Below, in pieces: positions 1 through 64,000 of a DNA stretch of 64,000 nt (the stretch's first letter is position 1; every line of letters starts with the position of its first letter). The position numbers were made by a program, and so were the translations under genes. Origin of the DNA: Deinococcales bacterium (lineage in GTDB: Bacteria; Deinococcota; Deinococci; Deinococcales; JAAFIG01); contig JANNVX010000014.1 in NCBI GenBank assembly GCA_031414595.1, positions 48,078 to 112,077 on the forward strand. Reading direction: 5' to 3'. Under the pieces are notes generated by a model, which did no database searches, was not told where the DNA came from, and was given only the letters and a program-made list of their open reading frames with translations.

Positions 1-966
1 TCAGCTTCAAATGGTGGTGCGGTCTTTATTGGTAGAGATCAGAAAAACGTTTCATTTGAAAATACACGCTTTTTGAACAATACAGCCACCAGCAATGGTG
101 GGGCGTTATTTATTGATATGCAAAGTGCCTTTAATATGACTAAATCAGCATTTACTGGCAATACCAGTAAAAACTCAGGTGGAGCAATCTTTGTTTCCAA
201 CAGCAATAACATCAGCATCGCTGAAACGAATATCTCCGCCAATCAAGCTCAGACCCAAAGTGGTGGTGGTATTTTTGTTGCCAGTACCAGTCAAATGGCT
301 GTACGCAAGAGTCAGATTTTTGGCAATACTGCTACTGAAATGGGTGGTGGAATTTACATTCAACCTCAAGTATTCCAAGGATTATCACCGATTGTCACGA
401 TTGACAGCATAAGTCTGTACCAGAATCGAGCCAAGAACGGGGCGGGAATATACTCGGCTGGAAACCTAACCATTCAAAACAGTACCGTTTCACAAAACAT
501 AGCGTCCAATCAAGGTGGTGCAGTTTTCAGTGGAGAATCTCCTGAATCTCCACTAGCGCCAATTCTCGTTCTAACCAGTTCAACCTTTTACGATAACCAA
601 GCAGGGGATACGAATGCTAACCAAGTTTACTCAAAGCAAAAATTCACAACTCGCTCGAGTCTGTTCTACAACAGCCAAGGCAAGAACTGCAATGCGCCAG
701 AAGTGATTAGCCTTGGCTACAACATCGCTTCGGATGACAGTTGCAAATTGACTGGAAAAGCTGACCAGAACAATACTGACCCCAAACTCGGACTCCTAGC
801 TGACAATGGTGGTGGTCTCTTGACCCATCTGCCAGTGGTTGGTTCACCAGCCATTGATGTCGTGCCACTGAACACCTGTGAAGCTCGAGACAATCGTGGG
901 GTGGTTCGGCCTCAAGGTGCAGCTTGTGATGTTGGGGCAGTTGAGCGCAGTCCAACGGATAAATAA
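1..966 (+). CDS. Polymorphic-membrane-protein-like beta-helix protein with C-terminal choice-of-anchor Q domain (5'-truncated by window edge)
   Basis: Frame open from position 1. Repeated GGA(I/L/V)F/Y motifs; C-terminal DPKLGLLADNGG..THLP..GSPAID..D.RG..RPQG..CDVGAVE motif. Confidence 0.75.
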   Translation, partial: SASNGGAVFIGRDQKNVSFENTRFLNNTATSNGGALFIDMQSAFNMTKSAFTGNTSKNSGGAIFVSNSNNISIAETNISANQAQTQSGGGIFVASTSQMAVRKSQIFGNTATEMGGGIYIQPQVFQGLSPIVTIDSISLYQNRAKNGAGIYSAGNLTIQNSTVSQNIASNQGGAVFSGESPESPLAPILVLTSSTFYDNQAGDTNANQVYSKQKFTTRSSLFYNSQGKNCNAPEVISLGYNIASDDSCKLTGKADQNNTDPKLGLLADNGGGLLTHLPVVGSPAIDVVPLNTCEARDNRGVVRPQGAACDVGAVERSPTDK

Positions 967-1063
967 CTTTACTTTTGCAGTTAAAAGGCGGAAAATGACT
1001 CGAGACTCCTCGAGATTTTGTCGCTACGGCAATGCGTTCTTAACACAACTGGATGGTTAAACC

Positions 1064-1507
1064 ATGCAAGCATTTATTCCCACAAGACCAGCACCCGCTC
1101 CACCAAGAGTATCACTGCTTGGACTAAAAGCCACAACCATTTTAGAGGTTGGTGAAGCAGTCGAAAACGGTTTTGCCACAAGCCTTGTCAAGCGGTTTGC
1201 TTCGCATATCAATGCTTCGTTGCAAGATACACTCAAACTGCTGGATATAAGCAAACGCACTTTTCACCAATACCAACGCCATAAAAAGCCTCTGAGCCGA
1301 AGTGTAAGTATCAATGTGCTTCTCTTAGCCCAAATCACAGAGGCAGCCGAGCAGTATTTTGAAGATAAAACCAATGCCCATGCTTGGCTTGCCACACCTC
1401 GAACTACTTTTGGAGGCACGACACCTCTTCAGTTCAGTCTGCTGCCCAATGGGGCTGAATACGTTAGAGCCGTGTTGAACAAACTCGAGCATGGGGTTGT
1501 TACGTGA
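1064..1507 (+). CDS. Xre/MbcA/ParS-type antitoxin (HTH plus C-terminal toxin-binding domain); no cognate RES toxin visible
   Basis: C-terminal AHAWLATP..TFGGTTPL....NGAEYVRAVLNKLEHGV motif; HTH-like LKLLDISKRTF. Confidence 0.75.
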   Translation: MQAFIPTRPAPAPPRVSLLGLKATTILEVGEAVENGFATSLVKRFASHINASLQDTLKLLDISKRTFHQYQRHKKPLSRSVSINVLLLAQITEAAEQYFEDKTNAHAWLATPRTTFGGTTPLQFSLLPNGAEYVRAVLNKLEHGVVT

Positions 1508-1647
1508 AATTTGTTTCTGCAACGCGTTTTCAAATAGAAGTAAGCTCAACAATGGCAACTCGGGAAGCATGGATGTCCGAGCAACCCTTTTGGAGTGTCA
1601 CAGTATAGCCCTAACGAAAAGTTGGGCTTTACCTGTTGAATCATTGC

Positions 1648-2112
1648 CTAAGCGTCTTCCTCATCTCTAAGCTCTCGAGTGAATATGTTGGATTCGCAAT
1701 CAATTGGATGAAGACCTATGAATTCTGCATAATCAATGTCGTTCTTTTCAAGGTTTTGGTGTTCGTTTTTATGGACTCCATTTAATCCTTCATCCAACAT
1801 CCGAGCCAAATCCTCGACTTTCCCGCCCCGCTCCTTGAGAAGACGACAAAATTCTTGCCTGCCGATTGATTTTACCAAATCATCCCTATCAAAGAGCATC
1901 GCTGCGTATAATCTTGGTTCTGGCATAAAGGTTTTGTCGTGACTTGAGAATGCAATCAGGTCATAGTTAAGGTCACTTCTTTCACGAATCGCCACAAGAC
2001 GCTTCCCGTACAGGTAAAAATGTGTGTTTTTCGGTAACATTGTTGCCATCCTCATGCACTTGTAGAAAAGAACCTTGCAGCACCACCACAACCAAATCCC
2101 AACGACCACCAA
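1648..2112 (-). CDS. Hypothetical protein (true start probably downstream of 2112)
   Basis: 154-codon ORF with no recognised motif. Confidence 0.5.
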   Translation of the reverse strand: MVVVGIWLWWCCKVLFYKCMRMATMLPKNTHFYLYGKRLVAIRERSDLNYDLIAFSSHDKTFMPEPRLYAAMLFDRDDLVKSIGRQEFCRLLKERGGKVEDLARMLDEGLNGVHKNEHQNLEKNDIDYAEFIGLHPIDCESNIFTRELRDEEDA

Positions 2113-2221
2113 TGCTCAAAAATCACGATTATGACTACTCAAGTAGGAAACGATACTATTGAGGTCATGCTGTGATGATTGATTTCAAACCAAAAGTAAA
2201 TCATGAAACCACAAATAATCA

Positions 2222-2611
2222 CTACCTACCACGGTATCCAAAAACAAAAGCTGGAACTGGCTTGCTCATCGTCTCAAAGTCGGCTTTGACCTGTTGCCTA
2301 TGATTGGTCTGACGGGTGCTACCAGTGGGTTGCAATTGGTCTATCCAAAGTTCCAAAGCATCTTCTGGTGAGTCTTCGTAAACCTCGAGTATTTTAGGTT
2401 CGGTCGGTTTGATGCTATCCCAATGGATGTACCGATGTAAGCGTTGTAAATGCTGTTCTGGACTTTGACTCGAGGCAATCAGTCCAAGCATGTGTGATTC
2501 CTCGAGCATGATTGAACCTGCTTCTTCGCTTCTTAGAAGTTGCAGTAATTTACTGGTGTAGTCACGCCAGACTGTGTTGACTTCACGTTTTTGACGGTTT
2601 CTTTGGCTCAT
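2222..2611 (-). CDS. Hypothetical protein
   Basis: ATG at 2611 (MSQRNRQK) preceded by an AAGGAG RBS. Confidence 0.6.
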   Translation of the reverse strand: MSQRNRQKREVNTVWRDYTSKLLQLLRSEEAGSIMLEESHMLGLIASSQSPEQHLQRLHRYIHWDSIKPTEPKILEVYEDSPEDALELWIDQLQPTGSTRQTNHRQQVKADFETMSKPVPAFVFGYRGR

Positions 2612-2664
2612 ATGATTTACTCCTTTTACACATCTTTTGCTTGTAGTTGCTTTTATTTGAGAAA

Positions 2665-3009
2665 TTATCCAAACTTCCTTTGAACCAAACGCCAGCACAA
2701 AGTGACCATCAGACCAGCGAATAGAATCACTGCCCAACTTGGTAATTGCAGAATCACCGCCAAGCTGTATGAGTAAACCCCAGCACAAAAGGTTAAAGAC
2801 CAGACCAATGGAATTTTGGCAAATAATTGTAGAAACGCATCAAGATTATGCCCATAGTGCTTCTCGAGCAAGAATAGGATGATGGCAAAGACCATCAGGC
2901 TCGAGACAAGACAAAGCCCAATTGAGGCATTGACAGTCACGAGTAATCTTGTTGTCAAACCTCCAGCCAGAACTGCAAAAACAAGCAACTCGAGGTGAAC
3001 CCTTTTCAT
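2665..3009 (-). CDS. Small membrane protein, hypothetical
   Basis: About four hydrophobic segments; ATGA overlap with the upstream ORF. Confidence 0.6.
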   Translation of the reverse strand: MKRVHLELLVFAVLAGGLTTRLLVTVNASIGLCLVSSLMVFAIILFLLEKHYGHNLDAFLQLFAKIPLVWSLTFCAGVYSYSLAVILQLPSWAVILFAGLMVTLCWRLVQRKFG

Positions 3010-3359
3010 GGTGTCTCCAAGTTCGCCTTGCCAAAAAACCGAGTATTCATTTGTTCTCGTAACCGATGATTCTCAAGGGTGAGTTTACCAAGTAAGCGCT
3101 CGAGTAGGATTTCTTGGGCTTTTGATCGCTCGAGTTGTTTTTGTAGATTCAAATTCTCGGTCTCGAGTAAACCAGATTGTTGTTCTGAACTAATAAAAGC
3201 ATCATTACCAAAGCGTTCATATAAAGCTCGCCAAGAAAATAAGGTTGAAGCTAGGATTTTATGTTCTCGAGCCACAGCACTAGGTCGTTTGTGTTGTTCA
3301 ATGACTTCCTTGACCATTCGCAACTTAAATTCGGGGGTGTATAACTTTCGGTTTTTCAT
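3006..3359 (-). CDS. IS3-family OrfA-like HTH/leucine-zipper protein without a catalytic OrfB
   Basis: RKLYTPEFKLRMV...SAVAREHKILASTLFSWR motif followed by a coiled coil; ATGA overlaps on both sides. Confidence 0.7.
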   Translation of the reverse strand: MKNRKLYTPEFKLRMVKEVIEQHKRPSAVAREHKILASTLFSWRALYERFGNDAFISSEQQSGLLETENLNLQKQLERSKAQEILLERLLGKLTLENHRLREQMNTRFFGKANLETP

Positions 3360-3826
3360 GGTCTAGTCCTTACATTAAATGTAATCGTGTGAATCACGGT
3401 ATCTTTTGTATCTCGAGGAAGTTCAGTAAGCTCTAATTGATGCTCGTTATTTAGGGTAAAAGCTATGGTGATTCGGCTTTTGGTTAAAGTCCATCCATCA
3501 CTATTTACAGCACTTGATTCAAGAACTTGTAAAAAAGTGGTTAGAGCTTTCTCAAAGGTCGTCATAAATTGGGGGATTGGTGTTCCAAAATCATTAACAG
3601 TAAAACTTTGGCTATCCACTGAAAATTCAATGTGTACAAGTTCTTCCTTGGTGGTTACGCTGGTTGCAAGGTTTAGTTCGCTTGCTTTTCGGGTTTTGCT
3701 TGCTTTATCGAGATAGAACGCCCATGTCACTTGGGTGATCTGAATTCTTGTGCCTAAAAGGTTATAGGTGTGCGCTATATTGAAGGTGCTTTGTACCGCA
3801 CCAAGATAATCAATGGGCTGGTTCAT
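3356..3826 (-). CDS. Hypothetical protein
   Basis: 156-aa ORF translationally coupled (ATGA) to both neighbours. Confidence 0.6.
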   Translation of the reverse strand: MNQPIDYLGAVQSTFNIAHTYNLLGTRIQITQVTWAFYLDKASKTRKASELNLATSVTTKEELVHIEFSVDSQSFTVNDFGTPIPQFMTTFEKALTTFLQVLESSAVNSDGWTLTKSRITIAFTLNNEHQLELTELPRDTKDTVIHTITFNVRTRP

Positions 3827-4542
3827 TCTCGTGTCCCTAAGCCTAACTCGAGACCATCATCCAAAAGATGGTTTTCATGCTCGTTAGTTAAATTTTCCTC
3901 GAGAATAACTTTGCGTTTCATGGGTGGAATCCATTTCTTCCAATGCTCTGGGATTTCTAATCGCATTGGCTTGAGATTTTGAGCAATTAAGAAACCATGC
4001 TCGAGAACCCCAGTCATGTGTAGATACCGAGCATCTTCGACCAAATTCAGTAAATCGAGGGTGGTTTTAGCACTGACCACAAATGGTTCTATTTTTTTGT
4101 TGTCTGGTGGGTAAACTCGCAGCAATACTAATTTCTCAGCTCGGTCTAAACGGAGGACTTTGCCAGCCGCACTCCAGAAGGTATCAGCACCATTCAAATC
4201 AACGGCATTCTCGAGGGGCATGACTCGAGCCAAGGTGAGGTTGGCTAAGCGTTGGTCTTTGAAGGTCTTGCCGTACAACGTGGCTCTCCAAGTACCAGAG
4301 AGTTGGATTGAAGACTGTTCAGGGTGGGTGTTGCGCCACCTCGAGAAAACCCTTGGGTGAACTCGAGCGATGTAAGTACCATTTTTTGGATTGCCAAGTT
4401 GAATGGTGACTCGAGTGTTTTGCTGGTCATCTTGGATGGTGGCATTGGCTTGGATGAAGAAATGGTGGTTATAGTCGGTGTGAATACCTTTTGGCATTGG
4501 CTGTGGTGTGGTTACAAGAGTTTCAAAAACGTCATTTGACAT
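3823..4542 (-). CDS. Hypothetical protein, paralog of 4575..5171
   Basis: AGGAG RBS; shares WSA.G....D....LV..RVYP...PF..SA...H..G.L...LEIP..W..W with the upstream ORF. Confidence 0.7.
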   Translation of the reverse strand: MSNDVFETLVTTPQPMPKGIHTDYNHHFFIQANATIQDDQQNTRVTIQLGNPKNGTYIARVHPRVFSRWRNTHPEQSSIQLSGTWRATLYGKTFKDQRLANLTLARVMPLENAVDLNGADTFWSAAGKVLRLDRAEKLVLLRVYPPDNKKIEPFVVSAKTTLDLLNLVEDARYLHMTGVLEHGFLIAQNLKPMRLEIPEHWKKWIPPMKRKVILEENLTNEHENHLLDDGLELGLGTRE

Positions 4543-4574
4543 GCTATCTCCTATTCACGGGTTTCTTATCGTCT

Positions 4575-5171
4575 TTAGTTGGCTTTCCAGTTGCGCCAAC
4601 GATCAGGAATTTCTAAATCTTGATTGGTTAATACTTCTGCAACAAGCTTTTTGCCACTTAAGTTCCCTATCAAATGGACAAACTCATTTTTTCTTGGCAA
4701 CTCTTGTTCTACTTTCAAACTGGCTGAAATCAAAAATGGCGTGGCTCGAGCTTGCTCAGGGTAAACCCGAATCGTGACCAATCGGTGTATTGGGTCACTT
4801 TTGGTGATTTGTCCAATAGCACTCCATCGCGGCTGGTGGGAATCTTCTCGTTCTAACTCGAGGGGTTCAATACGATGTAGGTGAAGTGGTTCAAACAGCA
4901 CACTATCGTTCAAAGTGCGGAAATGAAGCGTACATAACCACCAACGATGACTTGCTGGGTTGAGCCTTAACACATCTGCACTGGCTTTAACCCGAAGCAT
5001 GGTGCTATCGGAGAGTTGGATGTCCATATTGTTACCGCTCCCTGAATCGTAAATACAAGCCGCCACTCGCATAAAAGCATGGCATCCATCAGGAATAGGA
5101 AAATCAAAAGTGAGTTTTCGTGGGGTAGTGGTCAATGGTCTGCCTCGAGCTTGGATTTTGTGACTGGTCAT
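4575..5171 (-). CDS. Hypothetical protein, paralog of 3823..4542
   Basis: ATG at 5171 with GAGGTG RBS; shared C-terminal motif with the downstream ORF. Confidence 0.7.
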   Translation of the reverse strand: MTSHKIQARGRPLTTTPRKLTFDFPIPDGCHAFMRVAACIYDSGSGNNMDIQLSDSTMLRVKASADVLRLNPASHRWWLCTLHFRTLNDSVLFEPLHLHRIEPLELEREDSHQPRWSAIGQITKSDPIHRLVTIRVYPEQARATPFLISASLKVEQELPRKNEFVHLIGNLSGKKLVAEVLTNQDLEIPDRWRNWKAN

Positions 5172-5313
5172 AAGAAATGCCACCTCTGTACACATCGGAT
5201 CGTGTTTGTTACAAAAGGTGGTGGTGTTAAACGAGATTGATTGTCTTGAACTGCCAACATGAGTTGTAAGCTCAAGTGCTGACCCTAATTGCTTGGGGCA
5301 TTTACATTATAAC

Positions 5314-5329
5314 ACCGTATATATACGGT
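5314..5329. promoter_or_regulatory. Perfect 16-bp palindrome, candidate Xre operator between divergent transcription units
   Basis: ACCGTATATATACGGT, 37 bp upstream of the xre start codon. Confidence 0.55.
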
Positions 5330-5366
5330 TCTGCTAGTCAAAGTCAACCTGTAGCCTTCGCAAACG

Positions 5367-5594
5367 ATGCCTCGCTTTGCGGTAGACCCAGAGATAATAC
5401 GTGTTCGCATTCGTCAATTACGACTCGAACAGGGTTTAACCCAAGATGAAGTAGCAGCCCGAAGTGGAATCAACGAAAAGCACTATCAAGACCTCGAGAC
5501 GGGAAGGAAAGCCTTTAATCCTACTCTCGAGACCCTCAATGCTTTTGCTTTGACCTTTGAAGTGGAACTGGCTGTCCTTCTAAAATCGGAGTAA
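5367..5594 (+). CDS. Xre-family HTH transcriptional regulator
   Basis: IRQLRLEQGLTQDEVAARSGI...YQDLETG...NPTLETL motif. Confidence 0.9.
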   Translation: MPRFAVDPEIIRVRIRQLRLEQGLTQDEVAARSGINEKHYQDLETGRKAFNPTLETLNAFALTFEVELAVLLKSE

Positions 5595-5761
5595 AACCGT
5601 AGATTCCTGACACGTTATTCGGAAATTTAACGTGAAATACACGGGAGTTTGAAAATCAGAGTTGGTCATTGTAGACCAAACAAAAACAGTATGCTAAGTT
5701 ATCCGTCAGTGACAGACTATTATAAATGTCAACGAAACCTGAATCTTGAGGTAATTAGGAT

Positions 5762-6721
5762 GTGTTTCATATGATTGAAACTGCCAAAAACCCACACTGG
5801 GCAATCCACCCTCAAATCCAAAATGGTGAGTTGTTTGAATCTTGGATTGTGCGGTTGAGTGCCGAAAATGGCTTTCGCCTGCGCGAAGTGATACAGCAAT
5901 TAGAACTCAAAAATGTCTTTTGTTCTAAAAACAATGTTGAGATCAAAGCCGTAAGAAAATTGTCGGATGCAACTGGGATACTTCAATATCGAATCCTCGA
6001 ATCCCATCTTGGGTGGCTTCAAAATCACTCTGATCTTGCCTATGCAAAAACATTTACCCTTTGGGGGCGTAGCCCATCGGACACGATACAGCATTTTAAG
6101 TTTTGCCCAGACTGTTTTGCTAATCAAGACAAGCCACACATACTGCTTGACTGGGCATTTGAAATCACTCAGTTCTGCACGGTACATCAACGACCTTTAC
6201 TCGAGCGTTGTCCAAAATGCCGCGAGCCACTTCAGTTTAGTTTGCTTTTCAACAAAACAATACAACCCGAAATCTGCTCTAATTGCAGCACAAAAATGAA
6301 AATCCATGCTCGGAAACACAGCATTGATTTCAAATTTGGTCTCGAGCTACAAAGACAAATCTTGAGCCTCCGAAAACATGACCAAGTATCACCAAAACAA
6401 TCACGAATTATCCCAGCAAAAACGTTTTTATCAATTGTTGAGCGGATATTTTATCGCTTTACCAATTTACCCAACCAGCAAACCTTCTCTAAATTGACTG
6501 ATCTCTCAGTTATGTTGCTGGATGATCGTTTTTCGCAAGCGTACCGAAGAATAAACGCCCTGACCATTTGTGGCTGGCTTTTAGCCGACCCAATAGTACG
6601 AATTATTACTCTGCGCCAATTCACGCAAAAGTATGTTGAATACTCGACGGCTATTCAAATTATTTCTGTTCTGAATTATGCACAAGCGACATTGCAACCA
6701 CGTAATGGAACTTACCAATGA
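5762..6721 (+). CDS. tniQ: TniQ (Tn7 TnsD/TniQ family target-selection protein); ATG at 5771 is a possible start
   Basis: N-terminal HP...GELFESWIVRLSAENG; FCPDC...W.....FCTVH...LLERCPKC...CSNC zinc motifs; short (about 319 aa); ATGA overlap with cas5. Confidence 0.9.
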   Translation: MFHMIETAKNPHWAIHPQIQNGELFESWIVRLSAENGFRLREVIQQLELKNVFCSKNNVEIKAVRKLSDATGILQYRILESHLGWLQNHSDLAYAKTFTLWGRSPSDTIQHFKFCPDCFANQDKPHILLDWAFEITQFCTVHQRPLLERCPKCREPLQFSLLFNKTIQPEICSNCSTKMKIHARKHSIDFKFGLELQRQILSLRKHDQVSPKQSRIIPAKTFLSIVERIFYRFTNLPNQQTFSKLTDLSVMLLDDRFSQAYRRINALTICGWLLADPIVRIITLRQFTQKYVEYSTAIQIISVLNYAQATLQPRNGTYQ

Positions 6722-7452
6722 GCTTATTTGCACTCGAGGTTTGGGGCGATTACGCCTGTTTCACACGTCCTGAAACAAAAGTTGAAAGACTTAGTTACCC
6801 TGTGATGACTCCAAAAATTGCTCGAGCAATTTTTGGAGCGATCTACACCCAGTTTTCTGGGGGTGAAACACCTCACACAACTTTTTTCTGGCAAGTCAGG
6901 CGAATCGAAATCCTCAATCCAATTGTGTTTATTTCGTTCTCACACAATGAAGTCAAAGGGAGAGCAAGCACTTACAACATTTTGCGCTCAGTTCATCAGC
7001 CCGACGCACTTCAACCGCTCATGGCAGATGGCAATGATGATTCCAGCAAAGAGACTGGGCGCACCCAACGCCAATCAATGATTTTGCGCGAGGTGCGTTA
7101 TCGGATATTCGCTGAACCAGTGCTGTACAATCCAAACCAAAGCAATCTGAAGCAAATCACCCACGAATTTGCTCGACGTGCAGCCAAAGGCAAGTGTTTC
7201 CATCAGCCTTTTTTGGGATGCCGTGAATACATAGCATTTTTCCAGCCAGTTCCGCCCACATTTGGCGTTGGCGCACCGATTTTTGAAGATATTGGTTGGA
7301 TGATCTACGATACGTTTGATCTATCACAGCCAAGCTCAATCACCATTACACCAAGCATTAGTATCTTCAGGGCGACGATTCAAAACGGTGTTCTCGAGAT
7401 ACCGCCGTATGATAGCAACGAGGTACGCAAACTAGGACTGGGAGTGATTTGA
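6718..7452 (+). CDS. cas5c: Type I-C CRISPR-associated protein Cas5c (Cas5d)
   Basis: LEVWGDYACFTRPETKVERLSYPVMTP..AR.IF.AI; TQRQSMILREVRY; GKCFHQPFLGCRE. Confidence 0.95.
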   Translation: MSLFALEVWGDYACFTRPETKVERLSYPVMTPKIARAIFGAIYTQFSGGETPHTTFFWQVRRIEILNPIVFISFSHNEVKGRASTYNILRSVHQPDALQPLMADGNDDSSKETGRTQRQSMILREVRYRIFAEPVLYNPNQSNLKQITHEFARRAAKGKCFHQPFLGCREYIAFFQPVPPTFGVGAPIFEDIGWMIYDTFDLSQPSSITITPSISIFRATIQNGVLEIPPYDSNEVRKLGLGVI

Positions 7453-9266
7453 TGCTCGAGGCTCTGATCGAATATGCTCACCGAAAACAATTGGTTCTCG
7501 AGCCTGGTTTTGCTGGCAGGCGTATTCATTGGTTAATAAATCTTGACTCTAAAGGACAGGTTCAATCCGTTTCTTTTGCAGATGAATCCAAGCGACGAGC
7601 GAAGTTGTTTCCATGCTGTCCAGACCTGCAACAGCCCCAACTGATCAGGCTGCCACATGTACTTAAACAGCTTGGAATACTATCAACACGAGCAGCCCAC
7701 TTTTTAATGGATTCATGTTGTCGTGTGGTGCTTTATCCAGATAACGATCAGTTGGAACAACATAAGACTTTTCTAAACCTAATCCAACTAGCAAGCCAAG
7801 AAGTTAGGATATTACGACCAGTTGCAAAAATGCTTTCAAAGCAAAAGGAAATTGGTCGAGTACATCAAGCCCTCATTCAATTGAAAGCCACAAAAACCGA
7901 CAAAGTATCGTTTTCGGTGGATGGAGTGGTCATACTTGAGGATACAACGTGGCATGATTGGTGGCGAAGATTTTATATAACCACAAGCTCAAAGCAAAAT
8001 TCAGATCGTATGATCAGTCTGGTTTCAGGAGAAGTTATTTCGCCTGCCAGAACACATCCAGCGCTTAAATCCTTGGTCGAAAAAAAAGTAACTTTTGGAG
8101 CGGCAGTAGTGGCTGTGCATAAAACTGCCTTTACCTCATATGGGCTAAAACAAGCCGAACACGCCGCCATGTCAGGAGCATCTGCCGCTGCCTATCATGC
8201 AGCTCTGGAAGATTTATTGAGACAAACTAGGATGGTTCATGGTACGAAAGCGGTGTATTGGTACAACCAAGAAATTCCACTACAATCCGACCCACTGGCG
8301 CTGATGTTGCGCGATGAACGCATAGATAACATCAACTACCGAAAACAGCTTGAGGATATTCTTTCACAAGCTCGAAAAGATGATTCTCGAGATGTTGCTT
8401 GCCATATTGCTGTGTTGCGTGAAAATGAAAATCGGGTCAGGATTTCATTGTACAAAACGCTGCGATTGAGTGAAGTGGCGGCTGGACTTATTAAATGGCT
8501 CGAGGATACTTCAATTGATGGTTTGGCAGGTACTGGTTTCGTAGTTGATCTACCCAGCGAATTTGCTGGTATGTTTCGTCAACGAGTTGGGGGAAAAAGC
8601 GATAAGGCACTTGACTTTCAACCACTACTGATTGTGTTGTACCAGCAGATGCTCAACCCCACTCTACCCATTGCGATGGCTCTGGTTGATTATTCACTTA
8701 AATCGGTCATTACCAGCTTTGTAAAAGGCAAATTTCAGGCAGCATTTGCAACCAAGGCAGATTTACCATTGCGACAAAATTTGGTGATTTACATGGGTAT
8801 TTTGAAAGCATTTTGCCGTCACTCAGGTGATCGAGACCTATTGCAACAACTGAATCCTAATCATCCTAATTCACACTATCAAACAGGTCGGCTCACTGCG
8901 ATGCTCGAGCGTATTGATGGGTTGAATAATCCTCCACATGTTGAACTCAAAAACCAAAGGTTGTTTTTGCAAATTATGACGACACCGAACAATATCCTGC
9001 AAGAAAAAATGGCTTCCAGTCAACGAAAGCTCAAGCGACTTGAAAGAACTCGACGATGGTTCAGCCTATACTTACAAAAAGAAATGAATACGATTTGGGA
9101 GAATCTTGATGCTAAGGTTCGGAGTAATAGCTCAGTAAAACGCCAATGCTTATTCCTATTGGGTTACTTTCAACAAACCATTTCTCAATTGATTGAACCT
9201 GTGCAAAACGATGATTTTTACAATTTGGAGTCGAGAACCTTTAAGGAGCAACATGAAACCGATTGA
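7449..9266 (+). CDS. cas8c: Type I-C CRISPR large subunit Cas8c (Csd1)
   Basis: MLEALIEYA start; AFTSYGLKQ motif; C-terminal Y..GRL.A.LE and FLLGYF.Q motifs; lies between cas5c and cas7c. Confidence 0.9.
   Translation: MMLEALIEYAHRKQLVLEPGFAGRRIHWLINLDSKGQVQSVSFADESKRRAKLFPCCPDLQQPQLIRLPHVLKQLGILSTRAAHFLMDSCCRVVLYPDNDQLEQHKTFLNLIQLASQEVRILRPVAKMLSKQKEIGRVHQALIQLKATKTDKVSFSVDGVVILEDTTWHDWWRRFYITTSSKQNSDRMISLVSGEVISPARTHPALKSLVEKKVTFGAAVVAVHKTAFTSYGLKQAEHAAMSGASAAAYHAALEDLLRQTRMVHGTKAVYWYNQEIPLQSDPLALMLRDERIDNINYRKQLEDILSQARKDDSRDVACHIAVLRENENRVRISLYKTLRLSEVAAGLIKWLEDTSIDGLAGTGFVVDLPSEFAGMFRQRVGGKSDKALDFQPLLIVLYQQMLNPTLPIAMALVDYSLKSVITSFVKGKFQAAFATKADLPLRQNLVIYMGILKAFCRHSGDRDLLQQLNPNHPNSHYQTGRLTAMLERIDGLNNPPHVELKNQRLFLQIMTTPNNILQEKMASSQRKLKRLERTRRWFSLYLQKEMNTIWENLDAKVRSNSSVKRQCLFLLGYFQQTISQLIEPVQNDDFYNLESRTFKEQHETD
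8841..9266 (+). CDS. cas11c: Predicted Cas11c small subunit from an internal in-frame start within cas8c
   Basis: AGGTGAT RBS-like sequence followed by an in-frame TTG at 8841, directly before the QQLNPNHPNSHYQTGRL segment. Confidence 0.5.
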   Translation: MQQLNPNHPNSHYQTGRLTAMLERIDGLNNPPHVELKNQRLFLQIMTTPNNILQEKMASSQRKLKRLERTRRWFSLYLQKEMNTIWENLDAKVRSNSSVKRQCLFLLGYFQQTISQLIEPVQNDDFYNLESRTFKEQHETD

Positions 9267-10218
9267 AAATCGCTACGAATTTCTACTCATTTTTGATTGC
9301 GAAAATGGCAATCCCAATGGTGATCCCGACGCAGAAAACCTTCCAAGAATAGACTCCCAAGACGGTCATGGATTGGTCTCTCCAGAATCAATCAAACGAA
9401 AGATTCGTGACCGTATTGCCCTGAATGGTATAGAAATCTTTATCCAACACCAAACCAATCTCAATCGTGCGATTTTTGCGGCGCGTGAACAGAGTAATAC
9501 CTTAAAAGACAAATCCACCAAGATAACATTACAAAACGCCGCTGCAATTATGTGTAAACGATTTTATGATGTTCGGACTTTCGGTGGGGTAATGACTACA
9601 GGTGTCAATTCAGGTCAATTGACTGGACCTGTGCAGATTACATTAGCTCGCAGTGTTGACCCAGTTCATATCATGGATTGGGGAATTACTAGAGTGGCTG
9701 TTGCCGAAACTGTCCAAGGAGCAAAAACCCTGGCTGACTACGAACAATGGGAATCCGAACAAAATGCTTCAGATTTAAGAACTATGGGACGGAAAAGCCT
9801 GATTCCATATGGATTATTCGTAGCCAAAGGCTGCATCAGTGCGTTTGATGCGGAAAGAACAGGGTTTTCAGAAGCTGACCTCGAATTGCTCTGCGAAAGC
9901 ATGTTAGACATGTTTGAACACAGTCGCAGTGCCAGTCGTGGTTTGATGACCACAAGGCGCTTGGTAATTTTTAAGCATATAGGATCATCCAAAGACCCCA
10001 AAGTGCGCCTCAAACAAGCTAAACTAGGGCGTATTCCAGCACAAAATTTGCTCGAGTTAGGCAGAATTGTTCGCATTTCTCGCGTCAATAAAGATGCTTT
10101 TCCTCGAGCCTATCACGATTACGACGTGGTTGTGGATACCAGTGCATTACCAGAAACCATTGAAGTGCTGGATTTAGATTTGTGGGATGAAGAAAAGTTT
10201 CGCTCGGCTTGGGTTTAA
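9253..10218 (+). CDS. cas7c: Type I-C CRISPR backbone subunit Cas7c (Csd2)
   Basis: [55 protein letters not shown] RBS before the ATG at 9253. Confidence 0.95.
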   Translation: [321 protein letters not shown]

Positions 10219-10390
10219 GCGAACCCTTAGTGGCACTAAAATCACCTATAGTTCGCGGAAACCAAATTTCGTCTATGACGTGATTCTTCTGTGCGATATT
10301 GAGTAGTGATCAAAAAATTAATGTTGAATTATTGGGTTCGCAGAATGTATTCCTTTTTGACTTTGTACTATGAAAAGATATACATTTACA
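10219..10390 (+). promoter_or_regulatory. CRISPR leader
   Basis: AT-rich non-coding segment between cas7c and the first repeat, with a GCGAAC...GTTCGC inverted motif and a second GGTTCGC, as often seen in type I leaders. Confidence 0.65.
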
Positions 10391-10568
10391 GTCTCAATGG
10401 CATCTAGCCGTCGAGACGCTTGAAACCAAACCCGACGAAAGGATGCACATTACGATAATCCGTCTCATGGGCATCTAGCCGTCGAGACACTTGAAACATT
10501 GCCATCTAAAGTCCAATCACATACATTGGCATGTCTCTATAGCTTTTAGACATTGCGATGCTCGAGAT
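10391..10568 (+). CRISPR. Mini CRISPR array: three 36-bp repeats (third degenerate) and two 35-bp spacers
   Basis: R1 10391-10426 GTCTCAATGGCATCTAGCCGTCGAGACGCTTGAAAC; R2 10462-10497 (33/36); R3 10533-10568 (24/36). 71-bp period, GTCTC...GAGAC hairpin, TTGAAAC end. Confidence 0.9.
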
Positions 10569-10673
10569 TTGGAACTTTACAAAAAAAGTCTTTGCAGTAG
10601 CGACAATAAACCGTTAGCACCACTACATTCTCTTAAAACCTTGAATAAACATAGGACATGAGCTAGGATTACA

Positions 10674-10731
10674 GCCTCAACGGTACTTAGCCATCGAGAC
10701 GCTTGAAACTAACCAATTGACCTATATGCCC
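10674..10731 (+). CRISPR. Separated atypical repeat plus tRNA-targeting (homing) spacer
   Basis: Repeat 10674-10709 (30/36 to R1), then TAACCAATTGACCTATATGCCC, which matches the reverse complement of 11009-11030 at 18/22. Confidence 0.88.
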
Positions 10732-10813
10732 GAATTTATTTTTTCCAAAGCCTCTTGTTCCAGATATGCGGAGGTCAAAGCCAAAAGGTTTGCTTGAAAG
10801 GAGTATTGGGATC

Positions 10814-10961
10814 ACTGACACGGTAAACGATAAGAAATGATATAGAATTTAACTCGAGTTCGTTAAACACAATGTTTATTTAGGAAAGTTCAATCAGTGC
10901 CACGGTAAACGATATTGACATTCATAAAAATAATTACTGACAAAGTAAACGATAATTCACA
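10814..10961 (-). mobile_element. Tn7-like transposon end with three TnsB-binding repeats and terminal TGT/ACA
   Basis: ACTGACACGGTAAACGATAA (10814-10833), AGTGCCACGGTAAACGATAT (10896-10915), ACTGACAAAGTAAACGATAA (10936-10955), then TTCACA ending at 10961. Confidence 0.85.
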
Positions 10962-10966
10962 CCTAT

Positions 10967-10995
10967 TTGCCAAATGTGCATTTTACGGTTAATCT
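10967..10995 (+). promoter_or_regulatory. Sigma70-type promoter of the tRNA gene
   Basis: TTGCCA (10967-10972), 17 bp, TAATCT (10990-10995); 13 bp upstream of the tRNA. Confidence 0.6.
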
Positions 10996-11008
10996 AGGGG
11001 TCGTGCGA

Positions 11009-11085
11009 GGGTCTATAGCTCAATCGGTTAGAGCGGAGGTCTCATAAACCTTAGGTTCGGGGTTCAAGTCCCCGTGGACCCACCA
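11009..11085 (+). tRNA. tRNA with CAT anticodon (probably Ile2, possibly elongator Met; not initiator)
   Basis: Acceptor stem GGGTCTA/TGGACCC plus ACCA; D arm GCTC..GAGC; anticodon arm GAGGT-CTCATAA-ACCTT; T loop TTCAAGT. Confidence 0.95.
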
Positions 11086-11108
11086 AATTATGAAGTTTGG
11101 ATTTAATA

Positions 11109-11600
11109 ATGCCTTACACTCCAATTCTTGCCACGCTGGGTTATTTAATCTCTGAAGATAATCAAAAGGTTTTACTGGTGCATCGGCATAAACGCAACGC
11201 CGATGCACATCTTGGCAAATACAACGGACTGGGCGGGAAACTCGAGCCGTTCGAGGATGTGGTCTCCGGTTTGCGCCGTGAATTCTTAGAAGAAGCCGGA
11301 ATTGCCCTAGATAATGTAAGACTGCGCGGCACAATCAACTGGTCTGGTTTTGGTAAGACGGGCGAGGATTGGTTTGGCTTTATTTTTGTAGCGCGTGGTT
11401 TTTCTGGGCAAATCACCTATGAAAATCTCGAGGGAACGCTTGAATGGGTCGAAATTTCTAAGTTACTGGCTGGGGATTATCCGCTTTGGGAGGGCGATAA
11501 GCATTTTTTACCACTGGTTTTTGATGATAACACAAGCCCGTTTTCTGGGGTGATGCCGTATAAGAATGGCAAACTGGTCTCTTGGGCATTCTCGAGATAA
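11109..11600 (+). CDS. NUDIX hydrolase (8-oxo-dGTP diphosphatase-like)
   Basis: GLGGKLEPFEDVVSGLRREFLEEAG Nudix box; LWEGD motif. Confidence 0.9.
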   Translation: MPYTPILATLGYLISEDNQKVLLVHRHKRNADAHLGKYNGLGGKLEPFEDVVSGLRREFLEEAGIALDNVRLRGTINWSGFGKTGEDWFGFIFVARGFSGQITYENLEGTLEWVEISKLLAGDYPLWEGDKHFLPLVFDDNTSPFSGVMPYKNGKLVSWAFSR

Positions 11601-11601
11601 T

Positions 11602-14600
11602 TTACATATCCCAATGCACACGGCTGGTATCTTGGGCTTTTTCAATCACTAAACGGATTGGTAAGCGGTCTGCGAGGGCTGGGACGTGAGTTATTACGCC
11701 AACCATGCGCCCTTGGGTTTGCAGGTTCTCTAAGGTGTTGGCGACCATTTCCAAGGCATCTGCGTCGAGTGTGCCAAAGCCCTCATCTAAAAAAAGTGCG
11801 CCTAGGGCTTGGCTTCCAGCTAGATAATCGGACAGGGATAAAGCCAGTGCAAGCGAAGCAATAAAACTTTCGCCACCCGAAAGGGTTTTTACGCCTCGAG
11901 ATTCTAAGCCGTTCCAAGCATCCCGAACATGAAACTCTGCATCTATCAGTTCGAGCGTATAGCGTTCTCGAGTGATACCCTGCAAGGTTTTGGTGGCACG
12001 TTGCAGCAGTTGTTGTTGGACTCCTGCCAGTAAATAGTCTTGGAATTCATTGCCTTTCATATCTAGGGCTAGGGCAGCGTAAGTGTCAAAGCGTTTTTCT
12101 AGCCCGTTTTGCTCACGGCGTAGGTCTTTAGCTTGTTTAATCTGTTGTTCTAACTGGGTTTTTTCGGCTTCGAGTTGCCCAAGTGTGCGGCGCAAGGTTT
12201 GGTTTTGTTGTTCTAAATTTTGCTGTTGCTGCTCGAGTTCTTCGGGTGGTGTCTCGGGTTTTCTGCCGCCCAATTCTTCAGCAATTTGGTTTTGGCGTTG
12301 TTGCACCAACAATTGATTTTGCAGGTGTTTTTGGATGCTTTCCTCGAGTGCCAAAATTTCGGCTTCGGGTAGGCTTTGGCTTAGCGCGGTTTGGCTGTCT
12401 AAAAAACCCAATTCTGCGAGTTTGGCTTGGGTGGTTTCTTGGGCTTGCATAGCTTCTTGCTGGGCGGTATTTAAGTTGTTGCGTGTGGCTTCTAAGGCAC
12501 TTTTTAGGCTGGCGGTCTGGGTTTTAGCGTTTGTGTACGTTTCTCTGGCTTGGCGCTCATTCTGCTCGAGTTGCGAGCGCTTGGTTTTGAGGTTTTCAAT
12601 CTCGGTTTTGAGGTTTTCATTTGCGCCAGCTTGCCGTAATTCATAAGCAAAAGCCCCAAGCAGTTTTTGTTTAGCGGCTTGTAAGGCAGCATTGGCGTTG
12701 CTGTGTACGCCCAGCCGAGCCTCGAGTTTAAGCACCAAGGTTTTGCGTTCGCTTTCGATTTCTAGGCGTTGCTGCTCGAGCCGAAGGCTTTCTTGCAAGG
12801 CATTTTTTTGTTCTGCCTGACGGCTTTCTAAAAGCGAAACGGCTGCCTCGAGACGGCTTTGTTGGCTGGCAAGTTGCGCTTTTGTTTTACTCAGTTGCTC
12901 AGATGCACTTTTTTCGGCTTGCTGCAATTGTGTTTTGTTTTGCTGCAACTGCCTAACACGGTTTTCAAAATCGGTGGCTTGGCTTAATTCATTGGCTAAA
13001 CCAGAAAGTAATTCGGCTCGAGCCGTTTGTAAGGCACTTTTGGGGTCGGTGGAATCTGAAAGCACATCTTGCCAGCCTTGCAATAGTTGCTCGAGTTCTT
13101 CGCTTGTCTCACGCAAGGTTTTTTCAACTCGAGCCACTTCTTTAGCTGCACTCATTTTATTTTGTTCATGGTTTTTAGCAGCTTCTTTTAAGCGAGTGAA
13201 TTCATCACGTAAACGGCTGACCTCGAGCAATCCAACTTGCAGGGCTTTTTCGGACGTTGGCACATTGGCATTAAAATCTGGCAGGGTTTTAAGTGGTTCG
13301 CCACACACAGGGCAAGGGTCGCCGATATTTAAGTCGCGTACCAATTCAGCCGCGATATTCTCACGTTTTGCGGCTTCGAGTTTTGCCTCGAGTTCTTTTT
13401 GAGTGGCTGCCGCGATTTTCCCATCGCTCAGAACCGTGTTTTGCATGGTTTTTGTTTCTTCAAGTTGGGCTTCCCATTGTAGCAGTTCATCCCTTGCCGT
13501 CTCGAGTTCGGTTTTGGTGTTGCCAATTTGTTTGACAATTCGGACATGGGTTTTTAATTCGTTCTGGACAGTCATTATTCTCGTCCAAGCCTGTTCACTA
13601 AAACTTGGTGCGAGCGGACTGGCATCTTCAAGCTGCCCACCAAGTTCGCTTAAACGTTTTAATTTGGGTTTTAACGCCTCGAGTCCACGCAGTTCTTCTT
13701 CTAAAACGGGGATTTGCAGGGCGGCTTCTCGAGCCGTTTCTAGTGCGTGCATGTCCTCGATTTGTCTTTGCTGCACATCTTCAAGAACTTTTTGTTGCTC
13801 GAGTAGCGCGGTCTGGGCTTCTTTAAGACGAAGACCAACCGTTCCAAGTTCGGCGCGGCGGCGTTCAAGTTCTTTGAGTTGTTTTTGACTTCGTTCCAAA
13901 AGTGGTAATTGGGCGCTTAGTCGCTCGAGTTCACTCCAAGCAGTTTCAGTGAACGGTTCGCCCTCGGCAGTATCGCTCAGGCTTCCACCCAAGGCTTCCA
14001 ATCGTTCTAAACGCGGCACAAGCGCCGTTAAAGCCACCACCTTATCCTCGAGATGTTTCGTGCCAAGGGCGGCTTCTCGAGCCGTTTCTAAAGCCTCTAA
14101 ATGCTGTTGCTCGAGCCTGTGCGCCGACTCAAAACGCTGCTGGGCGGTTTCAGCTTCCCGTTTAATTTGACCAAGCCGCGCTTCAAGTTTTATGTTTTGT
14201 TCAATCAATGGCAAAATACTCGCCACGCGCCGTGCAGCTTTAGCTTGGGTTTGTAGTGCTTCAATTTTTGCTTGGGCAGCCTCTAAACCCTGCCACTCGA
14301 GTTTTACATTTTGCAGCGCGGTTTCTAAACGCCAGATGTCCCTTGCCTCAATCAGTGCCGTCTTTAACCGCTCGAGTTGCTGACCTGTCTGCTCGAGTTC
14401 CCTTTGTTTTTGCAGTTGTGTGGTTTCTAGCGTCTCGAGCGCTTCTGGTGTGGCAGTGGAGAGCGATTCTAACTGAATTTGCAATGCCTCAGATTTAGTT
14501 TTGGCTTCTCGAGCCAGTTCACCACTGCGTTTTTGGATGTTTTCGATTCGCTCTAAACCAATCAAATTCTTGAGTAAATCACGGCGTTGCTTGGGTTCAC

Positions 14601-15057
14601 CGCGCAAAAAACGATCAAATTCACCCTGCGGTAACAGTACCGCTCGAGTAAAACCTTCAAAATCCAAACCGACGGTGCGTTCAATCGCTTCAGCAACTTC
14701 TTTTTTCTTGATTTGCTCAACCGCCGTAACCCATTTATCATTTTCCAAGCGCTCAAACCGAACTTCCGAACTTTTACTCGAATAAGTGCGAGCCACACGA
14801 TATTTGCGTCCATCAGAGGCTTCAAATTCAAGACTTAAACTCATGCCGCTACTGCCTTGGGCAATCAGTTCCTTGGCGGGTTTAGAACCTAAACGCGGGG
14901 TTTGTTCAAACAGTGCAAAGGTCAGGGCATCTAAAATACTCGATTTTCCCGCGCCAGTCTGCCCAACAATTGCAAATAACTCGAGATTCGAGAAGTCAAT
15001 CACCGTCAAATCCCTAAAACACGTAAAACCCTGCAATTCTAAGCGAAGCGGACGCAT
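11602..15057 (-). CDS. sbcC: SbcC/Rad50 SMC-like nuclease ATPase subunit
   Basis: Walker A GQTGAGKS, LLPQGEF Q-loop, CPVCG zinc hook, LSGGE signature, LFLDEGFGTLD. Confidence 0.95.
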   Translation of the reverse strand: MRPLRLELQGFTCFRDLTVIDFSNLELFAIVGQTGAGKSSILDALTFALFEQTPRLGSKPAKELIAQGSSGMSLSLEFEASDGRKYRVARTYSSKSSEVRFERLENDKWVTAVEQIKKKEVAEAIERTVGLDFEGFTRAVLLPQGEFDRFLRGEPKQRRDLLKNLIGLERIENIQKRSGELAREAKTKSEALQIQLESLSTATPEALETLETTQLQKQRELEQTGQQLERLKTALIEARDIWRLETALQNVKLEWQGLEAAQAKIEALQTQAKAARRVASILPLIEQNIKLEARLGQIKREAETAQQRFESAHRLEQQHLEALETAREAALGTKHLEDKVVALTALVPRLERLEALGGSLSDTAEGEPFTETAWSELERLSAQLPLLERSQKQLKELERRRAELGTVGLRLKEAQTALLEQQKVLEDVQQRQIEDMHALETAREAALQIPVLEEELRGLEALKPKLKRLSELGGQLEDASPLAPSFSEQAWTRIMTVQNELKTHVRIVKQIGNTKTELETARDELLQWEAQLEETKTMQNTVLSDGKIAAATQKELEAKLEAAKRENIAAELVRDLNIGDPCPVCGEPLKTLPDFNANVPTSEKALQVGLLEVSRLRDEFTRLKEAAKNHEQNKMSAAKEVARVEKTLRETSEELEQLLQGWQDVLSDSTDPKSALQTARAELLSGLANELSQATDFENRVRQLQQNKTQLQQAEKSASEQLSKTKAQLASQQSRLEAAVSLLESRQAEQKNALQESLRLEQQRLEIESERKTLVLKLEARLGVHSNANAALQAAKQKLLGAFAYELRQAGANENLKTEIENLKTKRSQLEQNERQARETYTNAKTQTASLKSALEATRNNLNTAQQEAMQAQETTQAKLAELGFLDSQTALSQSLPEAEILALEESIQKHLQNQLLVQQRQNQIAEELGGRKPETPPEELEQQQQNLEQQNQTLRRTLGQLEAEKTQLEQQIKQAKDLRREQNGLEKRFDTYAALALDMKGNEFQDYLLAGVQQQLLQRATKTLQGITRERYTLELIDAEFHVRDAWNGLESRGVKTLSGGESFIASLALALSLSDYLAGSQALGALFLDEGFGTLDADALEMVANTLENLQTQGRMVGVITHVPALADRLPIRLVIEKAQDTSRVHWDM

Positions 15058-15749
15058 TAGCTAATCTGCTCGAGCGGAAGGTGGGTCAGGCGATTGGCAT
15101 AAATGAGTTCGGTGCTTTGGTGGGTGCTTTCGTGGACATCAATCCGCGTGATACCGGTGTTATTGAGTTGAAACCAGTGCTTACCCGAACCTACCGCTAC
15201 GCCAAGCGCTTGCCCCATAATATGAGCGTAAAAATGCCCATGCGAAACAATCGCAACTCGGTCTTTTGTGCCACCATGACGCTTGAGTAATTCTGCCCAC
15301 ATCTGAACGGCTCGAGGGTTACAGTCTAGTTCTACGGCTCGAGACCACCAGCCTTGTGTGCCGTAAATCGAAAAATCTATGCTCGGAAAACGCGCCCCCA
15401 GTTCGGCTCGGTTCTTGCCAGATTGCCCAAGGCGTTGCCCATCCTGCTCGAGCCAAATACCACCAGTTTCATGCCATTCTTCCCAGATTATAGGGGTTAA
15501 ACCTGTGCCACGGCTAATCTCGAGCGCGGTGTGAATCGCCCTTGTCATGGTACTACAATACAAATGTGTAAAACGCTGACCACTTTCAAGCGGGTCGGTA
15601 TTGCGAGTCAAAAAATCACCTAGGGTAGTCGCTTGTTTGACCCCAAGACTTGATAGTTCAGGGTCATCAGAACGCCCCAATTCTGCGCCAGTGGCATCAA
15701 AAAGAGCATTGTTAAGACTTTGGGCATGGCGAATAAAGTAAAACCGCAT
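15057..15749 (-). CDS. Histidine phosphatase (phosphoglycerate mutase family)
   Basis: FIRHAQS, RAIHTA and IVSHG motifs. Confidence 0.9.
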   Translation of the reverse strand: MRFYFIRHAQSLNNALFDATGAELGRSDDPELSSLGVKQATTLGDFLTRNTDPLESGQRFTHLYCSTMTRAIHTALEISRGTGLTPIIWEEWHETGGIWLEQDGQRLGQSGKNRAELGARFPSIDFSIYGTQGWWSRAVELDCNPRAVQMWAELLKRHGGTKDRVAIVSHGHFYAHIMGQALGVAVGSGKHWFQLNNTGITRIDVHESTHQSTELIYANRLTHLPLEQIS

Positions 15750-15830
15750 GGGTTATTTATACCAGACAAGCGATGAGTTATCGGGGTTTTTCGGTGCATT
15801 ACATTACTTTTAGGTGTGGTAATACGAGTT

Positions 15831-16265
15831 TCAGGAAGCCCATGTTTTACCAATGCCTGAACCTCTTTGGCTCTCGAGAAGTAGGTCTTGATGCAACGAA
15901 GTACCTTGTTCCCTAGCGGCTGTGATTGGAATGAATTCATCAGTGGTTTTTAAGCCTATGACCAACTCTGCATTTACTGCGTTACAGAGTCGCAACAATG
16001 TTTCAAGGGTATGGTTTTGATTTACATTTTCCCAACGTGAAATAAGACTTTGTTTTACCCCCATTTTTTTAGCAAGTTGCGCTTGTGTATAGCCTACTGT
16101 CTTACGCGCTTTTGCTAAAGCAACCACTAAACAATATTTTACAGCCTCTTCATTGGCAATGGCTTGCATTTCTGGAGTATCAGGAATCAAATCCTTCATC
16201 CACTTTGCCAAGTCCACAGGGGAAGTAACGGATGCTTGTACTTTGCTAATTTTTTTGTTTTTCAT
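15831..16265 (-). CDS. HigA-like Xre HTH antitoxin
   Basis: YTQAQLAKKMGVKQSLISRWEN HTH; downstream of a RelE-like toxin gene. Confidence 0.8.
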   Translation of the reverse strand: MKNKKISKVQASVTSPVDLAKWMKDLIPDTPEMQAIANEEAVKYCLVVALAKARKTVGYTQAQLAKKMGVKQSLISRWENVNQNHTLETLLRLCNAVNAELVIGLKTTDEFIPITAAREQGTSLHQDLLLESQRGSGIGKTWAS

Positions 16266-16269
16266 AATT

Positions 16270-16641
16270 TTATTCTTTCTGAGCTTCTTCGCGCTCGAGA
16301 ATAATAGCGCGGCGTTGACGGGCGACTTGTAGTTCCAATGGTGGTATTTTATTGTTTGAACGTCCTACTTTTGCAAACCCATGAAGTAAAATAATTCTTG
16401 TGCCAATGGTCGTAAAAAGAATTCTCGGGTTGTTCGTAGAGTTTTCGGCGCGTAATTCAAAAATACCTAATTCTATCTGGGAAACGATGTGCGAAGAGAC
16501 AAGATGTTTTTCATCTCGAGCATACTGAAGTCTCAATAGTAGCCTTTGTACTTCTGCATTTAACAACTGACCAAGGAAGTCCTGAACAGGGTTTTTTCCA
16601 CGATGATCGGTAAATTGTTCTATGCTCCATTGAACAGACAC
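16270..16641 (-). CDS. RelE/HigB-like (Gp49-type) toxin
   Basis: G.NPV.DFL, IFELR and IILLHGF.K motifs. Confidence 0.8.
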   Translation of the reverse strand: MSVQWSIEQFTDHRGKNPVQDFLGQLLNAEVQRLLLRLQYARDEKHLVSSHIVSQIELGIFELRAENSTNNPRILFTTIGTRIILLHGFAKVGRSNNKIPPLELQVARQRRAIILEREEAQKE

Positions 16642-16708
16642 TATTCATAACCTCTTAGAGTATATAACTTATAACTTATATTTTGTGTGACAATCGTAAC
16701 ACAAAACC

Positions 16709-18241
16709 TTAATTAACCATTTGGCTTTTCATCAATTCTCGAGCCGTGCTTTGGTCTTGGCTGCTGGGCATTCCCCAATCGGGCTGATAGGCAAACAAAG
16801 TTTCTAAAGTCTGGCTGCCAAATTGGTCATTGAGAATTTCAAAGTGTTTACTCGAGATAAATGCAGGGTGAGGCTGCCCGCAAGCATGACAAAGCCGCAA
16901 AATTTCTTTACGCAGCGTAATTAAATAATTGGCAAGCCGAGCGCTTTTATCGCTTGGGTCAAGTCCTCGAATCAGCCACTTATCTTGGGTTGCCACACCT
17001 GTTGGACAGTGGTTGGTGTGGCATTTTTGAGCTTGGATACAACCAATGGCGAGCATCGCTTCGCGGGCAACGTTAATCATGTCGCAACCTAAGCCAAAAG
17101 CAAACAGCGCATCTTCAGGGAAACCCAGTTTGCCACTGCCAATAAAGACAATCTGCTGCTGCATTCCGAGCTTGGCAAATTCGGCGTACACCCTCGAGAA
17201 ACCCATCTTAAACGGTAAACTCACATGGTCAGTAAAGGCGAGCGGCGCAGCCCCAGTACCGCCTTCGCCGCCGTCTATGGTAATAAAGTCAGGTCCCTGA
17301 TTCCGCGCTTGCATTCGTTGTGCCAGCAACTGCCAAAACTCGAGGTCGCCAACTGCACTTTTAATCCCCACGGGTAAACCTGTTTGGCTGCTCAGCAGCT
17401 CAAGAAAATCAATTAAGCCATCCACACTGTTAAAAGCACTGTGGTGGCTGGGCGAAATGCAGTCCTCGCCAATTGGCACACCCCTTGCCTCGGCAATTTC
17501 GGCACTGACTTTATGGGCGGGAAGTACCCCACCAAGCCCCGGTTTTGCGCCTTGGCTTAGTTTAATTTCGATGGCTTTGACGGGTGCGTTTTGGACTGAC
17601 TCGAGGAATTTTTCTAAACTAAACGTACCATCCAAGTTTCGGCAACCAAAGTACCCCGTACCAATTTGCCAAATTAAATCACCACCACTTTTGTGGTATC
17701 TCGAGATACCGCCCTCACCCGTGCTTTGCAGCGCCCCAGCAATTTTTACGCCACGGTTTAAGGCTTCAATCGCCGGAGCAGATAAACTGCCAAAACTCAT
17801 GCCCGAAACACCCACCACACTGCTCGGGCGAAAGGCTTTTGGGCGATTGTGGTATGCACCCATGACCTTAGCGCATGGAAGACTGTAATTTGGGTCGTGC
17901 GACTCGGGAAGCGGAAAAACACTGTGCTTGATAATCAGGTAATTTGGGCTTAACTCAAGGTCGTTGTCTGTGCCAAAACCAAAGTAATTGTTTTGTTTTT
18001 TGGCACTGGCATAGACCCAAGAACGTTGGTCTCGAGTAAACGGACGCTCGGCATTATTGGCACTGATGATGTACTGACGCAATTCAGGACCCACCATCTC
18101 GAGGGCATAACGCGCCCAGCCCAACACAGGGAAATTTCGACGAATTGCATGTTTGGTCTGACGCAAATCAAGAATTGCTACAACAACTAGAATCACCACA
18201 ATCAGTGCAAGCCAGAACATAAATCCCAGTTTAACATCCAT
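16709..18241 (-). CDS. FMN-binding glutamate synthase family protein
   Basis: MSFGSLS, TGEGG, EIKLSQGAKPGLGG, DGGEGGTGAAP and CIQAQKCHTNHCPTG motifs. Confidence 0.92.
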   Translation of the reverse strand: MDVKLGFMFWLALIVVILVVVAILDLRQTKHAIRRNFPVLGWARYALEMVGPELRQYIISANNAERPFTRDQRSWVYASAKKQNNYFGFGTDNDLELSPNYLIIKHSVFPLPESHDPNYSLPCAKVMGAYHNRPKAFRPSSVVGVSGMSFGSLSAPAIEALNRGVKIAGALQSTGEGGISRYHKSGGDLIWQIGTGYFGCRNLDGTFSLEKFLESVQNAPVKAIEIKLSQGAKPGLGGVLPAHKVSAEIAEARGVPIGEDCISPSHHSAFNSVDGLIDFLELLSSQTGLPVGIKSAVGDLEFWQLLAQRMQARNQGPDFITIDGGEGGTGAAPLAFTDHVSLPFKMGFSRVYAEFAKLGMQQQIVFIGSGKLGFPEDALFAFGLGCDMINVAREAMLAIGCIQAQKCHTNHCPTGVATQDKWLIRGLDPSDKSARLANYLITLRKEILRLCHACGQPHPAFISSKHFEILNDQFGSQTLETLFAYQPDWGMPSSQDQSTARELMKSQMVN

Positions 18242-18246
18242 TTAAT

Positions 18247-18292
18247 CCAGAACCGACTTTCTTGGGCTTCATGCACAATCACTTGAAGTTTC
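18247..18292 (-). pseudogene. Remnant of a hicB 5' end
   Basis: About 46 bp closely matching 19468-19513 (CCAGAACC..C.TTCTT..GCTTCATG.ACAATCACTTGAAGTTTC). Confidence 0.65.
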
Positions 18293-18413
18293 TACTCGAG
18301 AAACCAAAAAATACATCAAAATTTCGTGAACCATAAAAAATCGAGTTTGTACAATTTGCTCGAGAAAATAAAAGAGCAGCCTTTGCAGACTGCTCTCGGC
18401 TCGAGACGCAAAT

Positions 18414-18812
18414 TTAGGGGAGCAACTCCAAGTAATCTAAATGAAGCGGTTTAACAACACGAAAATGTCTTCGGTCTAAAGTCAGCACTTTGCGAATACG
18501 GTAACGTTCGGCTAAGGCAACAATACTTGCATCCACAAAACCAAGGGGTAAATCTTGGTAATACCGTCTAATCTGATTGACTCGCTCTAAATCCAATTGG
18601 TCAAATGTCAGTAACTCGTTATTTTTGACAACCCGTTCAAAAAAGGTTTTCGCCGTATTTTCACCAAGGTATTTACAAAGAAAATAGTCAACTTCGCACA
18701 ACACAGAAGTTGGTACAAGTAAACCTTGTGTTTCAAAAGGCTTAATGGCTAAATGATGCTTGTCGTTTGCATCAATCATGGCGATTAAAGCGCCAGTATC
18801 GCATAAAATCAT
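18414..18812 (-). CDS. VapC-like PIN-domain toxin
   Basis: ILCDTG, E, DASI and TLDRRHF PIN motifs. Confidence 0.9.
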   Translation of the reverse strand: MILCDTGALIAMIDANDKHHLAIKPFETQGLLVPTSVLCEVDYFLCKYLGENTAKTFFERVVKNNELLTFDQLDLERVNQIRRYYQDLPLGFVDASIVALAERYRIRKVLTLDRRHFRVVKPLHLDYLELLP

Positions 18813-19036
18813 GTACGCCGCTCGAGCGGATGGTCAGCAAAAAGCAATTCATCTACCCGTTCAGATAAATCACCAATGCCAGAAGCTCCAATGCCAGCCC
18901 ATGAAATTCTGGGTTGCCTTGGCTCGAGTAAAACCGGTTCTGGTTGACCCAAGGACAGTTGCAATTGCCTAAGTAATTCGGCACGTTCATGAAAAGAGAG
19001 TTGAGTCATTTCTTTTTGTAACTCGAGGAGGCTCAT
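18809..19036 (-). CDS. Putative VapB-type antitoxin
   Basis: Small ORF with ATGA overlap to the PIN gene; C-terminal GIGASGIGDLSERVDELL. Confidence 0.7.
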   Translation of the reverse strand: MSLLELQKEMTQLSFHERAELLRQLQLSLGQPEPVLLEPRQPRISWAGIGASGIGDLSERVDELLFADHPLERRT

Positions 19037-19117
19037 GGCTTTATTGTGGCATAAGAAACCCATTTTGAGAAGTCGAGAAAATAAAAGGAGCAGCCTTGGC
19101 GAAACTGCTCTTAAGTT

Positions 19118-19324
19118 CTAAAAATCTGCTTCGGTCAAACCGGCTTGCTTGATCAAAAAAATCTGCAAACCAATTTTTAGGGATTTATGCCCATGAATCG
19201 GAATTGAAAGCCGTACCATTTCGCCAGTTTTGCCATAAATATGATGACTGCCATTGATTCTTAGTAGCACCCAGCCTTTAGTTTCTACGGCTCGAGCCAA
19301 TTCAACACCAGACAGGCTTTTCAC
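19118..19324 (-). CDS. hicA: HicA toxin
   Basis: GW...RINGSHHIY...IPIHG motif. Confidence 0.9.
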
Positions 19325-19515
19325 ACAGCAATCTCGAGAATCCGACCACTGACTGGCGGTGGAATATCCACCAGTAAACAGCCTTCAACAGCCTCATAGA
19401 TGTTACTCAGCAATTCCTCAAAAGTATCGCCTTGAGTAGCACAACCGGGCAGGGCGGGTACTTCTGCCCAGAACCCACCTTCTTTTGCTTCATGGACAAT
19501 CACTTGAAGTTTCAT
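19321..19515 (-). CDS. hicB: HicB antitoxin (short form)
   Basis: [22 protein letters not shown] motif. Confidence 0.9.
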
Positions 19516-19583
19516 GAACAGATTATACGGCAAAAAAATAATAAGAGCAGCCCTTGCAGACTGCTCTTGGCTCGAGAAGGGGT

Positions 19584-21062
19584 TTAGTAAGAATTATTTT
19601 GAGCTAAGTGGCTCACTTGACTAGCAGTCCAAACGGTGGTTTGCGGAATGAAATTAAAGTTTTGTGCAATTGGCTGGCTCGAGACGGCTACAGCAGGTTT
19701 AACACCAAGGCTTTCTAAGGCTTTCTCGAGTGGTTCGTCTCGTCCTGTGTTGAAGAATTTATATTCAAAGTTTTCGGTCAGTACATCGGGTTTAACTTGA
19801 GCAGGTAGGTTCCCTCCTGTTGACCACACGGCTTGAATTGTAGGCATTCCAGCCGCTCCACCGTTCGCCAATCCAAAACGGGCGGTGTTGGTGTTGCCAA
19901 TACCGACAGTCGGTGAACCGAACACTTGGGCGCGTTTGGCTTTCTGGATATAAGAAGCAAAGTATTCACAACCAGAAGCACAACCGCCATCCACCAGGAC
20001 GGCTAGGGGTCCTTTATAGACAACAGGGTTAATAATACTAAGACTAATAAGTTCGACTTTTTGTAAGTTGCGTGCAAAAACTCTTCCAGCGTTGTAACCC
20101 CATTCAATCGTGTTTCGGGCTGGATTATAACGAGGAGTCCACTGCATTAAGTCTGGTGTTTCGATAAAAGCACCAACCGAAGCAATCGTCTCGAGGACAC
20201 TGCCACCGCCATTGCTGCGTTCGTTGTAAATGATGCCTTTTGCGCCTCTAGCAACAGCTTCACGCACAAGTTCATGAAGTTTTTGGGCAACCCCATTGAT
20301 TTGAAAATCTTTCATGGTAATCATCGCAATACCATCTGGGCGAATCTCGAGTCCAGGTTGTTCGGATGTGTTGATCAGTTCGCCTTTGATTGGAAGTTCA
20401 ATCCGAGTGCGATTGAGACCGCGCAGTAAAATCATTTTAATCGTTTCGCCAGCCCGTACTTTGGTTGTGAAATCGGCATATGACTTGTTGATATTTTCGA
20501 GGTTGCCATCAAAACTAGCAAACACCACGTCGTTATAACCAATCCAACGGTCACCATATTTAATACCTGCCTTATCAGCAGGGGCATCTTTGACAACACT
20601 GGAAACAAACCGATCACCAATGAATTTACTGGTTAGGTTTCCTTTGTCATCTGTGCTGCATTCACCGGTTGGCGTTTCACAAAAGTTGCGTAAACCAATA
20701 CCAATTCGAGGTGTTGGACTGGTGGCTGCTCCGCCTCGGTTGGCATTTTCTTGGGCAACGTTAGCGGCGGTTAGATAGTAGGTATGGTCATCTTTGAAAT
20801 CATCGAACAATTGCACCAGCAAAGGTTCAACTTTGTCATAGCCACATTTTTCTTTAAGCTCGCTACAGGCTTCGTCTACTTTAGCTTGGTACTTGGCAAT
20901 GATTTCTTGGACATTGATGGTACTCGGACCAAAATACTGGGTCTCGAGGAAAAAAGCCGCTTGGTCAAATAAATCTTGGGCGGGGCTTCCAATGTATTTC
21001 TGGGCGCTGGCAACCGAGCCAAGCGCGGCAGCAATGGCAATGATTCGTACAAGGTTTTTCAT
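19584..21062 (-). CDS. Secreted S41-family peptidase with PDZ domain
   Basis: Signal peptide; PDZ ([12 protein letters not shown]); [11 protein letters not shown]. Confidence 0.85.
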
Positions 21063-21086
21063 GTGTCCTCTTTTGGAGAATGGGTT

Positions 21087-22589
21087 TTAGTTGCTGCTTT
21101 GTAGCTCAAACGCCTTCCTTGGGGTGTACGATTGTTCAAGTACAGCTGTAATAGCATCATAACCAAAGGTTGGAATCGGCGCAAAAGGCACTTTAATTTC
21201 GGTGCTGCTGCTTGGGGCTTGTAGGGTTTTTACCCCAACACTCTCGAGGGCTTTATTCAAACCAGCATCTACACCAGTTTTGAAAACATCAAAAGTAGTG
21301 ACTTTGAAATCAGGGGTGATAGCCGAAGGGAGTGGTGTTCCATCTGCCCAAAATGCCCGAAGGGTTGGCATATTGGCTGCCCCACCATTGGCTAAGGAAA
21401 AGCCTTGGGTGTTGGTGTTACCAATACCAACGGTTTCTTCGCCAATCACTAGACCGCGTTTGGCGCGTTGAAAACTGCTCGAGATGTATTCGCAAGCACT
21501 GGCGCAACCACTGTCCACCAGCACCGCAAATGCGCCTTCAAAAAGTACGGGATTTGTTACGGCACGGGTGGCATTGATTTCTGGGCGTGAGACATAACGC
21601 TGGTAGAAACCACCATTTTCAAAACCTTCTTCGACGGTATTCTTATCGGCATTGTAGCGGGGGGTACGGCGCATTGCGGCAGGGGATTTGACAAATGCGC
21701 CTGTGGTAAACCAACGCTCCAAGGCAGAACCACCACCGTTGCCACGTTGATTAAAGATAACCGCTTTTAAGCCTTTGCTGTTTGCATCGCGGATGAGGTC
21801 GTGAATGCGTTGTCCAATTCCAGCAATCAAGTAATCTGGCACACGCAAAATACCAACCCCATCAGAGCGCAACTCGAGTTGTGGCACTTCGGAGGTATTA
21901 ATGATTTCGCCTTTGACTTGAACATCCAGTTTTTGCTTTTCGCCACCACGCAAAATTTGCATGGTCAGGACTTCGCCAGCCCGAACCTTGGTGGTAAATT
22001 CAGCTTGAAATTGATTCAGTCTTGCCACATCGCCATTAAAGCTCGAGTAGAGTATGCCGCCATACCCAATCCAGCGATCACCGTATTTAAGACCTGCTTT
22101 GTCGGCTGGGGCATTTTTGACCACGCCAGTAATTAAACGGTCTCCGTTGAGTTTGCTGGTCAGGTTGCCGGCTGCATCAAAAGTGCAAGCACCTGTTGGC
22201 GTTTCGCAGTAGCTCAGGCTGGTAAAGCCAATCCGTGGGACTGGGCTGGTGGCTGTCCCAGCCCGATTAGCATTTTGTTGGGCAACTGCCGCCGCACTTA
22301 AATAATAGGCATGTGGGTCTTGAATTTCATCGAACATCACATCTAAAAGCGGTTCAATAGTGGTTGAAGCACACAACACACCTGTAGCAGCACATGCTTC
22401 GTCTACTTTGGCTTGGTACTTGGCAATGTGGTCTGCCATAACAATCGTACTTGGACCAAAATACTGAGTTTCTAAAAAGAAACTGGCTTGGTCATATAAA
22501 TCTTGGGCTGGACTGCCAATATATTTTTGCGCTCCTGCGGCACTCGAGCAGACCAAAGCAGCAGTTAAGCTCAGTACAAACTTTTTCAT
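21087..22589 (-). CDS. Secreted S41-family peptidase with PDZ domain
   Basis: Signal peptide; PDZ; RGNGGG; CASACE. Confidence 0.85.
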   Translation of the reverse strand: MKKFVLSLTAALVCSSAAGAQKYIGSPAQDLYDQASFFLETQYFGPSTIVMADHIAKYQAKVDEACAATGVLCASTTIEPLLDVMFDEIQDPHAYYLSAAAVAQQNANRAGTATSPVPRIGFTSLSYCETPTGACTFDAAGNLTSKLNGDRLITGVVKNAPADKAGLKYGDRWIGYGGILYSSFNGDVARLNQFQAEFTTKVRAGEVLTMQILRGGEKQKLDVQVKGEIINTSEVPQLELRSDGVGILRVPDYLIAGIGQRIHDLIRDANSKGLKAVIFNQRGNGGGSALERWFTTGAFVKSPAAMRRTPRYNADKNTVEEGFENGGFYQRYVSRPEINATRAVTNPVLFEGAFAVLVDSGCASACEYISSSFQRAKRGLVIGEETVGIGNTNTQGFSLANGGAANMPTLRAFWADGTPLPSAITPDFKVTTFDVFKTGVDAGLNKALESVGVKTLQAPSSSTEIKVPFAPIPTFGYDAITAVLEQSYTPRKAFELQSSN

Positions 22590-23926
22590 ATTCCTCCTAA
22601 ATCCCCGAAGGCTCGAGGCAGCTTGGGTTTGGAAACTAAAGTGCTAGGTTTAACATTTAAGGCTTCTAAGGCTTTCTCGAGCATGGCATCACGCCCGCCC
22701 GCTAAATTCTCGAGGTCCTCGTTAAATCGGGTGTCTGGTGTCACCCGTTCACTGGCGTATGTTCCATCTGGGCGGATTCCCTTGCCGATGGTTAAACCAA
22801 TAAAACTTCCGTTGGCAAGGTCAAATAAGCGTGTGGCGGTGTTCAGTACGCCGTAGGTTTCTTCGCCAACCACCACGCCGCGTTTGGCATACTGCATTTG
22901 CGCCGCAAAAACCTCGGCGCATGAGGCACTGTCGCTATTGACCAGCACGGCAACCTTGCCTTTGAATTGGGCTGGATTGGCAATGTTATAGGCTTCGGTT
23001 TGGCTTTTACCGTTGCTGACACTGGTTAAACCGTTTTTATAGCTGTAAATGGTTCTCGAGTAGCGTGTCTCGAGGATGTTACTGAGTTCTGGTAGGAACG
23101 CACCGGGCGCACTGGTGCATTCGGTCGCCACACCACCGGGGTTATCGCGTAAGTCCACCACAATGCTGTTTGCCCCTTGGCTTTCGACGGTTTTGACCAG
23201 TTCATGGAACTTTGTGCCAACCTCTTTGAATGGGGTGAATTCATGAATCCGAATCACGGCGGTGGTGCTTGGTAAGCCGTTTGGTTTTTTGATTTCGGGT
23301 AGCCATGCCGTGCCGACCAAAATTGGGGTAACACTAATCTCGAGATTAGTGTTACCGTCACGCAGGATACTAAGCTGCATGGCTTTTCCTTCAGCTTCTA
23401 GCCCTAAGAACAGCGCTTCGTTTTGACTGGGCGAACTTGGTAAACGCTGACCATTTAAGCGCACGATTCTATCGCCGCGTTTTAAGCCCGCTTTGCCAGC
23501 CGGTCCGTCTTCGCGCACATCGGTGACAACACGGTCTGAAACTCGAGGCAATTGAGTGGTGGCAATTTCAAGACTAGGGCTACCAATCCCGCCCCCGCCG
23601 ATTTGCCCCGCGAACTGTGTGGCGATTTCTGATGGCACAAAGTAACTGTGTGGGTCGTTTAATTCCCGAATCATTAAAGCAATTGGGCGTTCGGCATTAC
23701 TAAACGGGCAATCGGTGGCTCGAGAAGTGCAATTGCTGTCTACTTGGGCTTGGTACTTGGCAACTAAGGTGCTTAGATTAACTTTACTAAAGCCATTGTA
23801 ATTAAATTCAACAAAGAAACTGGCTTGGTCAAATAAATCTTGGGCGGGTGTGCCAATGTAACGTTGGGCGCTGGCAGCACTCGGGAATGCCAAGGCAGCA
23901 GCAATCACAAGTGCAAGGTGTTTCAT
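22586..23926 (-). CDS. Secreted S41-family peptidase with PDZ domain
   Basis: Signal peptide; PDZ; DLRDNPGG; SASCAE. Confidence 0.88.
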   Translation of the reverse strand: MKHLALVIAAALAFPSAASAQRYIGTPAQDLFDQASFFVEFNYNGFSKVNLSTLVAKYQAQVDSNCTSRATDCPFSNAERPIALMIRELNDPHSYFVPSEIATQFAGQIGGGGIGSPSLEIATTQLPRVSDRVVTDVREDGPAGKAGLKRGDRIVRLNGQRLPSSPSQNEALFLGLEAEGKAMQLSILRDGNTNLEISVTPILVGTAWLPEIKKPNGLPSTTAVIRIHEFTPFKEVGTKFHELVKTVESQGANSIVVDLRDNPGGVATECTSAPGAFLPELSNILETRYSRTIYSYKNGLTSVSNGKSQTEAYNIANPAQFKGKVAVLVNSDSASCAEVFAAQMQYAKRGVVVGEETYGVLNTATRLFDLANGSFIGLTIGKGIRPDGTYASERVTPDTRFNEDLENLAGGRDAMLEKALEALNVKPSTLVSKPKLPRAFGDLGGI

Positions 23927-25179
23927 TTTGCCCCGAGAAGCTCGAGGGCTTTCTCAAGTTGGGCATCGCGTCCAGCCGCCAGTGCTGCTAAGTCTTCTGG
24001 GACAACCACATTTGGGGTGACTGCCATTGGGAATGGGCTTTTATCCAAGTTCAGCATTCGGTACTGGGAAATTTGGATAATATCATCGTTAATCAGTTGG
24101 GCTAATCCACCGCCACTAACACCGTTTTGTCCACTGGTGGTGACACCGACCACTTGAGCGCGTCCGACCCGTTGCAAGAAATACGCCAGCATTTCCGAAG
24201 AATTTTCGGTGATTTGATTAACCAAGACCACAACTTTACCTGTGTACTGAACTGGGCTGGTGGCTTGGACAACATCTTGGGCTTGTCCGCCTTCGGGTTG
24301 ACCACGAATCAATGCGCCGTTTTTCTCGAGGAAGTAAGTCAAGTCTTGACCGGCAAAACGTTGGTCATAAGTAAAGCCACCTTCTTTGATAAATGCTCCA
24401 GCCGCCAATAATGCTTCTGAATCAAAGCCACTGAATGAATCACGCAAATCTATAATCACGCCAGCCGCATTATCACGAATGGCTCGAGCCACATTGGAGT
24501 GTACCCGTGTGCCGATGCTGCCATACAAGTGCGGAATCCGAATCATCAGGGCTTTACCAACCGCGCTGCGGTACGGGGCGCGTGGGTCTTCGACCAAAAT
24601 AGGGGTTACACTAGCAGTTTTATTTGTGCCAGCCACACTGTACTCGAGCGCAATGGCTTTAGCACTGGCTTCGGCAGTTTTCAGGGCTGCCAAGGTTGCG
24701 GGTGCGCCGTTGATGGTTTTAATCAAGTTGCCTCGGCTGAGGTCAGCATTAAAAGCCGGTTCGCCGGGGAATGCCTCGAGAACCACAAGCCCTTGCCCAG
24801 CCAATTCACGGGCTTGAATGCCAATCGTTGGGGTGCTGGGTCCTTTTCCATCCACATAACGGTCAGAGGTGTCTGAATCCTCAGGGCTGACCAAACGGGT
24901 AAATGGGTCATTGAGGTTTTTCATGTATCCGACAATCACTTCTCTGCCTTTATCATAGCCACAAGTGGCTACCCCAGCACAGAGTTTTTGGACATCTGCC
25001 AGCATGTTTTTTTGCAGTTCACGCCAGTATGGAACTTTACTTGGACCATTGTAATAAAAACCAATGTAAAACGAGGCTTGTTTGACCAAATCCTCGGCAG
25101 GCGTGGTTTTGGCTTGGGCATTGGCAATGCCTAAACTACTAGCGGCAATAGCGAGGGCGATAAGTAATGGTTTTTTCAT
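23923..25179 (-). CDS. S41-family peptidase homolog, probably catalytically inactive
   Basis: DLRDSFSG, and TENSSE in place of the SASxxE nucleophile motif. Confidence 0.75.
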   Translation of the reverse strand: MKKPLLIALAIAASSLGIANAQAKTTPAEDLVKQASFYIGFYYNGPSKVPYWRELQKNMLADVQKLCAGVATCGYDKGREVIVGYMKNLNDPFTRLVSPEDSDTSDRYVDGKGPSTPTIGIQARELAGQGLVVLEAFPGEPAFNADLSRGNLIKTINGAPATLAALKTAEASAKAIALEYSVAGTNKTASVTPILVEDPRAPYRSAVGKALMIRIPHLYGSIGTRVHSNVARAIRDNAAGVIIDLRDSFSGFDSEALLAAGAFIKEGGFTYDQRFAGQDLTYFLEKNGALIRGQPEGGQAQDVVQATSPVQYTGKVVVLVNQITENSSEMLAYFLQRVGRAQVVGVTTSGQNGVSGGGLAQLINDDIIQISQYRMLNLDKSPFPMAVTPNVVVPEDLAALAAGRDAQLEKALELLGAK

Positions 25180-25327
25180 GGGCGCTCCTTTTTGGGGTGG
25201 GTGTAAACATCTTAGAATACTGCTTTTGATGTGTTCTCGAGTAGTTCGTAGCTTTCAGTTTTTCTTTAGGTTATTGCCACAAAATTGCCATATTGACTCT
25301 TGGTATAAAAATAATTATACTTGAACT

Positions 25328-25564
25328 ATGAAAACAGCCATCTCCCTACCTGATGAGTTATTCTTACGCGCCGAAGCCTTTGCTAGTCAAAAAACCATGA
25401 ATCGCAGCGAACTCTATGCCAAAGCCCTGACCGATTATCTCGAGCAGCACGACCATAGCAGCATCACGGCACAACTAAACGATGTTTACAATGACATAGA
25501 TAGTTCATTATCACCAAAAATTGCCGAACTTGGCTTTGAAACATTACGCCGAGTCAACAAGTGA
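25328..25564 (+). CDS. RHH antitoxin (MazE/ChpI-like)
   Basis: MKTAISLPDELF...MNRSELY motif; GTGA overlap with the toxin gene. Confidence 0.85.
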   Translation: MKTAISLPDELFLRAEAFASQKTMNRSELYAKALTDYLEQHDHSSITAQLNDVYNDIDSSLSPKIAELGFETLRRVNK

Positions 25565-25911
25565 ATCGTGGCGAAATTTGGGAAATCGAATTCCCACTGG
25601 TTGCTCGAGAAAACTCAGAACCATACGGTCATGGTCTAGCCGTGATTGTCTCGAGCGATGCTTTTAATCAAAGTGCTATTCGTACCGTCATGGTCTCGGT
25701 ACTGACCTCGAATATCAAACTCGCTCGAGCGCCCGGCAATGTCCTGCTGCTAAAAGAAGATATTCCAGAATTACTTATGGATTCAGTCATCAATATCTCG
25801 CAGGTTTTGGTTGTGGATAAAAGTCGTTTACGCAAGTTTCGGGCTGTCTTGGATTTTTTTAGTCTCGAGCTACTTAATTTGGGATTAAAACGTGTCTTTG
25901 ATTTAAGTTGA
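25561..25911 (+). CDS. mazF: MazF/PemK-family toxin
   Basis: RGEIW, IVSSD.FN, TSN...APGNV and DSVINISQV..VDK motifs. Confidence 0.85.
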   Translation: MNRGEIWEIEFPLVARENSEPYGHGLAVIVSSDAFNQSAIRTVMVSVLTSNIKLARAPGNVLLLKEDIPELLMDSVINISQVLVVDKSRLRKFRAVLDFFSLELLNLGLKRVFDLS

Positions 25912-26067
25912 GGATTTGTCCGTAAATAAAATCCGTGAATTGCAAGGCGATGACAAGCATCGCCCCTACGAAAAAAAATTGTCCTGTAGGGGCGAACCTT
26001 GTGTTCGCCCTGTAAGAAAATACGTTTTTTCGTTCTGAAATCGGGAAGTTATTTCTGGACAAATCCT
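25911..26067. mobile_element. MITE-like element with 19-bp terminal inverted repeats enclosing a REP-like hairpin pair
   Basis: AGGATTTGTCCGTAAATAA ... TTATTTCTGGACAAATCCT (17/19). The same left end recurs at 63860. Confidence 0.65.
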
Positions 26068-26107
26068 TAAGGCAATTGTTCTGACCAAATTCAAGTAATC
26101 TCGAGTC

Positions 26108-26920
26108 ATGAAACTTGGTTACTCATTCTGCCCAAATGACACTTTTATTTTCTATGCACTAACCCACAATAAAATTAGTCTCGAGCAACCCATAGAAGAA
26201 ATGCTCGAGGATGTCGAAACCCTGAACCTTTGGGCGCAAACAGCACGACTCGAGCTAACCAAAATTTCCTACCATGCCTACGCCCATGTGATGGACAATT
26301 ATGTGGCATTGCGCTCAGGTGGGGCGCTGGGGCGTGGGGTGGGACCGCTTTTGGTCGCAAAAACTAAGTTGGAGGATTTACGCGGCAAGACTGTGGCAAG
26401 TCCGGGCAAATTTACCACTGCACAATTATTACTACAAATTGCCCATCCAGAAGTCAAAACCGTTTTTATGCGTTACGACCAGATTATGCCAGCCGTGGAG
26501 CGCGGCAAGGTAGATGCGGGGCTAATTATTCATGAATCAAGATTTACTTACGCTCAACACGGACTGGTGAAATTGCTAGACCTTGGGCAGTGGTGGGAAG
26601 CCGACACAGGTTTACCACTGCCACTTGGAGCGATTCTGGCACGGCGCGATTTACCCGCTCAGACTTTGCAAAAACTAAACACTGCTGTGCGCTCGAGTCT
26701 CGAGTACGCCTATGCCAATCCGACTGAGCCAAAAGCCTATATTCGTCAACATGCGCTCGAGATGGAAGACAGCGTGATGCAAGCCCATATAGATTTATAC
26801 GTCAATGAATTTAGCTTAGATGTCGGTGAGACTGGACAGAAAGCCGTGGAAACGCTGTTTGCTCGAGCCGCCGCGTTGGGCTTTATTAAAAAGCCTCAGT
26901 TGCCGCTTTTTGTGGATTAA
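26108..26920 (+). CDS. mqnD: 1,4-dihydroxy-6-naphthoate synthase (futalosine pathway)
   Basis: LGYSFCPNDTFIF, IIHESRFTY, LPLPLG and HIDLYVN motifs. Confidence 0.92.
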   Translation: MKLGYSFCPNDTFIFYALTHNKISLEQPIEEMLEDVETLNLWAQTARLELTKISYHAYAHVMDNYVALRSGGALGRGVGPLLVAKTKLEDLRGKTVASPGKFTTAQLLLQIAHPEVKTVFMRYDQIMPAVERGKVDAGLIIHESRFTYAQHGLVKLLDLGQWWEADTGLPLPLGAILARRDLPAQTLQKLNTAVRSSLEYAYANPTEPKAYIRQHALEMEDSVMQAHIDLYVNEFSLDVGETGQKAVETLFARAAALGFIKKPQLPLFVD

Positions 26921-26962
26921 AAAAGCGCAACCCAAAAGGGCTGCGCTTTCTCGAGAGTGGCT

Positions 26963-28714
26963 TTACTTATTAAAAATAATCTGATTGGTCACATACGAAG
27001 GAATCGGACCCAAATTATAGACAAAGTTACCAATTTTGTTGCTGACCGCCGCGATATTGGCTGGTTTAGCAATCATGATTACGGGGAGGTACTTGGCGTT
27101 TAGAAGTTGCCATTCGTCGTAGAGTGCGCCGCGTCTGCCTTGGTCAGTGATTTTGCTGGCTTCTTCAAAAATGTCAAATAAGCGCTTTTCCCAGCTTTTC
27201 ATGTTGGCTTTACTGATTGGTTGTCCAGGCTTTGGACGTAGGCTCGAGTGCCAGTAGTACAAATCGCCGCCGGGTTGCCAAATAGCTTTGCGGAGTTGTG
27301 GGTCTGGTTGGTTGCCAAAGCCATAGACAGCCGCTTCAAAATCTCCAGCGTTAGCTTTAGAAAAAGTGGCAGAAGTGGTCAGGATTTGCAAATTGGCTTT
27401 AATGCCTATTAACTTTAAGTCGGCTTGAATGACTGGAGCAATTAAGTGTCCGGGGAAAAATGGATTGTCGTTTGGGGCAATTAAACTAAACTCCATTTCT
27501 TTGCCACCCGCAAAGTTGCGAATTCCATCACCATTGGTGTCTTTTAGACCAAGCGCATCGAGGGCTGCATTGGCGGCGCGAAGGTCGTAATTTCCAAGGT
27601 AACTGCGGGTATCAAAATACCAACTCGAGACTGGAGCAACAGGTGTACCAGGCAATTCGGCAAGTCCATTAAAAATATCATCAATGATGCGTTTGCGGTT
27701 GACGGCTGGCTGGACTGCCTGACGGAATTTATCGTTGCTGAATAAGCGAGCCAAGTCTGAGTCTTTGGCATCAAAATTAAAAGCCAAGTGCGGCGGGCTT
27801 CCAAAAAGGGCAGATGCGCGAATCACTTTGAAATTTGCCCCAGCGACTTCGGCGGCTTTGAGTTCTGGGAACAATGCACCTGTGATGTTTAGGGCATCTA
27901 TGCCACCCGATTTCATTTGGGCAATTTGGGCATTGCTGTCTTTGATAATCAGGTACTCGAGACGGTCAATATAGGGTAACTTGTTGCCAAAAGCATCCGA
28001 TTTCCAGTAATTGCTGTTCTTGCCAAGCACCAATTTTTGATCGGCAGTATAACTGGTGAACTTAAATGGTCCTGTACCAACAATATCGGCTAGGTTGGTG
28101 TTTGTTCCCCAAGCAGTGTTGATGTCGGCGGGAGCAGCCCCACCTTCGATACTGAATTTTAGTAATTTGTGCTTTGGCATGATAAAAGTACGCAGTTGTT
28201 GCAAAATCGCGCCAGATGGTGAAGGCATGGTCATTCGCATCGTGAATTCGTCTACTTTTTCAAATTTTGTACCTGCCGGGAAACCTGCTGCGCTATTACC
28301 TCGAGCTTGTGGGTTCAAAATCATGTTGTTAAACGTAAAGACCACATCGTCGGCATTAAAATCCTGACCATCGTGCCATTTGACCCCACGGCGTAACCTA
28401 AAGGTGTAAACTTTGCCGTCCTCGGAGGTTGACCAAGATTGTGCCAAGCTCGGTTCCATTTTATAGGTATCGAGGTTGTACTCGACCAAGCCCTCAAAGA
28501 CATTGCCAAGAGCGGTGTAGGCATTATTATCGGTAATTCCGTAATAATTAAAGCTGCCCGGGGCAGCAGGGAGCATCAGGGTGTAACTGCCTCCGTATTT
28601 GCCTTCGACCACACCAAGTTTAGGCATGGCGGTCATTTGAGGAGCGCCTTTGGGGTCTGCTGCAAATGCCGTTGTGGACAACAACACCGACAGCGCGATT
28701 AAACGTCGTTTCAT
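26963..28714 (-). CDS. ABC transporter substrate-binding protein, family 5 (peptide/oligosaccharide)
   Basis: Signal peptide; LAQSWS.SEDG..YTF.LR.GVKWHDG..F.ADDV; GTGPF. Confidence 0.92.
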   Translation of the reverse strand: MKRRLIALSVLLSTTAFAADPKGAPQMTAMPKLGVVEGKYGGSYTLMLPAAPGSFNYYGITDNNAYTALGNVFEGLVEYNLDTYKMEPSLAQSWSTSEDGKVYTFRLRRGVKWHDGQDFNADDVVFTFNNMILNPQARGNSAAGFPAGTKFEKVDEFTMRMTMPSPSGAILQQLRTFIMPKHKLLKFSIEGGAAPADINTAWGTNTNLADIVGTGPFKFTSYTADQKLVLGKNSNYWKSDAFGNKLPYIDRLEYLIIKDSNAQIAQMKSGGIDALNITGALFPELKAAEVAGANFKVIRASALFGSPPHLAFNFDAKDSDLARLFSNDKFRQAVQPAVNRKRIIDDIFNGLAELPGTPVAPVSSWYFDTRSYLGNYDLRAANAALDALGLKDTNGDGIRNFAGGKEMEFSLIAPNDNPFFPGHLIAPVIQADLKLIGIKANLQILTTSATFSKANAGDFEAAVYGFGNQPDPQLRKAIWQPGGDLYYWHSSLRPKPGQPISKANMKSWEKRLFDIFEEASKITDQGRRGALYDEWQLLNAKYLPVIMIAKPANIAAVSNKIGNFVYNLGPIPSYVTNQIIFNK

Positions 28715-28821
28715 AAGTCCTCCTTGAATTGTCAAGCGAAGGTCAGTTTACCATGAAAACGTTTACGGAGTTCAAGCAAAAAAAATCTCGAGCCAAAAGA
28801 CTCGAGTTTCTTTCAGAAAAC

Positions 28822-29190
28822 TTATTTTTTCAGCAAGTCACGAATTTCGGTCAGTAAGGCTTGGTCGGCTGTCGGACCAGCCGCCACTTCTGGTTTTTTC
28901 ATTCTGTTCATTGGCACAACGATAAAGAAGTAGACTGCTGCTGCCACCATCATAAAGTTGATGATTGAATTGATGAACTTGCCAATTAAAATACCGCCCT
29001 TGCCATCTGCCCCAGCACCAATCACAATACTCGAGAAATCTGGAGCGCCAAAAAGCATTCCCAAAAGCGGTGTAAAGACATCTGCCACCAAAGAAGCCGT
29101 GACTGCCCCAAATGCCCCTGCGATAATCACACCAACCGCTAAGTCAACCACGTTACCGCGCATCAAAAAATTCTTAAAACCTTCTAACAT
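28822..29190 (-). CDS. mscL: Large-conductance mechanosensitive channel
   Basis: FKNFLMRGNVVDLAVGVII and LLTEIRDLL motifs. Confidence 0.95.
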   Translation of the reverse strand: MLEGFKNFLMRGNVVDLAVGVIIAGAFGAVTASLVADVFTPLLGMLFGAPDFSSIVIGAGADGKGGILIGKFINSIINFMMVAAAVYFFIVVPMNRMKKPEVAAGPTADQALLTEIRDLLKK

Positions 29191-29275
29191 ACTGTACTCC
29201 CCTTTCGAGCCTAAACTCGAATTCAAATTGTAGGAGATAAACCCCTAAAAAAACAACTGAACTAAAAGTTAGGTT

Positions 29276-30649
29276 TTAAGCCCTGCGTTCTTTAACCGCG
29301 TGGGCGCTATAGCCAAATTGCGGCAAACTGCTCTGGGCATTCTCGAGAATCACCCTTGCCAGTTCGCCTAGATTCTTGCCACCAGAGCGCACATCCATTT
29401 TTAGGTCTTGGCGTAAGTTGGTTAAACTTATATCGTCGAGCATTAACTCTGTGCCGTAACGAAGGGTGCTTGGGCTGACAACCAGCAGGTCAGCTTCGGA
29501 TGCCTCGATATTCTCGAGAAAACACCGCCCAGTCAGCAATCCCGCCACGGTAGTGACTGTCCCAAAGGTCTTATTCTCTAATGCCCGAACCTCTAAGTGT
29601 AAGCCGCGCACTGCCCGAAGCGGCTCGAGGGCTAAGTCCAGAATCGGCGCAAAGAGCTTGCCTGTACCCAAAATCACTTTTGTTCCCGGTACGGCTTTGG
29701 GTAAGGGTGGTAACTCGCCACTTAAAAAATCCCTGACCATGCCGACACCGTTCTCGAGCATCGGGTAGCCTTCATACGCCTCTTCGGGTGGCAAAGGTTC
29801 GCCAGCCAGAATATAAAATTCATCGGATGGGAAAATAAAGCGTGTACCGCGTTCTGTAAACATTTTCTTTTGCCACTTGTGGGCGATTCGCAGCACATCG
29901 GCAGCTTCTTCGCGGTTAAATGGGCGCAAGGAGGGCAAATTCTTACGGTGGTCGGTTAATCCAAGCGGCACACAGGCAACCGACAGCACATTGGGTAAGC
30001 TCGAGAGATACTCAAGGCTTTCCTCGAGATGCACCCCATCGTTGCGGTTTGGCAGCAGCACCAATTGGGTGTAGAGGTCTATGGATTCTAAACGTTTTAG
30101 GGTGTCTTGAATTTTGGTACTTTCGGGGTCTTTGACTTTTAAGCGCCACCATTTCATCATGTCGGCACGAAGCGCTTGGTCGGTGCTGTGAACCGAAACA
30201 TAAAGCGGCGAGAGGTTCTCGGATAAAATTCGGTCAAAATCATGTTCTGATAAATTGGTCAGGGTCACGAACGAACCGTATAAAAACGACAAACGGTAAT
30301 CGTCATCCATCACATACAGGCTCTTGCGAAAGCCTTTAGGCATCTGATGCACATAGCAAAATTCGCATTTGTTGGCACAGATTTTAATGCCGTCAAATAG
30401 AACATCAGAAAACTCGAGACCGGGGTCTTCCCAAGAGACCGCAAAATGCAGACTCGAGCCGTCGGTGCGCTGTACCTCGAGGGTTACATCGCCAATCTCG
30501 AGTTCACGGCGATACGCCAGAATATCGGTAATGGCTTTATTGTTGACCCGAATCAGTGAATCACCTGCTTGGACACCCGCTTTTTGGGCAGCCGAATCGG
30601 GTTCGACCCTCGAGACCAGCGCTGGATAGAGTGTTTCTAGGGACATCAT
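29276..30649 (-). CDS. PDZ / radical-SAM-like Fe-S protein (DUF512 family)
   Basis: CANKCEFC, DDDYRLSFLYG and ENGVGM motifs. Confidence 0.88.
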   Translation of the reverse strand: MMSLETLYPALVSRVEPDSAAQKAGVQAGDSLIRVNNKAITDILAYRRELEIGDVTLEVQRTDGSSLHFAVSWEDPGLEFSDVLFDGIKICANKCEFCYVHQMPKGFRKSLYVMDDDYRLSFLYGSFVTLTNLSEHDFDRILSENLSPLYVSVHSTDQALRADMMKWWRLKVKDPESTKIQDTLKRLESIDLYTQLVLLPNRNDGVHLEESLEYLSSLPNVLSVACVPLGLTDHRKNLPSLRPFNREEAADVLRIAHKWQKKMFTERGTRFIFPSDEFYILAGEPLPPEEAYEGYPMLENGVGMVRDFLSGELPPLPKAVPGTKVILGTGKLFAPILDLALEPLRAVRGLHLEVRALENKTFGTVTTVAGLLTGRCFLENIEASEADLLVVSPSTLRYGTELMLDDISLTNLRQDLKMDVRSGGKNLGELARVILENAQSSLPQFGYSAHAVKERRA

Positions 30650-30720
30650 TTGTACACTGTACTTCAATGCTCTAGGGCAGTGTGACGTATGCTCCAAGGC
30701 AGTGTAACGTATGCTAGGGC

Positions 30721-31827
30721 ATGAAATTATCTGGTCAGATTCTCACCCCCAGAGGTTGGCACAGTGGCGAACTTGAATTCGATACTCGGATTCTTGGGAT
30801 TCGCTCCAAATTAAATGCCCCCAACCGATTTATTGTCCCCGGATTTATAGATGTCCATGTGCATGGCGGTGGTGGCGGCGACACCATGGACGGACTAGAG
30901 GGCATTAAGAAACTGGCAGCATATCATGCCCAGCACGGCACAACTGCACTTTTAGCGACCACCATCACCAATCCTTGGAAAAATGTTTTAAGCGCCTTAA
31001 AAAATATCCATAAAGCCATGCAAGCCCCCCATTGGACTGGCTCGAGAATTCTTGGGGCGCATTTAGAAGGTCCTTTTATTTCTCCACATAAACTTGGGGC
31101 GCAACCGCCATTTGCAATCCACCCAACTCCTGAACGGGTAAGCGCGGTACTCGAGCGACAAGTGGTTAAAGTCGTGACCCTTGCGCCTGAACTGCCCCAT
31201 GCGCTTGAGGCAACTCAAATGTTTCTCGAGGCTGGGGTGCGGGTCAGTTTAGGACACACGATTGGCACAAGCGAAGATGCAAGTCATATTTTTGAACTTG
31301 CCAGCCAATTAAAACGCGCTACACAAATCAGTGGCACACATTTATACAACGCCATGGGCGGACTCGAGGGACGCAAGCCCGGGGTGCTGGGTGCGCTGCT
31401 TGGTAATCCCAATGCCTACGGCGAAGTGATTCTGGATTTTCTGCACGTTCACCCCTCGAGTTTCCGAGCGGCTTTTTTTGCCAAACCAGAAAAACTGATG
31501 CTGATTACCGATGCAATGCGGGCATCGGGAATGCCAGACGGACAGTACGACCTTGGTGGACAAATGGCGAGGCTCGAGAATGGCGCAGTCAAACTGCCAG
31601 ACGGCACACTGGCAGGCAGTGTTCTGACCATGCTTGGTGCAGTCCAGAACGCGGTCAGGGCTGGTCTGGCGCTCGAGGTGGCAGTTAAACTGGCTTCCAG
31701 CCATCCTGCCCAGTATTTAGGGCTAACCGACTGCGGCAAAATTGCTAAGAATGCTCGAGCCGATTTGGTGGTGCTGAACGAAGATTTAAGCCTCGAAGCG
31801 GTTTATATTGATGGGCAAAAAGTATAA
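30721..31827 (+). CDS. nagA: N-acetylglucosamine-6-phosphate deacetylase
   Basis: PGFIDVHVHG, HLEGPF, THLYNAM, LITDA and LAGS motifs. Confidence 0.95.
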   Translation: MKLSGQILTPRGWHSGELEFDTRILGIRSKLNAPNRFIVPGFIDVHVHGGGGGDTMDGLEGIKKLAAYHAQHGTTALLATTITNPWKNVLSALKNIHKAMQAPHWTGSRILGAHLEGPFISPHKLGAQPPFAIHPTPERVSAVLERQVVKVVTLAPELPHALEATQMFLEAGVRVSLGHTIGTSEDASHIFELASQLKRATQISGTHLYNAMGGLEGRKPGVLGALLGNPNAYGEVILDFLHVHPSSFRAAFFAKPEKLMLITDAMRASGMPDGQYDLGGQMARLENGAVKLPDGTLAGSVLTMLGAVQNAVRAGLALEVAVKLASSHPAQYLGLTDCGKIAKNARADLVVLNEDLSLEAVYIDGQKV

Positions 31828-31828
31828 A

Positions 31829-31855
31829 AAAGCCGAAGGTATTGCCTTCGGCTTT
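31829..31855. terminator. Bidirectional intrinsic terminator
   Basis: AAAGCCGAAGG-TATTG-CCTTCGGCTTT between convergent genes. Confidence 0.75.
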
Positions 31856-31862
31856 GATTGTT

Positions 31863-34556
31863 TTAGAACGGAAAACCAAGTCTAAAGTAGAACTTACCGC
31901 CCGGATTCCAAGCACTCCAACCATAATCTAAGCGAATCGCAGGGAGTTGAATACCCCCAAAGCCGAGGTTGATTTGCACCCCGAGACCATAACCAAATTG
32001 CACCCCAAAAGGAATTTTTGTTCCAGCCCGGTCAGCCCTGAATTGACTATCGCCGCCCCAAGCGTTACCAAAATCTACCCAAACAATGCCGAGTAAACCA
32101 TACGTAAAAGCGGTTTGTAATCCAAAATCAAAACGTAACTCGAGTGAACCGGTGTAGTAAATATCGCCGCGTAAATCACCAAAGTCAAAACCACGTAAGT
32201 TAATCGCTTCAGAAGCAGTTGCGCCACCGATGCTAAAGATTCGGCTGCTTGGGGCTGACCCAAAGAGCGCCCCGGCGTTGAACCTAAAAGCCAGCGCAAA
32301 GTTACGGTCATCGCCACCAACGCCAAATTTGCCTTGTGAATCCCAACCTAGCCCAAGGTAGGTGCGAAAACCAAATGTGCCTTGGGTCCAAGATAAGGGG
32401 CGCGGCAATGCACCGGGCAGGGTTGAATCTATGCGGTCAGTGCCAAAACCATACCCAAGGCTACCTTGAACCAGCCAGCCTTGGGTCGGGAAATCCTCAC
32501 GGTTTTTGGTGTTGAATTCACCCGATAAACTGACATAAGCGGTTAAATTATTCAGTGGCACACCTTGAGCAGTACCTGCTCGAGCATCCACGGCGGCTTG
32601 GTTATTGGTGTTGTTGAATGGCTTTGTACCGACATCTCCGGGGGTCTCGAGGAAATTTTGTTCGTACTGGAAATCAAAGGCAATCCGAATTGTGAAGTTA
32701 CTAAAAAGTTGTCTGCCCAAGCTGATTCCAGCCCCAGTGTTGCGGGTACTAAAATAACGAGGACCTTCGTTGATGTTAGCCGTGGTTGGTAAATCTAAAA
32801 AAGTACGGGTGAATTCGACGACCCGCTTAGAAGCCACATTGGAGGAAAAATAAACCGATATTTCGGTGCGGTTGGTGGCAAAGTCTAAAAAGTTAAAATC
32901 AAGCCAAGGAATTGAGTACGAAAAACCACCACTGACGACTTGCCCAGCCTCATTGGGTTGGGCTTGAAAAGTCACATTCATGCGGTGTCCTACACCCCAA
33001 GCATTGCGCTCGCTGTAGGTCAAGTTGCCTGCAAAACCGTCTAAGGTCGAAAAAGTTAGACCGGGTAAAACCTCACCTGTGCTGCCTTCCTCGAGTTCAA
33101 GCACCAAAATCACTTCTTCGGGTTTGCCACTTGGGGCGGGTTTAATATCCGGACGAATATCTTTGAGTACCCCTAGGGCTTGGATATTCCGAAAAGAATT
33201 GCGAATTTTGTTAAAATCGAGCAAGCCACCAGCTTTGGGTAATTCACGCAGAATAATTCGGTCTTGGCTGCGGTGCGCGTTACGCCATTTTAATTCGTAA
33301 CCCACCAGTTTGACCTCGAGAACCCGCAATGTATACACACCATCGGCATAACTGACATCGGGTGTACTGACAATCGTGTAGCCAGCCTCGGTGTAGGCTT
33401 GGGAAATAGCTGTAAAATCAATCTCTCTGGCAATTTGGGCATTGTAGGTGTCGCCCAATTTTTGCGTCACCAAACGCCGTATACGGTCTGTCGGGATAAC
33501 CGTATTGCCCAAAATCCGAATGGTTTGAATTGGACCTGCGGGGGCATCCTCGATGGTAAAAGTCACGATGACCGAGTTATCACCGCTTGGCTCGAGAACA
33601 ATCCCGACTTGTTTATCACGTCCACGCGCCAAATTACGGGTTTCTTTAATCAGGGTTTGGTAATTAAAAAAGTCGCCCGGTTTTTGCGATAAGGTACTGG
33701 GGTCAATGCCAAGGGCGGTGGCATCTATGGCGGCAATTTTTAATTCGTTAATGATAATTGTCAGTACACCATTCTCGAGGCTCGATAGTTCGATATTTGG
33801 TCCTGAACCAATGTAGCCACGCGGCGTATTTGCGCCGTACCCTTTTTTGCTGTACAAGTCGTTGACCGCCCGCAGTCCTTGAAAATAAGTGCGAATATCA
33901 AATTTACCCGAACTGACCAGCGTACTAAACTGAGCAATAACTTCTGCGCTCGGCACAAGGGTCGCGCCAACCGTTTTGACTTCACGCACGGTGGCATTTT
34001 CGTTAATTGTGTAAGTGACAATCACTTTATTGTCTTTGGGTTTGGACAACTCGAGTTTAATCTCTAAGGTAAACGGAAAACCAATGCTTTGACGGTACAC
34101 CGCCCCCAACCCAATTCGCGCCTCCTCGAGCCGAAGATTGCTGACCATCACACCCGCCGTGACATTATAGCGCTGCTCGAGTAAACTTAAAATTTGTTCG
34201 CTGGTGACAATCGAATTGCCCTTGATTTCGACTTTTTCGATTGTAGGATTTGGCGTTACGGTAATTCTTAAAATATTGCGCCCGTTCTCGAGTACCACAG
34301 CTACTTTGGTGGTATTGGCTTGAAAAAAACCTGTGCTTTCGACTTGCCCTTGAATATCGGTGGCAACCACACTTTCTAGAGCATCACCTACCGAAACACC
34401 AATCGTGACTTTGATTAAACCGACCAAAGAATCGTCCAATATGCCAATACTGCTGACCACCACAATGTCATCAATTTGACCTTTTGGCGTTTGTGCCAAA
34501 GCAGAAGTCGAAAAAAAACATAAACATAAGAATAAGAACCTTGTTACCAATCGCAT
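31863..34556 (-). CDS. bamA: Omp85/BamA-family outer membrane assembly protein
   Basis: Signal peptide, several POTRA-like repeats, LRGF motif, C-terminal FYFRLGFPF. Confidence 0.85.
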   Translation of the reverse strand: MRLVTRFLFLCLCFFSTSALAQTPKGQIDDIVVVSSIGILDDSLVGLIKVTIGVSVGDALESVVATDIQGQVESTGFFQANTTKVAVVLENGRNILRITVTPNPTIEKVEIKGNSIVTSEQILSLLEQRYNVTAGVMVSNLRLEEARIGLGAVYRQSIGFPFTLEIKLELSKPKDNKVIVTYTINENATVREVKTVGATLVPSAEVIAQFSTLVSSGKFDIRTYFQGLRAVNDLYSKKGYGANTPRGYIGSGPNIELSSLENGVLTIIINELKIAAIDATALGIDPSTLSQKPGDFFNYQTLIKETRNLARGRDKQVGIVLEPSGDNSVIVTFTIEDAPAGPIQTIRILGNTVIPTDRIRRLVTQKLGDTYNAQIAREIDFTAISQAYTEAGYTIVSTPDVSYADGVYTLRVLEVKLVGYELKWRNAHRSQDRIILRELPKAGGLLDFNKIRNSFRNIQALGVLKDIRPDIKPAPSGKPEEVILVLELEEGSTGEVLPGLTFSTLDGFAGNLTYSERNAWGVGHRMNVTFQAQPNEAGQVVSGGFSYSIPWLDFNFLDFATNRTEISVYFSSNVASKRVVEFTRTFLDLPTTANINEGPRYFSTRNTGAGISLGRQLFSNFTIRIAFDFQYEQNFLETPGDVGTKPFNNTNNQAAVDARAGTAQGVPLNNLTAYVSLSGEFNTKNREDFPTQGWLVQGSLGYGFGTDRIDSTLPGALPRPLSWTQGTFGFRTYLGLGWDSQGKFGVGGDDRNFALAFRFNAGALFGSAPSSRIFSIGGATASEAINLRGFDFGDLRGDIYYTGSLELRFDFGLQTAFTYGLLGIVWVDFGNAWGGDSQFRADRAGTKIPFGVQFGYGLGVQINLGFGGIQLPAIRLDYGWSAWNPGGKFYFRLGFPF

Positions 34557-34752
34557 GAAGCCTCCAAATAACACTCGAGATGTTGAACGCGTTCGAGTCT
34601 CGCGTGTTTTGCTCTTCCTTGCGTGAAGTGCGTGTGAGAAGCACTAATAAACTTTTCTTAGCGTGCAGCACATGCAACAGCCCAAGAGTTTACCTGAGTC
34701 AAAGCACAAAAAGGTGAGCGCCAACTCAGACAAACAGGCTAAGATGAAGACC

Positions 34753-35589
34753 ATGAGCCAAAACTATTCTATAGATGAACGAATTAAAAGCATTGTGAGT
34801 GCCTACAAAGCCTATTCTACTGATGTTCCAGAGATTGCGATTATCCTCGGCAGTGGTTTAGGTCCTCTGGCAGAACAACTCGAGAACCCTGTGATTGTTT
34901 CTTACAAAGACTTACCCGGTTTTCCGATTTCGACCGCCCCCGGTCATGCGGGTAGAGCGGTATTTGGCAATCTCGAGGGCAAACGGGTCTTGGCTTTTCA
35001 AGGACGGGTGCATTTATACGAGGGCTACACCGCCCACGAAGCTGGTATTCCTGTGCGTTTTGCCTACGCGCTCGGCGCAAGAAAAATTATTTTGACCAAT
35101 GCCTGTGGCGGACTTAACCCCGCTTGGCAGGCTGGCGAAATAATGCTGCAAACCGATTACATCAATTTTACGGGTACAAACCCTTTGATTGGACACAATG
35201 ACCCGAATGTTGGCGAACGTTTCTTACCGATGATGAATGCTTACGACCTCGAGTACCAAAAAATTGCCAAAGCTGCGGCTCGAGCCGAAAATCTAGAACT
35301 GCGTGAAGGCACGTATTTAGCCGTTTCTGGACCGATGTATGCCCCAAAAGCCGAGCTGCGGATGTTCAGGCTTTGGGGAGCAGATGCAATTGGCATGAGT
35401 ACGGTGCAAGAACTAATTGTGGCACACTACCTAAAAATGCGGGTTCTAGGGCTAAGCAGCGTCACCGATATGGCAGTGGCAGACCAAGGCGACCATTCTG
35501 GAACAACCGAAGAAAACGTGATTGCCACTGCCAAAGCCACTGCACCGCGTTTTGAGAAGTTGCTCAGGGCAATTTTACGAACGATGTAA
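34753..35589 (+). CDS. Purine nucleoside phosphorylase (trimeric type)
   Basis: IILGSGLG, GHAG, GRVHLYEG, TNACGG and GADAIGMSTV motifs. Confidence 0.93.
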   Translation: MSQNYSIDERIKSIVSAYKAYSTDVPEIAIILGSGLGPLAEQLENPVIVSYKDLPGFPISTAPGHAGRAVFGNLEGKRVLAFQGRVHLYEGYTAHEAGIPVRFAYALGARKIILTNACGGLNPAWQAGEIMLQTDYINFTGTNPLIGHNDPNVGERFLPMMNAYDLEYQKIAKAAARAENLELREGTYLAVSGPMYAPKAELRMFRLWGADAIGMSTVQELIVAHYLKMRVLGLSSVTDMAVADQGDHSGTTEENVIATAKATAPRFEKLLRAILRTM

Positions 35590-35762
35590 AATTATTTAGC
35601 GGCTTTTTAGTTTTTCATGTCGGTGACGCGTTTATAGTTAAAAAGAGTGTGAAACACTTAATTCTCGAGAATTCAGAACTCAGAAGTGTGGCTATTTGCC
35701 AAAAGCAACACGACGTGAAGAATATCCAATAGAAATTGCACTTGGAGTCTGGCAGACAATAC

Positions 35763-36647
35763 TTATGCTTCGTAGCCCAGAATCTCGAGAATACGGTTTA
35801 AGTCTTCTAAGTTATGGTAGTACAGTTCTAACTTGCCTTTGTCTTGTCCAACTATTTTGACTTTTGTTCCAGCAATTCGGCTCAGTTCTAATTCCAATTG
35901 CCGATGTACCCGTGGTTTCTCGAGGGCTGCTTGTTTGGCTAGGATTTCTGGTGGTGGTTCGCGTTTTAAGAGTTCGGCTTGACGCACGGTTAAATCCCTA
36001 ACCACAATTTGTTCCAATGCCCAGTCACGGTCTACGGCGGGTTGTGCCAATATCGCTCGGGCATGACCAGCGCTGATGCTGCCATCCTCGAGTGCCAGTT
36101 GTGCGTCCTTGGTCAGTTGCAGTAAACGCAGGGCATTGGTGATGGTGCTACGGGCTTTACCAACTGCTTTGGCCACTTCGTCTTGGGTTGTGCCGAGTTC
36201 TAAAAGCTGGTTGTATGCCCGGGCTTCCTCGAGTGCGCCAAGGTCTTCACGTTGCAGGTTTTCGATTAAGGCAATCTCTAAGGTTTCACGGTCGGTTAGT
36301 TCACGCACCACAACGGGTACTTCCTCGAGTCCAGCCCGCATCGCAGCTCGCCAACGGCGTTCACCTGCCACAATTTCAAAACGTTTACCGCGTGGTCGAA
36401 CCAAAAGCGGCTGCAAGACACCTTTTTCGCGGATACTGGCGGTCAGTTCTTCAAGGGCAGCTTCGTCAAAATTACTTCGTGGTTGTTTTGGGTTTGGCTC
36501 GAGCTGTTTAATCGGCAGTGAATTGATGATCTCTTTTTTTTCTTCACCGCTTATTTTGGGAATCAGGGCATCTAACCCTCTGCCTAAGCCACCAGTTTTT
36601 GCGGCTTTTACGATTGGTGCTTGGGGTTGTTCAGAGCTTTTGGACAC
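35763..36647 (-). CDS. parB: Chromosome partitioning protein ParB/Spo0J
   Basis: [22 protein letters not shown] and IENLQREDL motifs. Confidence 0.97.
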
Positions 36648-37386
36648 GTTGCATCACCTCTTGAGCTAAGCGTTTGTACGCCCCTGCACCACTCGAGATT
36701 GGCGCATATTTGTTGATTGTCTGCCCATAACTCGGAGCTTCGGATAGTTTGACATTGCGTGGAATAACACTCCAAAATACCGAATCGCCAAAATGCTGGC
36801 GTACATTTTGTTCGACTTGTTGCGCCAAATTGGTTCGAGTATCAAACATGGTCACCACGATTCCTAGGGTTTTTAGTTGCGGATTAAGACTTACTTTGAT
36901 TCGTTCTACCGTGTCAAGCATCCCAGCAATTCCCTCGAGGGCGTAGTATTCGGCTTGCAATGGAATAATAATCGCATTTGATGCTGTTAATGCGTTAATC
37001 GTTAGTGCGCCAAGCGAAGGTGGTGCGTCTATCAGCACAATATCAAAGTTCTTGAGTTGAGTCAGGACATTTTTTAATTTATTGGGATGGTCGGTCAATT
37101 CTACTGTTGCCCCAGCTAAGTCTGGTGTAGCAGGTAAAACTGATAAGTTTTCTTGCTCGGTTTTTTGAATGGCATTCTCCAAGCTCACATCACCCATCAA
37201 CACATCGTAAATACCGACTTCGGCTTTTTGGATACCAAGCCCACTGCTGGCGTTGGCTTGTGGGTCTAGGTCAATTAGCAAGATGCGTTGCCCATGACTG
37301 GCAAGATACGCTGCTAAGTTGACGGCGGTTGTGGTTTTACCAACCCCACCTTTTTGATTGACCAAACTAATAATTTTAGCTGCCAT
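36631..37386 (-). CDS. parA: Chromosome partitioning ATPase ParA/Soj
   Basis: [16 protein letters not shown] and EAPSYG motifs. Confidence 0.97.
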
Positions 37387-37970
37387 TATTGTCCTCCGCC
37401 GCTTAAGATGACAAAATACGCGCCATCCTCGAGTTTTGTGGTTGTGATTTGGATTGCTGAATTGAGTTTTTGTAAAGCCTCGGATTCTTGTTTAACACTG
37501 TCACCCTTGCGCGTCATGATTATCCATTTTCGAGCTAAGTTTGGTTCGACCAGTTTGTAGATTTGTTCTAAACTTCCCAACCAAAGCGCCGTAATCACAT
37601 CATACTTCTGCTCGAGTTTTCGGACATCCCCTTGATAAACACGGCTGTTTGTTAATTTCAGACTCGAGACGACCCGCTCTAAAAAAGCGGCTCGTTTATT
37701 GCGAATTTCACATAGGGTGATTTGAATATCTGGGCGCATAATTGCTATTGGAATGGCTGGAAGCCCAGCACCACTTCCGACATCTAAAACTGTGGCGTTT
37801 GGCTCGAGGGCTTCGATAAACGGCTGGCTGCGTTCAATCCCAATTTCAAATTCGTTTAGCATTTTTGGCGAGCTTAAATCTAGCACTTTGGAGTAATCTT
37901 TGACCAAGGCACGGTAATGCTCGAGTTGTTGTGTACCTCGAGACTGCTCGGGTTGTTCGGTTTTGTTCAT
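37386..37970 (-). CDS. rsmG: 16S rRNA m7G methyltransferase RsmG/GidB
   Basis: [14 protein letters not shown] motif; position upstream of parAB. Confidence 0.9.
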
Positions 37971-38332
37971 TGTTCTCCTCGAGTTTCTTGGGTTTGCAGT
38001 TCATTTGGTAATTTCGGTAGTTTATGGGCGTATTTTTGCCACCACTCGAGAAACTGTCTACGTTTTCGGCTATTGGGCAAATGCTGATAAAAAAGTTCAG
38101 TGGCTTTCCAAAGGGCTGCACCGCGTAGCATCCAAACATAATAGCGCCGTTCGGAATGATTATATGGTCCGTAAATACTACCACCTAATAAGCGATTGAG
38201 GCGTTTGAGTGGCTCGGGGTCATCTTCTTTTAGACGAAGTTGCAGGGCTGGTTGTTCTTTATCGCCAGTAAACGAGCCTTCGCCAATCATTAGACCCATA
38301 ATGTACCCCAAATCAAAGTCAGTTAGTGCCAT
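37967..38332 (-). CDS. Single-motif LAGLIDADG endonuclease-like protein
   Basis: LGYIMGLMIGEGSF motif then L..L...LGG.I.......Y.W; ATGA overlap with rsmG. Confidence 0.7.
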   Translation of the reverse strand: MALTDFDLGYIMGLMIGEGSFTGDKEQPALQLRLKEDDPEPLKRLNRLLGGSIYGPYNHSERRYYVWMLRGAALWKATELFYQHLPNSRKRRQFLEWWQKYAHKLPKLPNELQTQETRGEQ

Positions 38333-38340
38333 AGCTTTAA

Positions 38341-38429
38341 TGTTTACCAGAAAAACAGTTTCTTGTGAAACGTTTTTGTCCTTTTTTATCTGAATACTGT
38401 TTTACAGGGAAACAGTTTCTCGTGAAACA
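38341..38429. promoter_or_regulatory. parS-like sites
   Basis: AGTTTCTTGTGAAACG (38357-38372) and AGTTTCTCGTGAAACA (38414-38429) versus consensus TGTTTCACGTGAAACA; each is preceded by a more degenerate copy. Confidence 0.75.
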
Positions 38430-38480
38430 TATTTTAAAAATAGCCAGCATCAAATTATCACTAGGGGCTAAATTCTCGAG

Positions 38481-38670
38481 TTATCCACAGATTTTTAGAG
38501 TTATCCACAATTGAACTCGAGTCTAGCCGCTATTTTTGGTGTAGTTAATCCACAGAACAAGTGGTTTAATTTTAATTTGATTCGTTAAATAAACAATACT
38601 TTATAAAATCAATCAAAATTAAATCTAAACTTACACTCTCACTAAGACCACTATCACTGGCTGTGGATAA
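38481..38670. promoter_or_regulatory. DnaA boxes and AT-rich tract upstream of dnaA
   Basis: TTATCCACA at 38481 and 38501; TGTGGATAA at 38662. Confidence 0.8.
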
Positions 38671-38689
38671 CGTAATAGAATATGGAATT

Positions 38690-40030
38690 GTGAGTGAACT
38701 TGACATTTGGGAGCAAGTAAAGGATTACGTCAAACGAAACGTGTCTGACGTGGAATACCACACTTGGTTTACCCGCATTAAACCACAAGGACTCGAGAAT
38801 GGCACTTATATTCTCGGTGTACCAAACTCTTTTGCGGCTGATTGGCTTAAACAACACTACTTAAATCTGCTCGAGGAAGCACTGCGCCACATCGGGGCAA
38901 CCAACCCGAAAATTGCTTTTAAGGTGCTGCCCAGCACCCCTGAAGCAATGCTGATGCCAGAGCCAAAAGCCAAAGGCAGCAGTCCTACCGCCATTCATGA
39001 CGACGGACGCTTAAAACTAAATGTCAAGTACACCTTTGAAAAATTTGTGATTGGACCAAATAACAATTTTGCCCATGCAGCCGCCCTAGCCGTCGCCGAA
39101 CAGCCCGGAAAAGCCTATAACCCACTTTTTATTTATGGTGGGGTCGGTTTAGGCAAAACCCATTTAATGCACGCCGTTGGGCATAGTGTGGCAGAACGCT
39201 TTCCTGATAAACGCATCGAATATATCAGCACCGAAACCTTCACCAACGAGCTAATTAACTCGATTCGTGAAGATAAAATGACCAATTTTAAGGACAGATA
39301 CCGCAGTGTGGACTTGTTAATGGTAGACGATATTCAGTTTATTGCCGGTAAAGAGCGTACCCAAGAAGAATTTTTTCACACCTTTAATGCCCTATATGAA
39401 GCAGGAAAACAAATTATTTTATCCTCTGACCGCCCTCCCAAAGATATTTTGACGCTCGAGGCAAGACTCCGAAGCCGTTTTGAATGGGGCTTAATTACTG
39501 ATATTCAAAGCCCAGAATTTGAAACCAGAGTGGCGATTTTACGCATGAATAGCGAATACCGACGGGTTTATATTCCCGACGAGGTACTGGAATTTATTGC
39601 CAAACAAGTCACCAGTAACATCCGTGAACTTGAGGGGGCATTGATGCGGGTGATTGCCTTTGCCAGTTTAAACGGGCTTGAAGGCAGTCAGGTCTCGAGG
39701 GCAATTGCCGCCAAAGCCCTCAGTAACGTCTTTACCGAAACCGAAGTCAGTCTCGAGATGCAGGATATTCTCGATACCGTAGCGCTTCATTACAGCATCC
39801 CGACCGAGAATCTAAAGTCGGCTGGTCGTGCCAAAGAAGTGGTCATGCCACGTCAAGTGGCGATGTTTATGATTCGTGAACTGACCAATCACAGTTTGCC
39901 CGAAATAGGGGCGTTTTTTGCAAGAGACCACAGCACCATCCTTTATGGAATTCAAAAGATTACTGAACAAGCCGAACAAGATAACGACCTTCAAGCCAAT
40001 ATCAGGGAGATTCGTGCCAAATTATCCTAA
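38690..40030 (+). CDS. dnaA: Chromosomal replication initiator DnaA
   Basis: [32 protein letters not shown] and RDHSTI motifs; GTG start at 38690 inferred. Confidence 0.98.
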
Positions 40031-40300
40031 GAAAATCCACCCACAGGCTGTGGATAACCCTGTTCATAACCCTGTGGATAAGCTGTGGATAAGCTGTGGA
40101 TAAGCTGTGGATAAGTGGAGACTCGGGAACACCTGTGGATAAGTGCCAAGTTGTTAGACAGTTATCCACAGGACACCCTTAAGTTATCCACAGAATTATC
40201 AACAAGCAGAATATCGTGCTAGACAATTCAAAAGCCACTTATCCACACTATCCACAGCCCCTATTACTACTACTACTATTTATATAATTTAATCTGTTAG
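40031..40300. other. oriC: oriC: DnaA box cluster plus DnaA-trio unwinding element
   Basis: Many TGTGGATAA/TTATCCACA boxes including CTGTGGATAAG x4 (40072-40115); TTATCCACA-CTATCCACA-GCCC-CTATTACTACTACTACTA (40239-40278), then an AT-rich tract. Confidence 0.92.
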
Positions 40301-40375
40301 TATTAAACCAGCGCTCCAAAAGTCTTTGAATTTCAATAAATCAAAGACCAAGCATTCAAAATCGGAGGAATCCAT

Positions 40376-41461
40376 ATGCAAGTACAAATCCCGAAAAAAC
40401 AACTCAGCGAAGCCCTCGGAATTTTAGAACGAATTGTACCCGCTCGCAGCAGCAATGCCGCCCTAACTCAATTAAAAGTTGCCATCACCCCCCAAGGCTT
40501 AGCGCTTTCTGGCACAAACTTAGAGATTGACATTGAGTATTTTCTCGAGGCACAAATTGTGGATGGACAGGATTTTGTCGTTCCCGCTCAGCTTTTTGCC
40601 CAAATCACCAAAGCTTTATCGGGAGAATTGGTCGAATTACACCTCAAGGGTTCTGAACTCACGGTTGCCAGTGGCGGCAGCACCTTCAAAGTTCAAACTG
40701 GCGACCTAAGCGCTTACCCAGAACTTCTTTTTCCCTCAGAAACGCATCTGACACTGGATGCTAAAGAATTTACCAAAAGCCTGACCAGTGTGCGTTACGC
40801 GGCGGCTGCCGAAGAATTCCGCGCTATTTTTCGTGGTGTTCAACTTGAACTCAACACCACTGGCTCGAGGGTTGTAGCAACTGATGGTTTTAGACTGGCT
40901 TACCGAAACTTTGGCGCATCAAGCACCACTGAAGCCCGTAAACTGGTGATTCCAGCCCGTAATGCCGATGAACTGATTCGGGTTCTTAAAGATGGCGAGG
41001 TGCGTCTGACTATTTCTCAAGGCACACTCTCAGTGGCATCTGACAAGGTACGAATCAATGCCAAACTGATGGACGGCGAACTCCCAGATTATGCTCGCGT
41101 CATTCCAAGCACCTCAAGTGTGACCGTGGCGGTCTCGGCGGGGGCGCTGCGTGAAGCGGTGGCTCGAGTGGCAGTGGTGGCAGACAAAAGCAGCAACAAC
41201 AAAGTTGAATTTATTGTGGCGGGTGGCAAATTGCAATTGGTGGCAGAATCCGACTTTGGACGCGCTCAGGATGTGCTTGATGTGGTACAACACGGCTCTG
41301 AACCAGCCATCACAGTTGGTTTTCGCGCCAAACAATTGACCGAAGCCTTATCGCCGATTGAAGGTGAAGTGTTAATTGGCTTGGGATTGAATGCACCAGC
41401 CAAATTCACGGCTGAATCTGACCCCGGGTACTTGGCAATTGTCAATCCGCTTCGGGTCTAA
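40376..41461 (+). CDS. dnaN: DNA polymerase III beta sliding clamp
   Basis: GTNLEI, VATDGFRLA and PDYARVIP motifs; follows dnaA. Confidence 0.97.
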   Translation: MQVQIPKKQLSEALGILERIVPARSSNAALTQLKVAITPQGLALSGTNLEIDIEYFLEAQIVDGQDFVVPAQLFAQITKALSGELVELHLKGSELTVASGGSTFKVQTGDLSAYPELLFPSETHLTLDAKEFTKSLTSVRYAAAAEEFRAIFRGVQLELNTTGSRVVATDGFRLAYRNFGASSTTEARKLVIPARNADELIRVLKDGEVRLTISQGTLSVASDKVRINAKLMDGELPDYARVIPSTSSVTVAVSAGALREAVARVAVVADKSSNNKVEFIVAGGKLQLVAESDFGRAQDVLDVVQHGSEPAITVGFRAKQLTEALSPIEGEVLIGLGLNAPAKFTAESDPGYLAIVNPLRV

Positions 41462-41465
41462 AAAG

Positions 41466-41569
41466 TTATCCACAGCTTTGGGATAACTCTGTGGATATTG
41501 TGGATAACTTTTTTAAGGCTGTGTTTGACGGCTTGAATTATCCACATAATCACAGCCCCTTGTGGACAA
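41466..41569. promoter_or_regulatory. Additional DnaA box cluster downstream of dnaN
   Basis: TTATCCACA (41466, 41538), TGTGGATAA (41499) and several one-mismatch boxes. Confidence 0.8.
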
Positions 41570-41642
41570 GTGCTAAAAAGCGAATTAAAAATTGACGATT
41601 TTTTGCCATCAATCCCACCTCAAAAGCCGTTAGATTAAACCC

Positions 41643-43343
41643 ATGACTTTTGCCGTGCCGTGGTTTTTATTGGGTTTGACCCTGATTCCGATAGTGCTGT
41701 GGCTGCATTTTATTCGTCAAGCCAAACGTCAACGAAAAGTCAGTGCTTTGTGGTTGTGGGGTGCAGAAGAAGCCCCTGAACGCCGGGCTAAGTTTAACCC
41801 AAACATCTTGCTGCTGCTGCAAATACTAACGGTCTTGTTTGCCAGTATAGGAGCTTCTGCGCCGCGTTTTACAACCGACACTCGAGAACGGGTGCTGATT
41901 TTTGACGCGGGGGCTGCCATGACTGCTAAAGATATTATTGGCGCAAATCAGACAGTCTCGAGACTTGAATCTGCCAAAGCACTGGCTAAACCTCTGCTGA
42001 ATGGTCGTGTGACGGTCATCAGGGCGGGTCTGAGCGCCACAGTCACCACCAACAGCCAAACCAACAGCCAAGCTACCCTCGAGACCCGTCAAAAGGCACT
42101 ACAAGCCTTAGCTGCTGGAGATTCGAGCAGCCAACTCGAGCCAGCCATTGCCTTAGCTTTGAGCATTTCGCCACAAGCCGAAATCGTGGTCTTTACCAGC
42201 CAAGCCGCTCCAAGCAATTTCAAAGGCACTTGGCACAGAATTCTGGGCAACGGCACAAATGTGGGGATTACGGCTTTTGCAATTCGTGGCACACAAGTGT
42301 TTGCAGCTTTTGAGAGTAACCAAAATAAACCAGTCACGGCTAAAATACGTTTGACTCGAGAAGAAAAGACAATTGCCCAAAGCGAATTAAAAATCCCAGT
42401 TCGCGGTACAGTGACTTGGACTCCTAAAGTGAGCTTGCAACCCGGAACATACAAACTCGAGTTGACCAACCCCGATGCAATGGCGCTTGACAACCAAGCC
42501 TACGCTTACCAAATTTCGAGTCGGGTGTTGGTCACGCCACCCCAAGACGATGTGCTAAAAGCGATTGTCAGTGTCCCCGGAATTCGTACTGCTGCCAGTG
42601 ACACCCCACCCAGCACGGCTCGAGGCTATGATGCAATTGTGTTGGTCGGGGCAGTACCCAGAGCTTTACCCGATGGAAATTATATTATTTTTGCGCCATT
42701 ACCTGCCAAAAACGAGAACCCTAAACTGGAACGAATCACCCGCAGCAACAGCACCGACCCAATTTTAAGATTTGTCAATCTTGAGGGTGTTCGGGTTCGG
42801 CGTTCCCCCCTAAGTCCCCCAGAACTGACAGGCGGAACTTGGACACCGATTGTGTATGTCGGCGATAAACCCCTGATTTGGCGAGGCACAGCCGCCAATG
42901 TTCGGGCTGTTTATGTGGCTACGCATCCGCTCGAGACCGAACTGAGGAAATTTCCAGCTTTTCCGGTGCTGCTTTTTAACATCATTCAAGAATACGCCAA
43001 CGCCAAAAATGTGCCACTTGGAACACGGCTCGGCACGAATATCACTTTTCAAGACAACATCGCCAGTGGTTTTACCCAAGCCTTGCTGCCCGGAGTGTAC
43101 ACCTCCGACGGCGAACGTCTGGTGGCAAACCTCGGCTCGAGCCAAGCCACACAACTCGAGACAGGGCAGTCGGTTGAGGAAAAATTAGGGACAACCCAAA
43201 AAAGTACAAATCCGAACGCTGGCACAGATAATTTTAGCCCGTGGCGTTTGCCGTTGCTACTGCTCGCATTGGTTGCCTTACTGCTCGAGGCGGCATTGCG
43301 CGGACAAGTTTATTTCTTGCCAAAATTAAGGCGGGCAGCATGA
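41643..43343 (+). CDS. BatA N-terminal / vWA-like membrane protein
   Basis: N-terminal MTF..PWFLL.L..IP...LH motif, degenerate vWA region, C-terminal TM helix. Confidence 0.75.
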   Translation: MTFAVPWFLLGLTLIPIVLWLHFIRQAKRQRKVSALWLWGAEEAPERRAKFNPNILLLLQILTVLFASIGASAPRFTTDTRERVLIFDAGAAMTAKDIIGANQTVSRLESAKALAKPLLNGRVTVIRAGLSATVTTNSQTNSQATLETRQKALQALAAGDSSSQLEPAIALALSISPQAEIVVFTSQAAPSNFKGTWHRILGNGTNVGITAFAIRGTQVFAAFESNQNKPVTAKIRLTREEKTIAQSELKIPVRGTVTWTPKVSLQPGTYKLELTNPDAMALDNQAYAYQISSRVLVTPPQDDVLKAIVSVPGIRTAASDTPPSTARGYDAIVLVGAVPRALPDGNYIIFAPLPAKNENPKLERITRSNSTDPILRFVNLEGVRVRRSPLSPPELTGGTWTPIVYVGDKPLIWRGTAANVRAVYVATHPLETELRKFPAFPVLLFNIIQEYANAKNVPLGTRLGTNITFQDNIASGFTQALLPGVYTSDGERLVANLGSSQATQLETGQSVEEKLGTTQKSTNPNAGTDNFSPWRLPLLLLALVALLLEAALRGQVYFLPKLRRAA

Positions 43344-45700
43344 ATTTGGTTTTTGAATACCCGATTTTTTTGATTTTAACAATGATTGGTTTGGTGCTTG
43401 CTCTGTGGTTTTCTAAGTTGCAAATTTTGCGTCAACCGATTCTGCTGCTTCGTACTTTGGCGATTCTCACACTGGGTCTAGCCGTGGCAAATCCACTGCT
43501 AGAGCAACGCCGTGCTGGGTTGGTGATTTTAGAAGATGTATCTGACAGTGCTGCCCGAACTAACTTGCCAAGCATCAATGCTAAAGCCAAACTTTCCTTT
43601 GCAGGTCTAGCGGGAAATGCCAGCCGCGAGAACCTCGAGCCGAACCAAACCGATATTGCCACTGCCTTGCAAACTGCCACAGCCTTACAGCCAAGTCGGA
43701 TTTTGCTGATTTCTGATGGCAACGAAACCAAAGGTGATGCGATTCAAGCCTTACCAAACATTCCTGTGGATGTACTGAAGGTTAGTAGCCGCCAAAACGC
43801 GGCTGTGGTGGATTTAATCGCTCCAGATAGCCTTGCGCCCGGGGCGACAGTGCAGACCAACGCGATTCTCGAGACCAGTCAAAAAACTTCGGTGCGAATT
43901 AAAGCCATGTTAAACGGGGTGCAACTGACCACAAAAACCATTGTGCTACCTGTTGGAAAAAGCAGCTTACCACTCGAGTTTCGTGTTCCAGACAGGGGCG
44001 GAATTTCACTCGAGGTTAGTATCGTCCCAGATTTTGCCCAACCAACCAGTGATGACCGCCGCAGCTTGGCGTTAAGTGTCAAAGCGCCGCGTGAGGTGCT
44101 GGTGATTAACGACCCAGCCATAGCCAAACTGCTTCGCGCTCAGGGGTTTAAGACCAAAGAAGGCAGCCCAAGCCTAGTGCGTGAACCACTGGCGTACAGC
44201 GCCGTGTTTGTTCGGGCAGCCGCCACCCTAACCGAAGACCAAGGTACTGCCCTGACCCGTTCACAACAAGAATTACTGCGCCGCTACATCGAAGATGGTG
44301 GTGGGGTGATGCTGACGGGCGGCGACCAGAGTTTTGGTTTGGGCGGTTGGAATCGCAGCCCGCTCGAAGCCTCGCTGCCTGTCTCGAGTGACTTACGCAC
44401 CCGCGTGGATGTGCCACTGGTTTCGATGGTGATGGTCGTAGACCGAAGTTTAAGCATGGTTGGCACGGGTGGCAGCAGCAACTCACAAAAACTGGGTTTA
44501 GCGCTCGAGGGGGTTGCCAATGTGGTTGAACTTGCCAACGAACGCGATTTTCTAGGCTTAATTGTTTTTTCTGATACGCCACAGTGGATTTTTAAGCCGA
44601 CTCGAGCCAACGAAAGCAACAAAATCCAAATGCTTCGTGCCATTGAAACCATCGAAGCGGTTGGCGGAACAATCGTTGCCCCAGCGTATTTAGAAGCGAT
44701 AGCTGCCTTGGATAATTCTCGAGCGGCGGTTAAACATATTATTATTCTGACCGACGGACAATTTGCCGATGGTGAAGGTTCAAATCCACCTAATTTTGCT
44801 GCCATTGCCAGAGCTGCTAAGCAAAAAGGCATTACCACCTCGAGTATTGGTGTGGGCGGCGATGCCGACAGCAAAAATCTTAAAATTATTTCCAATGCTG
44901 GTGGCGGACGTTATTATCAAGCCCAAGACCCCGACACCTTACCAAGAATTTTTACCACCGAAGCTCTGACTTCAAAACGCGCCTTGATACGCACCAATCA
45001 ACCCGTGACGCTACAAACCAATCCGCTTGCAAACAGTGTCTCGAGTCAACCGCCCAGAGCCGCCAAGTACATTGCCACGACCCTCAAATCCGAAGCTGAA
45101 CCAATCCTTATGGGTGCGGACCGAGAACCCGTTTTGGCAGTCTTACGCAAAGGCTTAGGACGCACTGCCGCCCTGACGATAGACTTAAACCGCCCCGATG
45201 CCCTGACCAACTGGAAAGACCTGCCCGGTTTACTTGGGACAGTTGCACGCTGGCTCGAGATTCCTGAAACACCTTATACCCTCTCGATTAGCCCAGATGC
45301 CAGTACGGTCAGTGTAGATGCAGTCGAACGCAATCAGTACCGCAATAATTTACCACTTGAGGTTCGGGTTGGCTCAAATACCATTGCTCTAAAACAAACA
45401 GCACCTGGCAAATACGAAGCCAGTTTACCCAAAAATACCGAAGGTAGCCTCGCCCTGATTTCACGCGGCATACTGCTCGAACGGCGCAGCTTAAACACCC
45501 AAAACCGCGAACTCGAGACGACTGGCGGCGAGGCAAAACTGCGCCAAATTGCCAAGAGTAGTGGTGGAAATTACTTAGAAAATTTGGACGGGTATGTGCC
45601 AGCCCAACAAATCTCGAGCCTATCCTTAGCGGCTTGGTTAGCCGTTTTAGGACTGCTGATTTTTATAGCTGAACTGGCATGGAGACGCTTTCGCAGTTAA
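43340..45700 (+). CDS. vWA-domain membrane protein
   Basis: DVSDS and DRSLSM MIDAS motifs, GGT, IILTDG; ATGA overlap with the upstream gene. Confidence 0.85.
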   Translation: MNLVFEYPIFLILTMIGLVLALWFSKLQILRQPILLLRTLAILTLGLAVANPLLEQRRAGLVILEDVSDSAARTNLPSINAKAKLSFAGLAGNASRENLEPNQTDIATALQTATALQPSRILLISDGNETKGDAIQALPNIPVDVLKVSSRQNAAVVDLIAPDSLAPGATVQTNAILETSQKTSVRIKAMLNGVQLTTKTIVLPVGKSSLPLEFRVPDRGGISLEVSIVPDFAQPTSDDRRSLALSVKAPREVLVINDPAIAKLLRAQGFKTKEGSPSLVREPLAYSAVFVRAAATLTEDQGTALTRSQQELLRRYIEDGGGVMLTGGDQSFGLGGWNRSPLEASLPVSSDLRTRVDVPLVSMVMVVDRSLSMVGTGGSSNSQKLGLALEGVANVVELANERDFLGLIVFSDTPQWIFKPTRANESNKIQMLRAIETIEAVGGTIVAPAYLEAIAALDNSRAAVKHIIILTDGQFADGEGSNPPNFAAIARAAKQKGITTSSIGVGGDADSKNLKIISNAGGGRYYQAQDPDTLPRIFTTEALTSKRALIRTNQPVTLQTNPLANSVSSQPPRAAKYIATTLKSEAEPILMGADREPVLAVLRKGLGRTAALTIDLNRPDALTNWKDLPGLLGTVARWLEIPETPYTLSISPDASTVSVDAVERNQYRNNLPLEVRVGSNTIALKQTAPGKYEASLPKNTEGSLALISRGILLERRSLNTQNRELETTGGEAKLRQIAKSSGGNYLENLDGYVPAQQISSLSLAAWLAVLGLLIFIAELAWRRFRS

Positions 45701-46800
45701 AAACTGCTGATTCGAGCGGTCAGTTTGGCAATCAAGTCGTGTTTTAAGTTCACGCCAATGCCAATGCCGCTAAGTGGTTTGGTAATACCGTTTTCCATGA
45801 TAATTTCTGGTTCGATGATGTCCTCATGCCAGTAGCGGTTACTTGGGGCGGTGTCGGATGCCATTGTAAAAGCTGACAGGGTTTGTAGTGCCACATTATG
45901 GGCGCGTCCTACACCACTCTCGAGCATTCCACCACACCATAAGTCCAGATTATTGGCTTGGCAGTAAGCGGCAATTTTGTGTGATTCCAAATGTCCGCCA
46001 ACCCGCCCAATTTTAAGGTTGATGACTTTGGCAGCCCCCATTTGCACAGCGCGGCGAACATCTCCAGCACTGTGAATCGGTTCATCCAAACAAAGTGGGG
46101 TTTGCAAACTTTTTGCCAGTGTGCCGTGGTCTATGATGTCGTCGTTCTCGAGTGGCTGCTCGATGTATTGCAGTTTGTATTGGTCGAGTTCTTGGAGCAT
46201 ATTGGTATCCTCAAGCGTATAATCCGAATTGGCATCTACCGTTAAATTCATGTTTGTACCCAAGGCGGCTCGAGCGGCTGCGACATAGGTTAAATCGCGC
46301 CCACGTCCAATTTTAAGTTTGATGCGCCTGTAGCCCAAGGCTTGTTGCTCGAGAACAAATTCGGCAAGGGCTTCGGGGCTTTTTTTGATTCCCACACTTA
46401 AACCGACGGGTAATTCGGTTTTCGTTCCGCCAATGTATTTCCAAAGCGGTGCATTGGCGGCTTTGGCAAACCAATCCCAAAGGGCGATTTCTAAACCAGC
46501 TTTGGCAAAAGGATGTCCGCGAAAAGGTTTGACCAAGGCTTGATAGTCGGCTGGGTTCTCGAGAACCTTGCCGATTACACTGGGCGCAATATAATCGTTT
46601 AGGATATGCCAAGCGGTTTCAACGGTTTCATACGAATACCCAGGGGTTTCGTTGCAACTGACCTCGCCGTAGCCCGTAATCCCACCACTCGAGACGCTGA
46701 CCAAAATAATACGGCGCTCCTGAGTGACCCCAAAACTGGTTTCAAAAGCGTGTTTCATGTCCATGCGAATTTCGCGCAGTTCAACTGATTCTATTTTCAT
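45697..46800 (-). CDS. menC: OSBS / N-acyl(succinyl)amino acid racemase (enolase superfamily)
   Basis: RIKLKI, VDAN, IEQP, LDE, NLK.GRVGG and WCGGMLESG motifs. Confidence 0.88.
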   Translation of the reverse strand: MKIESVELREIRMDMKHAFETSFGVTQERRIILVSVSSGGITGYGEVSCNETPGYSYETVETAWHILNDYIAPSVIGKVLENPADYQALVKPFRGHPFAKAGLEIALWDWFAKAANAPLWKYIGGTKTELPVGLSVGIKKSPEALAEFVLEQQALGYRRIKLKIGRGRDLTYVAAARAALGTNMNLTVDANSDYTLEDTNMLQELDQYKLQYIEQPLENDDIIDHGTLAKSLQTPLCLDEPIHSAGDVRRAVQMGAAKVINLKIGRVGGHLESHKIAAYCQANNLDLWCGGMLESGVGRAHNVALQTLSAFTMASDTAPSNRYWHEDIIEPEIIMENGITKPLSGIGIGVNLKHDLIAKLTARISSF

Positions 46801-46861
46801 ATACCCTTAGTTTACCCTACAAACTTGCAAACGTCCTCAAGTCACGGTAGCCTAGGCACAG

Positions 46862-47467
46862 ATGCGTGTTGTCCTCGCCACCAGTAACCAAGGCAAGCTA
46901 AGAGAATTCCAAGAAGCCCTATTGCCGCTTGGTTGGGAATTACTGCCGATGCCAATCGGTTTAACCATGCCAATCGAAGACGGCAGCAGCTACGAAGAAA
47001 ATGCTCTAATAAAAGCGGCGGGTATTTGTCATGCCTTAAAAACCCCGACCCTAGCCGATGATTCTGGACTCGAGGTAGAAGCCTTAAATGGCGCTCCGGG
47101 TGTCTACAGCGCTCGTTTTGGTGGATTGGTCAGCGATATGGATAGGAATTTGTATTTACTTGAAGCCATCAAAAACGTTCCCAACCCTCGAGTTGCCAAA
47201 TTTGTTTGCGTCCTGACCCTTGCTTATCCAGATGGCTATGTTGAATCGTGGCGGGCAGAATCGCACGGAGAAATCCTTGAGGGTCCACGCGGACGAGAAG
47301 GACACGGCTACGATCCACTTTTTTATGTGCCGAGCTTAGACAAAACCTATGCCCAACTGACCACAGCCGAAAAACGCAGCATTTCGCACCGAGGACAAGC
47401 CATAGATAAAATGCTGGCAGCCTACAAAGATGGCGCTCCTAAACGAGAAATCACGCGGCTTGAGTAG
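46862..47467 (+). CDS. rdgB: Non-canonical purine NTP pyrophosphatase (HAM1 family)
   Basis: ATSNQGK, ADDSGLEV, GYDPLF and SHRG motifs. Confidence 0.95.
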   Translation: MRVVLATSNQGKLREFQEALLPLGWELLPMPIGLTMPIEDGSSYEENALIKAAGICHALKTPTLADDSGLEVEALNGAPGVYSARFGGLVSDMDRNLYLLEAIKNVPNPRVAKFVCVLTLAYPDGYVESWRAESHGEILEGPRGREGHGYDPLFYVPSLDKTYAQLTTAEKRSISHRGQAIDKMLAAYKDGAPKREITRLE

Positions 47468-47471
47468 TGTT

Positions 47472-47969
47472 CTAAAACAAATACCGCTTGGCTGTGACCT
47501 CGAGAATGGTGGCAATGCTGACCCCTTCTAAAGCCACATCAGGGCAATCCAGCAACTCGAGATTTAAGTCCTGCAAAGCCCGTAAGACGGCTGGCAATCG
47601 CTCGAGTAGCGTATTGGCGGCATCTATTTGTAAACCAGCAAAACTTGTGTCGTTCATAAAAACATAGACTTGAGCGGCATCAAGTACCTCGTTGTCTAGC
47701 ACTTCACGCATCGTGCGCCCACCGACTTCGAGGTACAATCTGCCTTTACCGCCCATGCCCTCGGCTCGGTAATCCACATTGACCACACCAAGCAAATTCG
47801 TACTCTCGGGTTGCACCTCGAGTTGTTGCAACGCCAATACCAAACGCTCAAATTCGCTTGGCGTAAGACCGATGCGCTCCTTCTCGAGTTGGTTTTGCAA
47901 TGCCTGAACTGCAAATGCACTCGGACGGGTTTTGGAAATCATTTCAAGCCACTGTTTATGAGACCGCAT
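47472..47969 (-). CDS. Hypothetical protein
   Basis: 165-aa ORF with host-like codon usage. Confidence 0.65.
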   Translation of the reverse strand: MRSHKQWLEMISKTRPSAFAVQALQNQLEKERIGLTPSEFERLVLALQQLEVQPESTNLLGVVNVDYRAEGMGGKGRLYLEVGGRTMREVLDNEVLDAAQVYVFMNDTSFAGLQIDAANTLLERLPAVLRALQDLNLELLDCPDVALEGVSIATILEVTAKRYLF

Positions 47970-48024
47970 AAAAAGAGTCTACAGGCTTGACAGGAAACCT
48001 TGTCCCTTGATAGGCTTCTTGCAC

Positions 48025-48127
48025 ATGAAAGCCGTTTGCCTAAGTCTAGCTCTAAACCCTTTGAGGGTCGCGGCTTAGTTGTTTTTTTGTCCCCGCAACC
48101 CTCGAGAATCCTCGGGGGTTTTTTATT
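48025..48127 (+). promoter_or_regulatory. Leucine-responsive transcription attenuator with leader peptide MKAVCLSLALNPLRVAA
   Basis: uORF 48025-48078 with three CTA and one TTG Leu codon; antiterminator 48061-48073 pairing with 48093-48105; terminator AACCCTCGAG/CTCGGGGGTT plus T-tract; TTGACA (47987) and TAGGCT (48011) promoter. Confidence 0.8.
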
Positions 48128-48147
48128 AGTGGTACTTTGGAGATGTC

Positions 48148-48492
48148 ATGAATCAAACACAACTCAAAGAGATTGCTCAAATCATGGCAACCGCCAGTAG
48201 TGCAAATAAAATTATTCTCTTTGGCTCGAGAGCCAGGGGGGATTTTGATTCCTCGAGCGACTGGGATTTTTTATTGGTGATGCCCACAAGTTGGAATCCA
48301 AGCTGTTTAGAAGAAGAACTAGAGATAACTAGAGCATCACATAATGCCCTACTTAAACGTGGTTATGATTTTTCGACAGATATAATCCCGATGACTTATA
48401 ATGCCTTTACTACGGGCAATAATGTTTTGGCACGAATGGTTTGGCGTGAAGGGATTACTCTTTTTGAAACTCCAGAGGTAGCCTATGTCTGA
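48148..48492 (+). CDS. Minimal nucleotidyltransferase (MNT antitoxin)
   Basis: ILFGSRARGD...SDWDFL motif. Confidence 0.9.
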   Translation: MNQTQLKEIAQIMATASSANKIILFGSRARGDFDSSSDWDFLLVMPTSWNPSCLEEELEITRASHNALLKRGYDFSTDIIPMTYNAFTTGNNVLARMVWREGITLFETPEVAYV

Positions 48493-48868
48493 ACCCATTG
48501 AATGGCAGAGTTGGATTGACTATAGCGAAGAAAATTTTCAGGTTGCGATAGAAAATCAAGAAACTCGTCCTTCCACAGCAATTTTATTGGCGCATCAGGC
48601 TGTAGAAAAATACTTAAAAGCAGTTTGGATTATGCAAGAAAAACTACCAGAACGTTCACATGATCTTGTGTTGCTTCTTAAGACCATCGAACCACATTCA
48701 CCTGAAAGCCATGTAAAAGCAGCTCGAGAACTGAATTATTTCTTACCTCGAGCGAGGTATCCAAGCCAAAAATTTAAACTCACTGATACAGATGTTCAAA
48801 ATGCGATGAACTATACAAAACTATTGCGTGCCTTTGCTCGAGAACGCCTTGGTCTGGAGATGCTATGA
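48485..48868 (+). CDS. HEPN-domain protein (MNT-HEPN toxin)
   Basis: AHQAVEKYLKA, RSHDL and ARYP motifs. Confidence 0.88.
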   Translation: MSEPIEWQSWIDYSEENFQVAIENQETRPSTAILLAHQAVEKYLKAVWIMQEKLPERSHDLVLLLKTIEPHSPESHVKAARELNYFLPRARYPSQKFKLTDTDVQNAMNYTKLLRAFARERLGLEML

Positions 48869-48986
48869 ACCGAATTCATATTCACTCAGAACGACTATCT
48901 TAGCGGTTTTTTCCTCTTTCCTCTTTCTTGCTCGTAAGACAGCACCTACGGGCTACTCGCGCTTCCTCTGCTTTTAAGGAGTTTCT

Positions 48987-50549
48987 ATGCGACATATTAA
49001 AATTTTTGATACAACCCTGCGTGATGGTGAACAAAGCCCCGGTGTGGCGTTGTCTGTGCCTCAAAAACTCGAGATTGCCCACGGCTTGGCGCGAATGGGT
49101 GTGGATATTATCGAGGCGGGTTTTCCGATTACAAGCCAAGGCGACTTTGATTGTGTCCATCGGATTGCTCGAGAAGTCCGTGGGGTAAACATTTGTGGCT
49201 TAGCCCGGACTCATAAAAAAGACATTGAAACGGCTGCCAGAGCGCTCGATGTTGCCCAAAATTGGCGAATTCACACCTTTACCAGTGCTTCGGATGTGCA
49301 TTTAGAGTTTATGCTCAAGAAATCTCGAGCCGAAGTTCTCGAGATAAGTGATGAGATGGTGCGCTATGCCCGAACTTTCTGCGATGATGTTGAATTTAGC
49401 GCTCAGGATGTGATGCGAGCCGATTTTGACTTTGTGATTCAACTTTTTAATGTGGCAATCGAAGCAGGGGCAACCACGATTAACATTCCAGATACAACAG
49501 GCTACGGCACACCGCTCGAGTATGGGCGTTTGATTGCCCGTATCCGCGATGAAGTGGTGCGTGACCGTAATGTTTCGATTTCCACCCACTGCCATGACGA
49601 CCTTGGTATGGCAGTGGCAAACAGCTTGGCAGCCGTTGAGAATGGGGCAACCCAAGTTGAATGCACCATCAACGGCATTGGTGAACGAGCTGGGAACACG
49701 TCACTCGAGGAAATTGTGATGGCGTTATACACAAGGGGCGACTATTACCAAGCCGAAACCAAAATCAACACCAAAGAAATTTATCGTTTAAGTCGGATGG
49801 TCTCGAGGCATTCGGGAATGGTGGTGCAACCCAACAAAGCTGTGGTTGGCGATAATGCCTTTGCTCACGAAGCTGGAATTCATCAAGATGGGGTCTTAAA
49901 GAACAAAGCCACCTATGAAATCATGAATGCCGAATTGGTTGGACGCGAAGCCGGTGTGTTGGTACTTGGCAAGCACTCGGGCAGAGCCGCCTTCAAAAAA
50001 GCCCTTGAGGATTTGGGCTACAATTTGCAAAACCCAATTGCCGACCACGGCTTAACTGAAGAAAGCGTTAATGTGCTGTTTGCTCGCTTCAAAGATATTG
50101 CCGACCGCAAAGGCGCAATAGGCACTGAAGAACTCCGTGCCTTGGTCGAAACCCGTGACCACAGCATCCCAGAGCTATTTAAGCTCGAGAGTATCCAAGT
50201 GCTTTCGGGTACACATGTCGTGCCGACTGCGACCATTACCTTAGAAACCCCAAAAGGACCAATGCAGCACGCTTCAAGTGGCGACGGACCGGTAGATGCA
50301 GCCTATAAAGCCATCAATCATTTGGTTGGTGTCTATCCGACGCTCGAGTCCTACCGCATCGAAGCAGTCACAGAGGGCGGCGAAGCGCTAGGCGAAGTCA
50401 GTATTCGCGCTCGAGTTGGCGAAATTATTTACTCAGGTAATGGGGTCAGCACCGATATTGTCGAAGCCAGTGCGAGGGCTTGGTTAGAAGTCATAAACGC
50501 TAGTCTTGCTAATGTTGGAGTCAAAAAAGCAGCGATTACAGCGATTTAG
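48987..50549 (+). CDS. leuA: 2-isopropylmalate synthase
   Basis: [35 protein letters not shown] and a C-terminal regulatory domain (GDGPVDA). Confidence 0.97.
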
Positions 50550-51130
50550 TGATGCAAAACGTTATTATTTATTTGATTGGTTACTTTGGTATTGGTAAGT
50601 ACAGCATTGCCAAAAGCCTTAGTGAACTCGAGAATTTTAAGGTTATTGATAATCATTACATTATCAATCCAGTGTATGCCCTTATGGAAGATAAAGGTGT
50701 TGTTTCAGACCAAGCATTGGCTCAAGTTTGGTCTGAAGTGCTTCAGGTACGTCAAGCAATTTTGAGTGTAATCCAAAATTTTACGTCTCGAGCGCATAAT
50801 TATGTTTTTACTGATGATTTAGCCAATGACGAAGGCAGTTACCAAGACTACAAAGCGATTCTTGGAGTTGCAAATACCAGAAAAGCCACTTTTGTTCCTG
50901 TAATACTGCGTTGTGAATTAGAGGAATACTTACGCCGAGTTAGCAATCAAAATCGCTCTGACCGAATGAAAGATACGGATGCTGTTCAAGCTAAGATTCA
51001 TTATCAAACAAGTCAACCATTTAGCTCACGGCATCCAAACGAATTAACTTTAGACATCACAGACCTCGAGCCTAAGCAAGCGGCTGTACTGATTATGCGG
51101 CATATTGGAAATCTAAGTCCGAACGATTAG
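50549..51130 (+). CDS. P-loop kinase-like protein
   Basis: IYLIGYFGIGK P-loop-like motif, IDNH. Confidence 0.7.
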   Translation: MMQNVIIYLIGYFGIGKYSIAKSLSELENFKVIDNHYIINPVYALMEDKGVVSDQALAQVWSEVLQVRQAILSVIQNFTSRAHNYVFTDDLANDEGSYQDYKAILGVANTRKATFVPVILRCELEEYLRRVSNQNRSDRMKDTDAVQAKIHYQTSQPFSSRHPNELTLDITDLEPKQAAVLIMRHIGNLSPND

Positions 51131-51841
51131 TGTCCAAGCGGCGGCACTGATTCCAGCACACCACAAAAAGTCGTAAATCAAATCGCCTAGGATTGAGGCA
51201 TTCAGTAAAATCAGAATTAAACGCCCAAGGCTTGCCAACATAAAAACAATGGATAATTGTCGGATGGTGCTGGCAAGCTGGTTGTCTTTAAGAATAAAGT
51301 GCTGCATGGTAAAAATCGCGGTAATTAAGCAAGCTACAAAAAAGAAAACCAGTTGAAAAACCTCGATTTTTTTGAAGAGAATCAGTCCACTGGTCAGTAT
51401 CCCAGCGATCAGAAAACTGGTCATGACCACAGTTAGGGGCTGCATTTTTTTATATAAGCCTTGGCGGTAGAGTGCAAAAGGCAGGGCAATCGAAAAAGCT
51501 GTAACCAGAAAAGAACCTAAGTATTGAAAAGGTCTGCGCCAAGAAAGCCACTGGTTTGGGTCGGTGTTGGTGATCAGTGCCGCACTGAGGTTGCCATCGC
51601 CAATGCCAATCGAAAGTAAAGCTAGACCTAAGCCAGTCACCGTTAAGCGCAAAGCACTTGGTAATTTTTTAGACAGCACAATCAGCATGGTTGCGCCGAG
51701 CAAGTCAAATAAAAATACCGATAAAGTACGGGTGTAGGATTGCGATAAAGCCCCAAATAACCAAAGCAACCACAGTAAACTTGCCACCGATAAGTACAAT
51801 TCGCCTCGAGATGATGTTTGTGAAGAAGAAGAAAAGTTCAT
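51113..51841 (-). CDS. Integral membrane protein, hypothetical
   Basis: Seven to eight hydrophobic segments. Confidence 0.7.
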
Positions 51842-51944
51842 GAATCTTTATTTTAAGAGTCTGGCTGGCTTGTGTTGCCATGCAAAAGGATGGGTTTATA
51901 TAACACTTTTTTGCTTTAACACTGAAAAAGTGTTATACTTTTAC

Positions 51945-53120
51945 ATGTCCAATCCACTTTTTTTTGAACCAGACCAACAACAGCAAGATATTCTTAAAGT
52001 TCTCAAAGATTTTTTGCGCCGCGAAGTGACCCCAAGCGCCGCGCTAAGGGACCAGACCCATGAGTTTCCGTTTGGCATTGTAGAGCAACTGGGGACAATG
52101 GGCATTATGGGAGCGCAAACCCCCGAAGAGTACGGCGGCAGTGCCTTATCAAGTACCACTTTTGCGCGGCTGCTCGAGGAAATCGCGGCTGCCGATGGTA
52201 GCCTTGCACTGACGGTGGCTTCACACAATTCGCTCTGTACAGGGCATCTTTTGGTAGCGGGGTCAGAAACCCAAAAAGCCAAGTATTTGCCCGATTTAGC
52301 TAGTGCCAAAAGCCTTGGGGCTTGGGCTTTAACCGAACCGAGCAGTGGCTCGGACAGTGGCGCTATGCAAACGGTTGCCAAAGAAGTGAGCGGCGGGTTT
52401 GTGCTAAACGGCAGTAAAATTTTTATCACCCAAGGCAGTGTCGGCGGCACCTATGTGATTAACGCCCGCACCGATTCGCCGCGAGATAATAAAAGCAAAA
52501 CCGATGGTTTAAGTGCTTTTATCATCCCAAGGCAAACCAAAGGTTTAATCATTGGACGCAAAGAAGAAAAACTGGGTTTGAATGCCTCGGACACCGCCAT
52601 GCTGCACTTTGAAGAAATGTTTGTACCCGCCGACGCACTGCTAGGCACAAGGGGACAAGGTTTTAAGGATGTGATGCGGGTTCTCGACGGCGGACGAATC
52701 GGCATCGCCGCCATCAGCATCGGACTGGCTCGAGCCGCACTCGAAGCCAGCAGCAAATACGCCCTCGAGCGCCAGCAATTTGGTAAACCGATTGCTGAAT
52801 TTCAAGGTATTGCTTTTAAGATTGCTGAAATGTCTACCAATCTCGAGGCAGCCCGTTTACTGACCTTAAAAGCGGCGGCGCTTCGGGATGCCAACCGCCC
52901 CTACACTTTAGAAGCTGCCCAAGCCAAATTTTTTGCGTCTGAAGTCGGTGTTGCCGCCTGTGACCATGCGATTCAAATTCATGGTGGTTATGGCTACATC
53001 AAAGAATATCCAGTCGAACGGTACTGGCGCGATGCCCGTTTAATGCGAATTGGCGAAGGCTCGAGTGAAATTCAACAAATGATTATTGCCAGAGAATGGT
53101 TACGGCAGTATCAACCATGA
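51945..53120 (+). CDS. Acyl-CoA dehydrogenase
   Basis: [26 protein letters not shown] and QIHGGYGY motifs. Confidence 0.95.
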
Positions 53121-53190
53121 GCCGTTACGGATTTGGGAGCGAAGAACAACAAAACCTTATTCTCGAGAGTAAGTTGTTATGAACTGGTGC

Positions 53191-53407
53191 AACCCTCACC
53201 CAACTCGCTTGAAGCTCGTTACCCTCATCCCGCCAAAAAGCGCGGGAGAGGGTTGTTCGGCTTGTTTTCTATTTAGGTTTGAGACAAGCAAAACCAAAAA
53301 ATACTGTTCCAAAAACACTTTCTAAGAGAACAAAACCCAAACTTAAAACCCTCCCCTGCGAAGCGTTTTGGGGGAGGGTGGCGAGCCTATGCGAGTCGGG
53401 AGAGGGG
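53191..53407. repeat. Inverted pair of GC-rich CCCTC...GGGAGAGGG stem-loop elements
   Basis: About 53191-53255 and about 53346-53407 are mutually inverted, and each is internally palindromic. Confidence 0.55.
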
Positions 53408-53557
53408 CTGACTGACTGTGATTTTATGCATACTTGAAAGTTTTTACTTTTAGGTTGATACCTATGGGAGGTCTTGTCTCCTTCCTATTTTTTAGAGACT
53501 TTATTAAATCCCAAGCCCCGTGGAACTCGAGCCGTGTTTTTCGCGTAACCTATAAGC

Positions 53558-54907
53558 ATGAAGAGACTATTGTTTGGACTTGTACTTCTGGCTGGTGTTG
53601 CCTTAGCCCAAAGTGTGCCGTCCGAAGTGACTTGGTTACGCGAAAATGTGATTCCATTCAAAACAGCAGAGGCGAATAATGGCTTTGCTGACCTCGAGCC
53701 AGTCTCGGCTTTGGTTGCTGAGGCTCGAATTGTTGGGCTGGGCGAAGCAACTCATGGCACTCGAGAATTCTTTTTGGCAAAGCATCGCTTGCTCGAGTTT
53801 CTAGTGACCAAACACGACTTTAGGGTTTTTGCAATGGAAGCAAATTGGGCAAGCAGTTTTGCCTTAAACGAGTATGTGCTGGGTGGGGCGGGTGATGCTA
53901 GAAAATTATTGCAGCAGTATGCCAAAATCATGTGGGCTTGGCGCACCGAAGAAGTGCTTGGTTTAATTCAGTGGATGCGGGTTTATAACCAAAGCACCAC
54001 CAAAAAAATTACGTTCACGGGCTTTGACATGCAAGAACCTGTGCCAGCCGTGGATTGGCTGGTAGGTTGGCTCGAGACCAGCGCCAAAGACCAAGCTACC
54101 CGAACTGACGAGTTACTAAGCTGTATTCGTTTTTCTTTGGGTAATATTCTCAGTGTGGCACGCTACAGCGCTACGGGCGAAAACGGCGCAAAACGCTGTG
54201 CTGTGCAAATAGACACAGTTCGGCGGATTTTGCAAAATCGGCGAAGCAATTTTAAGCCAAACGAATACCAAACTGCCCTACAAATGGTGCGGGTTCTCGA
54301 GCAAGCCAATGCTTATTACAAAGCCCGTTTTGTGACGCAGGATTTACTTGAAGCCGTGACTATCCGCGATGCTTTTATGGCAGAAAATGCGGCGTGGCTC
54401 GAGAAAACCACAGGTCAAAAAGTTGTCACTTGGGCGCATAATGGTCATGTGACCTTTAATCCAAAGATGCACTTTGGCTGGAAACCGATGGGGGCTTATT
54501 TGCGTGAACAGTACCAAGATAAGTACCGCGTTTGGGGTTTTGCGTTCTTTGAAGGCAGTTTTTATGCCCAACTGCTTGATGCCAACGACCCAGCCCGTAC
54601 TGTCGCGGCAGCCATGCTTGGTTTAGCTGCTAACCCCAGTGTGCAACGTGTGCCTAACCCCGGTATTGGCAGTTTTGAGGTCTTATTTCGAGCCACCAAT
54701 ATCCCGATTTTTATGCTCGATTTGCGCCGCTCGAGTATGCCTTTGGGGGCTTGGTTAAAAAAAGCCAAACGCTTACAGATTGTTGGGCAGAACCTACCGC
54801 CTTTTCGTGAGCCTGAACCCGATTGGTACAGTTATGAAGCGGTACTCCCAGACGACTTTGACGCAATTATTTACATTGATAAAACAAGCCCCAGTACACC
54901 CTTATAA
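53558..54907 (+). CDS. Erythromycin esterase family protein (secreted)
   Basis: IVGLGEATHGTREF, GFDMQ, RD..MAEN and WAHNGH motifs. Confidence 0.92.
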   Translation: MKRLLFGLVLLAGVALAQSVPSEVTWLRENVIPFKTAEANNGFADLEPVSALVAEARIVGLGEATHGTREFFLAKHRLLEFLVTKHDFRVFAMEANWASSFALNEYVLGGAGDARKLLQQYAKIMWAWRTEEVLGLIQWMRVYNQSTTKKITFTGFDMQEPVPAVDWLVGWLETSAKDQATRTDELLSCIRFSLGNILSVARYSATGENGAKRCAVQIDTVRRILQNRRSNFKPNEYQTALQMVRVLEQANAYYKARFVTQDLLEAVTIRDAFMAENAAWLEKTTGQKVVTWAHNGHVTFNPKMHFGWKPMGAYLREQYQDKYRVWGFAFFEGSFYAQLLDANDPARTVAAAMLGLAANPSVQRVPNPGIGSFEVLFRATNIPIFMLDLRRSSMPLGAWLKKAKRLQIVGQNLPPFREPEPDWYSYEAVLPDDFDAIIYIDKTSPSTPL

Positions 54908-54946
54908 AAAAACCCCGCTTAGGGCGGGGTTTCTCGAGCCAAGACT

Positions 54947-57013
54947 TTAGAACTTAAACAGCAAATCCAGTGGTGCAGCAGCCCGAAGCATTGGGTCGCC
55001 AACGGCTTTACTTAACAGTGCCACCGAATTGATCGTCACAGAACACGATTTACCCAAAGAAGTGAAGTTCGCATCTGGACTTGGGGCTGTGCCAGCCGAA
55101 CCACCGTTAATACTCGAGCCACTGATTGGGGTATTTTTTTGGAAGTCACAGACATAAATTGTGTTACGGGCATCAAAGACTTGGAAACGAAACCCACCAC
55201 TTTGCAGCACGTAAGCATAAACTGGTTTGGCAGTACCATTTTGTGTTCCAGTGCCAGTTGGATCATTATCGGAATCGAGTTTGGTAAAGTTCAATGCCCA
55301 AGGTGCAAGTCCGTCTATCGTCAGTGTCCAAAATTGCCCCGGCTTAGGTGGCAAACTGGCAGTCAGTTGACTCACTGGTAAAGCAGGAGGAGCTTGTACA
55401 GCACTGTCCGAAGTGATGGTGGCAACACAGGCTCGGTTCATGTTGGTGGCATTGGCTTCTGGCTTCGGCGCAGTGAATGCTTGCCCACCGATTAAACTCG
55501 AGCCGTTGCGCTGAACGGCATTTGGGAAGACACAATAATAGACACTTTGGGCATCAAAGACTTGGAAATAACGCTGTCCGCTCTGGACTGTAAAAGCAAA
55601 AGCTGTTTTGGTCACACCATTTTGCGTGGCAGTTCCAGTTGGGTCATTATCGGAGTCGAGTTTGGTAAAATTGATTGTCCAAGGTGCAAGTCCGTCTATG
55701 GTCATTGTCCAAGTCTGCCCAGGTTTAGGTGGAAAACTGGCGGTTAAGGCTTGCGGAATAACAGGTGGTTGAATTGGTTGATTACCAGCCAATTGAACAC
55801 TCGAGCCAAAAGCAGCCACGCAAGAAGTACCAAGGTTAGTATCCGTATTTCCGCCACCGTTGGGATTACGAATTGAACGTCTTGAATTCCCACCAATAAA
55901 GGCATTCCCACTGATTTGTAAACGAGTAAAATCACAAAAATATGAACCTGAACGATCAGAGGCAACCATCTGGAAAACGAATTTTCCTCCATCTTGAAAA
56001 GCCCAGGTATCGGTTTTCACGCCGTTTTGAGTTGCATTGCCTGTTGGGTCGTTGTCTTCATCGAGTTTGGTAAAGTTCAGTGTCCAAGGGGCAAGCCCAT
56101 CCAAAACCACTGTCCAAGTTTCATTGGGTTTTGGTGGAAAATTTGGAGCGCCAGCAGGGTTATTGGTGACGGGTTGCACAGGTTGCGGATTGACTGGTAA
56201 CGGTGGCGGTTGAAATGTACCCGTTGGATTGGTATTGACTGGAACGACCACAGGGGCGGTAAACCCCGTGCCGAGTTGAGTCGTCCACGGTTCACCAAAA
56301 CCACGTACATTTTGTTGAATCATCTGTGAACCAAGCACTAAAGGTCTGCCCAAGGGTTGCCGTGTGTTGTTATTGCCAGACACACCTGCACTATGCACAG
56401 CAATCAGTTCGCCGCGTAAATTGTAAATCCCACCACCCGAACCGCCAGGACCCGAGAGCGCATCGTGTTTCATTAAGTTGCGATTTTCTAAAAAACCATT
56501 AACGCTACCACTCGAGACGGTAATCGTTTCGGACGTGCCGTTAATGTCTGGGAAACCAAAATTAAAAATCCGCTCACCAATCCGCACCGCATTAGAATCT
56601 CCCAGAGGAACAGAAGGAAAACGAGTTCCGGCTGGTACTGGATTGCCACGTAAATCGGTAGAAACTTGCACCAATGCCAAATCTACATTCGGCAGACGGG
56701 CAATCACCCTGCCGATATACCGTGGCTCTGGCGACTGGTCTTCGTTTTTCATCATTGAAATCCGAAGAACTGGACAAAGTTGATTGCTGGTCTCATTGGC
56801 AACCACATGATTATTGGTGAGTATGATTCCTTCACGTCCAATAAAACTTCCCGAGCCTTGCCAGAGTCCCTTCCCTGCCGAATCAAAGCAAACGAACTGC
56901 ACCGAAGCCTTAATAATCGCATCAAAATACTCTGGTGGTAAATTCTGAGCCTGAGCCGCACTCCCTACTAGTGCAACTGCACCCAAAACGATTTTCGACA
57001 ACCATCCCCTCAT
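54947..57013 (-). CDS. Secreted trypsin-like (S1) serine protease with three C-terminal repeat domains
   Basis: ILTNNHVV, VDLAL, GPGGSGG triad motifs; 3x PPKP...W....DGLAPW..NFTKLD.DNDPTG...QNG. Confidence 0.88.
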   Translation of the reverse strand: MRGWLSKIVLGAVALVGSAAQAQNLPPEYFDAIIKASVQFVCFDSAGKGLWQGSGSFIGREGIILTNNHVVANETSNQLCPVLRISMMKNEDQSPEPRYIGRVIARLPNVDLALVQVSTDLRGNPVPAGTRFPSVPLGDSNAVRIGERIFNFGFPDINGTSETITVSSGSVNGFLENRNLMKHDALSGPGGSGGGIYNLRGELIAVHSAGVSGNNNTRQPLGRPLVLGSQMIQQNVRGFGEPWTTQLGTGFTAPVVVPVNTNPTGTFQPPPLPVNPQPVQPVTNNPAGAPNFPPKPNETWTVVLDGLAPWTLNFTKLDEDNDPTGNATQNGVKTDTWAFQDGGKFVFQMVASDRSGSYFCDFTRLQISGNAFIGGNSRRSIRNPNGGGNTDTNLGTSCVAAFGSSVQLAGNQPIQPPVIPQALTASFPPKPGQTWTMTIDGLAPWTINFTKLDSDNDPTGTATQNGVTKTAFAFTVQSGQRYFQVFDAQSVYYCVFPNAVQRNGSSLIGGQAFTAPKPEANATNMNRACVATITSDSAVQAPPALPVSQLTASLPPKPGQFWTLTIDGLAPWALNFTKLDSDNDPTGTGTQNGTAKPVYAYVLQSGGFRFQVFDARNTIYVCDFQKNTPISGSSINGGSAGTAPSPDANFTSLGKSCSVTINSVALLSKAVGDPMLRAAAPLDLLFKF

Positions 57014-57198
57014 ATAAAACCTCCATTGAAATTCGCCTATCATTGTAAACCCATTTTAAGTTTTTGACCTTAAGCCAACATTTAGACTTAGGAAGTCTAA
57101 ATAATGGGCGTTACAGTTAGCGTAACAAAAGTATGACTTTGGGCATTTGGGAGTTTAGTGCTTTGTTATGAAACTTAAAAAATCTGCTATACTAATAA

Positions 57199-57324
57199 GG
57201 CTAGAATATAACCCCTAATTCGCTTGCGAAGGTTCTAGTGTGCGCCTGTAAAGGTTTCCAGCCGGTCTGGAAATACGTCAAGACACAAGGGAAGGTACAA
57301 GCCCGCCTAAAAGCGGGCTTTCTT
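57199..57324 (+). ncRNA. Candidate structured small RNA (unassigned family)
   Basis: Extended -10 TGCTATACT (57185-57193); stems CTAGAA/TTCTAG, TTCG/CGAA, GTGT/ACAC and TTTCCAG/CTGGAAA; terminator AAGCCCGC/GCGGGCTT. Confidence 0.5.
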
Positions 57325-57838
57325 ATTGGCTACGAATCGGCTTATTTTGCTGTACATTTCGCAGAATCACAATTAAACGAATTTTGCGGGACTTGGGGCG
57401 GTAAGTAGCACGGTTGGGGTCTCGAAGATAAGCACTTTTGACAGTCAAGTACAGGCGTTTAGTCTTGGTGTCCTTGGTGACTTCAAAATAAACCTCGTAG
57501 TTTTGTGTTTGTCCTTGCTCATTGATCAATTCAACGGTGAAAAAACTCTGGTGGTCGGTGTGCGAAATATGGCGTGTCTCGAGAGACTTGATAATATCAG
57601 GGAGATATTGCGAAAGTTGCCAGCGCTTAAAATCAAAGGTTCTTTGTTCTTTAGCAATCACAAACAATAAATTGGGATCATCTGCTGGGTTTGGATGTTC
57701 GGTAAAACAGTGGTGCGAAAAGCGAACAGTGACAGAGTGAGAACTGCTATCTGAAAGCAAAAAAATATGGTCAAATTGGTCAAGATGCAGTAAGCTAAAA
57801 GAACGCCCTTGATAGATAAATTCTGACCATCTCATCAA
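57323..57838 (-). CDS. Hypothetical protein, possible nuclease/toxin
   Basis: 171-aa ORF with FSHHCFT, R.FD..RW.LS..LP and L.V.SAY motifs; basic C-terminus. Confidence 0.65.
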   Translation of the reverse strand: MMRWSEFIYQGRSFSLLHLDQFDHIFLLSDSSSHSVTVRFSHHCFTEHPNPADDPNLLFVIAKEQRTFDFKRWQLSQYLPDIIKSLETRHISHTDHQSFFTVELINEQGQTQNYEVYFEVTKDTKTKRLYLTVKSAYLRDPNRATYRPKSRKIRLIVILRNVQQNKPIRSQ

Positions 57839-57939
57839 AGTGTATCCTTAAAATCTTGAAAGTACCTAATGATTGAAAAGCATAACACTTAAAGATTCCT
57901 AAAATTACAGCTTAAAGGTTTTATGACCTCGAGCCAGTT

Positions 57940-59142
57940 CTAAAGCCGTAAGACCTCGAGCCAGTCCCCAATTTCTCGAGATTCTTGGGGTGGCACAACC
58001 GCTAAGGCATTACTCTGCACTAAACTGCGAAGCACTTGTGAACTCTGATTAGAAAAAGCCGCGACACTGTAATGAGTGCCATCCCAAGTTAAACTGGCTC
58101 GCCAAAGCCCTTGTTTAGCCCCAGCGCTCTTAAACGGTGTGCTGGCTTTGGCAAAAACTGTTTCATAGGCTGGCTCGAGCATCCCCAACCAAGCAAATAG
58201 TGCAGCCTTGACCACGACATCAAAAATCACCAAACTCGAGACTGGATTACCCGGTAAACCAAAAACCTTAACGCCGTGTAAATCACCTAAAATCGGTGGA
58301 CCACCGGGTTTGACTTTGATGCGCCAAAAATCAATCCTGCCTTCGGTTTCTAAGAGTTTTCGCACAAAGTCGCGTTCGCCCATCGAAACCCCGCCAATGG
58401 TTAGGACAAGATGCGCGTCTCGAGCCGATAAAATCGCGGTTCGGGTATTCTCGAGGTCATCTTTTACTTTGGGTAGTAAAATCGGTTCTGCGCCCATCTC
58501 GAGCAACTTGGCAGCCAATCCATAACTATTGGCATTGTACACTGCGCCTTCAAACAGGGCTTGCCCCGGTTCAATAATTTCGTCACCTGTGCTTAAAATG
58601 GCAATTCGTGGAGGTTCAAAAACAGGCAGTAGCCCATGTCCCATGGCGGCTGCCAATGCCAAGCTCGAGCCGTTTAAGCGTGTGCCTTTTGGTAAGTACA
58701 TTTTGCCAGTCTCGAGGTCTTGTCCTTTTAACCTAATTTCCGGCACGGCGGGCTGATGCAGTAGCACCGATTCGCCATCCCGAGTTGTGTGTTCGACCAT
58801 GGCAATTCCCGTTGCCCCACTTGGCACAGTTCCACCTGTAAAAACCTTTAGGGCTTCACCAGATTGAAGTGGTCTCGAGAATGCTTTTGCCCCAGCCGCA
58901 ACTTCACCAATCACTTGTAAACGCACAGGGTGATTGGGGGTGGCGTGCAATGTGTCCTCGAGAATGACTGCAAAACCATCCAAGGCACTGTCGTTGGTGT
59001 TTGGGTGATCCACCAAACTGCTTAAATCCTGTGCCAGTACCCGCCCTGTGGCTTTAAGCAGTGGTATAGTCTCGAGTTTAAGTTTGGGCAGTACCGCAAG
59101 CAGTGCAGCCACGGCTTCGGGAATGGTCAAGTCAGTTCGCAT
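57940..59142 (-). CDS. moeA: Molybdopterin molybdotransferase
   Basis: SALDGFA, STGDE, GGVSMGERD and LPGNPVS motifs. Confidence 0.95.
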   Translation of the reverse strand: MRTDLTIPEAVAALLAVLPKLKLETIPLLKATGRVLAQDLSSLVDHPNTNDSALDGFAVILEDTLHATPNHPVRLQVIGEVAAGAKAFSRPLQSGEALKVFTGGTVPSGATGIAMVEHTTRDGESVLLHQPAVPEIRLKGQDLETGKMYLPKGTRLNGSSLALAAAMGHGLLPVFEPPRIAILSTGDEIIEPGQALFEGAVYNANSYGLAAKLLEMGAEPILLPKVKDDLENTRTAILSARDAHLVLTIGGVSMGERDFVRKLLETEGRIDFWRIKVKPGGPPILGDLHGVKVFGLPGNPVSSLVIFDVVVKAALFAWLGMLEPAYETVFAKASTPFKSAGAKQGLWRASLTWDGTHYSVAAFSNQSSQVLRSLVQSNALAVVPPQESREIGDWLEVLRL

Positions 59143-59388
59143 GGGCTTAGTGTACTGCTATAGAATGCTACGACCAATTGGCAAAATGGCATGAAGTTTA
59201 TACGACTTATTTGCAACATAATTGACACAAAATACTAACGAACGTTTGTAGTTAAACCCGAGTTCAGTCTGAAGCTCTTTGCAAAATCAAATCTGCCCCG
59301 TATACTCTGCCTCGACTGCATCAAAATAAGTACATTCTTTGGACACCATGTCTGGAAGTAAACGCAGTTTTATTTTTTGGAGGTAGGG

Positions 59389-60435
59389 ATGAAGCACAAG
59401 AAATTCGTTATCGGAGCATTAGCCATCGCAGGTATCGCCACCAGCATCGCCCACTTTGGATTTGGTGTCGCCCAAGGCAGCACCAGCCGTTTAGAGACCG
59501 TGAAAAAACGCGGTAAACTGATTTGCGGAGTCAATGCTACTGTCCCCGGCTTTGGCTTTTTAGACACAAGCGGCAAATACAGTGGTTTTGATGTTGACTT
59601 TTGCCGTGGTGTAGCAGCGGCTGTGCTTGGCGACTCGAGCAAAGTAGACTTTGTTTCCTTGACCGCCGCCGCTCGTTTTACGGCGATTCAAAGCGGCGAA
59701 GTAGACGTGGTTTTCCGTAACACCACCATGACCTCGAGCCGTGACGGTGATGTTGGCGTGGATTTTGGACCCGTTAATTTTTACGATGGTCAAGGTGTGA
59801 TGGTTAAAGCCAACAGCCCAGCCAAACGCATTTTAGACCTTGCCGGGGCAACTGTTTGCACCAACCAAGGCACAACCACCGAACAAAATATCAATGATTA
59901 CTTTAGACAACGCAAACAACAAATTAAAGTCGTGACCTACCAAGACTTTAACCTTGTGATGGCAGCCTTTGACCAAGGGCGCTGCGATGCCGTCACCACC
60001 GATGCTTCTGGTCTTGCCAGCCGCAAAGCCACCTCTGCCGACCCAAGCGATTACCGTATCCTTGGCGAAATTATCTCCAAAGAACCACTTGCTCCTTTTG
60101 TTGCCCAAAATGATTCCAAATGGCGCGATGTCGTGGCTTGGACCGTTTACGCCACCATCTATGCCGAAGAACTTGACATCAACAGCCGCAACATTAGCGA
60201 CGCTCGTAAAAACACCACCGACCCAGCTGTGCGCCGTTTTGTTGGACTCGAGGGAACAAGCGGTAAAGGCTTTGGACTAAGCCCAGACTTTGCTGCTGAT
60301 GTAATCCAAGCGGTTGGTAATTACAAAGAAATCTATGACCGTAACCTCGGACCGAAAACCAAACTGAACCTCCCGCGTCGTTTGAACTCTAATTACGAAT
60401 CTGGTGGTTTGTTGTACTCCCCACCTTTCCGCTAA
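59389..60435 (+). CDS. aapJ: General L-amino acid ABC transporter substrate-binding protein (AapJ/BztA-like)
   Basis: GFDVDFCR, RNTT, FYDGQG, ISKEPL and GLLYSPPFR motifs. Confidence 0.92.
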   Translation: MKHKKFVIGALAIAGIATSIAHFGFGVAQGSTSRLETVKKRGKLICGVNATVPGFGFLDTSGKYSGFDVDFCRGVAAAVLGDSSKVDFVSLTAAARFTAIQSGEVDVVFRNTTMTSSRDGDVGVDFGPVNFYDGQGVMVKANSPAKRILDLAGATVCTNQGTTTEQNINDYFRQRKQQIKVVTYQDFNLVMAAFDQGRCDAVTTDASGLASRKATSADPSDYRILGEIISKEPLAPFVAQNDSKWRDVVAWTVYATIYAEELDINSRNISDARKNTTDPAVRRFVGLEGTSGKGFGLSPDFAADVIQAVGNYKEIYDRNLGPKTKLNLPRRLNSNYESGGLLYSPPFR

Positions 60436-60548
60436 AGACTGACACTCGAGCGCCGACACCTTAAACTGTCGGCGCTCTCGTTTTAAGGCAGAGGAGGAGA
60501 AAAAAGACACTGCTCCTTCCTCGAGTTTTTATCCCGTGGAGGTTTCTT

Positions 60549-61742
60549 TTGTCAGAGCTTAGTGTCGTGTCCGAACAAGCGGCTGTTCCGTTTTATCGTG
60601 ATGTTAAAAAAATAGCGGTTATTGCCCAAGTGGTTTTTTTGGCGGCAGTGATTGCCGCAGTTCTGGTTTTAATTAACAATGTTAGTGTTGGCTTAAAGAA
60701 ACAAGATTTGAGTTTTGGTTTTGGGTTCGTCAATCAAACCGCCGGGTTCCAAGTTGCCGAAGGTACGGCTTTTGGTGTGCCTTACGACTCGAGCAACGAC
60801 AACATTATTAAAGTGATTCTGGTTGGACTGTATAACACCCTGCGAATTGCGATAGTTGGCATGGTGCTGGCAACCCTGCTTGGTGTACTGGTTGGTATTG
60901 CAAGGCTCTCGAGTAATTGGTTACTTAACCGAGTGGCACTGGTCTATGTCGAAATTCTTCGCAATACACCGCTTTTGGTGCAGCTTGTGGTTTGGTATTT
61001 TATTGTGATACTGCAACTCCCCGCGATTAGCAATGTGCAACCCGTAGCGGGTGTGTACCTGTCGAACTCGGGGCTTGCCATGCCTTGGATGGTGCAAAAA
61101 CCAGATGCGATTAACTTTTTTCCATTCACGATTCTGGCAGTTATTATTGGCTTAGCTGTCTTTGCATTTTTTTCGATTCAACGCAACAAAAGTGGTAAAC
61201 CTGTCCCTGCTGGACAATTTGGTTTTGGGGCATGGGTGCTTGTGTTGTTGCTTAGTTTCTTTGCGCTTGGGCAACCGCTCGAGTATGGCGCACCGATTCG
61301 CGGTAATTTCGGAGTCAACGGTGGATTAACAATCTCCCCAGAATTTACAGCACTATTGGTTGGTTTAGTGGTTTATACCAGTTCGTTTATCGCAGAAATC
61401 ACCAGAGCAGGTATTCAAAGTGTTCATAAAGGACAATGGGAAGCCTCCCGAGCTTTGGGTTTGGGGTACGCCGAAACGTTGCAACTGATTATTCTGCCAC
61501 AAGCCCTGCGGGTGATGATTCCACCACTTGGCAATCAATACCTAAATTTAACCAAGAACTCGAGTTTAGCAGTTGCAATTGGCTACTCCGATGTGCTGAA
61601 TGTCTTAAACACCACAGGCAACCAAAGCGGACAGAACCTGCAAACCATGGTCATCGCTGGTGGAATTTACTTGGTCTTGTCCTTAACCATCGCCACGATT
61701 GTCAACACCTATAACCGCGCCACCAAACTCAAAACGAGGTGA
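60549..61742 (+). CDS. aapQ: Amino acid ABC transporter permease (AapQ/BztB-like)
   Basis: ARLSSNWL, RNTPLLVQ, EAA loop and NQYLNLTKNSSLA motifs. Confidence 0.9.
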   Translation: MSELSVVSEQAAVPFYRDVKKIAVIAQVVFLAAVIAAVLVLINNVSVGLKKQDLSFGFGFVNQTAGFQVAEGTAFGVPYDSSNDNIIKVILVGLYNTLRIAIVGMVLATLLGVLVGIARLSSNWLLNRVALVYVEILRNTPLLVQLVVWYFIVILQLPAISNVQPVAGVYLSNSGLAMPWMVQKPDAINFFPFTILAVIIGLAVFAFFSIQRNKSGKPVPAGQFGFGAWVLVLLLSFFALGQPLEYGAPIRGNFGVNGGLTISPEFTALLVGLVVYTSSFIAEITRAGIQSVHKGQWEASRALGLGYAETLQLIILPQALRVMIPPLGNQYLNLTKNSSLAVAIGYSDVLNVLNTTGNQSGQNLQTMVIAGGIYLVLSLTIATIVNTYNRATKLKTR

Positions 61743-62920
61743 GTATGCAAGCCACAAACAGCCGCCCGCCATCTCGAGATTCAAAATGGCAACTCTGGGC
61801 AAAAGAAAATTTGTTCTCCAACACCACAAATTCAATTCTGACGGTACTGACGGGTTTGCTGATTATCTGGGTGGTTGTAAGCCTGGGTATTTGGGCATTT
61901 ACCCAAGCCAAATGGAATGTGATTCCCGCCAATTTCCGAATTTTAATGACTGGTTCGTTTCCCACCGAGCAACTCTGGCGCACCTGGACAGCTTTAATCG
62001 TGGTTTGTGCCGCCTCTGGTTTGCATTGGGGTTCGTTGTCTCGAGGCGCAAAATTACCAATCTGGACGTATATTTTTGGCGCAGTCATCGTGCTTTTTGC
62101 TGCCATCACCCAAGTCGGACATCCGAGCGGCATTCTTGTGCCTGCGGCGGTCGTGGCTGTTTTTGTCGGCTATTTTATTGGACAAATTGCCATTCCTAGC
62201 CGAATCATGAACATCGCTTGGGTGGTTATTTTCTTTGTCACAGTGCTGCTGTTCACCGTAGATTTCGGCACGGGCGCAGTCCAGACCAAAGAATGGGGCG
62301 GATTACTTTTAACCCTAATGCTCAGTATTGTTGGCATTGTGGCTAGTTTTCCACTTGGCGTTGCCCTTGCTATCGGACGCACCAGCAATTACCCGATTAT
62401 CAGTGCCATCTGTACCGTGTTTATCGAAGTGGTACGCGGTACACCACTGGTGGTGGTGTTTTTTATTGCCCAATTATTCGTGCCGCTTTTACTCGGCGGC
62501 GCAAATATAGACCCCGTGGCTCGAGCCATGGTTGGCATCACCATTTTTAGTGCTGCTTACCTCGCTGAGAATGTCCGTGGCGGACTGCAAAGCGTTCCAC
62601 AAGGACAAATCGAGGCGGCTCGAGCCGTGGGGCTAACTGGCACGCAAACCTTACTCCTGATTGTCCTGCCACAAGCCCTCAAAGCCGTCCTCCCCGCTTT
62701 GGTCGGGCAATTTATCGGCTTGTTCAAAGACACCAGCCTTGTGTACATTATTGGCTTAAAAGAACTGGCGGGAATCTCGGATAGCATTCGCAGCAACCCA
62801 GATTTTATCGGCACAGCCAAAGAACTGTACTTCACGATCAGCATTATTTACTTTATCTTCAGTTACGCCATGAGCAGTGGCGCACGCAGTCTCGAGAAAC
62901 AATTGAATACGAACAGATAG
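61739..62920 (+). CDS. aapM: Amino acid ABC transporter permease (AapM/BztC-like)
   Basis: WGGLLLT, RGTPL, AENVRGGLQ and FKDTSL motifs. Confidence 0.9.
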   Translation: MSMQATNSRPPSRDSKWQLWAKENLFSNTTNSILTVLTGLLIIWVVVSLGIWAFTQAKWNVIPANFRILMTGSFPTEQLWRTWTALIVVCAASGLHWGSLSRGAKLPIWTYIFGAVIVLFAAITQVGHPSGILVPAAVVAVFVGYFIGQIAIPSRIMNIAWVVIFFVTVLLFTVDFGTGAVQTKEWGGLLLTLMLSIVGIVASFPLGVALAIGRTSNYPIISAICTVFIEVVRGTPLVVVFFIAQLFVPLLLGGANIDPVARAMVGITIFSAAYLAENVRGGLQSVPQGQIEAARAVGLTGTQTLLLIVLPQALKAVLPALVGQFIGLFKDTSLVYIIGLKELAGISDSIRSNPDFIGTAKELYFTISIIYFIFSYAMSSGARSLEKQLNTNR

Positions 62921-62985
62921 CTACTAGCTGCTAGTCATTAGCTTAAAAGCTAGAAGCTAGAAGCTACTAGCTAGTAGCTACTAGC
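62918..62985. repeat. Heptamer tandem repeats (AGCTA core) in a self-complementary arrangement
   Basis: TAGCTAC TAGCTGC TAGTCAT TAGCTTA AAAGCTA GAAGCTA GAAGCTA CTAGCTA GTAGCTA CTAGC. Confidence 0.75.
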
Positions 62986-62999
62986 CCAAAAGGAGACCC

Positions 63000-63767
63000 A
63001 TGAGCAACCCAATCAAAGACCTATCGAATGCTCCTGTTGTGATTGAAGCCAGTAAAGTCAATAAGTATTATGGGCAGTTTCAGGCGCTTAAAGACGTGAA
63101 TCTCGAGGTTAAACGCGGTGAAGTGGTGGTGGTGATTGGACCTTCTGGCAGTGGCAAAAGCACTTTTATACGCTGTATTAACCGGCTCGAGGAACATCAG
63201 ACGGGTAAAATTATGGTTCAAGGAATTGAACTCTCTAACGATGTTCGCAATATAGATGCGATTCGGCGCGATGTTGGAATGGTCTTTCAGAGCTTTAATT
63301 TATTTCCGCATTTGAGTGTGCTGCAAAACATTATTCTTGCGCCAATGCGGGTGAAGAAAATGGAAAAAAGCGAAGCTGAAAGCATTGGTCGCACCCTGCT
63401 CGAGCGGGTTGGGATTCCAGAACAAGCCGACAAGTTTCCGGGACAGTTAAGCGGAGGACAACAACAACGGGTAGCGATAGCACGGGCATTAGCCATGCAG
63501 CCCAAAATCATGTTGTTTGACGAACCGACTTCGGCGCTTGACCCCGAAATGATTAAAGAAGTGCTGGATGTAATGAAAGAACTTGCTCGTAGCGGCATGA
63601 CGATGATGTGTGTAACCCACGAAATGGGATTTGCAAGGGAAGTCGCCGACCGCATTGTGTTCTTTGATAAAGGGCAAGTGGTTGAAGAAAGTACCCCAGA
63701 TGATTTTTACCACAACCCAAAAACAGACCGCGCTAAGTTATTTTTAAGTCAGATATTAGGACACTAA
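63000..63767 (+). CDS. aapP: Amino acid ABC transporter ATP-binding protein (AapP/GlnQ-like)
   Basis: [16 protein letters not shown] and [10 protein letters not shown] motifs. Confidence 0.95.
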
Positions 63768-63859
63768 AGATGAAATTTTTAGCGTTTTGGTTTAAGTGGA
63801 TACAAAAGCTTCGGCTTCAATTATTTGAAGCTCCTAAGTATCCAGAGTTCCGTCGAGTA

Positions 63860-64000
63860 AGGATTTGTCCGTAAATAACTTCCCTATTTGGAAATGATGA
63901 AACATTGTTTCCTAGCAGGACAGACACAGGGGTCTGTCCCTACAAAATCCATAAAAATACGTCAGGTAGGGGCGGACCCCCGTGTCCGCCCTGTGACCAA
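63860..64000. mobile_element. Second copy of the MITE-like element (truncated by window edge)
   Basis: AGGATTTGTCCGTAAATAA identical to 25911-25929, followed by ...CCCTAC / GTAGGG... hairpins. Confidence 0.6.

Follow-up and report, generated by a model that had tools for sequence, protein, structure and literature searches.

The 64,000-nucleotide stretch of DNA analysed here (the window) carries the targeting end of what is most probably (probability about 0.85) a complete, precisely bounded, 48,819-bp CRISPR-associated transposon (CAST) of type I-C, with a guided insertion mechanism proposed by analogy with known CASTs. Direct observation covers the genes present, the two ends, the duplicated target site, the unoccupied site in a related genome, the match between spacer and target, and the geometry kept in relatives. 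The original prediction, made from the window alone, had interpreted the locus as a Tn7-like transposon carrying TniQ and a nuclease-less I-C Cascade; this interpretation is supported, and each of its testable parts held. The features within the window are listed in Table 1.

Table 1 Features of the right-hand part of the element and of its insertion site (window coordinates unless a contig is named)
Feature	Position	Strand	Details
Transposon right-hand part	1..10961	+	10,961 bp; end repeats, termini
Xre-type HTH gene, 5' of tniQ	5367..5594	+	HTH_3 3.1e-11 (Pfam)
tniQ, short form	5762..6721	+	319 aa (316 aa with later start); PF06527, PADLOC TniQ
cas5c	6718..7452	+	Cas5d PF09704 1.2e-20; PADLOC Cas5c 9.4e-42
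cas8c (csd1)	7449..9266	+	Csd1/Cas8c PF09709 1.8e-57; PADLOC Cas8c 4.9e-56
cas7c (csd2)	9253..10218	+	likely start, ORF 9193-10218; Cas7 PF05107 3e-80; PADLOC Cas7c 4.4e-83
Mini CRISPR array	10391..10568	+	36-nt repeats, 35-nt spacers
Array repeat R1	10391..10426	+	
Array spacer S1	10427..10461	+	
Array repeat R2	10462..10497	+	
Array spacer S2	10498..10532	+	
Array repeat R3	10533..10568	+	degenerate (24/36)
Atypical repeat	10674..10709	+	separate from array; 6 substitutions vs R1
Homing spacer	10710..10749	+	positions 1-22 complementary to tRNA-Met gene; 3' boundary approximate
Right end	10811..10961	+	three ~18-bp TnsB-type sites (10816-10833, 10898-10915, 10938-10955) and terminal AATTCACA
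Target-site duplication	10962..10966	.	5 bp, CCTAT; second copy C14:10215-10219
Protospacer and PAM position	11009..11033	-	protospacer 11030 down to 11009 (tRNA-Met nucleotides 22 to 1); PAM position 11031-11033
tRNA-Met(CAT), attachment site	11009..11085	+	intact; ARAGORN

The element spans G000:C14:10220-59038 (C14 is the contig of the window), which places its left end 37.9 kb leftward of the window start. The original prediction had pointed to the contig left of the window as the place to look for a second end with the same repeats, and it was found there in inverted orientation. Each of the inverted ends holds three to four repeats, those of the left end beginning at C14:10291, 10322, and 10354, and the termini, TGTGAATT on the left and AATTCACA on the right, have 23 of their first 30 bases in common. 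The start-to-start spacings of the right-end repeats (82 and 40) nearly equal those of a relative, L019 (83 and 40). In a same-genus genome (G129), the site is empty and uninterrupted, with one CCTAT, and the two flanks of the element align there, overlapping by 5 bp. In addition, TTGGT flanks the related element of genome G130 on both sides as a second case of duplication. As in type I CASTs, the element is thus a discrete insertion with a 5-bp target-site duplication.

The operon of tniQ, cas5c, cas8c, and cas7c claimed for the window is borne out. The ORFs lie where they had been placed, and positions 5367-10218 encode an Xre-type HTH protein, TniQ, Cas5c, Cas8c, and Cas7c in an overlapping arrangement, in which tniQ and cas5c share the predicted ATGA at 6718-6721 and cas5c overlaps cas8c at 7449-7454. 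The likely start of cas7c is the ATG at 9253, which is preceded by AAGGAG. None of the element's six core ORFs is interrupted or truncated. The HTH protein is possibly a regulator; a relative (L018) has a similar small ORF upstream of its tniQ, judged HTH-like by eye. The TniQ assignment was confirmed by profile searches (PF06527, 4.5e-16 and 60.2 bits against a cut-off of 27; PADLOC TniQ, 3.9e-17), and four Cys/His pairs are invariant in an alignment of 16 members of the TniQ family. Cas5c matches solved I-C Cas5 chains at 1e-32 to 7e-26; its alignment to 4f3m, which we take to be the solved Cas5d with the known catalytic residues, is too short to cover those residues. The PADLOC I-C models for Cas5c, Cas8c, and Cas7c, together with the lack of Cas6 among the scanned element ORFs, assign the module to subtype I-C. 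In type I-C systems, Cas5c cleaves pre-crRNA, and Cas11c is made from an internal start in cas8c.

The predicted lack of cas1 and cas3 near the operon also proved correct. The Cas1 family occurs only on contigs C18 and C82, and a genome-wide profile search placed Cas3 cores above cut-off only on C18, with none of the five matches on C14. Neither cas2, cas4, nor Cas6 was found among the scanned element ORFs; the scan took in all but a 3374-aa ORF, those shorter than 90 aa within the 40 kb upstream, and several small window ORFs. TniQ and Cascade lie within the transposon ends as in type I CASTs, with neither Cas3 nor adaptation genes (for cas2 and cas4, among the scanned ORFs).

The transposase genes tnsA, tnsB, and tnsC, for which the original prediction had likewise pointed left of the window, were found on the same contig adjoining the inverted left end, with about 40 kb between tniQ and tnsC. 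The prediction would have failed had the genome held no tnsB/tnsC or second end, and both are present. TnsA and TnsB form a natural fusion of 821 aa, and TnsC is a short TniB-type protein of 275 aa (TniB 2.5e-31 in Pfam; VchTnsC 3e-7; ShTnsC 6e-4). The Pfam matches of the fusion to TnsA_N (0.003), rve, and Mu-transpos_C are all weak and under the curated cut-offs; its profile matches I-F3 TnsAB and TnsB chains of solved structures at 8e-10 and 1e-6. The fusion is kept in four other protein clusters, and D71, E85, and K87 as well as D434, D532, and E568 are invariant in all five sequences; we propose from this alignment that the first three are the catalytic residues of TnsA and the last three those of the DDE transposase. 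A Foldseek search with the structure model of the fusion returned Tn7 and CAST TnsB and Tn7 TnsA as top matches. Since the model is poor (mean pLDDT of 51, below 50 in the catalytic core, and confident for residues 14-140), this result counts mainly for the N-terminal TnsA domain, which matched Tn7 TnsA (1t0f and 1f1z) with a probability of 1.00. Judged by sequence and structure comparison, the genes at the left end encode the DDE transposase TnsB and the AAA+ regulator TnsC expected of a type I CAST, plus a TnsA endonuclease domain. The TnsA endonuclease serves cut-and-paste transposition.

Downstream of cas7c, the predicted order of a short array, a Tn7-type end, and a tRNA gene was recovered. 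Repeats R1 and R2 form hairpins of -14.9 and -12.3 kcal/mol (z = -3.8 and -3.0) with a 3' tail of 9 nt, whereas the hairpin of the atypical repeat is weak (-4.9 kcal/mol, z = -0.28). Apart from a relic on contig C17, the element repeat was not found elsewhere in the genome. As had been suggested for the last spacer, the spacer behind the atypical repeat matches the adjacent tRNA-Met gene, 47 bp upstream of which the element is inserted. It pairs with 18 of the first 22 nucleotides of the gene, with mismatches at positions 6, 12, 18, and 19; type I Cascade ignores mismatches at positions 6, 12, and 18. With every sixth position masked, 18 of 19 positions match, and this is the unique best non-self site in the 4.49-Mb genome (runner-up 16/19); the chance of at least 18/19 at a single fixed place is 2e-10. 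A weak point of the homing match is that the complementarity ends at position 22, the tRNA boundary. In addition, the guide's 3' end is only approximate because no in-register terminal repeat follows the homing spacer and the next repeat-like hairpin begins 40 nt past the atypical repeat. The distance from the right end's last base to protospacer position 1 is 69 bp. At the PAM position, the non-target strand carries CTC and not 5'-TTC, the canonical type I-C PAM, which also weakens the match. Type I CASTs likewise display a short array and an atypical repeat followed by a spacer that fits chromosomal DNA beside the right end.

The same geometry recurs in related elements, which were found in Deinococcota or Deinococcales MAGs, in keeping with the Deinococcota named in the original prediction. 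Five elements were examined (the window element, those of genomes G126, G138, and G130, and the C17 relic). In four of them, a homing-type match lies beside an atypical repeat at 66-69 bp from the right end, and the target is a different one each time; no homing spacer was found in G130. In G126, the target is the 3' end of an ABC permease gene at 67 bp (alignment partly by eye), and in G138, it is the 3' end of a tRNA-Leu gene at 66 bp (alignment by eye), matched at 17/20 positions with mismatches at 6, 9, and 18 by a guide on the opposite strand. The PAM position reads TTC in both. The C17 relic, a clearly decayed relative in the same genome as the window element, matches the start of clpP at 68 bp (alignment partly by eye) and gives no clear PAM reading. 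Only 2/6 of spacer positions 1-6 are matched in G126 and 1/6 in the C17 relic; such poor seed pairing would block binding in canonical type I systems. In every relative seen, the cas module lies inside the transposon beside the right end. In contigs from two other metagenome studies (X5 record 11, X8 record 17, and X10 record 5), the same tRNA-Met again adjoins a related right end. The longest of these bridging contigs is ~93% identical but has a different flank, and in X5 both the flank and the DNA downstream differ from those of the window element, an indication that insertion took place more than once or in more than one host.

By analogy with the characterised type I CASTs (I-F3, I-B, and I-D), we infer that insertion depends on Cascade and crRNA. 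Because the element lacks Cas6, processing of the array transcripts would fall to Cas5c, and Cas5c, Cas8c, and Cas7c would assemble on the crRNA into a Cascade without Cas3. At the tRNA-Met gene, the crRNA from the atypical repeat would base-pair with nucleotides 1-22. TniQ, in its short form and translated together with the Cas proteins, may then mark the PAM-distal end of the R-loop and recruit the short TniB-type TnsC, which would bring in the TnsA-TnsB fusion bound to the repeats of both ends. Cuts in both strands would free the element, which would then insert with its right end leading, ~66-69 bp from the protospacer's PAM-proximal edge, and duplicate 5 bp of the target. The two ordinary array spacers would direct spread to other DNA.

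An unlikely alternative is that the locus descends from a true I-C CAST but is now an immobile fossil, with a decayed guide and target, partial complementarity, and a non-canonical PAM. The limit of the complementarity to just 22 nt, the CTC PAM, the decayed relative on C17, and an IS inserted behind cas7 in G130 are consistent with decay. However, the core ORFs are intact and the proposed catalytic residues conserved, the ends and the duplication are perfect, a same-genus genome has the site without an insertion, the bridging contigs come from other studies and the longest has another flank, and mismatches 6, 12, and 18 are those that Cascade ignores. It is far less probable that TniQ alone picks the tRNA gene, binding DNA in the manner of TnsD, while the Cas genes and the array are cargo or have another role. 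In the same family of TnsAB-fusion transposons, relatives that are not CASTs do use larger TniQ/TnsD-like proteins (458 and 496 aa) beside tnsC and have no linked cas genes, but tniQ here is separated from tnsC and overlaps cas5c, and a tree of 19 proteins, only three of them outgroups, places the short TniQs in a separate clade (support 100/99). Moreover, a fixed DNA-binding TniQ does not account for four elements with four targets, each paired with its own spacer at the same distance. The least probable reading makes the Cas3-less I-C module a regulator that binds DNA, or a defence system relying on the host Cas3, instead of a transposition guide: the host carries a complete canonical I-C locus with cas3 on C18, and Altae-Tran et al. 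2023 (PMC10910872), in the part of that paper available, suggest that a Cas3-less I-C system with a Cas8-Cas5 fusion may be a DNA binder, but the element and host Cas proteins are only 39% (Cas7), 32% (Cas5), and 23% (Cas8) identical, the repeat of the C18 array differs from the one confined to the element and the C17 relic, with Cas3 present, guiding the complex to a host tRNA gene would be lethal, and the module sits inside the transposon by its right end in all relatives seen.

Read as a guided I-C CAST, the element resembles the type I-F3 CASTs (Tn6677/VchCAST) in its layout, with transposase genes on the left, cargo, and tniQ, cas genes, and array on the right, often with an Xre-type regulator. 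It also shares with them an atypical repeat with a homing spacer, right-end-proximal insertion, and a 5-bp duplication, and the I-F3 TnsC and TnsB are its nearest solved relatives by sequence. However, the Cascade here is of type I-C, Cas6 is lacking, TniQ is shorter (319 aa), and the distance from the PAM-proximal edge to the insertion is 66-69 bp versus about 80 bp in I-F3, that is, a 32-bp protospacer plus about 49 bp. With the type V-K CASTs (ShCAST), the elements share a short TnsC of ~275 aa, tRNA genes as attachment sites, a homing guide near the right end and apart from the array (in G138), and a similar insertion distance, which in V-K is 60-66 bp from the PAM. Type V-K, however, uses the single effector Cas12k with a tracrRNA and has no TnsA, whereas this element combines a Cascade of several subunits with a TnsA domain whose motif looks intact.

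Two published descriptions come closer in Cas content. The Cas3-less I-C system with a Cas8-Cas5 fusion in Altae-Tran et al. 2023 (PMC10910872) resembles, by description, the 950-aa Cas5-Cas8c fusion that lies between tniQ and cas7c in G126, with no adjoining cas3; in the part of that paper available, a DNA binder was proposed with no link to transposons, whereas the fused form here is within a Tn7-like right end. The original prediction held that I-C CASTs had at most been noted computationally, which agrees with Rybarski et al. 2021 (bioRxiv 10.1101/2021.08.16.456562), who reported nine putative metagenomic type I-C CASTs from computational searches. According to the available part of that preprint, those systems are likewise Tn7-like, with TniQ, Cas5, Cas7, and Cas8c and without Cas3 or Cas1/2, but their TniQ adjoins TnsABC, and no CRISPR array, homing spacer, or tRNA or other attachment site was detected. 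The window element, compared by description, does not share this arrangement: tniQ is in the cas operon, TnsA is fused to TnsB, TnsC is a short TniB-type protein, and the array, homing guide, both ends, duplication, and attachment site are all present. An independent capture of a I-C Cascade by a Tn7-like element, as the original prediction proposed for Deinococcota, is plausible. As far as these available parts of the literature go, a complete I-C element with a guide to the neighbouring tRNA gene represents a kind of RNA-guided transposon previously seen in fragments only.

The 48,819-bp element whose right-hand part occupies positions 1-10961 of the window is, as read from its sequence, a genuine and complete type I-C CRISPR-associated Tn7-like transposon (CAST). 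It lies on contig C14 of the source genome, G000 (C14:10220-59038; length computed), of which the window covers C14:48078-112077. The original prediction had pointed to the contig left of the window as the place to look for tnsA, tnsB, tnsC and an opposite transposon end, and all of these are present there, with tnsA and tnsB fused. The 18-bp motif that marks the right end recurs three times in inverted orientation at C14:10291-10371, and next to them is a long ORF that weakly matches TnsA_N, rve, and Mu-transpos_C, followed by a gene for a 275-aa TniB-type ATPase that matches VchTnsC at 3e-7 and also ShTnsC.

The fused transposase comprises 821 aa, and the fused form is also found in four other protein clusters with 35-61% identity. 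Asp71, Glu85, and Lys87 as well as Asp434, Asp532, and Glu568 are invariant in all five fused sequences; we read the former as the putative PD-ExK motif of TnsA and the latter as the putative DDE triad of TnsB. While the single sequence had no match among the solved structures, a profile of the five sequences matched I-F3 TnsAB and TnsB chains at 8e-10 and 1e-6. An AlphaFold model of the fusion was poor overall (pLDDT 51) with a confident N-terminal domain, and the predicted fold most resembled TnsB of Tn7 and ShCAST and TnsA of Tn7 in Foldseek. Because of the Mu-transpos_C domain, an assignment to CasMu was considered and rejected, as CasMu-I, in the part of its description available to us, is a type I-A system with a MuA paralog and no TniQ.

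The boundaries of the element were resolved by comparison with a same-genus genome that carries the empty site (G129). There, a sequence 92% identical to the left flank runs uninterrupted into a single CCTAT, the tRNA-Met gene, and a NUDIX gene. Both flanks of the element align to this site with a 5-bp overlap, which shows that the element inserted as a discrete unit 47 bp upstream of the tRNA and duplicated 5 bp. Right after the duplicated CCTAT, the sequence reads TTGCCA, 17 nt, and TAATCT (window 10967-10995), with the tRNA gene next. These hexamers, which were not listed by the promoter scan, may represent a tRNA promoter left intact by the insertion.

Features of the element, its insertion site, and associated loci. 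Positions are those of the window unless a contig or locus is named.
Feature	Position	Strand	Evidence or description
Xre-type HTH gene	5367-5594	+	ORF list, Pfam
TniQ	5762-6721	+	PF06527, 4.5e-16; also TniQ in PADLOC
Cas5c	6718-7452	+	Pfam; PADLOC I-C model, 9.4e-42
Cas8c/Csd1	7449-9266	+	Pfam; PADLOC I-C model, 4.9e-56
Cas7c	9193-10218	+	Pfam; PADLOC I-C model, 4.4e-83
Array	10391-10568		Two 36-nt repeats (strong hairpins), two 35-nt spacers, degenerate third repeat
Atypical repeat	10674-10709		Six substitutions, weak hairpin; separated from the array by a 105-bp gap
18-bp end motif, three copies	10816, 10898, 10938
tRNA-Met(CAT)	11009-11085
Left terminus			TGTGAATT, flanked by CCTAT
Right terminus			AATTCACA, flanked by CCTAT
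Relic of a second related element	C17: L003 (G000:C17:41001-47000), about 2420-3544		Roughly 1.1 kb; abuts clpP
Canonical I-C locus of the host	C18: L024 (G000:C18:191001-201110)		cas3-cas5c-cas8c-cas7c-cas4-cas1-cas2

Within the window, the ORF list and Pfam bear out a plus-strand set of HTH, TniQ, Cas5c, Cas8c, and Cas7c genes, and the overlapping start and stop codons described for the operon proved real. Cas7c likely starts at the ATG at 9253, which has AAGGAG in front of it. A family search of the genome returned no match to Cas1 or Cas3 families on C14. The first spacer of the array had no match in plasmid and phage collections, and neither the first nor the second spacer had a match of at least 24/35 in its own genome beyond chance level. 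A look-up of expression records listed no RNA holder covering the array.

The guide that follows the atypical repeat matches the tRNA-Met gene beside the right end. Aligned with the reverse complement of tRNA-Met nucleotides 1-22, this spacer agrees at 18 of the 22 positions, with mismatches at 6, 12, 18, and 19. In type I crRNAs bound by Cascade, every sixth base is flipped out and unpaired. When every sixth position was masked, the match became 18/19, the best non-self site genome-wide (the runner-up scored 16/19); the probability of so good a match at a single given position is 2e-10. The pairing ends exactly at the tRNA boundary, and CTC occupies the PAM position. The protospacer faces the right end of the element with its PAM-distal end; the last base of that right end lies 69 bp from protospacer position 1. 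A guide ended by a T-run after spacer position 22 was also considered and found unsupported, as the terminator scan listed no terminator in window 10200-11100.

Three other genomes with related elements (G126, G130, and G138) each carry tniQ-cas5c-cas8c-cas7c together with an array, and in G126, cas5c and cas8c are fused into one ORF of 950 aa (L020, G126:C161, 836-3688). In the G126 element, the spacer after the atypical repeat matches an ABC permease gene at its 3' end, immediately beyond the right end of the element, with a TTC PAM and 67 bp from position 1 to the end, and its positions 1-6 match at 2/6. In G138, the atypical repeat that forms the homing unit lies inverted close to the right end, which puts the guide on the opposite strand; read by eye, its spacer agrees with the last 20 nt of a tRNA-Leu at 17/20 (mismatches at 6, 9, and 18), with a TTC PAM and a distance of 66 bp. 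In the source genome itself, the relic on contig C17 retains both ends, the left one with its repeats, together with a tnsA truncated to 194 aa (TnsA_N 1.9e-6) and two to three I-C-like repeats. Its spacer-like match is the start of clpP, 68 bp from the end (15/17 at positions 7-23 and 1/6 at positions 1-6). The G130 element is complete over two contigs and carries a TTGGT duplication at the 3' end of a tRNA-Arg, and no homing spacer was found on either strand. Overall, the common homing geometry is present in four of the five elements examined, each time at a different target. Two other metagenome studies likewise yielded contigs in which the tRNA-Met gene seen in the window is joined to a related right end; the longest one (X5) has a different flank and also differs downstream of the tRNA.

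Further peculiarities were seen in two of these relatives. Within the right end of the G130 element lies a complete tRNA-Arg(CCT) gene (L018, G130:C136, ruler 443-367 and 95-19), 270 bp from the chromosomal tRNA-Arg at the insertion site, and the differences between the two copies are compensatory. Between cas7c and the array of this element lies an IS5-type transposase. In G138, a right end is followed by a left end with about 2 bp between them, upstream of tnsAB (L046, G138:C421, about 2470-2560); this junction may reflect tandem insertion, a circle formed by excision, or a join made in assembly.

TniQ proteins of this type are rare. Scans of genome and metagenome contig collections revealed no close relatives, and a seven-sequence TniQ alignment used as the query against genome contigs retrieved three loci, labeled as Deinococcota or Deinococcales MAGs. 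A word-index protein search with TniQ returned only three proteins, and an exhaustive search of 1.84 billion representatives gave 12 with E below 1e-20, one of them identical to the G138 protein. Across the 364 genomes searched in the phylum, three further genomes encode such a TniQ, all of the same family.

The TnsA-TnsB fusion family is present in 18 of the 364 genomes of the phylum. In four members outside the family of the window, Cas8c is absent (two) or on another contig (two). The gene order was examined in one of these four, the non-CAST relative G008, where tnsAB-tnsC is followed by TniQ proteins of 458 and 496 aa; in G138 and G130, other genes directly follow tnsAB-tnsC. In a tree of 19 TniQ proteins, the 16 short ones form a clade with 100/99 support, a grouping to be read with only three outgroups and a long-branch warning in mind.

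The canonical I-C defense locus of the host, on contig C18, and a self-targeting I-C guide coexist in one genome. The host locus is followed by only two repeats and then by unrelated sequence about 0.4 kb before the contig end. Its Cas proteins are 23-39% identical to those of the element and the repeats differ, which argues that the targeting module is not a recent copy of the host system. Elsewhere in the genome, contig C101 (L025, G000:C101:1-5153) carries a long CRISPR array with a repeat identical to that of the array at the end of contig C82, beside cas1. Downstream of this array come cas6 and genes for a TniB-type ATPase of 330 aa and a TniQ of 410 aa, with no transposase between them, and the locus may represent either a further association of a transposon with CRISPR or an element inserted in a CRISPR locus.

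The cargo, as read from the ORFs scanned, includes a GreA-like protein, an RNase H, a beta-lactamase-fold protein, a subtilase, a secretin, an Xre-MbcA/ParS-type antitoxin, and an IS3-type HTH protein. It also holds a GTPase-associated conflict system of GAP1-N1, DO-GTPase1, DO-GTPase2, and GASH (L001 7650-14326; G000:C14:15650-22326), which a SIR2-EAD1 protein adjoins and beside which lies a STAND-TPR protein. Near the subtilase and secretin genes are a 3374-aa ORF, which lay outside the family scan, and another ORF with Chlam_PMP repeats (L002 3-10127; window 1-966).

A further reading, to which we assign a probability of roughly 0.45, is that a Deinococcota Tn7-like lineage whose TnsA and TnsB are naturally fused and whose TnsC is short acquired its I-C Cascade in a capture event independent of the published I-C CASTs, and that a shortened TniQ moved into the cas operon. 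For homing by stand-alone guides, about 20-22 nt of PAM-proximal pairing, up to the tRNA boundary, would suffice, and integration would occur 66-69 bp from the PAM edge, closer than in any characterized type I CAST. In the absence of Cas6, TniQ would be forced to dock on the terminal Cas7 or the crRNA 3' end. Beyond the anatomy we infer the mechanism, and transposition is putative. If true, TniQ docking without Cas6 would mean a six-gene programmable integrase whose effector-to-transposase interface is new. With six open genes, two ends of about 170 bp apiece, the standard and the atypical repeat, a natural target including the PAM, an expected insertion distance, and the empty site, the locus offers all parts for testing a I-C CAST. 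Moreover, a small family with four targets and one geometry makes it possible to ask how a Cas6-less Cascade recruits TniQ and what minimum guide match length is required.

In the literature searched, I-C is the sole CAST subtype without an array, guide, attachment site, or functional test; the phrase "I-C CAST" was found in Rybarski et al. 2021 and Hu et al. 2024 alone, and no functional study of a I-C CAST was found. Benler et al. 2021 do not mention I-C. The portion of Altae-Tran et al. 2023 available to us describes a I-C system that lacks Cas3, has Cas8 fused to Cas5, and possibly binds DNA. The architecture described here is without description in the main texts of this literature, the supplements of which may hold related sequences. 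Rybarski et al. 2021, in the text accessible to us, report nine I-C CASTs with TniQ beside TnsABC and give no array, homing spacer, or attachment site, and the putative I-C CASTs of Hu et al. 2024 (PMC11300857) are, in the sections available, still without recognizable arrays. In contrast to these published I-C CASTs, the element has an array, a homing guide, and an attachment site.

Follow-up and report, generated by a model that had tools for sequence, protein, structure and literature searches.

The window, which is the whole 64,000-nucleotide stretch of DNA that was analysed, carries part of a Tn7-like, CRISPR-associated element of 48,819 bp. The element contains, in order, a tnsA-tnsB fusion, tnsC, cargo, tniQ-cas5c-cas8c-cas7, a two-spacer array, a delocalised guide unit and an end with TnsB sites. 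It stops before a tRNA-Met(CAT) gene at 11009-11085 on the + strand (ARAGORN), which is its attachment site.

The tnsAB-distal terminus (...TTCACA) is at 10956-10961 (+ strand). It was placed by its inverted similarity to the other terminus, at G000:C14:10220 (identical at 23 of its first 30 nt), by breaks in metagenomic contigs and by an empty-site junction. Three TnsB-site-like repeats of family D2 precede it on the + strand, at 10811-10832, 10893-10914 and 10933-10954. The D2 motif is present three times, inverted, at the other end. The 5-bp target-site duplication, CCTAT, is at 10962-10966 and also stands before the other terminus, at C14:10215-10219. In the sister species G005 the site is empty, and the two flanks meet at a single CCTAT. 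The first-pass annotation had placed this locus in a CRISPR-associated transposon (CAST), and the inverted ends, the duplication and the empty site establish that context. Judged by its sequence and its natural insertion geometry, the element has the Tn7 core, the discrete ends with a 5-bp duplication and the missing nuclease and adaptation genes that define a CAST.

The tnsA-tnsB fusion and tnsC were assigned from Pfam domain matches (G000:C14:10351-13681). The fusion is an 837-aa ORF with weak TnsA-like, rve and Mu-transposase-C matches (E about 1e-3). The last of these scored 22.9 bits against a cut-off of 21.7, and the ORF had neither a PDB sequence match nor an NCBIfam match. TnsC matched the TniB/TnsC Pfam family (E 2.5e-31) and PDB TnsC chains. 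The tniQ gene (5762-6721, + strand, 319 aa) is the first gene of the cas operon and is separated from tnsC by 40 kb. It matched Pfam TniQ (E 4.5e-16) and, weakly, the sequences of TnsD/TniQ chains in the PDB. It is the only TniQ-family gene of the element, and a search of its own genome returned it and one TniQ-like gene on contig C101, nothing else.

Three cas genes follow on the + strand. The cas5c gene (6718-7452) belongs to the pre-crRNA endonuclease family. It matched Pfam Cas_Cas5d, NCBIfam Cas5c (114.4 bits, cut-off 85) and PDB Cas5c chains (E 1e-32 to 1e-26). The divergent cas8c/csd1 gene (7449-9266) matched Pfam Cas_Csd1 (E 1.8e-57) and scored 152 bits in NCBIfam, under the equivalog cut-off of 218.65. 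The cas7/csd2 gene (9193-10218) matched Pfam Cas_Cas7 (E 3e-80) and NCBIfam Csd2 (277 bits, cut-off 182). Its true start may be later, because the listed start overlaps cas8c. The scanned ORFs hold the I-C gene set, Cas5c, Cas8c and Cas7/Csd2 with no Cas6. The earlier assignment to type I-C therefore stands, with Cas5c and Cas7/Csd2 above the NCBIfam cut-offs and Cas8c/Csd1 above that of Pfam and below the NCBIfam equivalog one.

No cas3, cas1, cas2, cas4, cas6 or second tniQ was found among the Pfam-scanned ORFs of the element (left of the window, ORFs of at least 120 aa). Pfam scans of the cargo found no large TnsD-like gene. The second, large TniQ-family protein with a DNA-binding C-terminus on which TnsD-dependent homing relies was not seen in the scanned element. 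The host keeps its own cas3-cas2 set on another contig (G000:C18). Its resident I-C defence system is complete, has Cas3 and uses a handle almost the same as that of the element. The element Cas8c is 23% identical to that of the host defence system, and the two Cas7 proteins are 39% identical.

The array and the delocalised guide unit

Repeat copies are present at 10391-10426, 10462-10497 and 10674-10709. The first two belong to a mini CRISPR array at 10391-10532 (+ strand), which contains R1 (10391-10426), S1 (10427-10461), R2 (10462-10497) and S2 (10498-10532). A degenerate third repeat starts at 10533 (+ strand), directly after S2. Both spacers are 35 nt long, and neither had a target in a search of the own genome. 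The predicted fold energies of R1 and R2 are -14.6 and -12.1 kcal/mol.

The third copy is an atypical, delocalised repeat (10674-10709, + strand). It lies 141 nt (10533-10673) beyond the end of S2 at 10532 and 105 nt beyond the degenerate third repeat. It differs from R1 at 6 of 36 positions (2, 8, 11, 13, 14 and 20), all in the hairpin part, and it folds weakly (-5.4 kcal/mol). Its final 16 nt, handle included, are identical to those of R1. A promoter-like site precedes the array at 10357-10386 (+ strand; TTGACT-18-TACATT, 9/12, by consensus match only). A promoter-like copy precedes the delocalised unit at 10641-10669 (+ strand; TTGAAT-17-TAGGAT). This promoter is tentative: the site agrees at 8/12 positions by eye, which is under the scan threshold. 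The 61-nt repeat family D1 reaches about 25 nt upstream of the delocalised repeat, where it is 75% identical to the leader copy. A search of 10200-11100 found no terminator-like sites.

The guide starts at 10710, so that the spacer sits directly behind the atypical repeat, as had been claimed. In a direct alignment, 10710-10731 on the + strand (TAACCAATTGACCTATATGCCC) matched the reverse complement of 11030..11009 (TAACCGATTGAGCTATAGACCC) at 18/22 positions. A 24-nt unit would end at 10733. The protospacer (11009-11030, - strand) is bases 1-22 of the tRNA gene. The mismatches are at guide positions 6, 12, 18 and 19. At position 19, a guide G faces a protospacer A, which gives rG:dT with the target strand. 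Because the ARAGORN gene starts at 11009, the match stops at tRNA base 1; from position 23 onward, agreement is at chance level. The flank of the protospacer, at the PAM position, is CTC (reverse complement of 11031-11033, - strand). The first-pass annotation had given the same match, mismatches, wobble, flank and end point, and all were reproduced. By sequence, the guide pairs with tRNA-Met bases 22 to 1 at each of the 19 positions read by a type I complex, with 18 Watson-Crick pairs and one G:T. The element end lies 42-47 bp past the last paired guide base. The duplication is 5 bp and the tRNA-Met gene is intact.

In an unbiased scan, all 22-mers of both strands between the cas7 stop and the end of the element were compared with 140 bp of flank, and positions 6, 12 and 18 were left out of the score. 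The best pair was exactly the guide and tRNA-Met (18/19), and 0 of 300 flank shuffles equalled the score. When only the one guide behind the repeat is considered, at 238 positions of the flank, a binomial model expects about 5e-8 such matches. Across the 4.49-Mb assembly, no non-self site suits the guide better than the flanking tRNA-Met (18/19). The runner-up is 16/19 with a GAC flank, and the remaining sites are at most 15/19. Three of the four mismatches fall on positions 6, 12 and 18 (hypergeometric p = 0.0026).

The target in the family and the relatives of the element

The computed PAM at tRNA-Met is CTC in 13/14 family genomes; the tRNA call of the 14th genome is off by one base. All 13 registered tRNA-Met genes mismatch the guide at positions 6, 12 and 18, and in two of them the mismatches are restricted to these positions.

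Metagenomic copies of the element end (X1, X2 and X3) were retrieved as contigs from three runs of one study. These contigs diverge to a new flank exactly after 10961. X1 and X2 have the element end before the same tRNA-Met with a much changed flank, and X3 has an unrelated 45-nt flank. Read from their flanks, these copies represent independent insertions before tRNA-Met. A 581-nt piece of X1, from a 93%-identical copy, has 36 listed differences outside 10694-10764 and none inside. A second X1 contig carries a guide variant. Its position 18 has another non-matching base, and its position 19 pairs with the tRNA. The reading of every sixth base as free, proposed earlier, agrees with the mismatches in 13/13 genes, with the unmatched position 18 of the variant and with mismatches at 6 and 18 in the relatives.

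An HMM search gave 13 TniQ representatives at E < 1e-30. A scan of genome and metagenome contigs with a 3-sequence TniQ alignment gave no matches. With a 6-sequence alignment, the metagenome contigs gave none and the genome contigs gave only the three known loci. Four loci with context were compared (the window, L021, L022 and L023). All are from one bacterial family, so the relatives are not fully independent. Two of the three relatives have a delocalised repeat followed by a 20-24-nt guide to their own flank, both with a TTC PAM. Guide base 1 lies 69 bp from the end of the element in the window, 66 bp in L022 and 67 bp in L023. Type I-C is characterised by a TTC-type PAM 5' of the protospacer. 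The putative PAM in the window is CTC, compared with TTC in the two relatives. According to the Wimmer preprint, CTC is a weaker I-C PAM, the second or third best of two characterised I-C systems.

L022 has an inverted delocalised repeat. Its guide matches the 3' end of tRNA-Leu(GAG) at 17/20 positions, with mismatches at 6, 9 and 18. The PAM sits in the T-loop, and the match stops at the last base of the tRNA. The position-9 mismatch was seen in 19/19 genomes; therefore some mismatches fall off the flipped positions. A strong hairpin lies downstream of this guide. L022 is the only one of the three guide loci with such a structure; in the window and L023, RNA structure downstream of the guide was not beyond that of shuffles.

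The L023 guide matches the 3' end of an ABC permease gene at 17/24 positions. The match spans 23-24 nt, with mismatches at 3, 4, 5, 6, 18, 21 and 24, and every third guide position is a codon wobble position. In defence systems, seed mismatches at 3-5 would weaken binding. The match ends at position 24, and the coding sequence runs eight codons further with chance-level agreement (4/11, by eye). Unconstrained shuffles reached the observed score in 26/300 cases for L022 and 6/300 for L023, which makes these weak tests when taken alone. The first-pass annotation had proposed looking in related elements for variation at every sixth position. Positions 6 and 18 bear this out in L022 and L023, and position 9 of L022 does not.

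L021 is the one of the four loci that fails to fit the homing-guide reading. Its element end abuts tRNA-Arg(CCT), with 1 nt between, and a second tRNA-Arg copy lies inside the element after an atypical repeat. With the internal copy masked, the search gave no guide to the flank. Possible explanations that were considered for L021 are host tRNA genes in tandem, a second mini-element, and a recombination event that involved a guide and the tRNA.

The homing reading and its alternatives

We interpret the feature as the homing guide of a type I-C CRISPR-associated Tn7-like transposon, with a probability of about 0.85. A separate short guide most likely steers the element to a safe tRNA landing site. 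The match to the flank supports this reading, which the first-pass annotation had reached, as do the two relatives with guides to different flanks at an equal distance.

The small unit would be transcribed apart from the two-spacer array. A search for RNA runs covering 10230-11010 returned none, which counts neither for nor against expression. In the unit, a copy of the array promoter and of its first repeat would lead into a short guide. Cas5c would cut the repeat and leave a normal handle. Cas7, Cas8c and Cas5c would then assemble on the guide. In solved Cascade structures, the flipped-out bases are at positions 6, 12 and 18, which are hence free. TniQ at the PAM-distal end may recruit TnsC and the TnsA-TnsB fusion. 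Because only the tRNA sequence would be recognised, one and the same guide should suit the tRNA in all family members that were searched. Other targets would be left to the 35-nt array spacers.

An effective guide length of about 22 nt is plausible. We tentatively extend this, at less than even confidence, to one I-C protein set that would form complexes of two sizes. The 35-nt array spacers would form a normal complex for mobile targets. The delocalised unit would give a 24-nt, hairpin-less crRNA, whose complex would be shortened to about four Cas7 subunits and reserved for homing. The short length, free sixth positions, weak PAM and absent 3' hairpin may also shield the host tRNA gene from the resident I-C defence. 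Such a unit would parallel, within type I, the short guide of V-K elements and would have arisen independently.

The alternative that survives best, although we consider it unlikely, is a full-length guide. The crRNA would be 35-40 nt long in a normal-size complex and would pair only over the PAM-proximal 20-24 nt, and 22 nt would be merely where the conserved target stops. The array spacers are 35 nt, neither a terminator nor a defined 3' end was found after the guide, and the stretch conserved in X1 extends to 10764. The X1 change at 10775 turns a weak hairpin at 10750-10775 into a perfect 5-bp stem (by eye). In two loci, the window and L022, the match ends where the tRNA ends. However, the coding target of L023 continues for eight codons, over which agreement past position 24 drops to chance. 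I-F3 systems also need PAM-distal pairing. A 35-nt protospacer would put the insertion about 30-35 bp beyond it, whereas 22-24 nt gives 42-47 bp, nearer the 43-45 bp given for a I-F CAST in Hu et al. 2024 (PMC11300857).

Homing directed by a protein is improbable. TniQ or another element protein would read the tRNA gene in a TnsD-like manner, as in I-B2 and I-D elements, and the spacer match would be a relic or have another role. Cyanobacterial elements with a TnsA-TnsB fusion use a TnsD-like protein at tRNA sites, according to PMC9881144, and L021 lies at a tRNA with no guide detected. The element has one small TniQ (319 aa), however, and the large TnsD-like gene is absent from what was scanned. 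The guide loci have three unrelated targets, each with a matching guide at equal distance. TnsD inserts 29 +/- 1 bp after the tRNA in that source, compared with 42-47 bp here, on the 5' side in the window.

More improbable still is a regulatory crRNA. The unit would keep Cascade bound at the tRNA gene, either for repression or as a mark of an occupied site, rather than choose where to insert. The target is intact after insertion, so the complex could stay bound, and standalone repeats with regulatory cr-like RNAs are described in a preprint (10.1101/2023.03.03.530964). Against this, the PAM, protospacer and element end keep a fixed distance and orientation in three loci, as guide-directed insertion predicts, and insertions lie before the same tRNA within unrelated flanks. 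Repression of a tRNA gene would presumably also be costly.

A chance match or a leftover tRNA fragment is hardly credible. D-arm sequences of tRNAs are common in genomes, but no shuffle reached the score and the tRNA is the unique best site in the assembly. Integrase att repeats are direct copies. The match here is inverted, begins immediately behind a CRISPR repeat and shows a mismatch period of 6 nt, so an integrase-type att duplication was dropped.

Comparison with known systems

I-C CASTs have stood as putative, and the array, att site and probable homing guide of this element extend that picture. Nine putative I-C CASTs have been described (10.1101/2021.08.16.456562; PMC11300857). In them, TniQ is reported to lie beside TnsABC, and no array, no atypical self-targeting spacer and no tRNA or att site near the ends is reported. 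Their homing is left open there, because neither a self-targeting spacer nor an att site is reported. The window element shares with those of Rybarski et al. 2021, as described, the Tn7-like core, Cas5, Cas7 and Cas8c, and the absence of cas3 and adaptation genes. It differs in the place of tniQ, which opens the cas operon, in the fusion of tnsA to tnsB, and in having an array, a delocalised guide and a defined att site. It does not match the Rybarski description of an arrayless element with TniQ adjacent to TnsABC and no self-targeting spacer. We found no later account of an I-C CAST array, att site or homing in the literature searched, which covers subscription journals thinly.

In the I-B2 and I-D CASTs (Hsieh and Peters 2022, PMC9881144), the tRNA site is served by another, large TnsD-like protein, and insertion is at the 29 +/- 1 bp given above. 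The window element resembles them in its TnsA-TnsB fusion, its small TniQ with a type I complex and its tRNA attachment site. Unlike them, it has no detected TnsD-like gene, and its guide matches the site.

The self-targeting guides of I-F3 elements have a diverged repeat and tolerate att mismatches, some at every sixth position, with the wobble register on sixth positions (Petassi et al. 2020, 10.1101/2020.07.02.184150). The diverged repeat and tolerated mismatches recur here, and L023 shows the codon-wobble register. The I-F3 guide of that source is a full-length, in-array spacer with repeats on both sides and is cut by Cas6, whereas the present unit lacks a clear downstream repeat, matches over 20-24 nt and has no Cas6 to cut it.

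The locus has a full parts list: both ends, the duplication, the empty site, tnsAB, tnsC, tniQ, cas5, cas8, cas7, the array, and the guide with its target. This makes it feasible to reconstruct the I-C CAST subtype and put it to a direct test. As a compact type I system that lacks Cas6 and has TnsA fused to TnsB, the element is also relevant to programmable DNA insertion. The guide further gives a natural illustration of the rule by which every sixth base is skipped.

In its way of working, the element resembles V-K elements. A V-K CAST reportedly homes to a tRNA gene with a short, delocalised crRNA and a shortened match. V-K CASTs use Cas12k and a tracrRNA and are without TnsA. The window element is like them in its guide unit outside the array and its truncated att match (22 nt in the window, 20 nt in L022 and 23-24 nt in L023). 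It is not a member, because Cas12k and the tracrRNA are absent. Its effector would be a multi-subunit I-C complex, and its mismatches follow the 6-nt rule of type I. This comparison points to an origin of short, separate homing guides in type I elements too, in addition to those of V-K.

Element structure and host context

By its sequence, the element is predicted to be a complete type I-C CRISPR-associated transposon (CAST). It encodes tniQ upstream of the guide (5762-6721), followed by cas5c (6718-7452), cas8c (7449-9266), and cas7 (9193-10218), all identified in Pfam and NCBIfam scans. For Cas5c, sequence similarity to Cas5c chains of known structure was detected as well. Downstream of the guide, a 22-nt motif occurs three times (10811-10954), and the terminus ...TTCACA ends at 10961. 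The window corresponds to C14:48078-112077. Some 38 kb beyond its left edge, an 837-aa ORF has weak TnsA-like, rve, and Mu-transposase-C matches. Behind this ORF lies a TniB-type TnsC, which likewise matches TnsC chains of known structure. The terminus recurs in inverted form just before these TnsAB/TnsC ORFs, starting at position 10220 of the same contig (C14:10220), and three inverted copies of the 22-nt motif follow it. The 5-bp sequence CCTAT is found on the outer side of both termini. The paired termini with CCTAT on both sides give an element length of 48,819 bp. The empty site is present in a sister-species contig (G005:C368), where both flanks are joined over a single CCTAT (92% identity in the left flank and 95.6% in the tRNA flank).

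The cargo to the left of the window (C14:15650-38786) includes a GTPase/SIR2 conflict system (GAP1/double-GTPase/EAD1-SIR2). It also encodes an Rhs-type protein of 3,646 aa, which has Rhs repeats and a PT-HINT domain and lies next to an immunity-like gene of the SUKH family. Within the window, at 1064-1507 and 1648-5195, the element contains an Xre-type antitoxin gene and, just before tniQ, a small transposase HTH ORF together with several consecutive minus-strand ORFs that have no Pfam match. The element ORFs scanned do not include cas3, cas1, cas2, cas4, cas6, or a second tniQ.

The same genome contains a complete I-C defence locus (cas3, cas5, cas8c, cas7, cas4, cas1, and cas2). Repeats of the host I-C-type arrays end in ...GATTGAAAC, and those of the element end in ...GCTTGAAAC. 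Identity between element and host is 23% for Cas8c and 39% for Cas7. Each system could conceivably use RNAs of the other. Outside the window, this genome has another Tn7-like gene set (C82:40450-71753 and C101:1-5153). C82 contains tnsA and tnsB and a type III-B (Cmr) locus that includes Csm6 and a reverse transcriptase beside Cas1. Its array runs off the contig end. The same array is found on C101, with cas6, a TniB-type tnsC, and a 410-aa tniQ behind it. The two contigs may represent one element that carries, or uses, a type III system.

Match between the putative guide and the flanking tRNA

Direct alignment of 10710-10731 with the reverse complement of 11030..11009 gave 18/22 identity, with mismatches at guide positions 6, 12, 18, and 19. 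Position 19 is a G facing T on the target strand. Past position 22, agreement is only at chance level. ARAGORN detected a single tRNA in the window, a tRNA-Met(CAT) at 11009-11085 (+). Given this start, the matching stretch corresponds to tRNA bases 22 to 1, with its end at base 1. The three bases 5' of the protospacer, on the protospacer strand, are CTC. The coordinates, identity, mismatches, CTC, and end point reported in the first-pass annotation were all correct.

All 22-mers from cas7 to the terminus, on both strands, were scanned against 140 bp of flank with positions 6, 12, and 18 ignored. The top pair was this guide with this target (18/19), and all 300 flank shuffles scored lower. For a single guide defined by its repeat and 238 flank positions, the binomial expectation is ~5e-8. 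The flanking tRNA is also the best non-self site of the guide in the 4.49-Mb assembly, where the runner-up scored 16/19 with a GAC flank. The match is genuine and far exceeds what chance would give. The placement of three of the four mismatches on positions 6, 12, and 18 has p = 0.0026. We interpret the sequence as a delocalised, short, tRNA-directed putative homing guide, the mismatches of which would sit on unread sixth positions. Being short and mismatched, and lying next to a second-rank PAM, such a guide may make it less likely that Cas3 attacks the tRNA gene.

Orthologous tRNA-Met genes were taken from 14 genomes of the family. The computed PAM was CTC in 13 of them, and in the 14th the tRNA call was off by one base. 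The mismatch sets were [6,12,18,19] in three genomes, [2,6,12,18,19] in one, [6,12,16,18,19] in five, and [6,12,16,18] in two. In the remaining two (G007 and G012), 6, 12, and 18 were the sole mismatches because a C at tRNA base 4 pairs with guide position 19. Positions 6, 12, and 18 were therefore mismatched in 13/13 genes. The sampled hosts never fit the guide at sixth positions, and the read positions are perfect or near-perfect, which supports the earlier proposal that every sixth guide base is unconstrained. Pairing at guide position 12 would require a G at tRNA base 11, which is unusual for tRNAs. This argues for drift as the source of the sixth-position mismatches, rather than copying from another host's tRNA.

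Related copies of the element were retrieved as contigs from three public sequencing runs of one study (X1, X2, and X3). An X1 contig of 1,403 nt spans 10505-11085; the alignment has 38 differences and 5 gaps. Of its differences, 36 are listed, none of them within 10694-10764, and ~18 fall within the 47 nt separating terminus and tRNA. The X2 flank diverged similarly. X3 contigs leave the window sequence exactly behind 10961 for unrelated sequence, which overlaps the stretch preceding the tRNA and gives a 45-nt flank unlike that of the window. The X3 tRNA does not differ from the window's. The same element end thus lies 45-47 bp before the same tRNA in differing backgrounds. A second X1 contig aligned over 10671-10726 and then continued as variant sequence. 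In the X1 guide variant, position 18 is changed and still unmatched, and position 19 now pairs with the tRNA.

Array, putative guide unit, and related loci

The mini array after cas7 contains two 36-nt repeats (10391-10426 and 10462-10497) with 35-nt spacers and ends in a degenerate third repeat (from 10533). The repeat before the guide (10674-10709) directly adjoins 10710 and lies 105 nt beyond the degenerate repeat. It has changes at 6/36 positions relative to the first repeat, each of them within the hairpin half, and the final 16 nt are unchanged. Its predicted fold is -5.4 kcal/mol, versus -14.6 and -12.1 for the array repeats. Similarity between array start and guide unit (61-nt repeat family D1) reaches ~25 nt upstream of the repeat, so the guide unit looks like a copy of a putative promoter plus first repeat. 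X1 and X3 contigs contain other or extra spacers behind the first repeat of the array (10391-10532), with inserts of 34 nt and 26 nt at joints 10426>10391 and 10495>10391 and several loose ends. These differing spacers indicate that array content turns over in an element without cas1 or cas2. The host I-C adaptation genes could supply spacers in trans. A possible GGTTCGCG-like motif was noted by eye at 10336-10345 between the cas genes and the array leader, and likewise near the arrays of two related loci (L021 and L022) and of the host I-C locus (G000:C18).

The TniQ of this element is rare. A word-based search retrieved 3 proteins, and a profile search of 1.84 billion representatives retrieved 13 at E < 1e-30. 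Genome searches retrieved three further loci (L021, L022, and L023), all from the same family. Loci at that similarity occur in 4/19 family genomes and 4/364 class genomes. All three relatives encode tniQ and then I-C cas genes.

(a) L022. This locus contains an inverted repeat copy ~290 bp inside the element end. Between its guide and the final 20 bases of a tRNA-Leu(GAG), 17/20 positions match, and 6, 9, and 18 do not. The PAM, TTC, lies in the tRNA-Leu T-loop. The match stops at the final base of the tRNA, which is 46 bp away from the terminus.

(b) L023. The cas5 and cas8c genes are fused in one 950-aa ORF (G010:C161, 836-3688). A delocalised repeat precedes a guide with a 17/24 match to an ABC permease gene at its 3' end, next to a TTC PAM; the mismatched positions are 3, 4, 5, 6, 18, 21, and 24. 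Every third guide position (3, 6, 9, and onwards) coincides with a codon third position. Translated, the guide would read HRQIIEGV and the target reads QKQIIEGV, so the guide looks as if it was taken from an orthologue.

(c) L021. At this end (G004:C136, 1-520), a single nucleotide separates the terminus from a tRNA-Arg(CCT) gene. Another copy of the tRNA-Arg, diverged and accompanied by an upstream region of its own, is found within the element right behind the atypical repeat. An IS is inserted after cas7. A search for a guide to the flank of this locus found none. L021 does not fit the homing-guide pattern.

Guide position 1 and the terminus are 69 bp apart in the window, 66 bp in L022, and 67 bp in L023. 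Positions 6 and 18 are mismatched in both of these relatives too, but not all of their mismatches lie at sixth positions (9 in L022; 3, 4, 5, and 21 in L023).

Match lengths are 22 (window), 20 (L022), and 23-24 nt (L023), versus 35 nt for array spacers. That the match ends at the tRNA end in two loci says little about guide length. The coding target of L023 runs eight codons further and agreement nevertheless ends at position 24, which favours a guide unit of ~24 nt. A longer guide RNA, only partly paired with its target, is a live rival. It would account poorly for the L023 end point. It is consistent with the conservation of the X1 copy through 10764, and no terminator or consistent hairpin marking the guide 3' end was found.

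Comparison with known systems

Short delocalised guides are a feature of type V-K systems. For I-F3 systems, atypical repeats, tolerated mismatches, and a wobble register have been reported by Petassi et al. (10.1101/2020.07.02.184150). Fused-TnsAB I-B2/I-D elements reach tRNA sites via a TnsD-like protein, according to Hsieh and Peters (PMC9881144). Altae-Tran et al. mention that Cas8 is fused to Cas5 in an incomplete, Cas3-less I-C system. The L023 fusion recalls this, and that system may belong to the lineage of this element. Putative I-C CASTs without recognisable arrays appear in Hu et al. (PMC11300857). A literature search covering largely open-access main texts found no description of an I-C CAST with an array or homing guide. 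The nine I-C CASTs of Rybarski et al. (10.1101/2021.08.16.456562) were described as having TniQ beside TnsABC and lacking an array, self-targeting spacer, and att site. In contrast, the element here contains an array and a putative homing guide.

Follow-up and report, generated by a model that had tools for sequence, protein, structure and literature searches.

The window, i.e., the whole stretch of 64,000 bp that was analysed, corresponds to C14:48078-112077 in the 120-contig assembly of genome G000 (4.49 Mb). It begins inside a transposon and carries one overlapping operon of the genes tniQ, cas5c, cas8c and cas7c at this end of the element, followed by a mini CRISPR array, an atypical repeat with a spacer of its own, the transposon end and a tRNA gene with the anticodon CAT (Table 1). 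The Cas8c protein was over the Pfam cut-off and scored 152 bits with the NCBIfam model TIGR01863, below its cut-off of 218.65. No Cas6 gene was present in the tniQ-cas operon, and a genome-wide search returned neither cas3 nor cas1 on contig C14 or in the element, the cas3-core matches being confined to C18, C56, C100, C88 and C96, and the cas1 matches to C18 and C82. The effector cas genes (6718-10218) sit between the two ends of the element without genes for an interference nuclease or for adaptation. Upstream of tniQ lies a small gene for an Xre-type regulator, which, judged by its position only, may have a role in the element.

Table 1. Features of the target-proximal part of the element and of the adjoining tRNA gene (window coordinates; C14 denotes contig coordinates).
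Feature	Position	Strand	Basis and remarks
Small Xre-type HTH regulator, just upstream of tniQ	5367-5594	+	Pfam HTH_3, E 3.1e-11
tniQ, short form (316-319 aa), first gene of the tniQ-cas operon	5762-6721	+	Pfam TniQ, E 4.5e-16
cas5c	6718-7452	+	NCBIfam TIGR01876, 114.4 bits (cut-off 85); Pfam Cas_Cas5d, E 1.2e-20
cas8c (Csd1)	7449-9266	+	Pfam Cas_Csd1, E 1.8e-57, 195.7 bits
cas7c (Csd2)	9193-10218	+	NCBIfam TIGR02589, 277.1 bits (cut-off 182); Pfam Cas_Cas7, E 3e-80
Promoter-like site TTGACT-18-TACATT	10357-10386	+	Consensus scan, 9/12; directly before the first CRISPR repeat
Mini CRISPR array	10391-10575	+	Two good 36-nt repeats, 35-nt spacing, degenerate third repeat
First array repeat	10391-10426
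First array spacer	10427-10461
Second array repeat	10462-10497
Second array spacer	from 10498
Degenerate terminal repeat of the array	about 10533-10575	+
Atypical repeat	10674-10709	+	30/36 bases as in the typical repeat; 98 bp past the array
Homing spacer	10710-10744	+	Bases 1-22 (10710-10731) match the tRNA-Met target
Target-proximal transposon end	10811-10961	+	Three 22-nt TnsB-type repeats and terminal 8 bp
Target-site duplication CCTAT (5 bp)	10962-10966	.	Second copy at C14:10215-10219, directly before the far end
Candidate tRNA promoter TTGCCA-17-TAATCT	10967-10995	+	Read from the sequence; abuts the duplication
Protospacer and PAM CTC	11009-11033	-	Matched part from 11030 down to 11009; PAM is the complement of 11031-11033
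Target tRNA, anticodon CAT	11009-11085	+	ARAGORN; Rfam tRNA, 72.3 bits

Ends, empty site and gene content of the element

The target-proximal end contains three direct repeats of 22 nt, identified by a repeat search at 10811-10832, 10893-10914 (91%) and 10933-10954 (86%). The repeats which the first-pass annotation had placed at 10814, 10896 and 10936 are real and represent the cores of these copies. The terminal TTCACA described there is also present, but position 10961 is its last base and not its beginning, which lies at 10956. Because the third repeat runs into TTCACA (10956-10961), 10961 is the last base of the element, and its terminal 8 bp (10954-10961) read inward as TGTGAATT. The opposite end, for which a preceding CCTAT had been anticipated, was found on the same contig at C14:10220, outside the window and 48.8 kb upstream, with CCTAT in the five preceding bases. 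The sequence there begins with TGTGAATT, eight bases identical to the window terminus, and the region C14:10220-10376 mirrors the window end with inverted copies of the repeat at C14:10292, 10323 and 10355 in addition to the terminal site. The element therefore spans C14:10220-59038 (48,819 bp), of which the window holds only the last 10,961 bases. The core 10-mer of the repeats, GTAAACGATA, or its complement occurs in 13 exact copies in the 4.49-Mb genome, three of them in the 148-bp stretch of the window and one in the far end, where two further inverted copies with one mismatch are located. Neither the core repeat nor the TnsAB sequence used as queries revealed a second copy of the element in the genome.

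To compare the junctions with relatives, the 634 bp that follow the element on its right side served as a query against 41 genomes, namely G000 itself and 40 relatives. The only full-length match besides that in G000 came from genome G005 of the same genus (96%). Its 1,861-bp contig G005:C368 represents an uninterrupted empty site with the junction at the predicted place and one CCTAT: bases 1-1048 correspond to the left flank as far as C14:10220 (92% identity) and bases 1043-1861 to the right flank from C14:59039 (95.6% identity), and the two matches overlap by six bases. This empty site with its single CCTAT fixes both junctions to the base. A TnsAB query gave no match in the G005 genome, which is 84% complete. 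With its TGT...ACA termini, multiple inverted repeats and 5-bp duplication, the element is Tn7-like.

A side observation concerns the palindrome CTCGAG, which is found, for example, at 10563-10568 and 10853-10858. It occurs 23,235 times in the genome against 972 expected (24-fold); most of the other hexamer palindromes are close to absent, with 28/64 reaching at most 0.05 of expectation and GGGCCC occurring 0 times, and the loci of the family-f1 relatives contain 1.7-5.2 CTCGAG per kb.

Just inside the far end, the element carries genes for a TnsAB-type protein of 821 aa and a TniB-type ATPase of 275 aa. The 821-aa protein showed weak matches to TnsA_N (residues 60-122), rve (523-556) and Mu-transposase_C (661-712), and on its own matched no PDB entry at E<=1 and no NCBIfam model. 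A PDB search with a profile built from this protein and eight full-length homologues of the same order (61-34% identity) matched Tn6677 TnsB (E 6.4e-13, positions 523-810) and a TnsA-TnsB construct (E 4.7e-15), both matches covering only the TnsB part. Mu-transposase_C was recognised in 9/9 members of the profile and TnsA_N in 5/9 (best E 2.2e-05), and residues 60-122 matched Tn7_TnsA-like_N with an E-value of 0.0029, below the Pfam cut-off. We read the protein as a probable natural TnsA-TnsB fusion, whose C-terminal matches point to a TnsB-type DDE transposase and whose TnsA part is weakly supported. The ATPase is a short, TniB-like TnsC, as indicated by its matches to TniB (E 2.5e-31), VchTnsC (E 3e-07) and, in the PDB, ShTnsC (E 6.2e-04). 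Each of the six transposition and cas genes has an open, full-length reading frame. A 199-aa frame elsewhere in the genome (G000:C17:43620-44132) is 44% identical to TnsAB residues 7-177, the TnsA-like part, and may be the remnant of a related element or a stand-alone TnsA from one.

The two modules are separated by about 40 kb of cargo, which includes a GAP1/double-GTPase set, an EAD1-SIR2 protein, a TPR protein, a 3,646-aa open reading frame, a subtilase and a secretin. Within it, the genes at C14:15650-22326 for a GAP1-N1/EAD1 protein, Double-GTPase 1 and 2 and EAD1-SIR2 resemble a conflict-system set.

Array, homing spacer and tRNA target

The array is preceded by a promoter-like site, which is possibly its leader promoter; because the consensus scan returned three such sites in the region against 2.6 expected, this match is weak evidence on its own. 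Type I-C systems typically have repeats that form a hairpin plus tail and end in GAAAC, and a 5'-TTC PAM. The two good repeats of the array fold into a hairpin with a 9-nt tail ending in TTGAAAC (-14.9 and -12.3 kcal/mol). The atypical repeat is identical to the typical one in its last 15 nt, i.e., on the side of the 5' handle of the guide, and its hairpin is weakened (-4.9 kcal/mol, z -0.28). The sequence at 10750-10800 shares the first five and last eight bases of the atypical repeat and is 15 nt longer; considered as a second repeat behind the homing spacer, it was rejected, as it folds no better than shuffled sequences. An Rfam search of 10000-11200 returned only the tRNA and chance-level matches.

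The host genome also contains a defence-type system, with cas3, cas7 and cas1 on C18 and cas1 on C82. The host arrays of 14 and 20 repeats are built from a different 35-nt repeat, which has only the first five and the final seven bases (TTGAAAC) in common with that of the element. Contig C101 (G000:C101:1-5153) starts inside an array of 20 host-type repeats, which is followed by genes for a Cas6-like protein (1738-2535), a TniB (2925-3917) and a TniQ of 410 aa (3921-5153), and this locus may represent a second transposon-CRISPR association in the genome.

The spacer behind the atypical repeat matches the reverse complement of the first 22 bases of the tRNA at 18/22 positions, with mismatches at 6, 12, 18 and 19, which bears out the earlier proposal of a guide directed against the antisense strand of the tRNA 5' end. 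Past base 22, the spacer is T-rich and does not match the target, so that only 22 of about 35 bases are matched. Besides the spacer itself, a search of the 4.49-Mb genome for the 22-mer with up to four mismatches returned the tRNA site and a single further location. Counted from 10961, the distance to the last matched base of the protospacer (11009) is 47 bp and that to the base adjoining the PAM (11030) is 69 bp, exactly as annotated before. The accompanying statement that the insertion lies 45-50 bp past the protospacer holds for the 22 matched bases, but not for a full 35-nt protospacer, which ends 34 bp away.

The target is one of three CAT tRNAs in the genome. By identity rules, we take the copy on C54 to be the initiator, and the target to be of the elongator Met or Ile2 type. 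In addition, a 73-nt tRNA-like gene with a CAT anticodon at position 32 and an unusual D-arm region was noted at G000:C56:3517-3589. The insertion lies 43-47 bp upstream of the mature 5' end of the target tRNA and flush with the -35 hexamer of a candidate promoter: as had been proposed, CCTAT abuts TTGCCA (10967-10972), which is followed after 17 nt by TAATCT (10990-10995). The consensus scan of 10200-11200 missed this site because its -10 hexamer matches TATAAT at only 3/6 positions. From the candidate promoter, transcripts would begin a few bases ahead of the mature 5' end, and it is a reasonable inference that the element lies outside the promoter and leaves tRNA expression intact.

The arrangement on the other side of the tRNA (11009-11600), where a NUDIX gene follows, is not kept in the genus. 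In 6/7 same-genus genomes, the match to the NUDIX gene begins only just past the tRNA; the tRNA was located elsewhere in four of these six, namely on another contig in three and 6.5 kb away in inverted orientation in G006.

Contigs from runs of two other studies bridge the junction between the end and the tRNA with at least 90% identity; since they are contigs, they show presence only, and runs X1-X4, from which this DNA may itself derive, were not counted as independent. None of the 20 runs listed is recorded as RNA. A 1,403-bp contig of X5 covers 10505-11085 with 38 differences and 5 gaps, and those of X8 and X10 cover 10859-11085 and 10920-11085, respectively. The hexamers of the candidate promoter are the same in G005, X8 and X10, where bases close by vary, but not in X5, in which the 30 bp before the tRNA are heavily altered and the flank after the tRNA differs. 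The interval 10694-10764, which spans the homing spacer, shows no change among the matches listed for these contigs. The X10 contig repeats the 36-nt unit 10391-10426 with another 35-nt spacer between the copies. In X5, the first array repeat is followed by unlike sequence, and the spacers of the small array differ between populations. These differences hint at spacer turnover in the small array (10391-10461), although the element is devoid of cas1 and cas2.

Related elements and the choice of the target site

A TniQ profile matched 32/363 genomes of the order at E<=1e-05, yet strong full-length matches to the short TniQ were obtained in only four, G000, G004, G014 and G010 (E 7e-198 to 6e-51), the next match being at 5e-17. 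All four contain tniQ-cas5-cas8-cas7, as determined by tblastn. TniQ homologues were rare: among 1.84 billion cluster representatives, only seven were found at E<=1e-30 and 14 at E<=1e-10, and a search for homologous proteins gave three proteins among 381 candidates, one of them being the query. Searches of genome contigs with Cas8c and of metagenome contigs with a 3-sequence TniQ alignment yielded pattern matches, none of which was confirmed as a relative.

In G004, the element abuts the CCA end of a tRNA-Arg gene with TTGGT at both ends, and its left flank is the terminator hairpin of that tRNA. The geometry of G000 predicted a protospacer behind CTC at tRNA bases 11-13, and a scan then located the guide on the strand opposite to tniQ, about 160 bp upstream of this gene and immediately behind an atypical repeat. 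It matches at 18/24 positions (mismatches 6, 12, 14, 16, 17 and 18) with the PAM CTC at 65 bp. As side features, this element (L054 = G004:C136, reverse strand; 5283-6075 and 6479-6555) contains an IS-type transposase gene between cas7 and the array. A further full-length copy of tRNA-Arg, diverged in sequence and oriented like the target tRNA gene, is situated inside the element between its array and its end. In G010, the array is followed by a gap, an atypical repeat and a spacer that matches a protein-coding region outside the end at 17/24 positions (mismatches 3-6, 18, 21 and 24), with the PAM TTC at 67 bp. The G014 element ends 46 bp past a tRNA-Leu gene, beyond its terminator hairpin, and TTC stands at 66 bp; no convincing guide was found in its contig, including the 218 bp upstream of tniQ. 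The best candidate in the predicted register (L055:6401, 20/28) was discarded, as it lies in an A-rich stretch and has no preceding repeat.

The three elements with a guide are directed at unrelated targets, i.e., tRNA-Met antisense (G000), tRNA-Arg sense (G004) and a protein-coding region (G010). The elements of G004 and G014 are located 3' of their tRNA genes. In the three with a guide, the PAM lies distal to the insertion, and the CRISPR-side end is 69, 65 and 67 bp away from the PAM-adjacent base, respectively. The form of the repeats and the PAMs (CTC, CTC and TTC) fit type I-C, and we infer that CTC is accepted as a PAM. Type I complexes flip out every sixth base of their guide. When the three guides were pooled, 9/17 mismatches fell on the 11 every-sixth positions (hypergeometric 1.6e-05, Fisher 4.7e-04), the test having been run after the pattern was seen.

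With these observations, we regard it as highly probable that 10811-10961 represents the CRISPR-side end of an intact type I-C CAST, the relation of guide and target included. In the mechanism we propose, the element would have been homed to the tRNA-Met site by its own guide RNA. A crRNA would take its 5' handle from the atypical repeat (10674-10709) and pair through its first 22 bases with the sense strand at the start of the tRNA-Met gene (bases 1-22), which places the predicted protospacer with the PAM CTC on the antisense strand. A complex of Cas5c, Cas8c and Cas7c with the short TniQ would mark the target site, and the TniB-like TnsC together with the putative TnsA-TnsB fusion would insert the element on the PAM-distal side, which would put the CRISPR-bearing end at a distance of 69 bp from the PAM-adjacent base and duplicate CCTAT. 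Since the guide runs against the direction of the tRNA, the insertion would come to lie upstream of the tRNA and leave the gene untouched. The ends, the duplication, the empty site, the gene content, the match of spacer and target and the recurrence of the geometry in relatives are observed directly, whereas production and use of the guide, RNA guidance of the insertion and continued expression of the tRNA are deduced from the sequence. Counting against this explanation are the match of only 22 of about 35 spacer bases, the four mismatches of the G010 guide at positions 3-6, in what would be the canonical Cascade seed, the lack of a convincing guide in G014, the weak TnsA matches, the Cas8c score under the NCBIfam cut-off and the poor -10 hexamer of the candidate promoter.

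An alternative is that the element homed once and has since been an immobile relic, inherited vertically with a guide drifting away from its target. The four mismatches within 22 bases, the lack of a match beyond base 22, the weak hairpin of the atypical repeat and the single copy of the element in the genome would agree with such a history. However, its six transposition and cas genes are all intact, and the mismatches are not random but include positions which a type I complex does not read (6, 12 and 18). Moreover, the interval around the homing spacer stays unchanged among the matches listed from the two other studies while the arrays and the pre-tRNA interval differ, and the same-genus genome G005 lacks the element at this site and gave no TnsAB match in its 84% complete assembly. 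We consider this alternative improbable. Even less probable is a site chosen by protein, with TniQ acting like TnsD in recognising the tRNA directly and the spacer match being a relic or by-product: tRNA genes are common targets of TnsD-type selectors, and related elements of the order with a TnsAB fusion encode TniQ/TnsD-type proteins of the long form (frames of 435-528 aa) and lack a short TniQ that matches, so that protein-guided targeting does exist in the transposon lineage, but this element has a single short TniQ (319 aa) in an operon with cas5-cas8-cas7, and one family of DNA-binding proteins would not explain why three elements at three unrelated targets each carry a spacer against their own target directly after a repeat, with a C/TTC PAM in register and a constant distance of 65-69 bp.

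Returning to the RNA-guided mechanism, the data allow a more detailed reading, to which we assign even odds as a whole, and under which the lineage would reveal the way type I-C CASTs home. It combines licensing by a partial R-loop, drift at every sixth base, the distance of 65-69 bp and placement outside the tRNA unit. The Cas5c-Cas8c-Cas7c-TniQ complex would license insertion from an R-loop of only about 22-24 bp, and the guide would drift exactly at the every-sixth bases which the complex leaves unread. Guides against either face of a tRNA would place the element just outside the transcription unit: flush with the candidate -35 hexamer in G000, between the CCA end and the terminator in G004 and, provided that the predicted TTC protospacer is used (its guide was not found), just past the terminator in G014. 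The partial match may also prevent stable occupancy by the complex of a tRNA gene that is present in single copy and probably essential.

Comparison with known CRISPR-associated transposons

Type I-C is listed among six CAST subtypes in a review of December 2025 (PMC12719977), which, in the part available, treats I-C CASTs as computational predictions only that may lack spacers. Nine such systems from metagenomes with TniQ beside TnsABC were described by Rybarski et al. 2021 (bioRxiv 10.1101/2021.08.16.456562), which reports them without an array, atypical spacer, tRNA or other attachment site, and the accessible text of Hu et al. 2023 likewise presents I-C CASTs without a recognisable array. 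A full-text search, which leaves most subscription journals outside, yielded nothing further on the homing of I-C CASTs. The element described here resembles the systems of Rybarski et al. in being Tn7-like and containing cas5, cas8c and cas7 with a TniQ in the absence of cas3, cas1 and cas2. In contrast to their description, tniQ heads the cas operon at the opposite end from tnsAB-tnsC, TnsA and TnsB appear to be fused, and an array, atypical repeat, homing spacer, both ends, target-site duplication and empty site are present. The lineage may nevertheless be among those nine systems.

With the I-F3, I-B2 and I-D CASTs (Tn6677 etc.), the element has several features in common: the Cascade-TniQ-TnsC-TnsAB logic, a short array, a homing guide distinguished by its atypical repeat, the tolerance of mismatches between guide and target, a duplication of 5 bp and insertion on the PAM-distal side in a fixed orientation. 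The accessible text of Hu et al. 2023 gives about 43-45 bp past the end of the target for I-F integration, whereas the insertions here lie 65-69 bp from the PAM side and, for G000, 47 bp past the 22 matched bases or 34 bp past a full 35-nt protospacer. The element further differs from these types by its I-C Cascade without Cas6, in which the crRNA would be cut by Cas5, and by its position upstream of a candidate tRNA promoter, whereas I-F3, I-B2 and I-D elements land downstream of their target genes.

Type V-K elements insert 60-66 bp from the PAM, a distance similar to that observed here. Further likenesses to V-K (ShCAST type) are the TniB-like TnsC of about 275 aa, the short matched part of the guide, the position of the homing guide away from the array (in G004) and the tRNA as a homing target, as tRNA genes beside the element are named as V-K homing targets in the available text of Rybarski et al. 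2021 (10.1101/2021.08.16.456562). Unlike V-K, the element relies on a multi-subunit type I-C complex instead of Cas12k with a tracrRNA, and its tns genes are located at the target-distal end. Because a TnsA domain is probably present, cut-and-paste transposition is predicted rather than the formation of cointegrates.

The window and the three relatives supply an anatomy of the subtype (ends, duplication, empty site, array, guide, PAM and distance), which makes type I-C directly testable as a compact RNA-guided integrase that needs three cas genes but no Cas6 and has a probable TnsAB fusion and a TnsC of 275 aa. The G000 element is moreover a natural example of a presumably guided element that landed 5' of a tRNA gene, beside its candidate promoter. 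While elements of this kind are already known, the lineage appears to differ from them in architecture and to show features that the accessible parts of the cited sources do not describe for the subtype.
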